Source: Callorhinchus milii
Lineage: Eukaryota
DNA length: 64,000 bases
Reading direction: 5' to 3'
Assembly (NCBI RefSeq): GCF_018977255.1
Contig: NW_024704742.1
Span: 138,572,001-138,636,000, forward strand
A model generated the notes under the pieces. That model did no database searches, was not told the origin of the DNA, and saw only the letters and a list, made by a program, of their open reading frames with translations. The stretch's first letter is position 1; each line of letters begins with the position of its first letter. The position numbers were made by a program, and so were the translations under genes. Shown here one piece after another: positions 1-64,000 of this stretch.

Positions 1-3000
1 AACATTACATTTATAGAGCGCCTTTCACGTCAGGAGGACCGTGGGATGGAGTTCCAGAGTGTGGGGGCAGAGTGGCTGAAAGCCCGGCCACCGATGGTAC
101 GGCGGGTCGGGTGGAAGACATGGAGCAGGCCAGAGCCCGATGAACGGAGGGAGCGGGCAGGTTGGTAGAGAGTCAGCAGGTCAGAGAGGTAGGAGAGGGC
201 AACAACAACAAGATTCCATTTATAGAGCGCCTTTCACGTCAGGAGGACGTCCCAAAGCGCTGTACAGTTGGGTCAGGACCCGAGCAGGGGGGAAATGGTC
301 AGGGTGAGGGGAGGGAAGGGAGGGAGCGAGGAGGGGGTAGAGAGTCAAGAGGGGAGATGAAGGCATGGTCAAAGAGAAAGGTCTTGAGACCGGCCTTGAA
401 TGGCCTTCAAGGTGAGGACGAGGATCTTGAACTCGATCCTCTGGGGGATGGGGAGCCAGTGGAGTCGGGTGAGGGTGGGAGTGATGGGGTCACGGAGTCT
501 GGTGCCCGAGAGCACACGAGTTGCAGAGTTTTGGATGTTCTGTAGATTGTGAAGGGAAGAGTTGGGAAGGCCGATGAGGAGGGAGTTCCCGTAATCGAGC
601 CTTGAGGTGACGACTGCGTGGGTGAGGGTTTGGGCAGCCTGAGGGCTGAGGCAGTGGTGGAGTCTGGCAATGTTGGAGTCCTGTAGCTCAGTGGTTAGAG
701 CACTCGCTTTGCAAGTGAGAGACCTGAGTTCAATTCCAGGCAGGGCGAAATCTTGGGCAAGTTTCCTTACTCCACACAGAGCCTAATAATAATCCCTCCA
801 AAACCAAAAACAATAATAAATTGGTCATTTTCAATCTACGACTGTTTGTGGGACATTGCTGTGCGCAATTGGCTGCCGCGTTCGCCCACAAATATACAGT
901 CAATTCACTTTACAGTGTGTTCTGTGAAGCGCTTTGGGACGTCCTCCCGACGTGAAAAGCGCTATATCAAATGCAAGGATTATTATTATTATTATTATTA
1001 TTATTGCAGAGGTGGTGGGAGGCAGTGCCGGTCATGGTGAGGATGTGGGGGAGAAAGGACAGTTCAGGGTGAAACAAGATACCCAGGTTCCTGACTGGCT
1101 GAGTGAGTGAGGTTGAGTGCACAGCCATGGAGGCTGATACTGCCAGCGCCTGAGGTGCGGAGGCGCTGGCACGAGCCAATCAGGGGGGCCTTGGTCTTGC
1201 TGACATTGAGTTGGAGAAACTTGGCCCTCGTCCAGGACTTGATGTGGGACAGGCAGTCGGTCAGGACGCCATTAGTCCTGGAGTTGAGGGTGGAGGCGGA
1301 GAAGTAGAGTTGGGTGTCATCCGCATACTTGTGGAAATTTACCCCATGTCTGCGGATGATGTCACCACAGGGGGAGCATGTAGAGGGTGAAGAGCCTTGA
1401 GGAACACCGCACTAGACAGTGCGGGGGCTGCAGGAGAAGCCGTTAGCTGAGACGATGTGAAAGGTAGGACTTAAACCAATCAAGGACAGAACCTTAAAGG
1501 TTGAGGTGGGAGGAGAGGCGGTGGAGGAGGATTGAGTGGTCCATGGTGTCAAAGGCAGCAGAGGTAGCCCTGGTCACACATGGTCAGGATGTCGTTAGTG
1601 ACCTTGACCAGAGAAGTTTCTGCGCTTTGGGCGGCACAGAAACCCGATTGGAGGGATTCATGGAGGGAGTGAGAGGAGAGGAAAAAGTGAAGCTGGGAGG
1701 CAACGGCTCTCTCAAGGACCTTGGATAGGAAGGGGAGATTTGAGATGGGCCGGGAGCTGGATCGCTGTGATGGGTCAAGGGAGGGTTTCTTCAAGGTGGG
1801 GGTGATCGTGGCTGTTTTAAGGGGGGAAAGGAACAGTGCCAGATGACAGGGAGAGGTTAATGGTGTCAGTGAGTACTGGGGTAAGGAGGTGGAGCTGGGA
1901 TTTAAGGAGAGAGGTGGGGATGGGGTCCAGGAAGCAGGTGGTGGGCTTCATGGAGGTTACGGTGGTGGAGACAGAGGAGGGGGTGACAGGTTCAAAGGTG
2001 TGGAAGGAGGAATGGGTAATTGGCGGATTGGTAGTTGTGAGGGTTGGGGGTAGGGAAGGGTTGGAAGTTAGGAGGGCAGTGGCAGCTGAACGGATTCCCT
2101 CAATTTTGGACTCGAGGAAGTCCAAGATTTTCTCGCAGTGAGAATCAGAGGAAAGTATCTGCGAGGCGTGTCGGGGAGGGCAGAGGAACTGGTTAGTGGT
2201 GGAGAACAGGAGCCTGGGGTTGCCTTTCGCCTCCAGGATTAACCTGGAATAGAAGGATAATTTGGCTGAGGAGGGAGCAGAGTGGTAGTTCTTAATGAGG
2301 TCCAGCCAGATGTGGCAGTGGACCATTAGGTCGGATTTGAGCCAAGTGCGTTCGGCAGCCCACACCTGGCCTTTAAGCAAGAGGAGGTGGCTGGTGAACC
2401 AGGGTATGAATCGGAATAAGAGGCAGTTCGGGAGGTGAGGGGGGCAAGGACATCGAGTGTGGTGGAGAGGGCGCTGTGGAGAAGATTGAGTGCAGCGAGT
2501 GGGTTGTTGCGAGAGGTGGGCCAGAGGGGAAGGAGATCAGAGGACTCCAGGGCAGCGGAGAGGGATTGCGGGGAGAACTTCTTCCACGGATGGTAGAAGA
2601 TGGTGGTATCCTCATCCTCAGATTTAAGGCCATCCATGGCCTTGTCCCTTCTACCTCTCTGACCTGCTGACTCCCTACCAACCTGCCCGCTCCCTCCGTT
2701 CATCAGGCTCCGGCCTACTCCATTTCACCCACCCGACCAACCATCGGTGGCCGGGCTTTCAGCCTCTCTGCCCCCACACTCTGGAACACCATCCCATGGT
2801 CCCTTCGCCTCGTTTCCTCCCTTGCATCCTTCAAGGCCGGTCTCAAGACCTTTCTCTTCGAACGTGCCCTTGGTCTCCCTCTCAACTCTCTGCCTTCGCT
2901 CACCGCTACAACACCCCTCCCCCATGCTCGGGCCCTGATGTGTGACTGGTCAGCGCTTTGAGACGTCCTCCCGACGTGAAAAGCGCTCTATTGATGTCAT

Positions 3001-3340
3001 TTTGTTGTTGTTGTTTGGAGGCAGTGGGGAAAGGGATATGGGAGTTGAAATGGTGGTCAGAGACGGCCTTGTCAGTGATGGTGACATCCGAGACGCTGAG
3101 GGTGATCATCAGGTCGAGCGGGTGACCGTGGGTATGGGTAGCAGAGCGGATGTGGAGGGAGAGGTTGAGAGAGGAGAAGTCTGAGGAGATGGAGCAGGAG
3201 GGGGTGAAATGGAGGTTGAAGTTGCCTCGGATGATGAGGCAGTTGGAGCAGAGGCAGAGGGAAGCAAAGAGGGTGGAGATGTCAGAGATGAAGGTGGGGG
3301 CGGATTTTGGGGGGCGGTAAAGTAAGAGAATTTTTAGAGA
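1..3340 (-). mobile_element. Composite L2 LINE ORF2 remnants (endonuclease, RT, 3' tails) with nested SINE and a plus-strand L2 3' fragment (about 2607-3016)
   Basis: Peptides [19 protein letters not shown]..[14 protein letters not shown], TTCxLDPIPT and YRPPK..GNFN. The L2 3' hairpin and (CAA)n tail are present. Confidence 0.9.
675..1005 (+). mobile_element. tRNA-derived SINE, short subfamily
   Basis: Head GGAGTCCTGTAGCTCAGTGGTTAGAGC (A box) and GAGTTCAATTCC (B box), Deu-like body, L2-like hairpin, (TTA)n tail. Confidence 0.92.
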
Positions 3341-5840
3341 GCACCTCATCACGTCTTTAGACGTCTCAAAGTGCTTTACAGGATACACTGTCAAGTGCAG
3401 TGACTGTATATTTTGTGGGCGAAACGCGGCAGCCAATTGCACACAGCAGCGTCCACAAACAGTCATGGACCAAATTATTATTATTATTTCTTTGAAGGGA
3501 TTATTACCCCCGGGAAGCGATCCACCGATGGACTAACAACTGACTCCTGGTAAACAGGGGTGTGTGGAGTAAGGAAACTTGCGTAAGGTTTCGCCCCCCG
3601 CCCGGAAATCAAACCCAGGGCCTCTCGCTTGCGAGGCGAGGGCTCGAACCACTGAGCTACAGGACTCCACGAGTTAAAATAAGAGCCAAGTTTTGAAATC
3701 ACATTTCATCACTTCAAAATAACACCAGTGGAATGACAATATTGTAGGCAAAACACAGCAGCCAAATGTGCGCACGTAGCAACTAACGAAGTCAACAACC
3801 AATTTTGTCTGGGGGTGGATTATCAGCCACGACAGAGAGAGAGAGAGAGAGAGAGCGCGCGGAGACTCCCTTTGAGAGAGAAAAAATATCTACTTGGCAA
3901 TAATTTCCGTGCAACGCTTTGGGTCGTCTCAACAACTGGTATAGCAAATGCAAGGATTATTATTATTATTCTTTCCCAAAACAAGTGGTCACTCAATCCA
4001 CGACTGTTTGTGGGATACAGCTGTGCACAATTGGTACACAAATATACAGTCAATTCACTTAAAGTATACCCGGCCAAGCACTTTGAGACGTCTCGAAGAC
4101 GTGATAAGGCGCTATATCAAACACAAGGATTATTGTTATCATTATTACTCTCCAATAGAGTCACAGGATATTTAACACTCACCTGAACAGACACAACCTC
4201 AGTTTAACGTCTCACCCAAACAATGGTGTCCAGAAATATGGTCCAACACGACACTGTGAGCTCAAAGTCCAACAAAGCAGAGACCCAGTCAGTCAGTCGA
4301 TAGACTGGTAATAGCACAGAGACGAACAGCCTCTAAATGAGCCACAAATTACCTTATTACAGGTGTCACAACTAATTAGCCAACCAATAAGACTGGATAA
4401 GCAAACCCAGCCTCACCTGGGATCAGAAGCCACAGCAGGTTGTAGGAGACTCAGGAGAGAGATTTCAGAGCAACAATGTCGGTCACAGTTTATAATAATA
4501 ATCCTTGCATTTGATACAACGCCTTATCACATCATCAAGACGTCTCAAAGCACTTCTCCTTTGCAGGGTTATACTGTGTATCCCGTGGTGACTGTGTATC
4601 CCGTAATGTTTTAAAAACACAGGGGTTATTGCTCCCGGAAAAGCAATCCGCCAATTGACTAACAAGTAGGTTCCTACTGACTGCTGGTTAACCGAGGTGT
4701 GTGGAGTAAGGAAACTTGCCCAACTTTTCACCCTGTCTGGGAATCGAACCCAGGTCCTCTCGCTTGTGAGGCAAGGGCTCTCACCCCTGAGCTACAACAA
4801 CAACAAATTACACTTGGATCACACCCTTTCACATTGGAAAGACTCCACCTCACATAAGAGCGAACGAGGCAAAAGAGGACAATAAAGATTTATTTCCCTT
4901 CCCCATTCCCCCCATCATCACTTACCTGGTACAAGGTCAGCACTGCTTTAAAGCTCTAACCCTCTCACATCCTGTAAATACTCTACTTGACCAAGAAACT
5001 CATCATGTGCCCAATCAAGCCCTCTTCCTGAAAGGGTCATCTGACCTGCCCAGTCAGCATTTCCTGTCATCCATTGACTTGCATCCTGTGGAGGAACATG
5101 TTTTCATCAATTTGAGGCCATTAGGGGGCTGTTTCCAGCTCTCATCGCACCCAGAAACTTGGCCTGGCTCATTATCGCTGGTCGGCCCTTCAGCGTCTCT
5201 GCCCCCAGCCTTTGGAACTCGATCCCACAGTCCCTTCGCCCCCCTCCGTCGTTGAGACGTCTCAAAGCGCTTCACAGAATATACTGTAAAGGGTAGTGAC
5301 TGTGTATTTTGTGGACAGCAGCGTCCCACAAACAGCCGTGGATTGAGTGACCAAATAACTTTTTGAAGGGATTATTACTCCCGGGAAATCGTTCCGCCAA
5401 TCGACTAACAACCGGGTTCCAACTGACTGTTGGTAAACAGAGGCGTGTGGGGTAAGGAAACTTGGCTAGGGTTTCACCCCCTGCCCGGGAATCAAACCCA
5501 GGTGCTCTCGCTTGCGAGGCGAGGGCTCTAACCCCTGAGCTAAAGTACTCCAATGAAACTCTCAAGTGCGGTGATGGGTTTCTGTATGTCTCAAGACACC
5601 CGGCAGGTCAAAAAAAGGGTCGGCAATGCCTCCTTGTGGGCATGAGCTGTAACTGCAGCCTGGTCTGTGCTGCTCCTTGAGGGAGGGTGGTCTCTTTGTG
5701 GGACGCTGCTGTGCGATATTCGCTGCCGTGTTTCACCCACAAAATATACAGTCACTACACTTTACAGTGTATCGTGTGAAGCGCTTTGAGACGTCTCGAC
5801 CACATGATAAGGCGCGTTATCAAATATAAGGACTATTTAA
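3341..5840. mobile_element. Cluster of the same SINE family: about 3341-3669(-), 3945-4150(+, partial), 4492-4795(-), 5252-5545(-), 5695-5838(+, partial)
   Basis: Shared head, body and tail sequence. Confidence 0.85.
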
Positions 5841-5959
5841 AACGTCAACAGCACAACCCCTTTCTCTCCTCTTGTGACTGTATTATAACTCTGGCCCCAG
5901 TCACTGACTCCCTAACCAGTGAAAATAATAATAATACTTGCATTTAGGCACTGTTAAGC

Positions 5960-6620
5960 TCTCTCTACGCTGTGCGTCCACACTCCCAGGTCAGGGTTAG
6001 AGACACAGTAACGCTCCTCTACACTGTGCGTCCACACTCCCAGGTCAGGGTTAGAGACACAGTAACGCTCCTCTACACTGTGCGTCCACACTCCCAGGTC
6101 AGGGTTAGAGACACAGTAAAGCTTCTCATCCTCACCTACAAGGCCACTCATGGCCTCGCTCCCTCCTACCTCTCTGACCTACTATCCCCCTACCTACCCG
6201 CCCGTACCCTCCGTTCCTCTGGCTCCGGTCTGCTCCACATCCCCCGCCCCAACCGCCCGACCATCGGTGGCCTTCAGTCTCTCAGCCCCGAGGCTCTGGA
6301 ACTCAGTGCCTCCGCCGCTTCCTCCCTTTCCTCCTTCAAGGCCGGTCTCAAGACCTTTCTCTTTGACCGTACCTTCAGCTCCACTCTCGACTCTCTACCC
6401 CGTCCTCGCTCCCTCCCTTCTCTCCCCTCACCCTGACCATTTCCCCCCTCCTCGGGTCCTGACCCAACTGTACAGCGCCTTGGGATATCTTCCCGACGTG
6501 AAAGGCGCTCTATAAATGGAATCTTGTTGATGATGTGCGTCCACACTCCCAGGTCAGGTTAGAGACATAATAAAGCTCCCTCTACACTGTGTGTCCACAC
6601 TCCCAGGTCAGGGTTAGAGA
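5960..6620 (+). repeat. 54-bp satellite (also about 24133-24210)
   Basis: Unit CTCTACACTGTGCGTCCACACTCCCAGGTCAGGGTTAGAGACACAGTAACGCTC. Confidence 0.9.
6121..6530 (+). mobile_element. L2 3' fragment inserted in a 54-bp satellite
   Basis: KLLILTYKATHGLAPSYLSDLL and the L2 tail. Confidence 0.85.
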
Positions 6621-9560
6621 CAACAACAAGATTACATTTGTATAGCACCTTTCACGTCGAGAGGATGTCCCAAGGCGCTGGACAGTGTACAGCATTTCAG
6701 ACCCGAGCTGGGGTCAAGGGGGGGGCGAGGGAGGGGAGGGGAAAGGGGGTGGCCGATGGCATGGTCGAAGAGGAGGGTCTTGAGGCGGGACTTGAAGGAG
6801 GTTAAGGAGGGGGAAAGGCGGAGTGACTGGGGGATGGAATTCCATAGGTTAGGGGCAGAGTGGCTGAAGGCTCTCCCACCAATGGTGGGGTGGGTGGGTT
6901 GGGGGACGTGGAGCAGGCCCAGGCTGGCTGAGCGGAGGGAGCGGGCGGGTTGGTAGGGGGTTAGGAGGTCGCAGAGGTGGGTGGGGTGAGGCTGTGGAGG
7001 GCTTTGTATGTGAGGACCAGGATCTTGAACTGGATCCTCTGAAGGATAGAGAGCCAATGGAGTTGGGCGAGAGTGGGGGAGATGGGGTCACGGAGTTTGG
7101 TGCTGGAGAGGATACAGGCTGCAGAGTTCTGGATTATCTGCAGTCTGTGGATGGAGGAGTTGGGAAGGCCGACACGCAGGGGGTTTGCATAGTCGAGCCT
7201 CGAGGTGATGAAGGCATAAACAAGAGTTTCAGTGGCCTGAGGGGTGAGGGAGTGGCGGAGACGAGCGATGTTATGGAAGTGAGAGAAGGCAGAGCGGGTC
7301 ATGGCTTGAATGTGGGGGAGAAAAGACAGTTGAGGGTCGAACATGACACCCGGGTTCCTGACTGGCGGTGAGTTGGTGAGTTGAAGTGTGCAACCATGGA
7401 GGGTGATGGTGCCAGAGCCTGAGGTGCTGAGGGCCAATCAGGAGGGCCTCAGTCTTGTTCACATTCAACTGTAGGAAGTTTGCCCTCATCCAGGACTTGA
7501 TGTCCGACAGACAGTCTGTCAGGACAGCAGTGGCCCTGGAGTTGAGAGTGGGGGCAGAGAGGTAGAGTTGGGTGTCATCCGCATACATGTGGAAGTTGAC
7601 CCCATGTCTGCAGACCCCCAATGCTCGGGTCCTGACCCAACTGTCCAGCGCTCTGGGACGTCCTCCCGATGTGAAAGGCGGTCTATAAATGGAATCTTGT
7701 TGTTGTTGTTGCAGATGATGTCACCGAGGGGGAGAATGTAGATATTAAAGAGGAGACAAGGACAGAGCCCTGGGGGCGCCAGATGTGACAGTGCGGGGGC
7801 TGGAGGAGAAACAAAGTGGAGACAGTGAGAGAGATAGGAATCAAAACAGGCAAGTGCAGGTCTGTGAAGATTAAATAAACGGAGAGGCGGTGTATGAGGA
7901 TGGAGTGGTCGACAGTGTCGAAGGCGGCAGAGAGGTCGAGGAGGACAAGGAGGCAGACGGAGCCCTAATCACAGATGTTCAAAATATCGTTAGTGACTGT
8001 GACCAGGGCTGTTTCCGTGCTGTGGGCAGCGCGGAAGCCGTATTGGAGGGGTTCAAAGAGGGAATGGCTAAAGAGAAAGGAGCGGAGCTGGGACACGATG
8101 ACTCATTCCAGGACCTTGGAGAGGAATGGGAGGTTAGAGATGGGCCGACAGCTGGAGAGGGGGGATGGGTCCAGGGAAGGTTTTTTCAGGATGGGGGTGA
8201 TGACGGCTGTTTTTAGGGGGGTGGGAACTGTACCGGTGGATAGGGAGAGGTTGATGACATCGGACAGGAGGGGGGCCAGAAGGTGGAGCTGGGAGATGAG
8301 GAGAGAGGTGCGGATGGGATTGAAGGAGCAGGTGATCGGTTTGAGTTTGTGGACAGTCGCGGTGAGGGAGGAGGGAGAAATAGGGTCGAAGGAGTATAGG
8401 GGTGATGGATGGGGGTTGGGTCGTGAGGGCGAGGTGATGTTGGGGTGGCTGTGGACAGAGCTGAGGTGGCTGAACGTATCCCCTCGATTTTGGATTCGAG
8501 GAAGTCCAGCATCTCCTCACAGTTGGAGTTTGAGGAGAGGATGGGCGAGGCGTGGGAAGGTGGACGGAGGAGACAGTTTGTGGTGTAAAAGAGAAGCCTG
8601 GGGTTGTCCTTTGCCTTCAGCGTAATCTTGGAGCAGAAGGAGGATTTGGCGGAGGCAAGAGCGCAGCAGTAGATCTTGGTGGTGAAGCCAAATCTGCCAA
8701 TGGACCATTAGTTTGGATTTGGTCGAGGCGCGTTCGACAGCTCGCACTTGCGCCTTGATGTAGCGGAGATGGCTGGTGTACCAGGGGAATTTACGGGAGC
8801 ATGAGGCAGTTCGGGAGGTGAGGGGGGCAACGGAGTCCAGAATGGAGGAGAGGGAGTTGTGGAGAAAGGAGAGTGAGGAGGGGAGATCGGTCATTGAGGA
8901 CCAGAGGTGTAGGAGTTCAGATGATTCCAGAGCAGTGGAGAGAGAGAGGGAGGAAATTTTTTTCCACAAACGGTACATGATGGTGGAGGGTTGGGAAAGG
9001 GGAAGGGAGGTGTTGAGGGAGATGGAGTGGTGGTCCGAGATGGCTTTATCGATGATGGTGATGTCCGAGACGGTGAGGCCCCTGGTGATTACCAGGTCAA
9101 GGGGGTGGCCACGGACATGGGTGGGGGAGTGGATGAGGAGGGAGAGGTTAAGGGAAGAGAGAAGGGAGGAGAAGTCGGCAGAGGTAGAGCAGGAGGAGGT
9201 GAAGCGGAGGTTGAAGTCGCCTAAGATAAGGAGGAGTTCAGAGCAGAGGGAGAGGGAAGACAGGAGGGTGGAGATGTCTGAGAGGAAGGTGGGGGAAGGC
9301 TTAGGGGGACGGTAGACAAGGAGGATTTTGAGGGAAAGCCTGGAGGGGTGGTAGAGGGTAAGGTGTTCACAGGAGGGGCAGGTTCTGGAGTATGGGGAAA
9401 GGCTGAGGGGGGACCAGGAGATGAGAGCCACACCATCGCCGCGGTGTAACCTGGAGGTGTGGCCTGGGGTGGGTCAGGTTTCGGTGAGGGCGAGGATGTC
9501 GATGTTTTCCTCGACAGTGAGGTCGAGGATAGTGAGGGACCTGTTGGTCAGTGAGACACA
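6621..9560 (-). mobile_element. Near full-length ORF2 L2 LINE, disrupted
   Basis: APE endonuclease (VYRPPK, LGDFN, HxRGHPLDLV, SDH at 8517-9431), [12 protein letters not shown] (about 7560-7600), C-terminal ITSRLDY...LHWL...IQFKIL, and a 3' tail. A small + L2 tail is inserted at about 7615-7710. Confidence 0.93.
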
Positions 9561-9856
9561 GTGAAGCTGCCTCTGGAGTCCACCAGTGGGCAGTTGTGTC
9601 CCACAGGAGGGCTGTACAGAGCAGCTGTGCTGACGGAGTGAGTCGTGTTGTGCGGTAGCTGGTCAGAGGGGCTGAGTTGAGTGACCTGTTGGGAGGAGGT
9701 GATGGTGAGGAGGGAGAGATGACCAGCGTTTCCTCAGCACCTTGTAATAAACCCACTAATAATCAATACGTCTCACAGTAATTACTGACTGACACCTGTG
9801 GGCAGAGTGTATACGTAGGGAAATGGGTACACGTGCTCACAGCAATGGCACCGCGT

Positions 9857-10340
9857 GTGAGTGAGCGAGTGAGTGAGTGAATGAGTGAGCGAGTGACTGA
9901 ATGAGTGACTGACTGACTGAGTGAGTGACTGAGTGAGTGACTAAGTGAATGAGTGAGCGAGTGAGTGAATGAGTGAGCGAGTGACTGACTGACGGAGTGA
10001 GTGAGTGAGTGACTGACTGACTGACTGACTAACTGAGTGAGTGAGTGAGTGAGTGAGTGAGCGATTGACTGAATGAGTGAGTGACTGACTGAGTGACTGA
10101 CCGAGTGACTGAGTAAGTGACTGAGCGAGTGAGTGAGTGTCAGCTGTGTCGTGTATGTCACTCTCAATTTCCCTGTCTCTCAATGCCTCCCTCACTCTCT
10201 CTCTCTCAGTCTTTCTGTCTTTCTCACTCTCTCTCAGTCACTTTCAGTTTTTCTGTTACTCTCAGTTTCTCTCTCTCACTCTCACGCTCTCTCTCTCTCC
10301 CACTCTCTCTCTCTCTCTCTCTCTCGCTCTCACTCTCAGG
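9857..10340. repeat. (GAGT/GACT)n then (CT)n microsatellite
   Basis: Direct inspection. Confidence 0.95.
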
Positions 10341-10404
10341 TTCTCTGTGCCTCTCAATCCAGGTGGATGTTAAAGACACAACTCTATCAGGAGAAGGGAG
10401 GGCG

Positions 10405-10690
10405 TGGGTTTGATTCCCGGACAGGGCGAAACATTGGGCAAGTTTCCTTACTCCGCACGCCTGTTTACCAGCAGTGAGTAGGAATCCAGTTTGTTGTCAG
10501 TTGTCTGGGGATAAAAACCCCTTCAAATTTTTTTTTGAAAATGGCCACTCAATTCATCACTGTTTGTGGGACGCTGTGGCAGCTGCGTTTCACCCGCAAA
10601 GTACACAGTCACTACACTGTGCAGTATATCCCGTGAATTGCTTTGAGACATCCCGAAGACGCGATAAGGCACTCTATCACATGTAAGTAT
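10405..10690 (+). mobile_element. tRNA SINE (5' truncated)
   Basis: B box, body and tail. Confidence 0.85.
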
Positions 10691-10692
10691 TA

Positions 10693-11420
10693 GAATCACA
10701 GAATATTGAAGCACAGAAGGAGGCCATTCGGCCCATCGTGTCTGTGCTGGCTCTTTGGAAGAGCTGCCGATCAGTCCCACTCCCCCACTCTTTCCCGTAT
10801 CTCTGCAAGTTTTTCCTTTTCAAGAACCTATCTAATTCCTTGTTGAATGTCATTATTGAATCTGTTCCCACCAAAACCCTTTCAGGCACTGCATTCCAGA
10901 CCGTAACAACTCGCTGAGTAAAAAAAAATTCTCCTCCCCGCTGGTTCTTTTGCCAATTATCTTGGATCTGTGACCCCTGGTTACCGACCCACCCGTCAGA
11001 GGAAACAGTTTCTCTCCATCAAAACTCCTCATAATTTTGAACACCTCTATTAAATCCCCTCAATCTTCTCTGCTCTAAGGAGAACAATCTCAGCTTCTCT
11101 TGTCTCTCCATATAACTGAAGTCCGTCATCCCTGGAACCATTCTGGTAAATCTCCTCTGCACCCTCTCCAAGGCCTTGATATCCTTCCTACAGTGCGATG
11201 CCCAGAATTGGACACAATATTCCAGCTGAGGCCTAACCAGTGACTTGTAAAGGTTTAGCAGAACTTTCTTGCTTTTGTATTCGATGCCTCTATTTATAAA
11301 GCCAAGGATCCCGTATGTTTTTAACAGCTCGATCAACCTGTTCTGCCACCTTCAAACACCTGTGTAGGTGAACCCCCAGGTCTCTCTGCTCCTGAACCCC
11401 ATTTAAAACTCCAATGACCC
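10693..11420 (-). mobile_element. CR1 LINE 3' part
   Basis: GILGFINRGIEYKS...[17 protein letters not shown]...[15 protein letters not shown]; 3' UTR GATGGGCCGAATGGCCTCCTTCTGTGC. Confidence 0.93.
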
Positions 11421-11439
11421 ACAAACAGCCACAAAAACA

Positions 11440-13300
11440 GCCTCAAGTCAGTAGTGATGAAACTTCTAGAGACTACAATCCGGGACAATTAGAAATTTTT
11501 ACTTAGAAAAATATGTGTTAATAAAGGACAGGCAACACGGGTTTGTTAAAGGCAAATCGTGTCTAACAAACCTGATAGTGTTTGATGCAGTAACGGAGAG
11601 GGCGGATGAAGGGAGAGCAGCTGATGTCGTTTATATAAATTATCAATATAATATATATATATAATATCAATATAATATGACAAAGTGCCACATAAGAGAC
11701 TTGTAAACAGAATCGAAGCCCCGGTATTAAAGGGACAGTGGCAGCGGATACAGAACTGGGAGACAGAGAGCAGAGAGTGTGGGGAACGGTTGTTTCTCTG
11801 ACTGGAGGGAAGTGTGCAGTGGTGTCCCCCGGGGGCCAGTATTGGGGCCACTGCTGTTTGTGATCTATATAAATGACCTGGGCTTGGGGAGAGGGAGGAC
11901 AATTCCCACGTTTGCAGATGATACTGAGCTGGGAAAGTAGTAACCAGTGAGGAGGACAGTCGCAGCCTGTAAATGGCCATAGACAGACTGGTAACGTGGG
12001 CCGACACGGGGCAGATGGCGTTTAATGGGGAGAAATGCAAAGTGATGGAGTTTGTGAGGAAGAATGAGGAGAGGCCATATAAGCTGATGGTACAATCTTA
12101 AAGGGGGTGAAGGGACAGAGAGACCTGGGGGTCATATAGTAAATCTCTGAAGGTGACCGGACAGGTAGATACAGCTGTTAATAAAGCATCCGGACACGAG
12201 GCTTTATAAATAGGGCATAGAATACACAAGTCAGGAAGTCATGATGAACCTTTATATAAAACACTGGTGGGGCCTCAGCGAGAGACTGGGCTCAGTTCTG
12301 GGCCCCACACTTTAGGAAGGATGTCAAGGCATTGGAGAGGGAGCGAAGGAGATTGACCAGAATGGTACCAGGAATGAGGGCCTTCAGTGATCAGGAGAGG
12401 CAGAGAAGTGAGGATTATTCTCCGGGGAACAGAGAGGGTTAAAAGGGGAAACTTAATAGAAGTTTTCAAAATGATGAGGGGATTCGATAGAGTGAACAGG
12501 AGAGACTATTCCCACTGGCGGTGGGTCGGGAACCCGAGGGCACCGGTTTAAAATAGTTGTTAAAAGAAACAGAGGGGAGGGGAGGAGAAATGTTTACACA
12601 GCGAGTTGTTGGGATCTGGAATGCATTGCCTGAAGGGATTGGGGAAGCCGATTCCATAACAACTTTTAAGAGAGAAGTAGATAATTATTTGGGGAGGACC
12701 AGTTTGCAGGGCTATGGGGAGAGAGCGGGGAGTGGGGTTGATCAGGGCTATGGGGAGAGAGCGGGGGAGTGGGGTTGATCAGGGCTATGGGGAGAGAGCG
12801 GGGGAGTGGGGTTGATCAGGGCTATGGGGAGAGAGTGGGGGAGTGGGGTTGATCAGGGCTATGGGGAGAGAGCGGGGAGTGGGGTTGATCAGGGCTATGG
12901 GGAGAGAGGGGGGAGTGGGGTTGATCAGGGCTATGGGGAGAGAGCGGGGGAGTGGGGTTGATCAGGGCTATGGGGAGAGAGGAGGGAGTGGGGTTGATCA
13001 GGGCTATGGGGAGGGAGGAGGGAGTGGGGTTGATCAGGGCTATGGGGAGAGAGTGGGGGAGTGGGGTTGATCAGGGCTATGGGGAGAGAGCGGGGGAGTG
13101 GGGTTGATCAGGGCTATGGGGAGAGAGGGGGGAGTGGGGTTGATCAGGGCTATGGGGAGAGAGCGGGGGAGTGGGGTTGATCAGGGCTATGGGGAGGGAG
13201 GAGGGAGTGGGGTTGATCTGGAAGCTCTTTTCAAAGACCTGGCACAGACACGATGGGCCAAATGGTCTCCTCCTGTGCTGTATAAATCTATGATTCTACG
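11440..13300 (+). mobile_element. CR1 LINE (RT to 3' tail), decayed, with a 37-bp minisatellite in the 3' UTR (about 12705-13216)
   Basis: QHGFVKGKSCLTNL and FADD motifs, (ATTCTATG) tail; unit CAGGGCTATGGGGAGAGAGCGGGGGAGTGGGGTTGAT. Confidence 0.92.
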
Positions 13301-13548
13301 AAAATGAGTTGCCGATGTTATTTGGGGGATTGTTGGCCAGGATACCGGGAGAAACTCGGCTGCATTGAAATCATTTCACCTTAAAACATAAAAGAAAACT
13401 TCTCCCGCACCCATTTGGGTTTCTCCAAGATGATATGAGAGAAGACAATAATCATATGTAGAAATTACTTCCTGCATCTGCTTACCAACTTAAATCATCA
13501 TTAACTTAATGACTATTTCATTAAAATGGTCACTGCATATCTAAAGCC

Positions 13549-14095
13549 AAAACAGAAGTCGCTGGGAACACTCAGCAGGTCAGGCAGCATCTACGGAGAA
13601 AGAAAAGGTGTGTCTTGATCCCAGACACACCTTTTCTCCCTCTGCTCTGCCTGATTTGACTGTTTCGACTCTGGTCTCGACTGTCCAGCGCCTTGGGATG
13701 TCCTCCCGACGTGAAAGGCGCTCCATAAATGTAATTTTATTGTTGTTATTTTGCTGCAATCTTTTCCCCCTTCTTTGTTCGGCAGTATTAACACCTCTAT
13801 TCGCCTGCTTTGTTGCAATCCCCCTTTCTTTTGCATCATTAACACCTCTTTAACCCATCATCCCCCATCCTCTACCCCATTTTCTCCTTTGTCTTCCTTG
13901 CCCTGACTCCCCCCTCTCTGTTAGCCCTTAAAAGCCTCTCCCCCACAGCGTGCCCCAGTTCGGACGAAGGGTCATGGACCCAAAACGTTGACTCACTTTC
14001 CTCTCTCCATAGATGCCGCCTGACCTGCTGAGGGCTCCCAGCGACTTGGGTTTTTGTTTCAGATTTCCAGCATCTGCAGTATTTTGTGTTTTATT
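13549..14095. mobile_element. Penelope-like element end with inverted terminal arrangement
   Basis: About 60-bp inverted repeat, 13549-13609 vs 13995-14054 (CTCAGCAGGTCAGGCAGCATCT), and a hammerhead-like motif at 13956-13993. Confidence 0.65.
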
Positions 14096-14289
14096 TACTG
14101 TGTACCTAAATTTCGCTCCACAACTGAGCAGCAAATTAATCTCATCAGAAATGCCTCCCCACAACATTCATGACAAAGTCATTCAACTTCCTGAAGGAAA
14201 TATCCAGATATAAAAAACGTAATTAAAATCATCAGATTGTCAGGCAGCAAAGTGGTGATAATTGGGGCAGAATTATCACCAGAGCCACA

Positions 14290-15010
14290 ATACATCTGTA
14301 TCATTTATTGTATGTTACATCTCCTCAATCCTCCTATCAAAATGCATCACTTCACACTTCTCTGTATTAAATTCCATCTGCCATGTGTCTGCCAATTCCA
14401 CCAATCGTTTTATATCCTCCTCGCTGTTTACCACATTCCCAAATTTTGTGTCATCTGCAAACTTTAAAATGTTGCTCTTTGTACCCAAGTCCAAGTCCAA
14501 GTCATTCACATATGTCAAAAAGAAACCAGTACGCCTAAGAGCAATCCAAAACATTGGCAACCCTCCAGTCCTCTGGCACCCATCCAGTATCCAACGAGGA
14601 TTGAAAGACTGTGGCCAGAGCCTCCGTTATTTCCACCCGTACTTCCCTCAGTAACCTAGGATGCATCCCCTCCGGACCAGGGGACTTTTCTACTTCGAGC
14701 TCCGCTAACATTTTAAGTACTTCCTCTGTTTATTATCCAATTTCTCAACCCTCTCCTCCTTTAGCATCGACTGCATCCTCTTCTTTTATGAAGACAGATG
14801 CAAAGTCCTCATTCAGTATGTCAGCCTGAATCATATGCCTTCACAAGATTTAATTTTTGGTCCCTAATCACCCCCACCCTACCTTTGACTAATCTTTTAC
14901 TCTTTGTAGAAGACTTTAGTTTTCCCGTTTATGTTACCCACTAATCTTTTCTCATACCCTCTCTTTGCCCCTCTTATTTCCTTTTTCAGTTCTCCTCTGT
15001 ACTTTCTGTT
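14290..15010 (-). mobile_element. CR1 LINE fragments
   Basis: YVNDLDL...KFADDTK...WQMEFNTEKCEVMHF; KSPGPEGMHPRLL. Confidence 0.85.
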
Positions 15011-16309
15011 TATTTCTGTTGTTATTACTATTGTTACACCACACTGCCCTTCCCTGATCCCCGGCTCTGTGTTGACGGACACTCCAGGATTAATCGTATT
15101 CCTACAACAAACAAACAGCCTGAGGGAGACACAGCATCACAGGCTCCAGATTGGCTCTGATGCTCTGTCTTTAACCCTGATGCGTATGTCTGTGTCTGTG
15201 TTTGTGAGTGTGTTTGTGTATATGAGTGTATTGAGTGTGTTTGAGTATATATCTGTATGTCTGGGGGGGGGTGAGGGGGGTGTTATCTTACACAGTCACT
15301 ACACTAGTGTGACCAGTTCCTGTGAGGGGGTTAATAAACCACATTGGGACAGGCAGAGGCTGGGGGGGGGGGGGTCACAGCTCCTGACCCACACACACAC
15401 TGACCAGATGTGACGTCTCACACAACGTTACACACACACACGTGCACACACATGCACGCACACACACACACACACGCGCACACACGCACACACACAGACA
15501 CACACGCGCGCACACACACGCACACACACACACGCACACACTGAGTTACTGATGACAGCTGTGTCCTCAACACAACACAACACAGTCTCTGTCCTGTCCT
15601 CAACCACAACCAGCTCTCCCTCCCTGCTCAGGCCGACAGAGATACTTCCTGGTTTCCGTTTCGTTTGCCGATTCCCTTTATTACTTTACAAACCCCGTTC
15701 CCCCCCACCCCCCACACCCACTCCTCCCGCCCAGACGCTCAACGGCTCTGGGGAATAGCCACCCCCCGTTCACCTGCAAAACACGGTCATAACCAACCCT
15801 GTGAAGCACTTTGAGACCCCCTCCAGAGGATCGAGTGTCAGGAGGGTGACCCGCCTTGCATCGTGCCCGCGCTGCCCCTTTAAGAGCCTGCGAGGGGGGT
15901 GGATGTGAGAGTGGGGGGGTGGGGGGGGGTGGGGGGGGCATGAACGCCGCAAGGATTATTTTATCCTGAGCTGGGAACATTCCTGCAATACTTGCTTGTT
16001 AGCGGGTGATAACTAGGAGCGTGTATATCGGGAGACAGGTCCGTGCCTGTTACCAGTCGTGGGTGGGTGCGGGGGGGTGGGGGTGGGGGGGCGGGGGGAG
16101 CAATGGGGGCAAAGGATTTCGTCCCCATCACACTCAGAGGGAGAGAGAGAGAGGAGGGAGAGAGAGAGAACCAGTGAGAGACTGAATGACGGACGGTCAG
16201 ATAGACAGAGATATACTGTAAGGTGTAGTGACTGTGTATTTGGCCTCACACAGTCTAAGCCGATGCTTGCGAGGCGAGGGCTCTAACCCCTGAGCTACAG
16301 GTCTCCGTG

Positions 16310-16365
16310 GACTGAGAGAGAAGCAAAGATAAAGAGAGAAACAGACAGAGTGGGAGAGGTAGAAG

Positions 16366-16409
<44 letters not shown>

Positions 16410-17403
16410 GAGAGGGCGAGAGGGAGGGAGAGACAGCGAGAGAGGGCGAGAGGGAGGGAGAGACAGAGGAGAGAGGGCGAGAGGGAGGGAGAGACAGCGA
16501 GAGAGGGCGAGAGGGAGGGAGAGACAGAGGAGAGAGGGCGAGAGGGAGGGAGAGACAGCGAGAGAGGGCGAGAGGGAGGGAGAGACAGCGAGAGACAGAG
16601 GAGAGAGGGCGAGAGGGAGGGAGAGACAGCGAGAGACAGAGGAGAGAGGGCGAGAGGGAGGGAGAGACAGCGAGAGAGGGCGAGAGGGAGGGAGAGACAG
16701 CGAGAGAGGGCGAGAGGGAGGGAGAGACAGCGAGAGACAGAGGAGAGAGGGCGAGAGGGAGGGAGAGACAGCGAGAGAGGGCGAGAGGGAGGGAGAGACA
16801 GAGGAGAGAGGGCGAGAGGGAGGAGAGACAGCGAGAGAGGGCGAGAGGGAGGAGAGACAGAGGAGAGAGGGCGAGAGGGAGTGGGAGAGACAGAGCGAGA
16901 GAGGGCGAGAGGGAGTGGGAGAGACAGAGCGAGAGAGGGCGAGAGGGAGTGGGAGAGACAGAGCGAGAGAGGGCGAGAGGGAGGGAGAGACAGAGGAGAG
17001 AGGGCGAGAGGGAGGGAGAGACAGAGGAGAGAGGGCGAGAGGGAGGGAGAGACAGAGCGAGAGAGGGCGAGAGGGAGTGGGAGAGACAGAGCGAGAGAGG
17101 GCAAGAGGGAGTGGGAGAGACAGAGCGAGAGAGGGCGAGAGGGAGGGAGAGACAGAGCGAGAGAAGGGCGAGAGGGAGTGGGAGAGACAGAGCGAGAGAG
17201 GGCGAGAGGGAGTGGGAGAGACAGAGCGAGAGAGGGCGAGAGGGAGGGAGAGACAGAGGAGAGAGGGCGAGAGGGAGTGGGAGAGACAGAGCGAGAGAGG
17301 GCGAGAGGGAGGGAGAGACAGAGCGAGAGAGGGCGAGAGGGAGGGAGAGACAGAGCGAGAGAGAGAGATGGAGAGAGAGAGAGGGAGAGAGAGGGAGAGA
17401 GAG
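16310..17403. repeat. Purine-rich GA satellite
   Basis: GAGAGAGGGCGAGAGGGAGGGAGAGACAG variants. Confidence 0.95.
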
Positions 17404-17665
17404 CGCGGCAGCCAATTGCGCACAGCAGCGTCCCACAAACAGTCGTGCGTTGAATGACTATTTTTTTGGGGGGTGGGGTCGGGGGGAGGGATTATTAGCC
17501 CCGGAAAGCAATCCGCCAATCGATTAACAACCGGGTTCCTACGTCACTGCTGGTAAACAGAGGCGTGTGGGGTAAGGAAACTTGTCTAAGGTTTTGCCCT
17601 GCCCGGGAATCAAACCCAATCCTCTCGCTTGAAGGGAGCGCTCTAACCATCGAGCTACAGGGACT
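17404..17665 (-). mobile_element. tRNA SINE (3' part replaced by GA-rich satellite)
   Basis: Head and body on the minus strand. Confidence 0.85.
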
Positions 17666-17871
17666 TTTTGAAAGCTATTATCATTCTGCTTCCACCAGCC
17701 TTTCAGGCAGTGTATTCCAGACCGTAACAACTCTCTGGGTAAAAAAAAATGTCTCCTTCTCTCCCCTCTGGTTCTTTTGCCAATTAAATCTGTGTCCTCT
17801 GGTTAAGATGGTGGCAAACTGCGTGAATGTCTTCAATCCCCATCAACCTCCAGCCCTTCCAGCTCGTGCTT

Positions 17872-18385
17872 TCACCAAACACCCTAGCACCCACCAAACA
17901 CCCTAGCACCCACCAAACACCCTAGCACCCACCAAACACCCTAGCACCCACCAAACACCCTAGCACCCACCAAACACCCTAGCACCCACCAAACACCCTA
18001 GCACCCACAAACACCTAGCACCCACCAAACACCCTAGCACCCACCAAACACCCTAGCACCCACCAAACACCCTAGCACCCACCAAACACCCTAGCGCCCA
18101 CCAAACACCCTAGCGCCCACCAAACACCTAGCGCCCACCAAACAACCTAGCGCCCACCAAACACCCTAGCGCCCACCAAACACCCTAGCGCCCACCAAAC
18201 ACCCTAGCACCCACCAAACACCCTAGCACCCACCAAACACCTAGCGCCCACCAAACACCCTAGCGCCCACCAAACACCCTAGCGCCCACCAAACACCCTA
18301 GTGCCCACCAAACATGCTAGCACCCACCAAACACCCTAGCACCCACCAAACACCCTAGCACCCACCAAACACCCTAGCGCCCACC
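17872..18385. repeat. 19-bp minisatellite (about 27 copies)
   Basis: CCCTAGCACCCACCAAACA / CCCTAGCGCCCACCAAACA. Confidence 0.95.
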
Positions 18386-18989
18386 TGCCCATCCACTGTT
18401 TACCCAAGTCCAGTGTCTTAGTGTCACCCCTATTCCTGGCAGCTTGGTCCAGTCATTAATAATAATAATAACAATCCTTGCATTTGATAAAGTGTTGGGG
18501 AGAGGGAGAGAGCGCGAGGAATGGGGTGAGAGTAGGGTACAGACCTCCAGTGGGGGCACAGTCACATTGTGTAGACAGTGACTCAGCCTTTTTCAGTTCC
18601 GTGTTGGCCATATCCAAAAGGTAAGTTTATCATTTGGATGAAGTAAACTCCCACTCGTCTGTGTGTTATTATTCTGATGATTAGCATTCCTTATCACCAG
18701 GCTGAGCCCACAGAACAAAGGTCTTATTGTGGCTCTGTATTTTACAGTGCAAAGGAGCAATCGCCTCCACAGCTCACGCACTGGGCTCACCTACTGCTGA
18801 TAGTGACTGAGATGTGGACCGAATGGGACACTGGGTGGAGCATAAACTCAGCAAATACCGGGTACGTGCAGAGGCGCACAGCTCTCTACTCACTCCCCAT
18901 CGTGTCTGTGCTGGTGCTCGCTCCGCCGCCCACTGGAGCCCTCTCCTCTAATCCCATTCCCTGTGTTGTCTGGCTTTGTCCACATTTTC

Positions 18990-20835
18990 TTTCTAGTCTG
19001 TATTTCTCTTTCCAACGAACCAATGCTTTGGGGATATCCCATTGAACTTGTCTTATGGTTTATTTCCGACTGTCTGGTGAATGTCTTGTATTCCTTGCTT
19101 GAAAATTGGGGCTCATTATTGCTAATTATTTCCCTTGGTATTCCACGCCGGGCACAGATTTCCTTGGTTTTTTTCCCACTATAATTTTGGATGATGTGTC
19201 AATCAACTCTTTCCTCAGTCTCCTTTCCCCCCGCCCCAAATCTTGTTGATATTTTTCCAGTATTTCTTCCGCCTCCATTTGTTTGTAGCCTTCTGTCTCC
19301 GCACTCTGAATTCTCTTGAGCGACCCCATTCCAATGATGTCTTGCAGTTCGAGCAGAGTATTGGCTTTTAATTTGACAACGTGAAACCATATTACCTAAT
19401 ATGGTTTCTCTTTGTCCACCACTTCTATGACTACTCTGCCCGCTGTCTCTATTTCTCCTTTGTTATACGCCAACAGTCTGCATTTACCCTGTCCCTATGT
19501 GTACTTATTGACTTCTCCCAGCTGTATATTCTCTTCTAACGACATTACACCGGCCTGAGCTTCTGTATCCAAAATATATCTTAACCATTTCCTTTCTGTG
19601 TGCACCACAGAGATATCATTCATTCCCCTTTCTCTTTTTCTGTATGCACTGTCTTAATGATTTTCATTGGATCAACGTTATACTCCTATCTTGTTCACTC
19701 ACTCTGGATTCCATATCCGAATGGCCCCATATTTCATCCTTGCCTTGATCGTGTTTGCTCTATTCCAGTTCTCTGTGTATTATTTGGCCATCTGTTCTCG
19801 TGTTGTCCTCTATGCCTTTTCTCCTGTTTCCCTCCGCCATGGCTCCTCATGGGCTCTCTTTGTCCATTTATGCATTGTCTTGTCTAGTGCTCAGACCGAT
19901 CACACACAAAGCACTCTCTTCCTTCCGCTGATCATCTCCGAAAAAGGATGCACTTATCCACAATTCCCACATGCTTCCTTTATATCTGTTGGCCTTTTAG
20001 ACCTGTATATCCTCCGTGCTCCACATTCCTCATTGAGCTAATTCATCACTTTCCGTCATCTCTTCTATATTTCTGGGTTTGATCCTGGCAGGGCGAAACT
20101 TGGGCAAGTTTCCTTACTCCACACGCCTAATAATAATCCCACAAAAAAACCCAATAAATTAGTCACTTCAATCCACGACTGTTTGTGGGACGCTGCTGTG
20201 CGCAATTCGCCCACAAATATACAGTCAATTCACTTTACAGTATATTCTGTGAGACGTCTAGACGATGTGATAAGGTGTGATATCAAATGCAAGGGTTATC
20301 ATTATTATTTCTATCAATGTCCCTTGTGTGAGCTTTGGACATTATTTCTATACCCAAGATTAGCAGAGCTTTTTGGAGCATTAACGTCTCCTCTTTCAAG
20401 AGCTTTATTAGCTTTATTATCGTATTTATTATCTTTCTATCCGATTACAATTCGGTCTCTGATCATCTCTTCCTTTAAAGCTCCATAATCACATGTCTTA
20501 CTGATGGTAATACCACACAGTATGGATAAAATGATTCCGTAGGCAATTGCTCCCTTGTTCCAAATTTATATCTCTACACTGTGACGTTGTTTTACCCACA
20601 GCATCTTTCCCACATGGCTTTTATCATCTCATCTAATGGCACGTCCATATCTTTCTCCGTAGTTGCAAAGTAATCACTCACTTCTTCTTCTGCAACATTT
20701 AGGAAAACAGCCAACTGCTGTATTTGTGCCAATTCCTTCACATTTGAGGCGAGTGCAAATATCTCGAAAACCCATACAAATCTTTACCAACTACGTCTTA
20801 AGTTACCTTCCAACCTCAGTGACCGCGGTATTTGC
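18990..20835 (-). mobile_element. Decayed Ty3/Gypsy LTR-retrotransposon internal fragment (gag, protease, start of RT), Mag-like; SINE inserted at about 20075-20310
   Basis: Manual translation with stops: LEGNLRRSW*RF...RYKFGTREQLPTESF...CDYGALKEEMIRDRIVIG (gag), CGNCG..H (knuckle remnant), ILDTEAQAGV (degenerate LDTGA protease). Confidence 0.75.
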
Positions 20836-20837
20836 AG

Positions 20838-21386
20838 ATCATAGAATCATAGAATTATACAGCACAGGAGGAGGCCATTCGGCCCATCGTATCTGTGTCG
20901 GCTCTTTGAGAAGAGCTTCCAAATCAACCCCACTCCCCCCGCGCTCTCCCCATAGCCCCAATCAACCCCACTCCCCCACTCTCTCCCCATAGCCCTGATC
21001 AACCCCACTCCCCCGCTCTCTCCCCATAGCCCTGATCAACCCCACTCCCCCGCTCTCCCCCATAGCCCTGATCAACCCCACTCCCCGCTCTCTCCCCATA
21101 GCCCTGATCACCCCACTCCCCCACTCTCTCCCCATAGCCCTGATCAACCCCACTCCCCCTACTCTCTCCATAGCCCTGATCAACCCCACTCCCCCCACTC
21201 TCTCCATGGCCCTGATCAACCCCACTCCCCCTCTCTCCCCATAGCCCTGATCAACCCCACTCCCCCGCTCTCTCCCATAGCCCTGATCAACCCCACTCCC
21301 CCGCTCTCTCCCCATAGCCCTGATCAACCCACTCCCCCGCTCTCTCCCCATAGCCCTGATCAACCCCACTCCCCCGCTCTCCCCCA
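20838..21386 (-). mobile_element. CR1 3' end with expanded 37-bp minisatellite, running into a gap
   Basis: CATAGAAT tail, GGCCATTCGGCCCATC, and the reverse complement of the same 37-bp unit. Confidence 0.9.
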
Positions 21387-21411
21387 NNNNNNNNNNNNNN
21401 NNNNNNNNNNN
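21387..21411. other. Assembly gap (25 N)
   Basis: N run between two tandem repeats. Confidence 1.
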
Positions 21412-21980
21412 ATCTGTGTGTGTATATCTGTGTGTGTGTTGTGTTATCTGTGTGTGTGTGTATCTGTGTGTGATCTGTGTGTGTGTATCTGTGTGTATAT
21501 CTGTGTGTTGTGTGTATCTGTGTGTGTATATCTGTGTGTGTGTATCTGTGTGTACATCTGTGTGTGTGTATATGTGTGTGTGTGTATGTGTGTTTGTGTA
21601 TATGTGTGATTGTGTATATGTATGTGTGTGTATATGCGTGTGTGTGTATATCTGTGTGTGTGTGTATCTGTGTGTATATCTGTGTGTCTGTGTATCTGTG
21701 TGTGTATCTGTGTGTGTGTATATGTGTGTGTGTGTATGTGTGTGTGTATATGCGCGTGTGTGTATATGCGTGTGTGTGTATATGTGTGTGTATGTATATG
21801 TGTGTGTGTATATGTGTGTGTGTGTATATGTGTGTGTGTGTATATGCGTGTCTGTGTATATGCGTGTGTGTGTATATGCGTGTGTGTGTATATGCGTGTG
21901 TGTGTATATGCGTGTGTGTGTATATGCGTGTGTGTGTATATGCGTGTGTGTGTATGTGTGTGTGTGGATGTGTGTGTGTA

Positions 21981-22015
<35 letters not shown>

Positions 22016-22320
22016 GTGTATATGTGTGTGTGGGTGTGTATATGTGTGTGTGTGTATGTGTGTGTGTATGTGTGTGTGTGTATGTGTGTGTGTGTATATG
22101 TGTGTGTGTATATGTGTGTGTGTGTGTATATGTGTGTGTGTATATGTGTGTGTATCTGTGTGTGTGTGTATATGTGTGTGTGTATATGTGTGTGTGTGTA
22201 TATGTGTATATCTGTGTGTGTGTATATGTGTGTGTGTGTATATGTGTATATCTGTGTGTGTGTATATGTGTGTGTATCTGTGTGTGTATATGTGTGTGTG
22301 TGTATATGTGTGTGTGTGCG
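21412..22320. repeat. (TG)n/(TA) compound microsatellite; a CA-rich tract also at about 24210-24640
   Basis: Direct inspection. Confidence 0.95.
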
Positions 22321-22659
22321 AGTGACTGATTAACCACTCGGACTTCCCTAAAATGTTATTATTTCTATATTTATGACAGAATTTAAGATTAATTTAATTT
22401 GAATTTCTGAAAGACGTTTCCCAGGAGTTTGTGCCAAAACATTCCACACCGCTTTTTGCCACAAATAGTCACTACACTTTACAGTATATTGCGTGAAGCG
22501 CTTTGAGACGTCTCGAAGATATGATAAGGCACGATATCAAACGTGAGTATTATGATGATGACGATGATTCTGTGAGCTTGGACGTGAGAGTAAGAAGGTC
22601 TCACGCCTGAGTCCGGGGGGAATTTGCGGTTCCCAATTCCAAATTCGCAATTCCAAATT

Positions 22660-23155
22660 CCAAATTCTCGAATTCAAGATCCTCATCCTCACCTACAAGG
22701 CCATTCACGGCCTCGCTCCCTCCTACCTCTCTGACCTACTATCCCCCTACTTACCTGCCCGTACCCTCCGTTCCTCTGGCTCCGGTCTGCTCCACATCCC
22801 CCGCCCCAACCGCCCGACCATTGGTGGCCTTCAGCCTCTCAGCCCCAAGGCTCTGGAACTCCATCCCCTATCCAGTGCCTTCGCCGCTTCCTCCCTTTCC
22901 TCCTTCAAGGCCGGTCTCAAGACCTTTCTCTTTGACCTTCAGCCTTCAGCTCCGCTCTCGACTCTCTACCCCTCCTCACTCCCTCCCTTCCCTCCCTCAC
23001 CCTGACCATTTCCCCCTCCTCGCTCCTCCCTTCCCTCCCTCACCCTGACCACTTCCCCGCTGCTCGGGTCCTGACCCAACTGTACAGCGCCTTGGGACGT
23101 CCTCCCGACGTGAAAGGCGCTCAATAAATGGAATCTTGTTGTTGTTGTTGTTGTT
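22660..23155 (+). mobile_element. L2 3' fragment
   Basis: FKILILTYKA...; tail GGGACGTCCTCCCGACGTGAAAGGCGC...(TTG)n. Confidence 0.88.
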
Positions 23156-23512
23156 CCCGGTTGCTTCGCTGCGTGGCTTGGCAGATTGAGCCCTCGTAGC
23201 ATCAGGCGAGCGGCATCTGGTTTACGAGGTCTCGGGGTCAGGAAGTGGGGCCGCGTGTGTTTGTCTGATAAAGTAAACAGGAAATCATCTGTGCTCGTCT
23301 TCACAGGAACCGCTTCATTCCCTCCTCAACTCTATCGTCCAGTCTGGAACATTCAACGGGATTTATCTAAACTCCCCGCTTTATGAGCCTGGCCCGGCAG
23401 CCAGGAATTTCACAAGACACAAGAGCTTTGGATGTGGATAATGACCTTTCGATCTATTTGATCTCATCGTTGACTCCCACCCTCTTCCCATCTGCCCGTC
23501 AAGCTGCTTTAT

Positions 23513-26295
23513 GGCGTCCTGTAGCTCAGCGGTTAGAGCCCTCGCCTCGCAAGCGAGAGGACCTGGGTTGGATTCCCGGGCAGGGGGCGAGCTTCGGGCG
23601 AGTTTCCTTACTCCGCACGCCTCTGGTTACCCAGATATTAATAGGAACCCGGTTGTTTGTTGATTGGCGGATCCAGGGTAATAAATGCTTCAAAAAAATA
23701 ATAATAATAATTTGGTCACCCAACACGCGACTGTTTGTGGGACACTGCTGTGCGCAATTGCCTGCCGCATTTTGCCCCCAAAATAAACAGTCACTACACT
23801 TTACAGTATATTCCGTGAAGTGCTTAGAGAAGTCTCTGAGACACAAGGCGCTATATCAAATACAAGGATTATTATTATTATTATTATAATACACCAGTCC
23901 CAGTGACCTGGCCTCAACCCCCCTTCCTGCTAACCCTGTTCCACTCGTTAATTACCCTCTGGGTAAAGAAACACTTCCTGGTGTCTTTCCTAAAATGACC
24001 CTTTACACTAAACTCTAACCCTGTGGCCTCTTGTTCTACTGTCTCAGTGCATCTGACAGCAATGATCTGGGTTTACTTTTCAATCCCATTCACACTGTTA
24101 CACACCTCTGGGACGTCCCCACTCAGTTATCCCTCTACACTGTGTGTCCACACTCCCAGGTCAGGGTTAGAGACAGTAAAGCTCCTCTACACTGTGTGTC
24201 CACACTCCAGGCACACACACTCACACACACACCCTCACATACACAAACACACACACATACACACTCACACACACACCCTCACATACACAAACGCACACAC
24301 ACACACTCACACACACCCCCTCACATACACAAATACACACACACATACACACTCACACACACCCCCTCACATACACAAACACACACACACACACTCACAC
24401 ACACCCCCTCACATACACAAACACACACACACATACACACTCACACACACACCCTCACATACACAAATACACAAACACACACACACACTCACATTCACAC
24501 ACACACCCTCACACACACAAACACAAACACACACACACACATTCACACACACACCCTAACACACACTCACACACACACCCTCACATACACAAACACACTC
24601 AAACAACTGACATACGCAAACACACTCACGCACTCACAAACGCTACTCTTCCCTCCGCAGACTGCAGACCATCCAGAACTGTAATAACCACTAAGCTACA
24701 GGAATCCACTGCCGGGCTGGGAAGCGAGGGTGGGGTGGGGTGGGGTGGGGTGGGGTGGGGGGGTGATGGGACCACGGAGCCTGGAGAGGGCACGAGCTGC
24801 CGAGTTACAATAATAATCCTCGCATTTGATACAGCGCCCTATCACGTCACTGAGACGCCTCAAAGTGCTTCACAGAACATACTGTGCAGTGGAGTGACTG
24901 TATATGTTGTGGGTGAAACTCTGCTGCCAGTTGATCACACCATCGTCCCACAAACAGTTATGGATTGAGTGACCACATTTTTTTTTAAGGGGTTATTACC
25001 CACGAAAAAGTGATCCGCCAACCGACTAACAACCGGGTTCCTACTGACTGCTGGTGAACAGAGGTGTGTGGAGTGAGGAGACTTGCCCACGTTTCGCCCC
25101 CGGCCCGGGAATCGAACCCAGGTCCTCTCACTTGCGAGGCGAGGGCTCTAACCGCTGAGCTACGGGTCTCCACATTGCCCAGAACTAGACTGAGTTAAGC
25201 CGTGGTGCTCGGCTGGTGACGGGGGGATTGTTTTTTTTTGGTGGGGGGGTTTCGTTCTTTGGACTAAGATCTCTCCGATTCCTGTTTAACATTGTTCTGG
25301 TCTTGAGAGAACATTCTAGACTCCGTAACCCTCCACACGTCAAAGATTAGCCTCTAACCAGTCAGTCGCCCTCGCGACGACCCTAACCCAAATTCCTCCA
25401 TTCCCATCTTTCCCACGGGAGAATCTGTAATCCATGCTTTGGAAGAGTTCTCTGGAGCATTGGCAGAGATAGCGAGTGCCAAGCTGTGACTGGTCACGTC
25501 ACTGGGCATCGCTGGCAGCCACTGGTGACCACATACTCTCACACACAGCCCAGCCCAGGTCACCCAGTGATTGACACCCAGCGCCCCGTCTCTGCCAGAG
25601 AAAGTCTCAGCGATATCTCCTTATTAGCTCATAACGGCTTTTAATCGCACCCTCCTCTTCCCCTCGTCTTCACCATCATACCCCATCCTCACCATCACCC
25701 CCTGACTACGTCAACTCCCAGCTGGTCGGCCTTCCCAACTCTTCCCTCCGCGAGCTGCGGATCATCCAGAACTCCTTTCGCCCACAAAACACACAGTCAA
25801 TTCGCTCTACAGCATATTCTGTGAAGCTCTTTGGGACGTCTCGAAGACGTGATAAGGCGCTGTATCAAATGGAAAGATTATTGTTATAACTCTGCAGCTC
25901 GTGTCCACCCTCTCCCGGCTCCACTGGGTCCCCATCCCTGCAGTGGAGTCTTGTAGCTCAGGGGTTAGAGATACACGCCTCGCAAGCGAGAGGTCATGGG
26001 TTCGATTCCCGGACAGGGGGCGAAACCTTAGGCAAGTTTCCTTACCCCACGCGCCTCTGTTTACCAGCAGTCAGTAGGAACCCGGTTGTTAGTCGATTGG
26101 CGGATCGCTTTCCGGGAGTAATAATCCCTCCAAAAATAAATAGATAAATAATTTGGTCATCAATCCATGTCTGTTGTGTGCAATTGGCTGCTGCGTTTTG
26201 CCCACAAAATGTACAGTCACTACACTTCTGTGAAGTGCTTTGAGACGTCGCGAAGACCTGATAAGGCGCTGAATCAAATGCAAGGATTATTATTT
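23513..26295. mobile_element. tRNA SINE copies: about 23513-23888(+), 24808-25171(-), 25944-26295(+)
   Basis: Full-length long-subfamily copies. Confidence 0.88.
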
Positions 26296-28050
26296 CTATC
26301 CCCAAGAGGTTAGAGTTCGAGATCCTTATCCTCACCTTCAAAGTCCTCCACGGCCTCGCTCCTTCCTACCTCTGTGACCTGCTGACCCCACACAAACCTG
26401 TCCGGTCCCTCCGCTCGGCAGGCTCCGGCCAGCTCTACATCCCCTGACCATCAGTGGTCGGGCCTCCAGCCTCTCTGCCCCCCCCACCCTTTGGAACTCC
26501 ATCCCATATTCCCTTCACCTCCTTCAAGGCCCAATTAAAGACCGCGTCCTTGCCACACTCCCAATCCCACTCCTGCTGCCCTCCCCCCAGTTGACTCCAG
26601 CCCCCAACTCGGGTCAAACCCTACGCTGTCCAGCTCTTTGGGACATCCTCCGGACGTGAAAAGGCGCTGTGTAAAGGATGTGGAGCCCCGTAGCGCAATG
26701 GTTAGCGCTCGCACTTGAGAGAGAGAGAGAAAGTCCCTTCTCTTTTCCCGACAGCCAGTGTCGAGGGATCTTATAGCGTCTGTCTGAACAGGGCACAGAC
26801 GGGGAGTGAGGTTTAACATCTCGCTTGAAGGTCTCTGACAATGCGTCTCTCCCCCCACCCCCCCTCTCTCTCTCTCTCTTCCCCCTGCGCGGTTCTGGAG
26901 CGTCAGCCTGGACTGTGAGCTCAGAGCCCCTGACGTGCGGAGGTTGGGGGGCGGGGCGGGGGATAGGGGGAGAGGGGCTTGGGCTGCAAACAAACCACAA
27001 GGCGAGAGAATGAGAGACTGAGAGGAATGTGCGATGGAGGGCAGCCAACAGGACTTAGCCAAAGCTCACACAGTGACATTCACAGCGAGAGTCAGTCCAG
27101 AGGGAATAATGAGGTTTCCCAGCCGCACCACTGCCTCCCAGGCCCTCCTCCCCATCCAGGGCTGAGCTCGGCCCTAACCTGGCTCACCTCGGGGTCTGAG
27201 TCAGTGACTCTGAGCTCACAGTCCAGGCTGATGCTCCAGCTCGGTGCTGGAGGGAGAGAGAGAGGGAGAGAGAGATGGGGAGTGAGGCTTAATGTCTTCT
27301 GGTGAGACATTAAACCTCACTCTACGTCTCTGCCCTGTTCAGGCGGATGTTAAAGACCTGTGGGCTGTTGGGAAAAGAGAAGGGGGTCTCTCTCTCCCTC
27401 TCTCTCTCTCTCGGGTTTCCTGGCCGACAATCCCCCAGATCCAATCACTCGCTCACCCTACGGTTGTGTGTGTATTTGGGTGTTTGTGTGTGTGAGTGTG
27501 TTTGTGTGTGCGAGTGTGTGACTGTGTGAGTGTGTTTGTGTGTGCGAGTGTGTGACTGTGTGAGTGTGCATCTGATGTCCTCTCCCGCACCTGGTGCTGT
27601 GACCCTATTGCCCCCACCCTCGCCCGAATTCACTGGCTCCACATCCCCCAGAGGATAGAGTTCAAAATCCTCGTCCTTACCTTCAGGGCCCTCCACGGCT
27701 TCGCTCCTTCCTACCTCTGTGACCTGCTAACCCCATATCAACTTGCACACTCCCTCCACACATCAGGCTTCGACCTACTCCACATCCACACCCTCGGTCC
27801 ACCATTGGCGGTGGGCATTCAACCTCTCTGGCCCACCCTTTGGAACTCCACCCAACAGTCCCTTCACTGCGCTCCCTCCCTCGCCAACTTCAAGGCACGG
27901 CTCAAGACCCCCCGCTTTGACATTGCCTCCGACCCTCCCTGCCCTCACCATCCCTGATCCCAACATCTCCCCCGCATGGTTCTAAATGTCTGACCGTCCA
28001 GCCTCTTGGGACATCCTCTCAACATGAAAGGCGCTATACAAATCTAATGT
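26296..28050 (+). mobile_element. Two L2 3' fragments (about 26296-26672 and 27570-28050) flanking older Deu-type SINE pieces (about 26720-27420)
   Basis: L2 C-terminal motifs. The SINE pieces contain TTAAACCTCACT...TCTGCCCTGTTCAGGCGGATGTTAAAGA. Confidence 0.75.
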
Positions 28051-28069
28051 TGTATTGCCATTTTGTATT

Positions 28070-28440
28070 GTAATAATCCTTGCATTTGATATAGCATCTG
28101 ATCACGGCTTTGAGCCATCTCAAAGCGCTTCACAGAATATACTGTAAGTGTAGTGACTGTATATTTTGTAGGTGAAATGCGGCAGCCAATTGTGCACAAC
28201 AGCGTCCCACAAATAGTCAGGGATTGAGTGACCAAATTATGTTTTTTTAACAATGATTTGAAGGGATTATTACCCCCCGGAAAAGCGATCGATTAGCCTG
28301 TTTAGGTTCCTATTGACTGCTCGGTAAATAGAGGCGTGTGGAGTAAGGAAACTTGCCTAAGGTTTCACCCTGTCCGGGAATCCAACCCAGATCCTCTCAC
28401 TTGCGAGGCGAGAGCGAAAACCACTAAGCTACAGGACTCC
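28070..28440 (-). mobile_element. tRNA SINE, long subfamily
   Basis: Full head, body and tail. Confidence 0.9.
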
Positions 28441-28499
28441 ATTAATGCCTCACAGATTCACCCGCCTGCAGACACACTAACCCACACGACTGAGTGATA

Positions 28500-28969
28500 C
28501 TTTCACAGGTATTTTATTCAGTCATTTGGAAAACGGAATATTTACTAAGGAGCACAGGTTTAGTAGCAAAAGGAGTTCATGAGAGAGTCCCATTCAATGT
28601 CTTGGAATCAACGATGTTCTTCAAGGTTGGAGGTTTCTCCGAGCAGTGGAGGTTGTTGTCTCTGCAAAGTTGACCGGCTTCTTTTCTTCTCTTGGCTTCA
28701 CACAGACAAGCCACACCTTTTGTTGCTTCGGCCCCGAATTCCCTGTGCCTTCTCGGGAGCACCTCATGAACCTTCAGTTCAGACCCGTGAGGATACACAT
28801 CCCAACCGCCTGCTAATCATCCAGTCCAAACCCATTGGAAAGGATGAGATTCCAGGAAGCCGCGAGGAGTTGATGAGATGTGTGAAGTTGAAGGCACGGG
28901 ATGAACACAACCCCTGAATACACTGACCGTTTCACAGTGGTGAGAAGAACGGTGAGATCAGGATTCTCA
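28500..28969 (-). CDS. Probable terminal exon of the Siglec-15-like gene (potential tail ORF to 28813, then 3' UTR)
   Basis: Pyrimidine-rich acceptor cttcttacctctgttccaatcgctgcag|T. A phase-2 join gives SENPDLTVLLTTVKRSVYSGVV..., containing SxYxxV. AATAAA on the minus strand at 28518-28513. Confidence 0.55.
28513..28518 (-). promoter_or_regulatory. Polyadenylation signal
   Basis: TTTATT on + at the end of a unique-sequence block downstream of the Siglec exons. Confidence 0.5.
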
Positions 28970-30639
28970 CTGCAGCGATTGGAACAGAGGTAAGAAGTCA
29001 TCTTTTCAAACACAGCTATTTAGAACATGGAAGGCTTTGACATGAGTGGCTGCTGGAGGTCATAACCTTCAACCTAACAACAACAACATGCATTTATACA
29101 GCGCCTTTCACATGGGGCAGCGTCTCGGAATGCTTCACAGTGGCATAGCCTGATGCCAAGCCGGGGGGACAGAGGAGGTGACTGTGAGCGTCGTCAAAGC
29201 AGCTCAATGCTATAATGGGAGGACTGCAGGCTGGCGTTTACTGCAAGGATGAGATCTTATAGGCCAAAAGGTCTCGATCATCAGAAGCTCTGCTTCACCT
29301 AAAGCTCTTGTGATCTTGTATGAGCCACTTTCATGGCCACTGGAGACAGGCACAGGTGAGAGAGCGGGAACTATACAGAGCTCCTTCTTTTCTTGGCCTC
29401 AGGATGGAGACGCCTTGAATCTATGAGTGAAGAAAAAGAATGAGATCATGTTTCAGCCAAACAAACACTGTCATTGGGAGTCACGGGTTCCCATGTTCTC
29501 AAAGGCTCAACAGAATCGCAAAATTCCACCTCGTCTCAGCCCTTGAGATGTTTTGCCCTCAATCCGAGGGTGGTACAGAAATGGGGTAAATCCAACAACA
29601 ACAACTTGTATTTATACAGGATAGTGTCTCAGAGCTCTGTATAGTGACAAGGTTGGATACCAAGGAAGGGAGAAGGACGAGGTAGGCATAGGCACAGTCG
29701 AAGAGGATATCTGAAACCCATCACCAATGCTTAAGAGTTCCGTGCATCCCACCTACAGTGGACTGTATTAGCTGAGCAAAGGGGCAGAGGAGTGGGCTAT
29801 GAGCAGGTCAGACCTACCCCATGTTCAGGTAGGTCTCAAGGTGGGATTTCAAAATAATAAGGGGGAAAAAACAGGGATTGAGGCAGGGAGTTCCAGAGAT
29901 TAGGGCCATAGTGGCAGATGTCATGGCCACTGATGCTGGTGCAGAGTGGTCAGGGGACGTGCAGCAGGCCTGGGCCTGTGTTAGCTGAGCAAAGAAGGTG
30001 GGCAGAGCAGTGGGGTACGAGGTGATAGAGAGTAACTGGGAACTTTTTAAGACTGGTGAAAAAGTTAGAGACTGAATGGTCTGACCGGCTGGAATTTCAG
30101 GCCTCAGAGATGGAGGGGCAATTGACAGATTGATGGTCAGATTAATGTGAGAGACAGAAAGTTAACTTGGCTCAGTTGTCGAGTTCTCCAGGCCCGTGAT
30201 CGCACGACACAATAAGAAAAAGAGTGTCCTGGCCAACAATCCTCCAGATCAATTCGTCGTCCACATCACTGCTGGGTGTGGGACTTTGCTGCGCACTAAC
30301 TGTCTGCAGCGTTTGCTGACAAAAACACAGTCACTACATCTGACAAAGCACTGTAGTTATAATAATCCTTGCATTTGATGCAGCGCCTCATCACATGGCC
30401 AAACATCTGAATGCTCTTCACAGGATGTTACTGTGAAGTGTAGTGACTGTGCTTGTTTTGAAATAATAATCTTTCTTCCGTTTGATACAGCGCCTTATCA
30501 TGTTTTCAAGATATCTTAAAGTGCTTCAGGGCATTTTACTGTAAAGTAGTGACTGGGTATTGTATTGTGTTGTATATCATAACCACTTGAGCTTCAGTGG
30601 TTTTGTATTTAAGATACAAATAACGAATGATTGACAAAC

Positions 30640-31147
30640 CTTATGTTTTACGGACAAGAAACGATCCCGATCACCAACAGAAAGAGACATTTAGCTGCCG
30701 GCATCAGCCACAGCATCACAGTGATGAAGCTGCCATCGCTCTGTCTGTCCCCATCGCTCTGTCTGTCCCCATCGCTCTGTCTGTCCCCATCGCTCTGTCT
30801 GTCCCCATCGCTCTGTCTGTCCCCATCACTCTGTCTGTCCCCATCACTCTGTCTGTCCCCATCACTCTGTGGTCCAGGTGCGAGGATGTCTCTGGTGTCC
30901 CTGCCCTGTGTGTTCTCAGCTACACAGCGGTAAGTTCCCCTCAGCCTCGGGCCCCGGATCACCCCCACGGTTAGATGCTTGTCCGGTACGTGTGTGACTG
31001 GCGTGTGGCTGGTGTTAATGGGCAGCGTGTTATTCTCAGGGTCGATCCATGTGATGTTGGCCGGTGGTTCCCCCTCAGCCGTGCACACGATGTCAACTCC
31101 GGCTCCATCACCGGCCACGAGGGACAGACTCAGGATTACAGCCGGAG
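30640..31147 (-). CDS. Siglec-15-like receptor, Ig C2-set + repeat stalk + transmembrane exon (in-frame TAA at 30650-30648)
   Basis: Acceptor ttctttatacctgaag|CT, phase 1. Protein APAVILSLS...CTAEGEPPANITW...YRCVAEN (Siglec-15 has CTAEGEPP). Then (QSDGDR)7, the TM segment FITVMLWLMPAAKCLFLLVIGIV with an internal Lys, and donor AAG|GTTTGT. Confidence 0.85.
30734..30869 (-). repeat. Coding 18-bp tandem repeat (about 7.5 copies; QSDGDR)
   Basis: CCATCGCTCTGTCTGTCC units, frame-preserving within the exon. Confidence 0.95.
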
Positions 31148-33195
31148 CTTCAGGTATAAAGAAACACAGAGTTATTCAAACAAACAACTGTCCCCATCGT
31201 GTCTGTGCTGGTGCTCACTCCCCCACTGGAGCTCTCTACTCTAACCCCATTCCCTGCTCTCTCTCCCCATCGTGTCTGTGCTGGTGTTCGCTCCCCCACT
31301 GGAGCTCTCTACTCTAACCCCATTCCCTGCTCTCTCCCCATCGTGTCTGTCCTGGTGTTCGCTCCCCCACTGGAGCTCTCTACTCTAATCTTTTCTTGTA
31401 CATTTTCATGTTGCTGATAATGTTTTGCTCCAAACACTTTTCAAAATTCCTTTTTTAATATTCGGGTCCCAGCGCTTTGGGAAGTCCTCCTGATGTCAAA
31501 GACGCTATATGAATGTACTTTGTTGTTGTATTTTGAGGAGTTTCTTTAGATATTTGTTAATAAGAAATATTTAATATCAAACGTGTGAAACATCAGTATT
31601 GCATATATTTGATGATCACAAGAGAGGTTTGTGTGAAGAAGTGCTTCAGCCCATTTGATCTCAACCTTCCCAACCCCCCCTCTGTAATGAGCCCCAGTGT
31701 CCTGACCTCAACCACCCATTCCAGTTCTACACCGGGAAACTAAATATTGCTGTTCTGATGGCAGTGCAGTGTCTGGGATGGTAACCAGTCTGTCTTGTTC
31801 CGACACTGATGGACCTGGTCGTGTGTTTAAGTTTTGCTTTACTCAGAGGGTAGTCAGTGATTGGAACAGGTGGCCAGGAAGGGTGGCTGAGGCCAGGACC
31901 GGAGCTTCTCTTCATGACCTGAGACAGGAACAGGATTGGAATAGTGCAGAGCGGTCAGTGTGACAGAGTACATGTTACACACTGTGAAATCCTGGATATT
32001 TTAGCTGCTCTTCATGGCACCATCTCCCTCATCCCTGTGCTCCTCACTCAGCCTCTCTGAGCCTGTGGGCAGCATAATGTCTCACAGACAAATCCTGGGA
32101 AGTGTAGTGACTGTTTTGCAGCCAGTTTACTCAGATGAAGGAGCCCCAGTGGTTGTGAAGGGCTCTGGGATGCTACCCTCCATGAGGGGTGCAATATAAA
32201 CAATCAGTTCAGATGGAGGACTGTTGAAGTCTAAGAAGCTTAGATTCACTGCGATGTCCCCAGGGATTAGAGGTTTCAGTTACTGAAAGAGATTTGAGAG
32301 GTTGTGTGTTTTTTTACGAAGCTGAGAAGATTAGGGATGACCTGATAGAGATCACAAAGGGTCAAAGAGTCACAACAATAGATTTTCCTCTCATTAGCCA
32401 GTCAGTCACAAGAGGAATAAGAACATAAGAACATAAGAATTAGGAGCAGGAGTAGACCATTCGGCCCCTCGAGCCTGTGCCCCGCCATTCAATAAGATCA
32501 CGGCTGATCTTCAGACCTAACTCTAATTACCCGCCCTCTCCCCATATCCCCTATTTTTTAAAATCTCTCAGTCTCAGCCTTGAAGATGTTGAAGGACTGA
32601 GCATCTACAGCCTTCTGGGGTACAGACCCAGGGAGAAAATCCCTTCTCGTGATTTTGGGGCAGCCGGTTGCCTGATAAATACCAAATCAGCAGTGCCCTG
32701 GAGTACTGCGACCGCCTGGCTCAGGAACCAGACTGGAGACCCCCACAGAGGGTTGACTCCTGCCCAACGTCCTGTGGCCTGGTATCTCACTGTGGAGCCA
32801 GTCCCTGCTTTACACCTTCTTTGTGGTGGGAGAACCTTACAGGGCAGTTTGTGACCTGCCAGCCACCTTGATGTTCTCGAGATCCATTGCCACTTCCCAG
32901 GCTTACTGGTCACCAGCTGCTGAATCCAGGTCCTCATGTGAGGGGCCTCGGCAAATAGACAACCCCACAGTGAGGCCGCCTCAGCCTCCAGGTGCTCAGT
33001 GACAGGTCAGTGTACAGCACAGCCCTCCCTCCCTGCAGCCGCTCACTCACTGTCACCTGTCAGCTCCCTGCTACACACCGTCCATCACAGGGAACACTGG
33101 CTCTCTATTGCCCGTCCTGGGACGGGACACTTCCCACTGACTTCGGCCCCAGTGAGGAACGTCACGTCTCATTCCCACTTCCCATCGTTCCTCAC

Positions 33196-33585
33196 CTGTA
33201 ACAATCAGACGTGTTTTGGGGCCAGTTTCAAACTTTCCGTCCTCACCCTGGAGCTCCACACGACAGGACAACAGCGTATTATTGTCCTCTCCCCTCAGTT
33301 GGTTTATCTCTATTGCAGCGTCGTTCCTCCTCGGGTCCCCAATCACTCGGTGTCTCTCTCCCTCGTTTACATCAATGACATTTTGATACTTTCCCTGTGA
33401 ATCCGGCCTATAATTTGTATATTTAATATACACAGGACCAGTCCAGTCTCCCATCCATATGATGGTGATGTTCCCTGTGTATCTGGGGTGAGGGGGAGTG
33501 AACTTGCAGTACACGGTGACCGGTGACCCTAACCTGCCGGTCACTGTATCGGGGGTCTCCATCGTCCAGCCATTCCCACTGAGCC
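33196..33585 (-). CDS. Siglec-15-like receptor, Ig V-set exon
   Basis: Acceptor tcctcacag|GG and donor ACAG|GTGAGG, 390 nt, phase 1-1. Protein WTMETPDTVTGRLGSPVTVYCKFTPP...IW...GDPRRNDAAIEINQL...SCRVELQG...TRLIVT. The CRVE motif carries the Siglec F-strand Arg. Confidence 0.88.
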
Positions 33586-34030
33586 CTGTGAGGACACACA
33601 TGGTGTAATGTGAACCAGAACACAACATAAAAGCAAACAGGTAACACTGAGCTTGTACAAGAGCTTGGTTAGGTCACAGCGGGGAGTAATGTGGATAGTA
33701 TTGGGATCTCCACTGTAAGAAGGATAAAAAAGTGATGGAAAAGATGCAGCTTAGATTCACTGGGATGTCCCCAGGGATTAGAGGTTTCAGTTACTAAAAG
33801 AGATTTGAGAGGTTAGGGATTTTTTACGAAGCTGAGAAGGTTAGAAGTGACCTGACAGAGATCACAAAGGGTCAGAGTCACGATACATTTTCCTCTCATC
33901 AGCCAGTCAGTCACAAGAGGAATAAATCTAAAACTATCACAAAAAAGGAGGTTTGAAACCCTGTCTTTAGACAGAGAGCGTGGGATTGTGACATTCTGTA
34001 ACACAAACCGGACATGAGTCAAAGTCCGTC

Positions 34031-34403
34031 AATAATAATAATAATAATCCTTGCATTTGATACAGCGCCTTATCACGTCTTCATGACGTCTCAAAGCGCT
34101 TCACAGAATATACTGTAAAGTGAATTTACTGCATATTTTGAGGGTGAAACGCAGCAGCCAATTGCACACAGCAGCGTCCCACAAAGAGGCATGAATTGAG
34201 TGACCAGTTTATTGTTTTTGAAGGAATTATTACTCACGGAAAAGTGGTCTGTCAATCCGCTAACAACCGGGTTCCTACTTAATGCTGGATGAACGGAGTG
34301 ATGTGGAGTAAGGAAACGTGCCCAACATTTAGCCCTGCCGGGAATTGAACCCAGGTCTCTTGTCCGCGAGGCGAGGGCTCTAACACTTGAGCTACAGGAC
34401 TCC
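34031..34403 (-). mobile_element. tRNA SINE, long subfamily
   Basis: Full head, body and tail. Confidence 0.9.
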
Positions 34404-34964
34404 ACAGTCAAGTTTATAAAAGGGAATTGGATAAATGTTTGAAGAGGAGCAATATTAAAGGGTGTTGGGTGGGGGGGAGGTAGAGTGAACGAGACCGAGG
34501 GTGTGACTGGGCGGCTTGTGAAGGAAATAACACATTTTAAAATGGAATGAACGGGCGGAGGGGCTGTTTTAATGCTATAAAAATACCATCATTTTAACAG
34601 TCAGAAACTAGACTAGATCAAGAGCTGCAGTGAGAACTAACGCCAGCACAGACACTTTGTTTGCGGTCAGTCGGGTGGCTGATAACAGAGGAAACTCACC
34701 ACTGCGCTTAAGAGTCTTCAAACCAAACTATTCAGAATTCCACCTATATCTGGAAATGTCTGTGTGTCTGGAATGAGATGCACTTTGTCCCCAGAGGGAC
34801 GTATCCTGCTCACCTCATCACAGACAGTATTCTGCGCAGGATGGGAAGATCACCGATTCAACAACAAATTGTACAGCACCTTTCATGTCGGGAGGACATC
34901 AAGAGAGGGGTGAGGGGAAGGGATTGTGGGATGGAGTTCCAAAGGGTGAGGCAAACACTTACAC

Positions 34965-35830
34965 TAGGCTTTATAAATAGGGGCATAGAGTACAAGAGTC
35001 AGGAGGTTATGATTAACCCATATAAACACTGGTTAGACCTCAGTTAGAATACTGCATCAAGTTCTGGGCCCCACACTATAGGAAGGACGTTAAGGCATTG
35101 GAAAGGGTACAGAGGAGAAGGTTACGAGGACCTAATAGAGGTCTTCAAAATCATGAGGGGATTTGATGGGTTAGAAAGGGAAAAGCTGTTCCCACTGGTG
35201 GGAGTGTCGGTGACTCGAGGTCACAGATTCAAAATAGACTCTTAAAGAAGCCGAGGGGAAGTGAGTAGAAATTTTTTCACGCAGAGAGTTGTTCGAATCT
35301 GGAACATTGCCTGAAAGGGCGGTGGAGGCCGATTCGATAACTACTTTTAAAAACGCGGTGGACGGGTATTTGAGGAGGACGGGTTTGCAGATTACAGGGA
35401 AAGGGCCGGGGAGTGGGACTGACATTACATTGCTCTGTTCAAAGAGCCGCACAGACTCAATGGGCCGAATGGCCTCTTTTTGTGCTGTACGATTCTATGG
35501 AGTCCTGTAGCTCAGTGGTTAGAGCACTCGCTTTGCAAGCGAGAGACCTGAGTTCAATTCCAGGCAGGGCGAAACCTTGGGCAAGTTTCCTTACTCCACA
35601 CGCCTAATAATAATCCCTCCAAAACCAAAAACAATAATAAATTGGTCATTTTCAATTTACAACTGTTTGTGGGACATTGCTGTGCGCAATTGGCTGCCGC
35701 GTTCGCCCACAAATATACAGTCAATTCACTTTACAGTGTGTTCTGTGAAGCGCTTTGGGACGTCCTCCCGACGTGAAAAGCGCTATATCAAATGCAAGGA
35801 TTATTATTATTATGATTCTATGATTCTACG
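34965..35830 (+). mobile_element. CR1 3' fragment with SINE (35499-35813) inserted in its tail
   Basis: Closely similar to the CR1 copies at 46400-47010 and 63424-64000. Confidence 0.9.
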
Positions 35831-36849
35831 ATTCACTGTGTGGGGCTCAGTGAGTAACACAGTTCTGCCCAGTTTAGAGACGGGAATCTTATTTGCAGGA
35901 GATATCACGTGACAATTCTTTTATATCAGCAACGTTTACATGGGAACATAAGAATTTGCTGGCGAAGGAAGACAAACTTCTATCTCGTTCACCTCCACAA
36001 TCCTGGCAATCGCTTGACATGTCATGTCCCAGACTATATAGTACACTATATAGATAGATTTCTTCCTTGTACACCTGAGACTGGTGTACAAGGAAGAAAT
36101 CTATCTACTGTGTTCTTGAAACAAACAACACTCTTTGTTTCCACCATCTCCCTAAGGAACCTTCCATATGTTTACTACTCTTTCACTGAAGTAGTGAACA
36201 AATGTTTTAATAACCTTTTCATTTCTGTATTTAATCTGTAATGTTAGAAAGTCTCAAAGGTCTTCAACTTTGTTCATGGACAAACACAGCAGTCAGTTTG
36301 CAAACAGCGATATCACAAAAACAGCCAGAAGGTAAATGAGCGATTAATCTGGTTGATTGTCGCACAGGAAGCCGGGAGGAACTCGCTTCTCTTTTCCATT
36401 AGTGTTGAGGGATCTTTAATATCAGGCAAACAGGTCCTTGTTTTAACGTCTCATCTGAAGGATGGCAACTCTGACGATGTACAGCTCCCCCTGTGCTGGA
36501 GCATCAGCCCGGACTCTGAGCACAATCCTGACATGGACACGAAACCAGGCTTTAGACCCAGAGGTGAGAGTGTGACTGACTGAGCCAAACTGACTTCCTG
36601 CGTTACGTTAAAGTCAGAGAAGTGGAGCTGCTGTCCATGTGATTTGTTGGTTTACGGCACAGAAGCCTTCCCCCCCTCTGCTGTCTGTGCTGGTGATCGC
36701 TCTTTACTGGGGCTCTATACGGTAATCCAAATCCCTGCTCTTTCCCCACTGTGTCTGTGCAGAGGTATCAGTGTATTTTTCGTTAGTCGGGTGTCTGACA
36801 CACGCAGAAACCCATCCCTATGCTGTGGATTATCCAAACCACCAGACAC

Positions 36850-37330
36850 CGCACCCACATCACTCCCACCCTCGCCCTCACGCCCACCCTCACCTTCGCT
36901 CACCTCCACTGGCTCCCCATCCCCCAGAGGATCGAATTCAAGATCCTCATCCTCACCTACAAGGCCATTCATGGCCTCGCTCCCTCCTACCTCTCTGACC
37001 TACTATCCCCCCACGTACCTGCCCGAACCCTCCGTTCCTCTGGCTCCGGTCTGCTCCGCATCCCCCGCCCCAACCGCCCTACCATCGGTGGTCGGGCCTT
37101 CAGCCTCTCAGCCCCGAGGTTCTGGAACTCTATCCCCCAATGCCTTCGCCGCTTCCTCCCTTTCCTCCTTCAAGGCCGGTCTCAAGACCTTTCTCTTTGA
37201 CCTTCAGCCTTCAGCGCCGCTCTCGACTCTCTACCCTCTTCTCGCTCCCTCCCTTCCCTCCCTTCACCCTGACCATTTCCCCCCTCCTCGCTCCCTCCCT
37301 TCCCTCCCCTCACCTGACCATTTCCCCCCT
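36850..37330 (+). mobile_element. L2 3' fragment, tail-to-tail with the minus-strand L2
   Basis: LHWLPIPQRIEFKILILTYKAIHGLAPSYL. Confidence 0.88.
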
Positions 37331-38750
37331 CCATTTATAGAGCGCATTTCACGTCAGGAGGACGTCCAAAGGCGCTGTACAGTTGGGTCAGGACCCGAGC
37401 AGGGGGGAAATGGTCAGGTGAGGGGAGGGAAGGGAGGGAGCGAGGAGGGGGGCCTTGAGGTGATAAAGGTGTGGACCAGAGTGTCAGACGCGTGAGGGGT
37501 GAGGTAGTGCCATAGTCTGGCGATGTTCTGGAGGTGATGGAAGGCAGTGCCAGTTGTGGTGCGGATATGAGGGAGAAAGGACAGCTCAGGGTCGAGGGGA
37601 ACCCCGAGGTTCCTGATGGCTTTGAGAGGGGGAGAGTGCAGCCTTGGATGCTGATGCTGTCAGCGCCTGAGGTGCGGAGGTGCTGACATGAGCCAATCAG
37701 GAGGGCCTCAGTTTTACGCACGTTGAGTTGAAGAAAGTAGTCTCTCGTCCAGGACTCGATGTCGGACAGACAGCTGTCAGGACATCGGGGGTCGTGGAGT
37801 TGAGGGTAGAGCAGGAAAGGTAGAGTTGGGTGTCATCCGCGTACATGTGGGAGTGAACCCCATGTCTGCGGATGATGTCAACACCGGGGGAGCATATACA
37901 TGGTGAAGAGGAGGGGACCGAGGACAGAGTCCTGAGGGACACCGCACGAGACAGTGCGGGGGCCGGAGGAAAAGCCATTCGCGGAAACAAAGTGAAGACG
38001 GTGGGAGAGGTACGACCTAAACCACTCAAGGACAGGGCCTTGAAGGTTGAGGTGGGAGGACAAGCGGTGGAGGAGGATAGCGTGGTCGACCGTATCGAAT
38101 GCTGCCGATAGGTCGAGGAGGACGAGGAGGCAGAGGGAGCCCTGGTCACAGATGGTCAGGATGTCATTGGTGACCTTGACCAGGGCAGTTTCTGTGCTAT
38201 GGGCAGCACGGAAACCCGACTGAAGGGGTTTGAATAGTGAATGGGTGGAGAGGAACGAGCGCAGTTGGGAGGCCACAACTCGTTCCAGGACCTTGGACAG
38301 GAAGGGGAGGTTGGAGATGGGCCGGAGATTGATAGCTGCGACGCATCAAGAGAGGGGTTTTTCAAGGTGGGAGTGATGGTGGCAGTTTTTAGGGGAATGG
38401 AAACAGAGCCAGAGGAGAGGGACAGGTTGATGATGTCTGTGATATGTGGGGCAGGTGGTGGCGCTGGGAGATAAGGAGTGGAGTGGGGATGGGGTCAAGG
38501 GAGCAGGTGGTGGGTTTCAGGGATAGGATGAGTTTGGTGACAGAGGGTGGGGAAACGGGTACGAAAGTGTGTAGGGGAGGATGGGTAGGAGTCGGAGTGT
38601 GGGAGAGAGGGGGTGGGGGGTGGATGGATGTTGGAGGGGAAGTGACCGCGGAGCGATTTCCCTTGATTTTGGATTCAAGGAAATCCAGCATCTCCTCGCA
38701 GTGACCCAGAGGCGAGAGTGCTACTGAATCGCTAGACTGATACCTGATGA
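37331..38750 (-). mobile_element. L2 LINE fragment (RT region, internally deleted 3' end)
   Basis: [22 protein letters not shown]...[13 protein letters not shown]...[13 protein letters not shown]...MYADDTQLY. Confidence 0.92.
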
Positions 38751-38799
38751 CTAATGGGTGCACAGAGGCAGCTGTGGGAGAAGACGAGGAGAGATAATG

Positions 38800-41700
38800 A
38801 CAGCGGACGGCAACTCAGAGCGCTTCATAGCAACGGATCCCGGGGCCGAGCCAGGGGGAGGGGGAAAACTTCGAAAAGAAAGGTCTTCAGCCGAGACCTG
38901 AGAATAGGAAGAGAGGAGACGAGGGGAGGGGAGTGAGGAAGGAATTCCAGAGCCTCGGGGCACAGTGGCTGAAGGCACGACCGCCAAGAGTAGAATGGAG
39001 GACTCGGGGAACGAGGTGGAGGCCAGACCCAGGGGAGCGAAGAAAACGGACACTGTTGGGGTCGGGGGGGGGGGCAGAGGAGTGGAGGGATTTGAAGACG
39101 AGGTGAGGATCTTGAAGTGGAGATCTTGGATGACCTGGATTTTATGGATGGTCGTAGAGGGGAGGCCGGTGAGGAGGGCTTTAGAGTAGTTCAGCCGAGA
39201 GGTGACAAAGGCCTGGACCAGGGATTCAGCGGCTTTTGGAGTGAGGTATTGGTGGAGTCGGGCGATGGGTCGGAGGTGGTAGAAAGCGGTGCTGGTGAGG
39301 GACTGGATGTGGGGGAGGAAGGATAATTGGGGGTCGAACCTGATCCCTGGGGTTGCGTACGTGTTCGGAGAGTTTTAGGGGGAGGTCGGGTCGGTGGAGG
39401 AGGTGAGAACCGTGAGATTTTAGACGTTGACGAGAGCCAAAGAGTATGGCTTCCGTCTTGTCAACGTTCAGCTGAAGGAAGTTTGCGCTCATCCAACCCC
39501 TGAGATCTGACAGGAGAACATCAGGGGACTGGGGGGCGCAAAGAGAGGTGGACAAATAGAGTTGGGTGTCGTCCGCGTACATGTGGAAGTGTACCCCATG
39601 TCTGAGATGACATCCCGAAGAGGGAGCATATAGATCAGAAAGAGGTGACCGGATGAGAGCGGGAGAGGAGAAGCCGTTGGTGCAGATGTACAGTGGCGGT
39701 TTGTGAGGTAGGACTCGAACCGGGCGAGTGAGGTCCCACTGAGGTGGATGACGGAGGAAAGGCGGGGGAGGAGGATGGTTTGATCGACTGTGTCGAACGC
39801 GGTAGAGAGGTCCAGGAGGACAAGGAGGCAGAGGGAGCCCTGGTCATAGATAGAGAGGATGGTGTTTGAGACTTTCACAAGCGCAGTCCCTGTACTGTGG
39901 GCGGAAACCGGACTGGAGGAGTTCGAAGAGGGAGTGGGAGGAGAGGTGTCCGCGGAGTTGATTGGCAACAACGCGTTCTAGGACTTTGGTAAGGAAGGGC
40001 AGGTTAGAAATAGGGCGGTAGTGGCTGGGGTTTGAGGGATCGAACGAGGGTTTTTTGAGGAGGGGGGTGATGACAGCAGGTTTGAGGGGGACAGGGACTG
40101 ATCCGGAGATGACATCAGCCAGTAGTGGGCAGAGGAGGGGGAGCTGTGTGACCAGGGGGAGGGGGTCGAGGCAACAGGTGGTGGGTTTCATAGAGGTGAT
40201 GGTAAGTGAGAGGGAGGAGGGAGAGATGGGGAGGAGGGAATGTAGAATGGGGGTGTTGGTATGAGCAGATGATGGGGAGGGTGAGGGGGATGGAGAGGGG
40301 GTGGTGGTGTGTGACAAGAGGCAGGAGGATGAGGCTGTCTGGTAGATGTGTATTTTGGATGAAAAGAAGTTCATGACCTCCATGCACTTAGCATTTAATG
40401 TGAAGATTGAGGGGCCTGAGGGGGGACACAGAGGAGGTAGTGGGTGGTGGAAAAAAGAGCTTTGGGGTTGTGTTTAGCCTCCAAGATGATGTTGGAGTAG
40501 AAGCCATTTTTGCTCGTGTCAAAGAACGGCGGTCGCTGTGGAGATGCTCGAGCCACAGTTGGTGAACTGTCAGGACAGTTTTCTGCCATCTGCACTCGAG
40601 CAGCCGGGTTTGGGTTTTTAGGGAGTGGAGATGGTTGTTGTACCGGGGGATCGGGTGGGTTTGGAGATGGACCTGGATTTCAGGGGGACGAAGGAGTTGA
40701 AGGTGGAGGAGAGGCGATCATGGAGCAGCTGGACGGCAGCTTCAGGATCTCTGCGGGAGGAAGGCCAGAGGGATAGGATATTTGAGGATGTGAGGACCTT
40801 TGTGAGAGTCTCAGGGGGTAGAGGATGGTTGAGAGCTTGGTGGAGGAGAGAGGGATGTGAGAGGAGAAGGAGATGAGGAAGTGGTCCGAGATGACGTTGT
40901 CCAAAATGCTAAGATCAGGACTGTCAAGGCCGTGGGAGATGACGAGGTCGAGGGCATGGCCACGGTTGTGGGTGGGTGAGTTAATGTGAAGGGTGAGGTT
41001 TAGGGAAGAGAGGAGGGCAGTAAAGTCAGAAGTGGTGCAAGGGGAGTTTAGGTGGAGGTTGAAATCGCCCATTATGAGGAGGGGTTTGGAGCAGAGGGAC
41101 AGGGAAGAGAAGAGAGTAGCGATGTCTGTGTGGAAGGAGCCGGAGGACTTAAGGGACAGTAGACCAGGAGGATTTTCAGTGGGAGAGAGGGATGGAAGAG
41201 GGTGAGGTGCTCGAAGGAGGGGGTAAGCAGCCAGAGGAGTAGGGGATGAGACCAAGGGAGGCTTAGGAGATGAGGGCCACCCCGCCGCCATGTTGGTTTG
41301 GACTGGGGGGGTCTGGTGGAAGGTGTAGCCTGGAGGGGAGGCTTCCACTCGCGGGACGGGGTCATTGGGGGAAAGTCAGGTTTCTGTGAGCCCAAGAATT
41401 TCAAGGATGAGGTCATGGATGGTGAGGGCTTTGTTAGAGAGGGAATGGACCTTTTGGAGGGAAATGCAGGTGGGTTTGCTGAAGGGGGGGAGGGAGGAGA
41501 GAGTGATGCGGAGAGGATTTTGGGGGTGTACAGGAGATGTTTGTGGAGAGTGGGGGGAGTGGAGAGTTGGGGAGGGTACGTATGAGAGAGGGGGGAGTTG
41601 GGTTTGCCTTAAGGAGGCGGTTTGAGCGGAGGGAGTGAGTGATGGGACACGTGGGGTGGCTGCTCTGGGACAGCCGGTGCCGGGAGCCACGATGGGCCCA

Positions 41701-41950
41701 GCGGAGGATGCCCAGGCTGGAGCAGAGGGAAGTGGTGATGGGGTCGAGGAGAGAGGGCGGTGGGAGAGAAGGAAGGAGGGGGAGTAGCGGGTAAGAGGAG
41801 GGTGGGGAGGAGAGATGTTTGGAGTGGAGGGGGAGGGGGAGGCTCGGGTCGGGGCGGCAGCCAAAACTCGCACCAAAAGACCGGGAGTAAGCGATCAGTG
41901 GGATGGCATCAGCCGCAGACTGTGTGCTCATGGCTGGGGGCAGTGCCAGG
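38800..41950 (-). mobile_element. Near full-length L2 LINE of a different subfamily, disrupted
   Basis: [41 protein letters not shown] and MYADDTQLY motifs. Its 3' end differs from the commoner L2. Confidence 0.9.
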
Positions 41951-42019
41951 GGCTGCCAGGACATTGCTGTTGTTTTAATTCTGACTTGACACCAACATCA
42001 CTTTTGTAAATCAGCCTCT

Positions 42020-42990
42020 CACCCCCCGCGCTCCTCCCCACCTCCTCCCCACCTCCTCCCCGCGCTCGTCCCCACCTCCTCCCCACCTCCACCCCGCGCT
42101 CCTCCCCACCTCCTCCCCACCTCCGCCCCGCGCTCCTCCCCACCTCCTCCCTGCGCTCCTCCCCACCTCCTCCCCGCGCTCGTCCCCACCTCCTCCCCAC
42201 CTCCGCCCCGCGCTCCTCCCCACCTCCACCCCGCGCTCCTCCCCACCTCCTCCCCACCTCCGCCCCGCGCCCTCCCCACCTCCACCCCGCGCTCCTCCCC
42301 ACCTCCCCCACGCTCCTCCCCACCTCCTCCCACCTCCGCCCCGCGCTCCTCCCCACCTCCACCCCGCCTCCTCCCCACCTCCTCCCCACCTCCGCCCCGC
42401 GCTCCTCCCCACCTCCTCCCTGCGCTCCTCCCCACCTCCTCCCCACGCTCGTCCCCACCTCCTCCCCACCTCCGCCCCGCGCTCCTTCCCACCTCCTCCC
42501 CGCGCTCGTCCCCACCTCCTCCCCACCTCCGCCCCGCGCTCCTCCCCACCTCCTCCCCGCGCTCCTCCCCACCTCCTCCCCACCTCCACCCTGCGCTCCT
42601 CCCCACCTCCTCCCCGCGCTCCTCCCCACCTCCTCCCCACCTCCACCCCGCGCTCCTCCCCACCTCCTCCCCACGCTCCTCCCCACCTCCACCCTGCGCT
42701 CCTCCCCACCTCCCCCCCGGCTCCTCTCCACCTCCTCCCCGCACTCCTCCCCACCTCCCCCCGCGCTCCTCTCCACCTCCTCCCCGCGCTCCTCCCCACC
42801 TCCTCCCCGCGCCTGGCCGGGGGGGTGGGGTGGGGGCAGGCTGGGCAGCTCTGTGTGATGGGTGGGGTGGAGTGGGGGCAGGCTGGGCAGCTCTGTGTGA
42901 TGGGTGGGGTGGGGGCAGGCTGGGCAGCTCTGTGTGATGGGTGGGGTGGGGGCAGGTGGGCAGCTCTGTGTGATGGGTGGGGTGGGGGTG
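42020..42990. repeat. C-rich CCTCCCCACCT minisatellite followed by a G-rich roughly 37-bp repeat (4 copies)
   Basis: Direct inspection. Confidence 0.95.
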
Positions 42991-44049
42991 GCAGCAAGCT
43001 GGGAATTTTTTTTTGCCCACCTGGATATCTGACACACACAGAAACCCATCACAGTGCGTAAGTCTCCAAACCAAACTGGAGCCGAGGCTTGGGGGGAGCC
43101 CAGAGTGTGCGTTGGAGTAATTACTGGAGCCTAACCAACTAAAACCACACGGCTGTCTGGCCAGCTTTCCCGCTGCTTGTTCAGCTCGGACCACCCTCCC
43201 CGTTAGGGCTTTGCAGGGTGTTAGGGCAGTAGAGATGAGTGTGAAGCTCACACCTCGCAGTTCTGCCTGAGCTGTTCGTTTACTGCTGTAATGATTAGCA
43301 AAGCTCCTGTGTGTGGTCACTGTGTGATGTGGATACCAGCCTTCCACACGCTCAGCAACCAGCCCTCGGCAGGTCCCAGCACGCAGGCGCTCACTGATAC
43401 CCTGTGGGGAACAGTGTCCTGGCTTGTTCACTGTGACTACCAGCACTCACCCACAACGGTGAGCCAGTCTCTCGCAGTGAGCTTCAAACCGGCTGCCTCT
43501 TCACAGCGTCTCTTGGAGCTTCACAACAGCCCTCGCTCAGCAAGAGTCCCACCGGGGCAACTTTTGCCAGTTAACCGCTGTGAGACGTGTGCGTTAGATG
43601 CTGCATTGCCAGCAGAGACAATAATAATGCGGTCACTCAATCCACGACTGTGGGGCACTACTGTGTGGAATTGGCAGCCGCGTTTCGCCCACAAAGTACA
43701 CAGTCATTTCACTTAACAGCATATTCTGTGAAGAGCTTTGAGACGTCTCGACGACATAATAAGGCGCTAAATCAAATGCAAGGATTATATGATATATAAA
43801 CTAGCCGTACCCACTGCGGCTTCTCTTGCAACCAAAGGATTCAATATGGAATCTAGATTAACACCCAGAGAGACATTTTGTCTTTATCTATACTCAGCGG
43901 GGAGGATTCCTGTGGGAGGGCTCAGTGGACTTTGTTCTTCAGTTTCATTTTAAGAGCCTTCTCTCTTTTGTCTAGCATTTTTACTTATCCTTGAAAGGTT
44001 TGATTTTCGCTTGGGCCTCTTTATAAATGTAGAATTTATAATCACTCGG

Positions 44050-44815
44050 ATGTCCGCAACATTGCCAGACTCCGCCACTCAGCCCTCACCCACGCATTTG
44101 TCGCATCAAGGCTCGATTACGGGAACTTCCTGCTCATCGGCCTTCCCAACTCTTCCCTCCACAAGCTGCAGATCATCCCAAACTCTGCAGCTCGTGTACT
44201 CTCACGCACCAGGCTCCGTGACCCCATCACCCCCACCCTCGCCCGACCCCATCACCCCCACCCTCGCCCGACCCCATCACCCCCACCCTCGCACGATCCC
44301 ATCACCCCCACCCTCGCCCAACTCCACTGGGTTCCCATCCCCCAGAGGATCGAGTTCAAGATCCTTGTCCTCAACCCTAAGGCCATCCATGTCCTCGCCC
44401 CCTCATACCTCTCTGACCTGCTGACTCCCTACCAACCTGCCCGCTCCCTCCGTTCAGTGGGCTCCGGCTGCTCCATGTCTCCCGCCCGACCCGCCCTCCC
44501 ATCGGTGTCCGGNNNNNNNNNNNNNNNNNNNNNNNNNGCTTTCAGCCTCTCTGCCCCCACACTCTGGAACTCCATCCCACAGCCCCTTCGCCTCACTTCC
44601 TCCCTCGCCTCCTTCAAGGCCGGTCACAAGACCCTTCTCTTCGACTGTGCCTTTGGTCTCACTCCCACCTCTCTGCCTTCCCTCACCCCTACCCCACCCC
44701 TGCCCCATGTTCGGGTCCCGACACCTGACTCTCTTGGGACAGTGCCTTGGGACGTCCTCCCGACATGAAAGGCGCTCTATCAATGTCATTTTGTTGTTGT
44801 TGCTGTTGTTGTTGT
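44050..44815 (+). mobile_element. L2 3' fragment spanning the 25-N gap
   Basis: L2 C-terminal motifs and (TTG)n tail. Confidence 0.85.
44513..44537. other. Assembly gap (25 N)
   Basis: N run inside an L2 fragment. Confidence 1.
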
Positions 44816-44982
44816 CCTCCTGACTTAAAAGGCACTTTAAAAATAAAATTTTCCTGTTGTTGCCACGGCTTAGCTTTATGTGTATTCTTCTACAGTCTTA
44901 AGCCTAAGGTTTCTTTCCTCTATATTCCTGTCTTTTCTCTTTTTCTCTCTCCCGCTCGCTCTCTGTTTCTCCCTCTGTTCTG

Positions 44983-45300
44983 TGGAGTCCTGTAGCTCAG
45001 GGGTTAGAGCCCTCGCCTCACAAGCGAGAGGACCTGGGTTCGATTCCTGGCCAGGGTGAAACCTGAGGCAAGTTTCCTTACTCTACCCCTCTGTTTACCA
45101 GAACCTGGCTGTTAGTCGATTGACGGATCGCTTTTCAGGGGGTAACAATCCCTTCAAAATAATAATGTTGATTTGGTCATTCAATCCGTGACTGTTTGTG
45201 GGGACGCTGCTGTGCACAATTGGCTGCTGCGTTTCACCCAAAAAGTACAGTCAATTCACTTTACAGTATATTCTGGGAAGCGCTTTGAGACATCTCAAAG
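44983..45300 (+). mobile_element. tRNA SINE, long subfamily
   Basis: Head and body. Confidence 0.88.
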
Positions 45301-45439
45301 AATACCATAATCCTCGCATTTGATCACGTCATTAGGACGTCTCAGAAGAGGGTTAATGTGCGAAGTGTGGGAGGGAGACGATGATGGGGTTTCTGGCAAT
45401 CGGGCTGCGACGGAGAGAGAGCAAAGAACAGCAGCTGTC

Positions 45440-47050
45440 TGACACATACGGAAACCCTTAATACCCTGGCAAGTCAAGGGATACGGGGAGAAGGCAGGAA
45501 ATTGGAATTGAAAGGCTTAGTTGAGGTACAGATCAGCCATGATCTAATTAAACGGCGGAACATTGGACACAGGAGTGGTGCCCGAGGACTGGAGAGTGGC
45601 CAATGTTACTCCTCTGTACAAAAAGGGACAGAAGGACAAACCTGGGAACTCCAGGCCAGTCAGCCTGACATCAGTAGTGGGGAAACTCCTGGAGACTATA
45701 ATCCGGGACAGAATAAATCTTCACTTAGAAGAATATGGGTTAATTAGGGACAGCCAACACGGATTTGTTAAAGGCAAATCTTGTCTAACAAATCTAATAG
45801 AATTTTTCGATGAGGTAACGGAGAGGGGATAAAGGGAGTGCAGTTGATGTAGTTTATATGGACTTTCAAAAGGCATTTGACAAAGTGCCACATGAAAGAC
45901 TTGTAAGAAAGATAGAAGCCCATGGTATAAAAGGGACAGTGGCAGCGGATCCAGAACTCACTGGGAGACAGAAAGCAGAGAGTTGTGGTGAACGGCTGCT
46001 TTTCTGACTGGAGGGAAGTGTACAGTGGTGTCCCCCAGGGATCGGTATTAGGACCACTGCTCTTCTTAATATACATAAATGATCTGGACTTGGGTATAGC
46101 AAGTACCATTTCCAAGTTTGCGACGACACAAAGTTAGGGAGGGGGTAAACAGTGAGAAGGATAGGAGCCGACTGCAGGAAGACATAGACAGATGGTAAAA
46201 TGGGCGACACATGGCAGATGAGTTTCAATGTGGAGAAATGCGGGTAATGCATTTTGGTAGAAAGAATGAGGGGCAATATAGGCGGTAATACAATCTTAAG
46301 GGGGTGAAGAACAGAGAGACCTGGGGGGCAGGTAAATGAATCCTTGAAGGTGGCAGGACAGGGAGATAAGCTGTAAAAAGGGCATATGGGATACTGGGCT
46401 TTATAAATAGGGGCATAGAGTACAAGAGTCAGGAGGTTATGATTAACCCATATAAACACTGGTTAGGCCTCAGTTAGAATACTGCCTCAGTTCTGGGACC
46501 ACACTATAGGAATGATGTTAAGGCATTGGAAAGGGTACAGAGGAGATTTACGAGGATGGACCAGGAATGAGGGACCGTGATGATGAGGAAAGGCTGGAGA
46601 GGCCGGGATTATTCTCATTGGAGCAGAGAAGGTTACGAGGACCTAATAGAGGTCTTCAAAATCATGAGGTGGTTTGATAGGTTTGAAAGGGAAAAGAGTT
46701 TACACTGGTGGGCGTGTCGGTGTCACGAGGACTCAAATATTAAAATAGTCTCTAAAAGAAGCAGAGGGGAGGGAGAAGAAATTTTTCACGCAGCGAGTTG
46801 TTGAATCTGGAACATTCTGAAAGGGCGGTCAGGCCGATTCGATAACTACTTTTAAAAACGCGGTGGAAGGGTATTTGAGGAGGACGGGTTTGCAGGTTAT
46901 GGGGAAAGGTCTGGGGAGTGGGACTGACATTACATTGCTCTATTCACAGAGCCGCACAGACTCGATGGGCCGAATGGCCTCCATTTGTGCTGTACGATTC
47001 TATGATTCTATGAACAGGCTCGAAGGGCTGAATGGCCTCCTCCTCTTCCT
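45440..47050 (+). mobile_element. CR1 LINE RT-to-tail fragment
   Basis: VPEDWRVANVTPLYKKG...RPVSLTSVVGKLLE...[31 protein letters not shown]. Confidence 0.95.
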
Positions 47051-47059
47051 ATGTTCCTA

Positions 47060-47420
47060 GCCCATCACCATTGCTTAAGAGTCTCCAAACCAAACATGTC
47101 ATGCCATTCATCCCACCTACACCTGGAAATCCCAGAGATAGATTGTTGGAATGGAATGTGCGCTCTCTCTCGCTCTCTCTCTCTCTCTCCCCAGAGGGAG
47201 GCATTCTGTTTACTTAATTCCGGAGAGTATTAGGCACAGGTTGGCAAGAGCCAAGGCCTGGAGGGAGCCCAGAGTGTGTGTTGGGGTAACTGCTGGAGTG
47301 TAACCAACTAAACCCACACAGCTTGGCCATTGAGATCACTGTGTGGCCAACTTTCCCGCTGCTTGTCCAGCGAGGACCACCCACCCCGTTAGTTAGCGCT
47401 TTGGCTGTAGGGTTAACAGG
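47060..47420 (+). repeat. Unclassified dispersed repeat; copies at about 43020-43225(+) and 56530-56895(-), with 5' pieces at about 5560-5610, 34690-34780, 36785-36845 and 47835-47970
   Basis: Shared CCCATCAC..TGCTTAAGAGTCT.CAAACC ... CCCAGAGTGTG.GTTGG.GTAA.T.CTGGAG..TAACCAACTAAA.CCACA ... GACCACCC.CCCCGTTAG. Confidence 0.8.
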
Positions 47421-48074
47421 AGCTGAGGGGGAGGATTCCCTGCCCCCAGTGACTGGTCGGCCCTTCCAGGTCCTGACGATGAGGCCGGGCTGTGCTGTCA
47501 TCAGCAGGGACCTGGAATACTGCGGACCCACCTTGCTCAGCACACAGGGGGAAAAGAGAGAGAGAGGGGGTGGGGGGGGAATTGTGTCAGTCAGTTTCCA
47601 CCCCTCTTAAAAACATGAGAATTTTCTTGGCGAAAAAGACTAAGATCCATCTAATTCGCCTTCCACCATCCTGGAGGTCGCTTGACATGTCGTGTCCCAA
47701 ACTAACCCGAGAGAGAGAGAAAGAGAGAGATGGGGGTCGGGGGACAGCTGGAGAATGAGTGTGAGAGAGAGAGAGAGAGAGAGAGATGGGGGTCAGAAAG
47801 AGTGAGAGAAAGTGAGGGAGAACAAATGTTTTTAGTCAGTCAGGTATTTGAGACATGTGGAAACCCATCACTGTGCTTAAGAGTATTCAAACCAGACAGA
47901 GACACATATTTGCCACCTACATATGGTCTGGAATGGAATGCAAACCCTCGCTCTCTCTCTCTCAGAGGGACAGAGGCTGCTTACCACACAAAAAACTTAA
48001 CCTCCCCTGCGAGGGGATTGGAGTCTGTGTAAAAAAAAGGCTGCTTTCTCTTGATTACACAATGTCTCTTGCAG

Positions 48075-48105
<31 letters not shown>

Positions 48106-48199
48106 TAATAATAATCCTTGCATTTGGTATAGCACCTTATCAAGTCTTCGAAATGACTCGAAGCGCTTCGCAGAGTATACTTGTGAAGTGATCGTATAG

Positions 48200-49300
48200 T
48201 CAGCGCCTCCTCACCTCAGGCCCTGACAGCATCACCATCCCTGGGGCTCACTCCCCCTCACTGCGCCAGTCCCGAACCTTGGGGTCTGGTTTGACCCTCA
48301 ACTATCCTTTCTACCCCACATCTGCCCCATGACCCGCTCTGCCTCCCCCACCCCCGCAACATGGCCCGACTCCCCCACTGTCTCACACCGCAGCCCCCGA
48401 GACCCTCACACACCCCTCCATTACAGCCAGACTCCACTATGCAAACTCCCTCCTTGTCGGCCCCCAACCCCTCCCTCCACAGACTGCAGATCATCCCGAA
48501 CTAACTCTGCAGCCCGTGTCCTCTCCCCCACCCCATCACCCCCATCCTCACCCCCACCAGGCTCCCGACCCCATCACCCCCATCCTCACCCCCACCAGGC
48601 TCCCCACCCCATCACCCCCATCCTCACCCCCACCAGGCTCCCCGACCCCATCACCCCCATCCTCACCCCCACCCAGGCTCCCCACCCCATCACCCCCATC
48701 CTCACCCCCACCAGGCTCCCCGACCCCATCACCCCCATCCTCACCCCCACCAGGCTCCCCGACCCCATCACCCCCATCCTCACCCCCACCAGGCTCCCCG
48801 ACCCCATCACCCCCATCCTCACCCCCACCAGGCTCCCCGACCCCATCACCCCCATCCTCACCCCCACCAGGCTCCCCGACCCCATCACCCCCACCCTCAC
48901 CCCCACCAGGCTCCCCGACCCCATCACCCCCATCCTCACCCCCACCAGGCTCCCCGACCCCATCACCCCCATCCTCACCCCCACCAGGCTCCCCGACCCC
49001 ATCACCCCCATCCTCACCCCCACCAGGCTCCCCGACCCCATCACCCCCATCCTCACCCCCACCAGGCTCCCCGACCCCATCAACCCCACCGTCGCCCGGC
49101 TCCATTGGTCCCCATCCCTCAGGGATAGAATTCAAAATTCACGTCCTCACTTTCAAGCCCACCAGGCTCCCTCTGCTCAGCCTTCGGCTGCCCTCCTACC
49201 CACCCCTGCACTCCCTCACCCCAATCCTGCCCCCTCCCCCCAACACACTTTACAAAAGGCACTTTACAAAAGTAATGTTGTTGTTGTTGTTGTTGTTATC
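48200..49300 (+). mobile_element. Decayed L2 3' fragment with internal 39-bp minisatellite (about 48530-49090)
   Basis: Unit ACCCCCACCAGGCTCCCCGACCCCATCACCCCCATCCTC, about 14 copies, at the L2 PITP-L position. Confidence 0.85.
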
Positions 49301-49539
49301 AAACGTTCAAGGCGTCTCTAAGTGCTTCACAGTTGTGGAGTCCTGTAGCGTAGTGGTTAGAATATTCGCTTCGCAAGTGAGAGGAGTTGAGAGAGGGTGG
49401 AGGGGTGAGAAGCAGCCGTTAGAGGGAGAGAGAGAGCGAGAGAGAGGGGAAGGTTGACAGAGGGAGAGAGAGGGGGGATTGACAGAGGGAGAGTGAGAGG
49501 GATTGACAGAGGGAAAGAGAGAGAGGGATTGACACAGAG

Positions 49540-50155
49540 ATAATAATCCTTGCATTTGATATAGCACTTTTCATGTCTTCGCGACGTCTCAAAGCGCTTC
49601 ACAGAATATACTGTAAAGTGAATTGACTGTATATTTGTGGGCAAAATACGGCAGCCAATTGCGCACAGCAGCGTCCCCACAAACAGTCGTGGATTAAAGT
49701 CACCAATTTTATTACTGTTGTTTTTTTCTTGAGAGATTATTATCAGGCGTGTGGAGTAACGAAACTTGCCCAAGGTCTCGTCCTGCCGGGAATCGAACCC
49801 AGGTCTCTCGCTTGCAAGGCGAGTGCTCTAACCACAGAGCTACACTGTGGAGTCCTGTAGCTCAGTGGTTAGAGCACTCGCTTTGCAAGTGAGAGACCTG
49901 AGTTCAATTCCAGGCAGAGGGCGAAACCTCAGGCAAGTTTCCTTACTCCACACAGAGCCTAATAAATCCTCCAAAAAACAATAATAAATTGGTCATTTCA
50001 ATCTACGACTGTTTTGGGACATTGCTGTGCGCAATTGGCTGCCGCGTTGGCCCACAAATATACAGTCAATTCACTTACAGTATATTCTGTGAAGCGCTTG
50101 GGACCCTCCGACGTGAAAAGCGCTATATCAAATGCAAGGATTATTATTATTATTA
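49540..50155. mobile_element. Head-to-head pair of short-subfamily SINEs (49540-49844 -, 49848-50155 +)
   Basis: Junction ...CAGAGCTACA CTG TGGAGTCCTGTAGCTC... Confidence 0.9.
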
Positions 50156-50164
50156 CAGGACTGC

Positions 50165-51365
50165 ACAGAGAGAGATAGACGGGGGAGAGGGGGAATTGAC
50201 CGAGGGAGAGAGTGGGGGGGAATGACAGAGAGAGAGAGAGAGAGAGAGAGAGGGAATGACAGAGGGAGAGAGAGAGGGAATGACAGAGGGAGAGAGAGAG
50301 AGAGAGGGAATGACAGAGGGAGAGAGAGAGGGAATGACAGAGGGAGGGAGAGAGAGAGAGGGAATGACAAGAGGGAGGGAGAGAGAGGGGGAATGACAGA
50401 GGGGAGAGAGAGGGAATGACAGAGGGAGAGAGAGAGGGAATGACAGAGGGAGAGAGAGAGGGAATGACAGAGGGAGAGAGAGGGAATGACAGAGGGAGAG
50501 AGAGAGAGGGGGTGACAGAGGGAGAGAGAGAGAGAGGGAATGACAGAGGGAGAGAGAGAGAGGGAGTGACAGAGGGAGAGAGAGAGGGAATGACAGAGGG
50601 AGAGAGAGGAAATGACAGAGGGAGAGAGAGAGAGAGGGAATGACAGAGGGAGAGAGAGAGAGAGGGAATGACAGAGGGAGAGAGAGAGAGGGAGTGACAG
50701 AGGGAGAGAGAGAGGAAATGACAGAGGGAGAGAGAGAGGGAATGACAGAGAGAGAGAGAGAGAGAGGGAATGACAGAGAGAGAGAGAGGAAATGACAGAG
50801 GGAGAGAGAGAGGGAATGACAGAGGGAGAGAGAGAGAGAGGGAATGACAGAGGGAGAGAGAGAGAGAGGAGTGACAGAGGGAGAGAGAGAGAGGGAATGA
50901 CAGAGGGAGAGAGAGAGAGAGGGAATGACAGAGGGAGAGAGAGAAAGAGGGAGTGACAGAGGGAGAGAGAGGGAATGACAGAGGGAGAGAGAGAGAGAGG
51001 GAATGACAGAGGGAGAGAGAGAGAGGGAGTGAGAGAGGAGAGAGAGAGAGAGGGAATGACAGAGGGAGAGAGAGAGGGAATGACAGAGGGAGAGAGAGAA
51101 AGAGGAGTGACAGAGGGAGAGAGAGAAAGAGGGAGTGACAGAGGGAGAGAGAGGGAATGACAGAGGGAGAGAGGGAATGACAGAGGGAGAGAGAGAGGGA
51201 GTGACAGAGAGAGAGAGAGAGGGAATGACAGAGAGAGAGAGAGAGAGGGAGTGAGAGAGGGAATGACAGAGGGAGAGAGGGAATGACAGAGAGAGAGAGA
51301 AGAGGGAGTGAGAGAGGGAATGACAGAGGGAGAGAGGGAATGACAGAGAGAGAAAGAGAGAGGGA
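50165..51365. repeat. GA-rich satellite (GAGAGGGAATGACAGAGG variants) in AMPK intron 1
   Basis: Direct inspection. Confidence 0.95.
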
Positions 51366-51668
51366 ATGGCGGTTGTTGTTGTCTCGGGTTCCCGGCCTCT
51401 CCCCCGGGCCCTGACCCCCCCCGGGGCCTGACCCCCCGGTGGCCCCGGGCCCTGACCCCCCGGGCACTGACCCCCCCCCCGGCCCTGACCCCCCCGGGCC
51501 TGACCCCCCCGGGGCCTGACCCCCCGGTGGCCCTGACCCCCCCCCGGGCCTGACCCCCCGGTGGCCCTGACCCCCCGGGCCCTGACCCCCGGCCTGACCC
51601 CCCGGGCACTGACCCCCTCCCCCCCGGGCCCTGACCCCCCCCCGGGGGGCCGCGGCGGCCTCTCCTAC

Positions 51669-51765
51669 CCTTCACTTTGCCGAAGGTGCCGACCCCCAGG
51701 GTGTCCCCGAGTTGGTAATGGCCGATCTTGACGCGGCCGCTGTCCGCCTTCTGCTTCTCCGCCAT
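51669..51765 (-). CDS. PRKAA: AMP-activated protein kinase catalytic alpha subunit, coding exon 1 (PRKAA1/PRKAA2 family, paralogue unresolved)
   Basis: Translates as MAEKQKADSGRVKIGHYQLGDTLGVGTFGKVK plus one base, then donor G|GTAGGA. This matches the vertebrate AMPK-alpha N-terminus (EKQKHDGRVKIGHYxLGDTLGVGTFGKVK), including the GxGxFG loop and a phase-1 intron after VK. Start context is AAGATGGCG, within a CpG island. Confidence 0.93.
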
Positions 51766-51866
51766 CTTCTTCCGGCAGCGGCGGCCGCGCGGGTCACGTG
51801 ATCAGTCCACGCCCTCCCACGTGACTTTCTCGGAACACCCCACCCACTGGTCATCTAATGCCGCCT

Positions 51867-52075
51867 CACGTGACCTTTTCACCGCCCCCTCACGTGATCC
51901 CGTCACCTGTCAATCCGTCCCCCACGTGACCGCCCCCCTCACGTGATCCCGTCACCTGTCAATCCGTCCCCCACGTGACCGCCCCCCTCACGTGATCCCG
52001 TCACCTGTCAATCCGTCCCCCACGTGACCGCCCCCCTCACGTGATCCCGTCACCTGTCAATCAGTCCCCCACGTG
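51867..52075. repeat. 49-bp promoter tandem repeat (about 4 units), each with two CACGTG and one CTGTCAATC
   Basis: Unit CACGTGACCGCCCCCCTCACGTGATCCCGTCACCTGTCAATCCGTCCCC starts at 51923, 51972 and 52021, with partial units flanking. Confidence 0.9.
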
Positions 52076-53949
52076 CCCCCCCCCCTCTCTCACACCTGTC
52101 CAGGTGTGCACTCACACTCAGGTGTGCACTCACACTCTCTCTCACACGCTGTGCTGTGTGTGCAGCGAGTGCCGCTCCTCCAGAGCCACGTCCCACGTTA
52201 GAGATCCATCAATTAATTTGAATTGACTTCAGATTGATACACACCAATATCATAGGAGCAGGAGGCCATTCAGCCCCTCCAGCCTGTTCCGCCGTTCTGT
52301 AAGCCCATGGCTCACCTGTACCTCAACTCTAATTACCCGCCTTGGCCTCTGATCCCCTGATCCCCTGACCTGACAATGATACTCTTTTACCTTACAGAAA
52401 TATACAGCACCTTGTCATTGTCATTGTCTTCTAAACACACAGGATTCATTGCAAAGTGTAGTGACTGGGTTTTGTGCAGCCAATTTGTGCGCAGCACCAT
52501 TCCCGTCAACAGCCATGAAGGGAATGCAAGTACAAAATGGCGTGCGTATAGCTCCTTGCACATCGGGGGGGACGTCCCAAGGCGCTGGGATCCAGTCTGT
52601 GCCGAACAGGTTAACACCTCATCAATTAGACGGCACCTCCAAAAATACAGTGGTCCCTCCAGCACTGCGCTGGAGTGTCAGAGTGTGAGCCAGGCTGGCA
52701 ATAATAATAAAATATATAACTATTATTATTACTGAAGACACTAGACAACCGTCAGAATATAATGATGGTCTGGCCTATCTAAATGCCCTCGGGAGCTCTT
52801 TCCTCACACCTTTCTTTCCCTCCTCAGCTATGTTATTACAGTATATTGTTAATATAGCTTATGAATGCAAAATTAAAATGCAAGGATTATTATTATAAAT
52901 GCAAGTTGTTGTTATTTTGCGCAGTGCGCTGATTTTGTAGGAGCAACTGATTAAACTCAGGCTGATCAACACTAAACCGGGGGAAATTGCCCTTCAGACT
53001 CCACACATAGATGAAGATAGTAATAATAATAATCCTTGCATTTGATCATTTGATATAGCGCCTTATCACAGCTTTGAGACGTCTCAAAGCACTTCACAGA
53101 ATATCACTAAAGTAACTGTATACATTTGGGTGAAAGGCAGCATCGAATTGCGCACAGTAGCGTTCCACAAACATGCGTGGATTGAAGTGGCCAATTTATT
53201 ATTTTTTTGAACAAATTATTACCCCTGGAAAAGCAATCCACCAATCAACTGATAAGCAGGTTCCTACTGACTACTGGATTATTTTAATCCCTAAAAATAC
53301 TAAATTGGTCACTCAATCCACAACTGTTTGTGGGACACTGCTCTGCGCAATTGGCTGCCACGATTCGCCCACAAAATATACAGTCAATTCACTTTACAGT
53401 ATATTCTGTGAAGCGCTTTGAGAATTTCTCTGCATTATTTTTGGATGGTGAATTTGGATGAGGAAGGGATATTAATCAGGACAATGGGGAGAACCTGCTC
53501 ATTTTCCTCTGAAATAGTAGCAGAAATGGCACAAAATGAGTTTTAATCCTAAAAAAAAATCACCTAAAAATAATCAGTAAATGATGATTTGAAATTAAAT
53601 AATGAATAAGACAAACATTAAAGCTAGTTCCTTATAAAGTCTAAAAAACACTTATTTGGAAAAGTATTACATTTGTTATGTAGACAAACTCTTAAAAAAA
53701 CATTAAAGAATCAGTCTGGAAGGGAAGGAAAAGTAGAAATGATACCAGACAAAAAAATTGATAAAACTGTGTTCCTACTGACTGCTGGTAACCAGAGGTG
53801 TGGGGAGTAAGGAAACTTGCCCAACGTCTCGCCCCCGGCCCGGGAATCAAACCCAGGTCCTCGCGCTTGCGAGGCGAGGGCTCTATACCCTGAGCTACAG
53901 GACTCCACTGATGTTGAAATAAGATCAGACCCAGTCTCTTCCCTGAATA

Positions 53950-54420
53950 GGAACACACTAAATGGTTGAGGGGATGGAGGGACTTGACTATGAGGAGCGA
54001 TCAGGTAAACAGTGTACTCACATTGAAGAGAAGATTGAGGAGTGATTTGATTACGGTCTTTAAGATTCTAAAGGGACGAGATAATGTAGACCACGAGAAG
54101 CTGTTTTATATCTCGTACTGAACAGTAGAACCAGACAACACGGCCTGAAATTAAAAGGGGGTAAATTCAGAACAAATCTGTGGAAACACGACTTCGGGGA
54201 GCGAGTAGTAAACGTATGGAACAGGTTCCCTCGGGAGACAGACGGTGGAAGCAGAAAATGTTGTTTGTTTCAAGAACAAATCAGATAGATTTCTGCTGGA
54301 AAATAATATCTGGGGATACAGTATACAGTTTGGGACACGACAGGTCAAGTGACTGCCAGGTGGAAGGTGAACTAAATGGACCTTGGTCTTCTTTCATCAG
54401 CAAATTCTTATGGTCTTAAA
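53950..54420 (+). mobile_element. CR1-like 3' fragment of another subfamily (related piece at about 35940-36200, -)
   Basis: LRSDLITVFKILKG...RVVNVWN motif. Confidence 0.75.
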
Positions 54421-57400
54421 CGTACCGTGTATGTCGACCTCAACATAAACTTCAGCACACTTATGTTGACGTGGTTCAAGTTGCTAACAGCGTTCTGTGC
54501 ATTGTATTATGTCGAGTTATGATAACAGGCCCTTATCCTCAGGTGTGAACAAGGGATTCTTCAAAATCTGAAGCACAAACTACCGAAAACCTTCATCTTA
54601 TAAAAAGATGGCAGCTTTGAGGCCAAGGAAGAGATTACAGAAAACCTACTGGGGGCGAAGCACTATTTTAAACAGCCTGGATTTTGGTAACAACCTGCAG
54701 CTCAGGGGTTAGAGCCCTCGCCTATCAAGCGAGAGGACCTGGGTTCGATTCCCGGGCAGGGGGCAAAACATTGGGCAAGTTTCCTTACTCCACACGCCTC
54801 TGTTTACCAGCAGTCAGTAGGAACCCGGTTGTTAGTCGATTAGCGGATCATTTTTCCAAGATAATAATCCCTTTAAAAAAAATGTCGTCACTCAATCCAC
54901 GGCTGTTTGTGGGACGCTGCTGTGCACAATTGGCTACTGTGTTTGGCCTACAAAATATACAGTCAATTCACTTGAAGCACTTTGAGATGTCTCGAAGACG
55001 TGATAAAGCGCTATATCAAATGCCAGCATTATTATTGTTATAATAAGTATTTGGGCAAGTTACAAGCGCTAATCCGAAATTAGCAAAGGTTGTGTATGAA
55101 ACAGTGTACTGTGAAATAGTACAGCATTTTAAGTAAAAATCATCATGATATCCCCCAAAGTGCTTCTAATTACATTTCATATGAAATACACGGAAGTAAT
55201 TATTTTTAATTACAGTATGTTATTTGAAATACATATAAATAAATGTTTCAGCAATTTATAATTACAAAGCATCTGTCTCTGTTGTTCGTCTGTTTATGTC
55301 AACCCCCTTACGCTGATAAAATTCCAACAGTCGCTGACCTGTGCGCATAACAGCAGCAAATTACATTTGTATACAGCCTTTTACGTTGGGAGGACGTCCC
55401 AAGGAGCTGGAGTTGGGCAAGTTTCCTTTCTCCACACGCCTCTGTTTACCAGCAGTAAATAGGAATCCAGTTGTTAGTCGATTGGCGGATCACTTTTCCG
55501 GGGGTAGTAATCCCTTCAAAAAAAATATTATCCGATATTACATTGCAAAATATATTACATTTCATACAGCACCTTTCAGATCCCAAAGCACTTCGCGGGA
55601 TTTACTATAAAGTGCAGCAATTTTACACACAGTGATGTCCCACAAACAGCCATGAAGTGAGCGAGAGATTTGTTGGCCAGGACACAGAGAGAGAAACTCC
55701 CTTCTCCTCCAGGCATCGCTATTGTCCAGGGACCCAGCGCTTCACAATGTTATCAGGAGATCAGTCTGCCTCATGGAAAATCTCTGCTGCTTTCTATTCC
55801 CTCCTCAGCCCAGTTCAAATGAATTAGCCGCTTGCAAGACGCAGGCTCAGCAGCACAGACACGATGGGCCAAATGGCCTCCCCTAGGCCAAGATTTCTAT
55901 GTTTCTTCTTGTTGTCTGTACTTCGGGGTCATGGTGGACACCAACTTGAGCCTGGACACTGTCCTGAAGGACTGCGCTGAGAAGGGGCCAAGGGCACTTT
56001 GGTCATGCTCTTCATCCCTCCACCTTGCCCCCTCCCTCCTCACTTTCACATCCCACCTAAAGGCCTTCCATTTTGATCTGCTTACGGTCATCTCCCCCCC
56101 CCCACCCCCCACCCTCCCTCTCCACCTATATCAGGGTCAGACTCCACCACTGTCAAGCGCTCCGGGACTCTACCCCACGTGTAAATGCAAGTTGTTGTTG
56201 TCTTTCCATGATCCACTTTTCTCGTTTTGCTGGTATAGATCTCAAACTGGGTGAGAAAGTCATCATATTCTTTCGTCAACTTAAACGTTTCCAAAGTTTG
56301 TGGGCTATGGTTGTCATACAGCTGAGGTAAGCCTCAGCGTCGAAATGCCAAAGCCAGGGCTGGGTGGATGTGTCTGCAGCGATTAAGGTTAAAATGTTTT
56401 CCTGAGATGAAGCCATTGGTTAGTTAGCCAGCAGCCAATATCTCTGAACGAGAGATTTATTAAATTTAAACTTTAAACTTAGACCTCCAGTGACCTCATC
56501 TACATCCAATACATTAACACTTAATGTATCCCGTTACCCCCGCAGCCAAAGCCCTAACTAACGGGGAGGGTGGTCCTCGCTGGTCAAGCAGCGGGAAAGC
56601 TGCCAGACAGTGATCTCAATGGCCGAGCTGTGGGTTTAGTTGGTTACACTCCAGCAGTTACCCCAACACACACTCTGGGCCCCCCCAGGCCTTGGCTCTC
56701 ACCAACCTGCGCCTAATACTCGCCGGAATTAGGTAAACAGGATGTGTCCCTACAGGGAGAGAGAGAGAGAGAGAGCGCATTCCATTCCAACAATCTCTCT
56801 GGGATTTCCCGGTGTAGGTGGGAGGCGGGGAATTCTCATCTTGGTTTAGAGATTCTGAAGCAACAGTGATGGGTTTTCGCATGTGTCAGCCACGCGGCTG
56901 ACCCCCTCCCACCCACCCACCACCCCCAAAAAGAGGAGTCTTTTGTGACCAGCTATTGTGTTGTTTGGTACTGCTGACCTCAGAGTAAAAAAAGACCATA
57001 TTATTGCCTTCAAAAAAACTCGTTCTGCTGCTGACTGCAGAAGTGACTGTAATGCCAACGTTGGCTATCAGCCCAACTCTGTCTGACTGACCAGTGATGC
57101 TGGGTTTGCACTGTTGGCAGTTTCCTCTGAAGATTACCGCTCGCAATTTTACAGGTTCAAGTAACTTGAGAGCGATCTGCAATAATAACAAAATAAAGGC
57201 CTTGCAGTTGATGTGGAGCCCTGTAGCTCAGTGGTTCGAGCCCTCGCCTCGCAAGCGAGAGGATCTGGGTTCGATTCCCTGCAGGGTGAAATGGTGGGCA
57301 AGTTACCTTACTCCACACGCCTCTGTTTGCCTAGCAGTAAGTAGGAACCCAGTCGTTAGTCGATTGGTGGATCGCTTCCCGGGGTAATAATCCCTTCAAA

Positions 57401-58627
57401 AATAATAATAATAATTTGGTCACTCAGTCCATGACAGTTGTGGGATACTGCTGCGATTAATTGGCTGTTGCGTTTTGCCCACAAAATATACAGTTAATTC
57501 ACTTTACAGTACATTCTGTGAAGCGCTTTGAGACGTCTCGCAGACATGAAAAGGCGATATATCAAACGCAAGGATTATTATTGTTATTATTATAAAATTA
57601 AACCGAATTGAACAATGTGCCAGGTTCTGTAAACTCTGCAGTGCTGTTAATGGAGTAAATCTACACTCAGGAAATGTTTGTACCAGGTGGTGAAAGATAT
57701 GGGTCACATGGAATGATCTGAAAATTGGAGGAAGGATGTAAAGGGGATGTGAGATGCCTTGCGCTGCAGAGTAGAACTGAAGAGTTGCTGTGACAGCTGC
57801 TTGGGTGATGCTGACTACTGTCCGGGGTTGGAAGAACGGGCAATAGCGACCTGTTTTGTGACAGAATAAAACTTTGTTACACCATTATTGGATTGTCTGG
57901 TCATTATTTCGAACCTTGGGATCGGAAATCCCAAAACAGTGATGCTTACATTCAGCAGACAGAGGAGATACTTTCCTCCCATTAGTCTTGTAAACTTGGG
58001 TTTCATATTATATTATATTTACGTTACAAGTTTGCCCACAGCGTTAAACCCAGAGGGAAAAATGACCAACTGAATTTCCCAGCACAAATTTATCTAAACT
58101 ATTTCTGCAGTAGTGCCTACTGTTGTCACCATACTGAGAGGCTCCAAGATAGAAATGAAAACTTATAGGGGGTCATGCGTGGAACTTACATAATTGTGAA
58201 GTCCTGTAGCTTAGTGGTTAGAGCACTTGCCTTGCAAGTGTTTCGCCCACAAATATACAGTCAATTCACTTTACAGTATATTCTGTGAAGCGCTTTGAGA
58301 CGTCTCGAAGACGTGATAAGGCGCTGTATCAAAGACTGGACATGCACCCTCCTTGTGAAGATGACACCTGTCTGTAGAGTGAGCCTGGACCAGTCACTGA
58401 CGATGGGGAAACTCGTCTCTGACTCAGACGGTTCTGAGATCCAGTCCCACAAACTGAGGTCCCGTCTCAGTGCGGTGGCCAACAATTTTCACAGCCACGA
58501 AGTGAATGATTTGATTTGGGGGGGTTGGAGGGGCGAGTATTCGTGACGTCACTGAGAGAAAACTTCAGAATCGAGCCCACCGCCACCAGGAAGGAGCCAT
58601 TTGCTAACAAGCTCAATACTGTTTCAG

Positions 58628-58714
58628 TTTGGCTCGTCTGTCTGGTTGTTTGGGCTCGTCTGTCTGGTTGTTTGGGCTCATCTGTCTGGTTGTTTGGGCT
58701 CGTCTGTCTGGTTG
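58628..58714. repeat. 22-bp tandem repeat, 4 copies
   Basis: TTTGGGCTCGTCTGTCTGGTTG. Confidence 0.9.
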
Positions 58715-59254
58715 TGTCTAGCCGATAAGGTGAGATTTAGCAATTTGAAAAGTTTGGGCAATTGCACCAGAGAACAATTGGTGTGTGTTTTGCAGAAATC
58801 AGGGCACGATAGCGCCAACATAATATTTAACAGTCACGAGCGGGTGGATATATGAGTTGAACGCATTTATGACGATTGCTCAATTTTTGTGGTCTATTCT
58901 AGTCTCCCTGTCATAGATTATTCTAGATTACAATGGGCAGAGGATGGGGCAAACAGAGCGGACAGGGCTGGAGTTTCTTCCTTCCACGTGGAATACAAGT
59001 CTTCCCAAAATGGCCTCCACCCCTCACCCCCCACCCCCCACCCCTCCGCTTCTCTTTATCACTTGCACGTGGCAGCTATGAGGAAAAAGAGGCTTTGAAC
59101 ATGCCAGCGTTCTCACTGTACCAATTCGCTGACACGTTACCTTTCAAACAGTCTGTTTTTCGGGTTCGTCAGACAGAGAACCATAGAAATTCACAGCACA
59201 GAAATGATCCATTGGTTGCGTGTCTGGCGCTTCTGCGTTCAGTTTTAGGTACTC

Positions 59255-60045
59255 TTGAGTAATAATCATGGGGGATCTACCCCCAAATAAATTGGCCAGA
59301 AGGGGCAGGTAAAGGGGATACGGGAATCGAGTTCCTCCAATGTGTAAAGGATTCCTGTCTTACCCAGTATGTAAGCGGTCCAACAAGGGGGAACTCCCTG
59401 CGAGATCTAGTAATGGGCAATGAACAATGGGCAGATAAGAAAAGTATGAGAAAGTATAAGAAAAGGGGAACCTCTAGGCATTAACGATCATAACTTAATA
59501 ATAATAATAATAATAATCCTTGCATTTGATATAGCGCTTTTCACGTCGGGAGGACGTCCCAATGCGCTTCACAGAACACACTGTAAAGTGAATTGACTGT
59601 ATATTTGTGGGCGAACGCGGCAGCCAATTGCGCACAGCAATGTCCCACAAACAGTCGTAGATTGAAAATGACCAATTTATTATTGTTTTGGTTTTGGAGG
59701 ATTATTATTAGGCTCTGTGTGGAGTAAGGAAACTTGCCCAAGGTTTCCCCCTGACTGACCCCCCGGGGATTGAACTCAGGTCTCTCACTTGCAAAGCGAG
59801 TGCTCTAAGCGAGTGATGTAATAAGGTTTAAGGTAAAGATTGAGAAGGACATGAGTACGGCAAAGACCAGGGTAATAGATTGGAAAAAAGCTGGTTTTGA
59901 GGGGATGAGAATCGAATGTGGGAAAATAAACTGGAAAAAAATATTGGCAAACAAAGAGATAGAGCAGCAGTGGGAAATAGTGTCCAGGAGAAATATATAA
60001 CACTAACAAGCAAGACAAAGCAAGACAAGGATAAAACCCCTGGGG
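59255..60045 (+). mobile_element. CR1 endonuclease-region fragment split by a SINE (59497-59808, -)
   Basis: IIMGD..INW..EFLQCVKDSCLTQYV..PTRG..DLVMGN; VIDWKKAGFEGMR. Confidence 0.8.
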
Positions 60046-60742
60046 AGGAACTCTGGTCAATGTGCTGCAGTGCCGGGGCTCCAGCCCCAGGTGGCAGAGC
60101 TGGGCCGGGCAAGTCCATTAGGACGAGATAGAACACGTCTCAAAGTGCTCCACAGGAGACACTGTAAAGTGTAGTGACTGTGTATTTTGTGGGAGAAACG
60201 ATTGCGGCAGCCGATCGCGCACAGCAGCGTCCCCACAAACAGTCGTGGATTGAAGTGACCGAAAGGGATTATTGCCCCCAGAAAAGCCATCCACCAATCG
60301 ACTAACAACCGAGTTCCTACTGACTGCTGGTAACCAGAGGCGTGTGGAATAAGGAAACTTGGCTAAGGTTTCGTCCTGCCCGGGAATCGAACCCCGGTCC
60401 TCTCGCTTGCGAGGAGAGTGCTCTAACCACTGAGCTACATGGCCCCACTGTATAGCACACAAATACGGAGGACACATGTGTGCACACATATGTACCCGTA
60501 GCAATGGCCACATGCCTGAGTGAGGGCGACACATACTGGCAGCGTTGGTAAACCATTTTGAGATGCCCACGGCAACGGCGGCCCTCGGCCGGGCTGAATG
60601 TCAGCAAATCCACTGGGCGAGATGCAACAATTTCCACTCATCTGGTGCCCTCCATTCAGGGGAGCGCCGCAGAGCGCTTAAAGCAGGGAGCAAGAGAGCG
60701 AGTGATTGTATCATGGGGATTGTCGACCAGGACACCGGGAGG

Positions 60743-60777
<35 letters not shown>

Positions 60778-61489
60778 TCCCTTCTCTTTACCTACAGTGA
60801 AGTGGCATCTCCAACAGCCACGTGAACAGGGCACAGACGGGGAGTGAGGTTGAACGTCTCTGACAACGCGTCTCTCTCTCTCTCTCTCTCGCTCTCTCTC
60901 CCCCCGGCCCCCAGGGCTGCACTGGAGCATCAGTCTGGTCTGTGAGCTCAGAGCCCCAGGCCCTTAGCATGCGCTGATCTCGCCCTCTTGCACCTCTCCC
61001 CACCACCCCCACCCCCCCCCACGCCTCACCCCCCGCGACCAGAACGTTTGTAGATTTTTTTCCCTCTTCCCTCCCGCTTTCTTTCTTTTTCGGGAGGAAA
61101 AAAAACGCCACCCAACAAATCAACTCAATGTTTTGAACAAAATAGAAAGTGTGTGGGCGTCTGGGGCTGAGGGAGCACAGCTGGCGCTGGCGCTGGTGCT
61201 GGGACAGAGGACTGAGGACCGGCTGGTGAGTGTGTCTCCACTCTGATAAATCGCGAAACAAACACAACAACGGCAACGATAATCCTCGTATTCGACACGG
61301 CGCCTGACCGCGTCTTCGAGGCGTCTCAAAGCGCTTCACAGGATACACTGTAAACTGTAGCGACTGTGTATTTTGCGAGCGAAACGCGGCAGCCAATTGT
61401 GCTCAGCAGCGTCCCACAGTGTGGTCAATTGAGTGACCACATTTTGAAGGGATTATAACCCCCGGAAAAGGGATTGCCAATTAACTAAT

Positions 61490-62995
61490 ACAACAACAAC
61501 AACAACAAGATTCCATTTATGAAGCGCCTTTCACGTCAGGAGGACGTCCCAAGGCGCTGCACAGTTGGGTCATGACCCGAGCAGGGGGGAAATGGTCAGG
61601 GGGAGGGAAGGGAGGGAGGGAGTGAGGAGGGGGAAATGGTCAGGGTGAGGGGAGGGAAGGGAGGGAGCGAGGAGGGGGGAAATGGTCAGGGTGAGGGGAG
61701 GGAAGGGAGGGAGCGAGGAGGGGGGAAATGGTCAGGGTGAGGGGAGGGATGGGAGGGAGCGAGGAGGGGGAAATGGTCAGGGTGAGGGGAGGGAAGGGAG
61801 GGAGCGAGGAGGGGGGAAATGGTCAGGGTGAGGGGAGGGAAGGGAGGGAGCGAGGAGGGGGAAATGGTCAGGGTGAGGGGAGGGAAGGGAGGGAGCGAGG
61901 AGGGGGGAAATGGTCAGGGTGAGGGGAGGGAAGGGAGGGAGCGAGGAGGGGGGAAATGGTCAGGGTGAGGGGAGGGAAGGGAGGGAGCGAGGAGGGGGGA
62001 AATGGTCAGGGTGAGGGGAGGGAAGGGAGGGAGCGAGGAGGGGGAAGAGAGTCGAGAGGGGAGCTGAAGGCTGAAGGTCAAAGAGAAAGGTTTTGAGACC
62101 GGCCTTGAAGGAGGAAAGGGAGGAAGCGGCGAAGGCACTGGAGGATAGAGTTCCAGAGCCTCGGGGCTGAGAGGCTGAAGGCCCGACCACCGATGGTAGG
62201 GCGGTTGGGGCGGGGGACGTGGAGCAGACCGGAGCCAGAGGAACGGAAGGTACGGGCAGGTAGGTAGGTAGGGTAGGTAGGCAGGTAATAACCGGGTTCC
62301 CACTGACTGCTGGTAAACTGAAGCGTGAAGTTTTGCTCTGCCAGGGAATCGAACCCAGGTATTCTCATTTGCGAGGCGAGTGCCTGCAGATCTGGACTCC
62401 TCGCCCTCCCTGGGCTCTCCCTCAGACTCATCGAAGCAGTGCGCAACCCAGCTGTCCTTCCTCCCCCACATTGGTCCCTGACCAGGACCGCCTTCCTCCA
62501 CCTCATCCACATTGCCAACCTCCGACCGTACCTTACCCCAAATGCAGCCGCAACCCTCGTGCGTGCGTTTGTCACCTCCTGCCTGGAATACTCCAACCCT
62601 CTCCTCGCCCGTCTCCCCAGCTCCACTGTTCACAAGATCAGCTCATTCAGACTCCGCCGCCCACTTACTGACCTGAACCAAACTCAGTCCCCGCATCTCA
62701 CCAGCTCTGGCCCAGACTCCACCGGATCCCCATCACTGAACAGATCGACTTCAAGATCCTCTCACTCTCGCGTTCAAATCCCTTCACTCCTTGGCCGCTC
62801 CCTCCCTCTCTGACCCCCTCACTCCCCAATCCACCACCCGACGTCTCCGCTCAACCATCACCAGCTCCTGCTCATCCCTCACACCCTTCCCTCTCTCTCC
62901 GGCTCGGAGTCAGGCTCCACCACTGTTAAGCCTCTGAGACTCTGCTCTACACGGAGGGCAATTTATAAATGCAAGTTGTTGTTGTTGTTGTTGAG
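61490..62995. mobile_element. L2 3' fragment (-; 61490-62285) with a roughly 46-bp minisatellite, SINE piece, and older L2 fragment (+; 62385-62995)
   Basis: L2 tail; GAGGAGGGGGGAAATGGTCAGGGTGAGGGGAGGGAAGGGAGGGAGC about 10 copies; AFVTSCLEYSN. Confidence 0.85.
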
Positions 62996-63423
62996 CGCTC
63001 TAACCACAAAGTAGTTTATTCACTCATTGGATTTGCTTCTCCCAAATTCAGACGTAGTCAGTCAACCCTGATCACATGGCTCAGTCACTGAAGTTATCGG
63101 CTCTGTGGGTTCGAGCCCCACTGTGAGTCGGGGACTCTGAGCTCACGGTCCAGGCTAACGCTCCAGCACAGGGCTGGGGGGAGAGAGAGAGAGAGAGAGA
63201 GATGCTGTGCTTCAAGTGAGACTTTAAACCTCACTCCCCATCTGCCCTGTTCAGGTGGACGTTCAAACTGTCAGAGAGCATTTAATACAGACAGAAATTT
63301 TGTCCATTATCTAGTCTGTAATGGAATGTGTGTCGGAAGTACTGAGTGTGTAATGAGTGTGTGGGGTGTGTAATGATGGTGTAATTCGGGTGTAATGGGT
63401 GTGGGCTGTGTAATGCTTGTGTG

Positions 63424-64000
63424 AATCATAGCATCATAGAATCGCACAGCACAAAAAGAGGCCATTCGGCCCTTTGAATAGAGCAATGTAATGTCAATCC
63501 CACTCCCAGACTTTTCCCCATAACCTGCAAACCCGTCCTCCTCAAATACCCGTCCACCGCGTTTTTAAAAGTAGTTATCGAATCGGCCTCGACCGCCCTT
63601 TCAGGCAATGTTCCAGATTCGAACAACTCGCTGCGTGAAGAAATTTCTTCTCCCCTCCCCTCGGCTTCTTTTAGAGACTATTTTAAATCTGTGACCTCGA
63701 GTCACCGACACTCCCACCAGTGGGAACAGTTTTTCCCTTTCTAACCCATCAAATCCCCTCATGATTGTGAAGACCTCTATTAGGTCCTCGTAACCTTCTC
63801 TGTTCCAATGAGGATAATCCCGGCCTCTCCCGCCTTTCCTCATCATCACGGTCCCTCATTCCTGGTCCCATCCTCGTAAATCTCCTCTGTACCCTTTCCA
63901 ATGCCTTAACGTCCTTCCTATCGTGTGGGGCCCAGAACTGGGCGCAGTATTCTAACTGAGGCCTAACCAGTGTTTATATGGGTTAATCATAACCTCCTGA
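63424..64000 (-). mobile_element. CR1 3' part
   Basis: DLIEVF.IMRGFD...TRGHRFKI...FFTQRVV.IWN; CATAGAAT tail. Confidence 0.93.

What the first reader, a model, noticed from the sequence alone, without database searches (positions are those of the whole stretch)
51790..52075. AMPK-alpha promoter built from a tandemly amplified E-box/CLEAR + PBX-TALE module
Seen: about 11 CACGTG hexamers within about 310 bp upstream of the ATG, most in TCACGTGA or CACGTGAC context. They arise from a 49-bp unit carrying two E-boxes, a GC box and CTGTCAATC, with an exact CTGTCAATCA (TGATTGACAG) at 52054-52063. Established: GTCACGTGAC is the CLEAR/USF element bound by TFEB/TFE3/MITF and USF, CACGTG is also bound by CLOCK-BMAL1 and MYC, TGATTGACAG is the PBX-PREP/MEIS decamer, and AMPK activates TFEB/TFE3. 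Inference: a promoter VNTR could tune AMPK expression and form a TFEB-AMPK positive feedback or circadian input.
Basis: partly seen in the sequence, partly recalled or inferred. Interest (0 to 1): 0.72.

Follow-up and report, generated by a model that had tools for sequence, protein, structure and literature searches.

The report
Amplified E-box module upstream of PRKAA1
In a cartilaginous fish, a short regulatory block in front of the energy-sensor gene AMPK alpha-1, present once in two related species, has been copied four times head to tail; this is a familiar kind of promoter repeat, and its effect on the gene is untested.

Summary
Eleven CACGTG lie 30-305 bp upstream of a minus-strand ATG (51765); eight are in a four-unit array (51881-52075; 48+49+49+49 bp). 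The gene is AMPK alpha-1 (PRKAA1): an RNA-type contig splices exon 1 to a ray-alpha-1-like exon 2. A run of the same species holds the unit-to-unit junction, so two or more units are real; the unit number could not be read.

New here: two other species carry one 33-bp block (GC box, E-box, TALE site; 30 of 33 bases alike) with no repeat. In one it lies on the exon-1 contig at a similar distance while the DNA between does not align. The module is therefore ancestral and probably constrained, and the fourfold copy is lineage-specific.

Against a tuned dial: the window holds 15 minisatellites, only 1 of 4 units keeps the exact TALE decamer, and no exact GTCACGTGAC exists. The flanks fit USF, MiT/TFE, SREBP or DEC about equally well. 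Most likely this is a class-B E-box CpG-island promoter whose module was recently amplified by slippage, working like the USF-site repeat of human TYMS. TFEB feedback and copy-number variation remain untested.

The parts
51669..51765 (-). Coding part of exon 1 of AMPK alpha-1 (PRKAA1): 32 codons plus 1 base, GT donor at 51668-51667
   Evidence: Translation; best PDB sequence hits are AMPK alpha chains, E 2.5e-10; RNA-type contig leaves the window at 51669 and continues like ray alpha-1 exon 2 (read by eye against P0024)
51766..51806 (-). Minimal 5' untranslated region; contains E-box 1
   Evidence: Contig of run X13 (RNA by the tool's guess) covers 51806-51669 with 0 differences; a contig end is only a lower bound for the start site
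51793..51802 (.). E-box 1 (gtCACGTGat), unique DNA, one mismatch from the CLEAR 10-mer
51816..51825 (.). E-box 2 (ccCACGTGac), unique DNA, 17-bp gap from E-box 1
51865..51874 (.). E-box 3 (ctCACGTGac), unique DNA, one mismatch from the CLEAR 10-mer
51881..52075 (.). Four-unit minisatellite (48+49+49+49 bp); each unit: GC-box core, TCACGTGA, TALE site, second CACGTG. Units 2 and 3 identical; unit 1 one C shorter; unit 4 differs by one base
   Evidence: unit junction present in run X1 as a 79-base contig with 0 differences
51883..51915 (.). 33-bp block (GC box, E-box, TALE site) found once, without repetition, in organisms B and C
   Evidence: 33 bases with 3 differences in X11 (same contig as exon 1, 124 letters away against 113 here) and in X14 (separate contig); positions of the 3 differences not listed
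52054..52063 (-). Exact PBX-PREP decamer TGATTGACAG, only in unit 4
   Evidence: consensus as in PMC5240567
51640..52080 (.). CpG island (67% G+C, CpG observed/expected 1.02 against 0.48 for the window); no TATA; nearest CCAAT at 52244
51400..51645 (.). Degenerate C-rich repeat of about 16 bp at the start of intron 1, the other flank of the island
   Evidence: (families D2, D4)

Best explanation
This is the TATA-less CpG-island promoter of PRKAA1. Its ancestral form already held several class-B E-boxes plus one GC box / TCACGTGA / PBX-PREP block (shown: one copy in two other species). In this lineage a roughly 49-bp, C-rich segment running from that GC box to the next E-box was duplicated and amplified to four near-identical units (shown), by the slippage or unequal exchange that makes many minisatellites in this region (inferred). 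The E-boxes are most likely read by broadly expressed bHLH-ZIP dimers that accept a 5' T flank, USF1/2 first and MiT/TFE factors as competitors, keeping the island open and a housekeeping kinase gene on (inferred from motif flanks). The six added E-boxes probably raise or buffer occupancy somewhat, but the amplification is most likely tolerated drift rather than a selected dial (inferred).
For: Module present once in organisms B and C, 30 of 33 bases alike, while the 113 bp between it and the exon do not align at the 80% setting; organism C shows two further CACGTG just upstream of position 51769. Five E-boxes remain after collapsing the array, beyond all 20,000 shuffles. Units 98-100% alike, hence recent or homogenised. 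15 minisatellites cover 7.6% of the window, about a 3-6% chance per 300 bp; 12 of 15 have GC skew of 0.5 or more in size, as this one does. The added units carry a mismatch in the decamer. 10 of 11 sites have a 5' T or 3' A flank, which MITF needs (PMC7427332); a 5' GT flank favours USF over MYC-MAX (PMC8431614). Base rate: about 6% of tested human genic VNTRs affect expression, twice as often within 100 bp of the start site (PMC8024321).
Against: No binding, chromatin or reporter data. The three differences in the conserved block are not located, so intact motifs in B and C are not proven. A 3-6% local chance is not large, and an array landing exactly on the conserved block could reflect retention by selection. 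In the added units the second E-box has a better flank than in unit 4. Paired MITF sites give more than additive ChIP peaks (PMC7427332), so extra units could matter. The first decamer base may be tolerant: the natural Sp2 site has C there (bioRxiv 10.64898/2026.02.16.706105).
Confidence: 0.6

Rival explanations
1. One reading: the array is a CLEAR-type cluster bound by TFEB/TFE3; AMPK activates these factors, which raise PRKAA1 transcription, and unit number sets the gain of this positive loop.
For: Six TCACGTGA sites, the 8-bp CLEAR box of PMC7427332; paired sites bind more than additively; AMPK activates TFEB, also in zebrafish (PMC6902666); module conserved in B and C.
Against: No exact GTCACGTGAC; the best matches lie outside the array. 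Searches listed no paper whose title or abstract opening names PRKAA1 as a TFEB/TFE3 target. Teleost-type alpha-1 locus L001 has no CACGTG in 585 bp upstream. Variation in unit number not shown.
Confidence: 0.15
2. Circadian input: CLOCK:BMAL1 activates, and DEC1/2 repress, through the E-box cluster.
For: Canonical CACGTG; E-boxes 1 and 2 are 17 bp apart, the secondary optimum for CLOCK:BMAL1 pairs; the 26-bp gap is about one further turn (inference). DEC preference for TCACGTGA is recalled.
Against: No 6-7 bp pair; the array creates 11-bp gaps, and a 10-bp spacer reduced activity in PMC3043000; that paper's main text does not mention Prkaa1 or AMPK; one search gave nothing on BMAL1 at the Prkaa1 promoter (PMC7415324 passages checked).
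Confidence: 0.08
3. SREBP feedback: the module E-box (ATCACGTGA on one strand) is an SREBP site, so lipogenic SREBP induces its own inhibitor AMPK, a negative loop.
For: SREBP binds symmetric TCACGTGA (PMC8431614); five sites read TCACGTGAT; SREBP works with Sp1 GC boxes and is inhibited by AMPK (recalled).
Against: No CCAAT within 165 bp of the array, though NF-Y often partners SREBP (recalled); no expression data; motif shared with other factors.
Confidence: 0.07
4. The extra units are inert, or act only structurally (more unmethylated CpG, G-quadruplex on the G-rich strand); transcription depends on the ancestral five sites.
For: Mean G4Hunter score 1.24 in size and three long-loop G-run motifs; five CpG per added unit; most human genic VNTRs show no expression effect.
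Against: No canonical short-loop quadruplex motif; the added E-boxes are intact and lie within about 270 bp of the transcript's known 5' extent.
Confidence: 0.07
5. Assembly artefact: the unit number in the window is inflated.
For: Depth of the repeat loop over the flank in X1 is 1.8, nearer three units (2.0) than four (3.0); two scaffold gaps and a missing remainder of the gene show local assembly trouble.
Against: All 49 loop words are present in X1, impossible with one unit; units 1 and 4 each have a private difference; depth near 6 is too low to tell 2, 3 or 4 units apart.
Confidence: 0.05

Closest known systems
TYMS enhancer region (TSER) 28-bp VNTR with USF1 E-boxes (PMC7712088, passages read)
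   Same: Short tandem repeat next to the start codon of a housekeeping metabolic gene; units carry E-boxes; unit-internal variants add or remove a site.
   Different: TSER is shown polymorphic (2-9 units) and bound by USF1 at CACTTG; here the units are 49 bp, carry two canonical CACGTG plus GC box and TALE site, and neither polymorphism nor binding is shown.
Human promoter-proximal eVNTRs (PMC8024321, passages read)
   Same: Minisatellite within a few hundred bases of a start site, carrying factor motifs.
   Different: Defined by length-expression association in populations, not testable here.
CLEAR-network promoters bound by TFEB/TFE3/MITF (PMC6614182, PMC7427332, passages read)
   Same: Several TCACGTGA sites close to the start of a gene in nutrient signalling.
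   Different: No exact GTCACGTGAC; much of the multiplicity comes from a recent tandem repeat; no occupancy or induction data.
PBX-PREP DECA and DECA-CCAAT promoters (PMC5240567; bioRxiv 10.64898/2026.02.16.706105, passages read)
   Same: One exact TGATTGACAG in a CpG-island promoter, apparently ancestral.
   Different: No CCAAT at the 10-12 bp spacing; the neighbour is an E-box 8 bp away; three of four copies have a first-base mismatch.
CLOCK:BMAL1 E1-E2 tandem elements (PMC3043000, passages read)
   Same: Paired canonical E-boxes; one pair at 17 bp.
   Different: No 6-7 bp pair; array gaps are 11 and 26 bp.

Membership tests
PRKAA1 (AMPK alpha-1) gene | Exon 1 encodes the AMPK-alpha N-terminus and glycine-rich loop, phase-1 donor | tested here: met
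   donor at 51668-51667 used by the X13 contig
PRKAA1 (AMPK alpha-1) gene | Alpha-1 rather than alpha-2 residues | tested here: met
   Extra residue and KA before the RVKIGHY motif shared with ray and skate alpha-1; the ten residues after the splice match P0024 10 of 10 and chimaera alpha-2 P0104 6 of 10 (one search read by eye); P0024 and P0054 group with tetrapod alpha-1, support 100/100; a second, more diverged locus with a 3-base gap in B and C is the likely alpha-2
PRKAA1 (AMPK alpha-1) gene | Remaining exons downstream in the genome | tested here: inconclusive
   No exon after exon 1 in the 51.6 kb downstream; gaps at 44513 and 21387; spliced contig exists
Promoter minisatellite VNTR (TSER type) | Head-to-tail units of 10-100 bp at high identity next to the start site | tested here: met
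Promoter minisatellite VNTR (TSER type) | Unit number varies between individuals | tested here: inconclusive
   One of four well-holding same-species runs laid; contigs collapse the array; depth ratio 1.8 against 3.0 expected, at depth near 6
Promoter minisatellite VNTR (TSER type) | Expression follows unit or site number | not testable with these tools
   needs genotypes with RNA, or reporters
CLEAR-network promoter | GTCACGTGAC 10-mer near the start site | tested here: not met
   0 exact matches in the window; two sites at one mismatch
CLEAR-network promoter | 8-bp TCACGTGA core near the start site | tested here: met
   6 of 11 sites
CLEAR-network promoter | TFEB/TFE3 occupancy and induction | not testable with these tools
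   no ChIP or expression data
PBX-PREP DECA-CCAAT composite | Exact decamer | tested here: met
   1 of 4 units
PBX-PREP DECA-CCAAT composite | CCAAT 10-12 bp from the decamer | tested here: not met
   nearest CCAAT at 52244, none on the other strand
CLOCK:BMAL1 E1-E2 element | Two E-boxes 6-7 bp apart | tested here: not met
   gaps between canonical sites 17, 43, 18, 26, 11, 26, 11, 26, 11, 26; non-canonical E2 partners were not searched

The most novel reading that the evidence does not exclude
Cartilaginous-fish PRKAA1 is a direct MiT/TFE target through a conserved E-box plus PBX-PREP block, closing a transcriptional AMPK-TFEB positive loop for which my searches found no report, and this lineage carries a length-variable array that sets the loop's gain. 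The ATG-proximal TCACGTG kept in a separate clade of AMPK-alpha loci (L049 group) would then mark an old or repeatedly evolved link.
Probability: 0.12. Interest if true: 0.68.

Novelty: new member of a known kind. Interest (0 to 1): 0.4.

Why it matters
AMPK is studied mostly as a kinase switched by phosphorylation; a search for the phrase 'PRKAA1 promoter' found 5 papers, and the one examined mentions neither E-box nor USF. A compact element kept across species, with natural one-unit and multi-unit versions, is a ready-made test of whether bHLH-ZIP factors that AMPK itself controls (TFEB/TFE3, SREBP) feed back on AMPK transcription. If the array is only tolerated drift, it is one more promoter minisatellite in a repeat-prone genome and of modest interest.

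Tried and rejected
No whole genome is held for this window, so no genome-wide null for promoter minisatellites or for the E-box plus TALE pairing could be computed; the null used is this 64-kb window only. No holder on record as RNA was listed; X13 is RNA by the tool's guess only. The uncovered stretch 52000-52080 in X1 proves nothing. X1 and X13 contigs at 52100-52145 match simple repeats and were ignored.

Alpha-2 identity, suggested by the top PDB hits, was rejected. An upstream in-frame start like the tetrapod alpha-1 extension was rejected: a stop lies 13 codons upstream with no ATG between. A structured RNA was not supported: Rfam gave only 14 tRNA-like hits elsewhere in the window. A transposon or dispersed origin of the unit was not supported within the window: no other match over 11 bases.

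Pan-animal conservation was not supported: of 80 AMPK-alpha-like loci from metagenome contigs, 8 have CACGTG within 400 bp upstream (8 of 49 with at least 300 bp of upstream DNA, 0 of 31 with less), and a short-word blastn of the module against all 80 gave no match over 14 bases. No mammalian or bird promoter DNA was obtained. Reading E-boxes from translated upstream frames of homologous ORFs was uninformative.

Paper searches (0 papers; 5 listed, none on topic by title) and 50 led nowhere; look-ups in earlier findings were empty. No supplementary files were opened; TFEB or BMAL1 target tables in supplements, and subscription papers outside the library, may list PRKAA1.

Full report
Observation. 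The window holds 19 CACGTG, 11 of them between 51795 and 52075, 30-305 bp upstream of a minus-strand ATG at 51765. Eight lie in a tandem array best phased as 51881-52075, four units of 48, 49, 49 and 49 bp; units 2 and 3 are identical, unit 1 lacks one C and unit 4 differs by one base. Each unit has a CCGCCC core, TCACGTGA, CTGTCAATC and a second CACGTG. The single base that sets unit 4 apart is the one that completes the exact decamer at 52054-52063, so only 1 of 4 units has it. Three E-boxes lie in unique DNA. The CLEAR 10-mer GTCACGTGAC does not occur; the two sites one mismatch away are outside the array. The cluster is not only a product of the repeat: flank plus one unit has 5 CACGTG in 163 bp, and 0 of 20,000 dinucleotide shuffles reached 4. 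The region is a CpG island without TATA or a nearby CCAAT.

The gene. Exon 1 matches AMPK alpha chains. It is alpha-1. It shares an extra residue and the KA pair with ray and skate alpha-1, and these group with tetrapod alpha-1 at 100/100 in a 16-protein tree. An 822-base contig of run X13 (RNA by the tool's guess) matches 51806-51669 exactly, then continues with letters that, read by eye, give the ten residues following exon 1 in ray alpha-1 P0024 (10 of 10; 6 of 10 for chimaera alpha-2 P0104). E-box 1 is therefore inside the transcript, and the array lies about 75-270 bp upstream of the known 5' extent. No later exon is in the 51.6 kb downstream. Two 25-base gaps interrupt that stretch, and a Siglec-15-like exon lies beyond the first on the same strand, so a very long intron or a misjoin are both open. 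The promoter itself lies in gap-free sequence. The organism is a cartilaginous fish by these homologies; earlier unchecked notes on the same genome call it a chimaera.

Is the repeat real? I laid 4 of the 24 listed runs. X1 (same species label as the best holders) has a 193-base contig identical to 51704-51896 and a 79-base contig identical to one full turn of the unit. That loop needs all 49 31-base words, which one unit cannot supply, so at least two units exist in that run. Loop depth over flank depth is 1.8 (10.9 against 6.1); 2, 3 and 4 units predict 1.0, 2.0 and 3.0. At this depth the count cannot be read, so polymorphism is neither shown nor excluded. The tool warns that the best holder may be the window's own source; a depth near 6 makes that unlikely (inference).

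Relatives. In organism B (X11) one 358-base contig carries exon 1 (4 differences in 91) and, 124 letters further against 113 here, the block 51883-51915 with 3 differences in 33; the DNA between does not align at the 80% setting. Organism C (X14) has the same block with 3 differences on a separate contig, and two more CACGTG within 30 bases of position 51769. In both, the base after the block is the one that completes the decamer, as in unit 4, and no second unit follows. The tool does not list where the three differences fall, so intact cores are likely, not proven. The module and a multi-E-box promoter are thus ancestral and probably constrained; the amplification is confined to organism A among the three, and the added units carry the derived decamer base. 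Further out the feature is patchy: 8 of 49 AMPK-alpha-like metagenome loci with at least 300 bp upstream have CACGTG there, all in one related group, and a teleost-type alpha-1 locus has none in 585 bp.

Background. The window has 15 arrays with period 15 or more, at least 2.5 copies and at least 85% match, covering 7.6% of it; 7 are complex and at least 93% alike. That gives a 3-6% chance of an array starting in any given 300 bp. Twelve of 15 are strongly G/C-skewed like this one. Earlier unchecked notes report other motif-bearing minisatellites beside CpG islands in this genome; they are leads, not support. If the density held genome-wide, hundreds of promoters would carry such arrays (inference; this window may be unusually dense).

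Which factor? Ten of 11 sites have a 5' T or 3' A. Passages of PMC7427332 give TCACGTGA as the MITF consensus and report more than additive peaks at paired sites. Passages of PMC8431614 say a 5' GT favours USF over MYC-MAX and that SREBP binds TCACGTGA too. PMC6614182 gives the CLEAR 10-mer. PMC3043000 gives CLOCK:BMAL1 spacers of 6-7 bp, secondarily 16-17, with reduced activity at 10; here the array makes gaps of 11 and 26 and only the unique pair has 17. PMC5240567 gives the decamer; the DECA-CCAAT preprint places PBX1 on the 5' half-site, where a natural site has C at the first base, so the mismatch in units 1-3 may be partly tolerated. AMPK activation of TFEB, including in zebrafish, is in PMC6902666. 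Sequence alone cannot choose among these factors; MYC is the least favoured. All papers were seen as search listings or keyword passages, none in full, and no supplements were opened.

Mechanism, shown and inferred. Shown: gene identity, splice use, array anatomy, junction in a sequencing run, a single conserved block in two other species, local abundance of minisatellites. Inferred: slippage origin, recent age, binding by USF or MiT/TFE dimers, a modest or nil effect of the extra units. The closest precedent is the TYMS enhancer repeat, where unit number and a unit-internal variant set the number of USF1 sites (PMC7712088). About 6% of tested human genic VNTRs affect expression, twice as often near the start site (PMC8024321). 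The element works like a TSER-type promoter repeat, but it cannot be filed as a VNTR or a CLEAR promoter: length variation is untested and the 10-mer is absent.

Literature on this promoter. Searches listed no paper whose title or abstract opening reports E-box, USF, TFEB or BMAL1 control of PRKAA1 or PRKAA2; the PRKAA1 promoter paper examined (PMC12284296) has no occurrence of E-box or USF, and PMC7415324 concerns AMPK acting on BMAL1, not the reverse. The library lacks most subscription papers.

Verdict. A real, recent, lineage-specific amplification of a conserved promoter block at PRKAA1; a new member of a known kind. The conservation of the single block is the most useful result; the feedback-dial reading remains possible at roughly 12-15%. 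Interest 0.4.

Noticed in passing
window 33196-33585, minus strand: An intact Ig V-set exon most like Siglec-15 (E 1.1e-12 to PDB 7zoz), with AG and GT at its ends, lies on the same strand as PRKAA1, 18 kb downstream of exon 1 and beyond the gap at 44513: either a same-strand nested gene or a sign of a scaffold misjoin. Its other exons were not sought.
   Followed up: partly
window 21387-21411 and 44513-44537: Two 25-base N gaps; no PRKAA1 exon after exon 1 anywhere in the 51.6 kb downstream.
   Followed up: partly
L049, L050, L059, L061, L067, L068, L069, L056, upstream of the match: A related group of AMPK-alpha-like loci (taxon not determined) keeps a TCACGTG about 20-25 bp before the ATG and a second CACGTG 310-365 bp upstream of the match, even between members whose upstream DNA is only 62-69% alike; in L049/L050 the proximal site shares 14 bases with E-box 1 of the window.
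   Followed up: partly
window 5958-62046: Fifteen minisatellites, several apparently grown from short pieces inside retroelement-like sequence, for example 44220-44319 and 48523-49088.
   Followed up: partly
whole window, for example 57217-57289, 35501-35572, 49784-49844: Fourteen tRNA-like Rfam hits, most likely heads of a tRNA-derived SINE family, as they sit in repeated flanking sequence.
   Followed up: no
window 50170-51365 and 51400-51645: Intron 1 opens with a degenerate C-rich repeat and a 1.2-kb GA-rich repeat containing about 40 copies of the TALE-type hexamer TGACAG; probably incidental.
   Followed up: no
window 45560-47000: A long decayed LINE (CR1-like by recall) on the plus strand inside intron 1; reverse-transcriptase and endonuclease fragments also at 39226-39843 and 8517-9473.
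   Followed up: no
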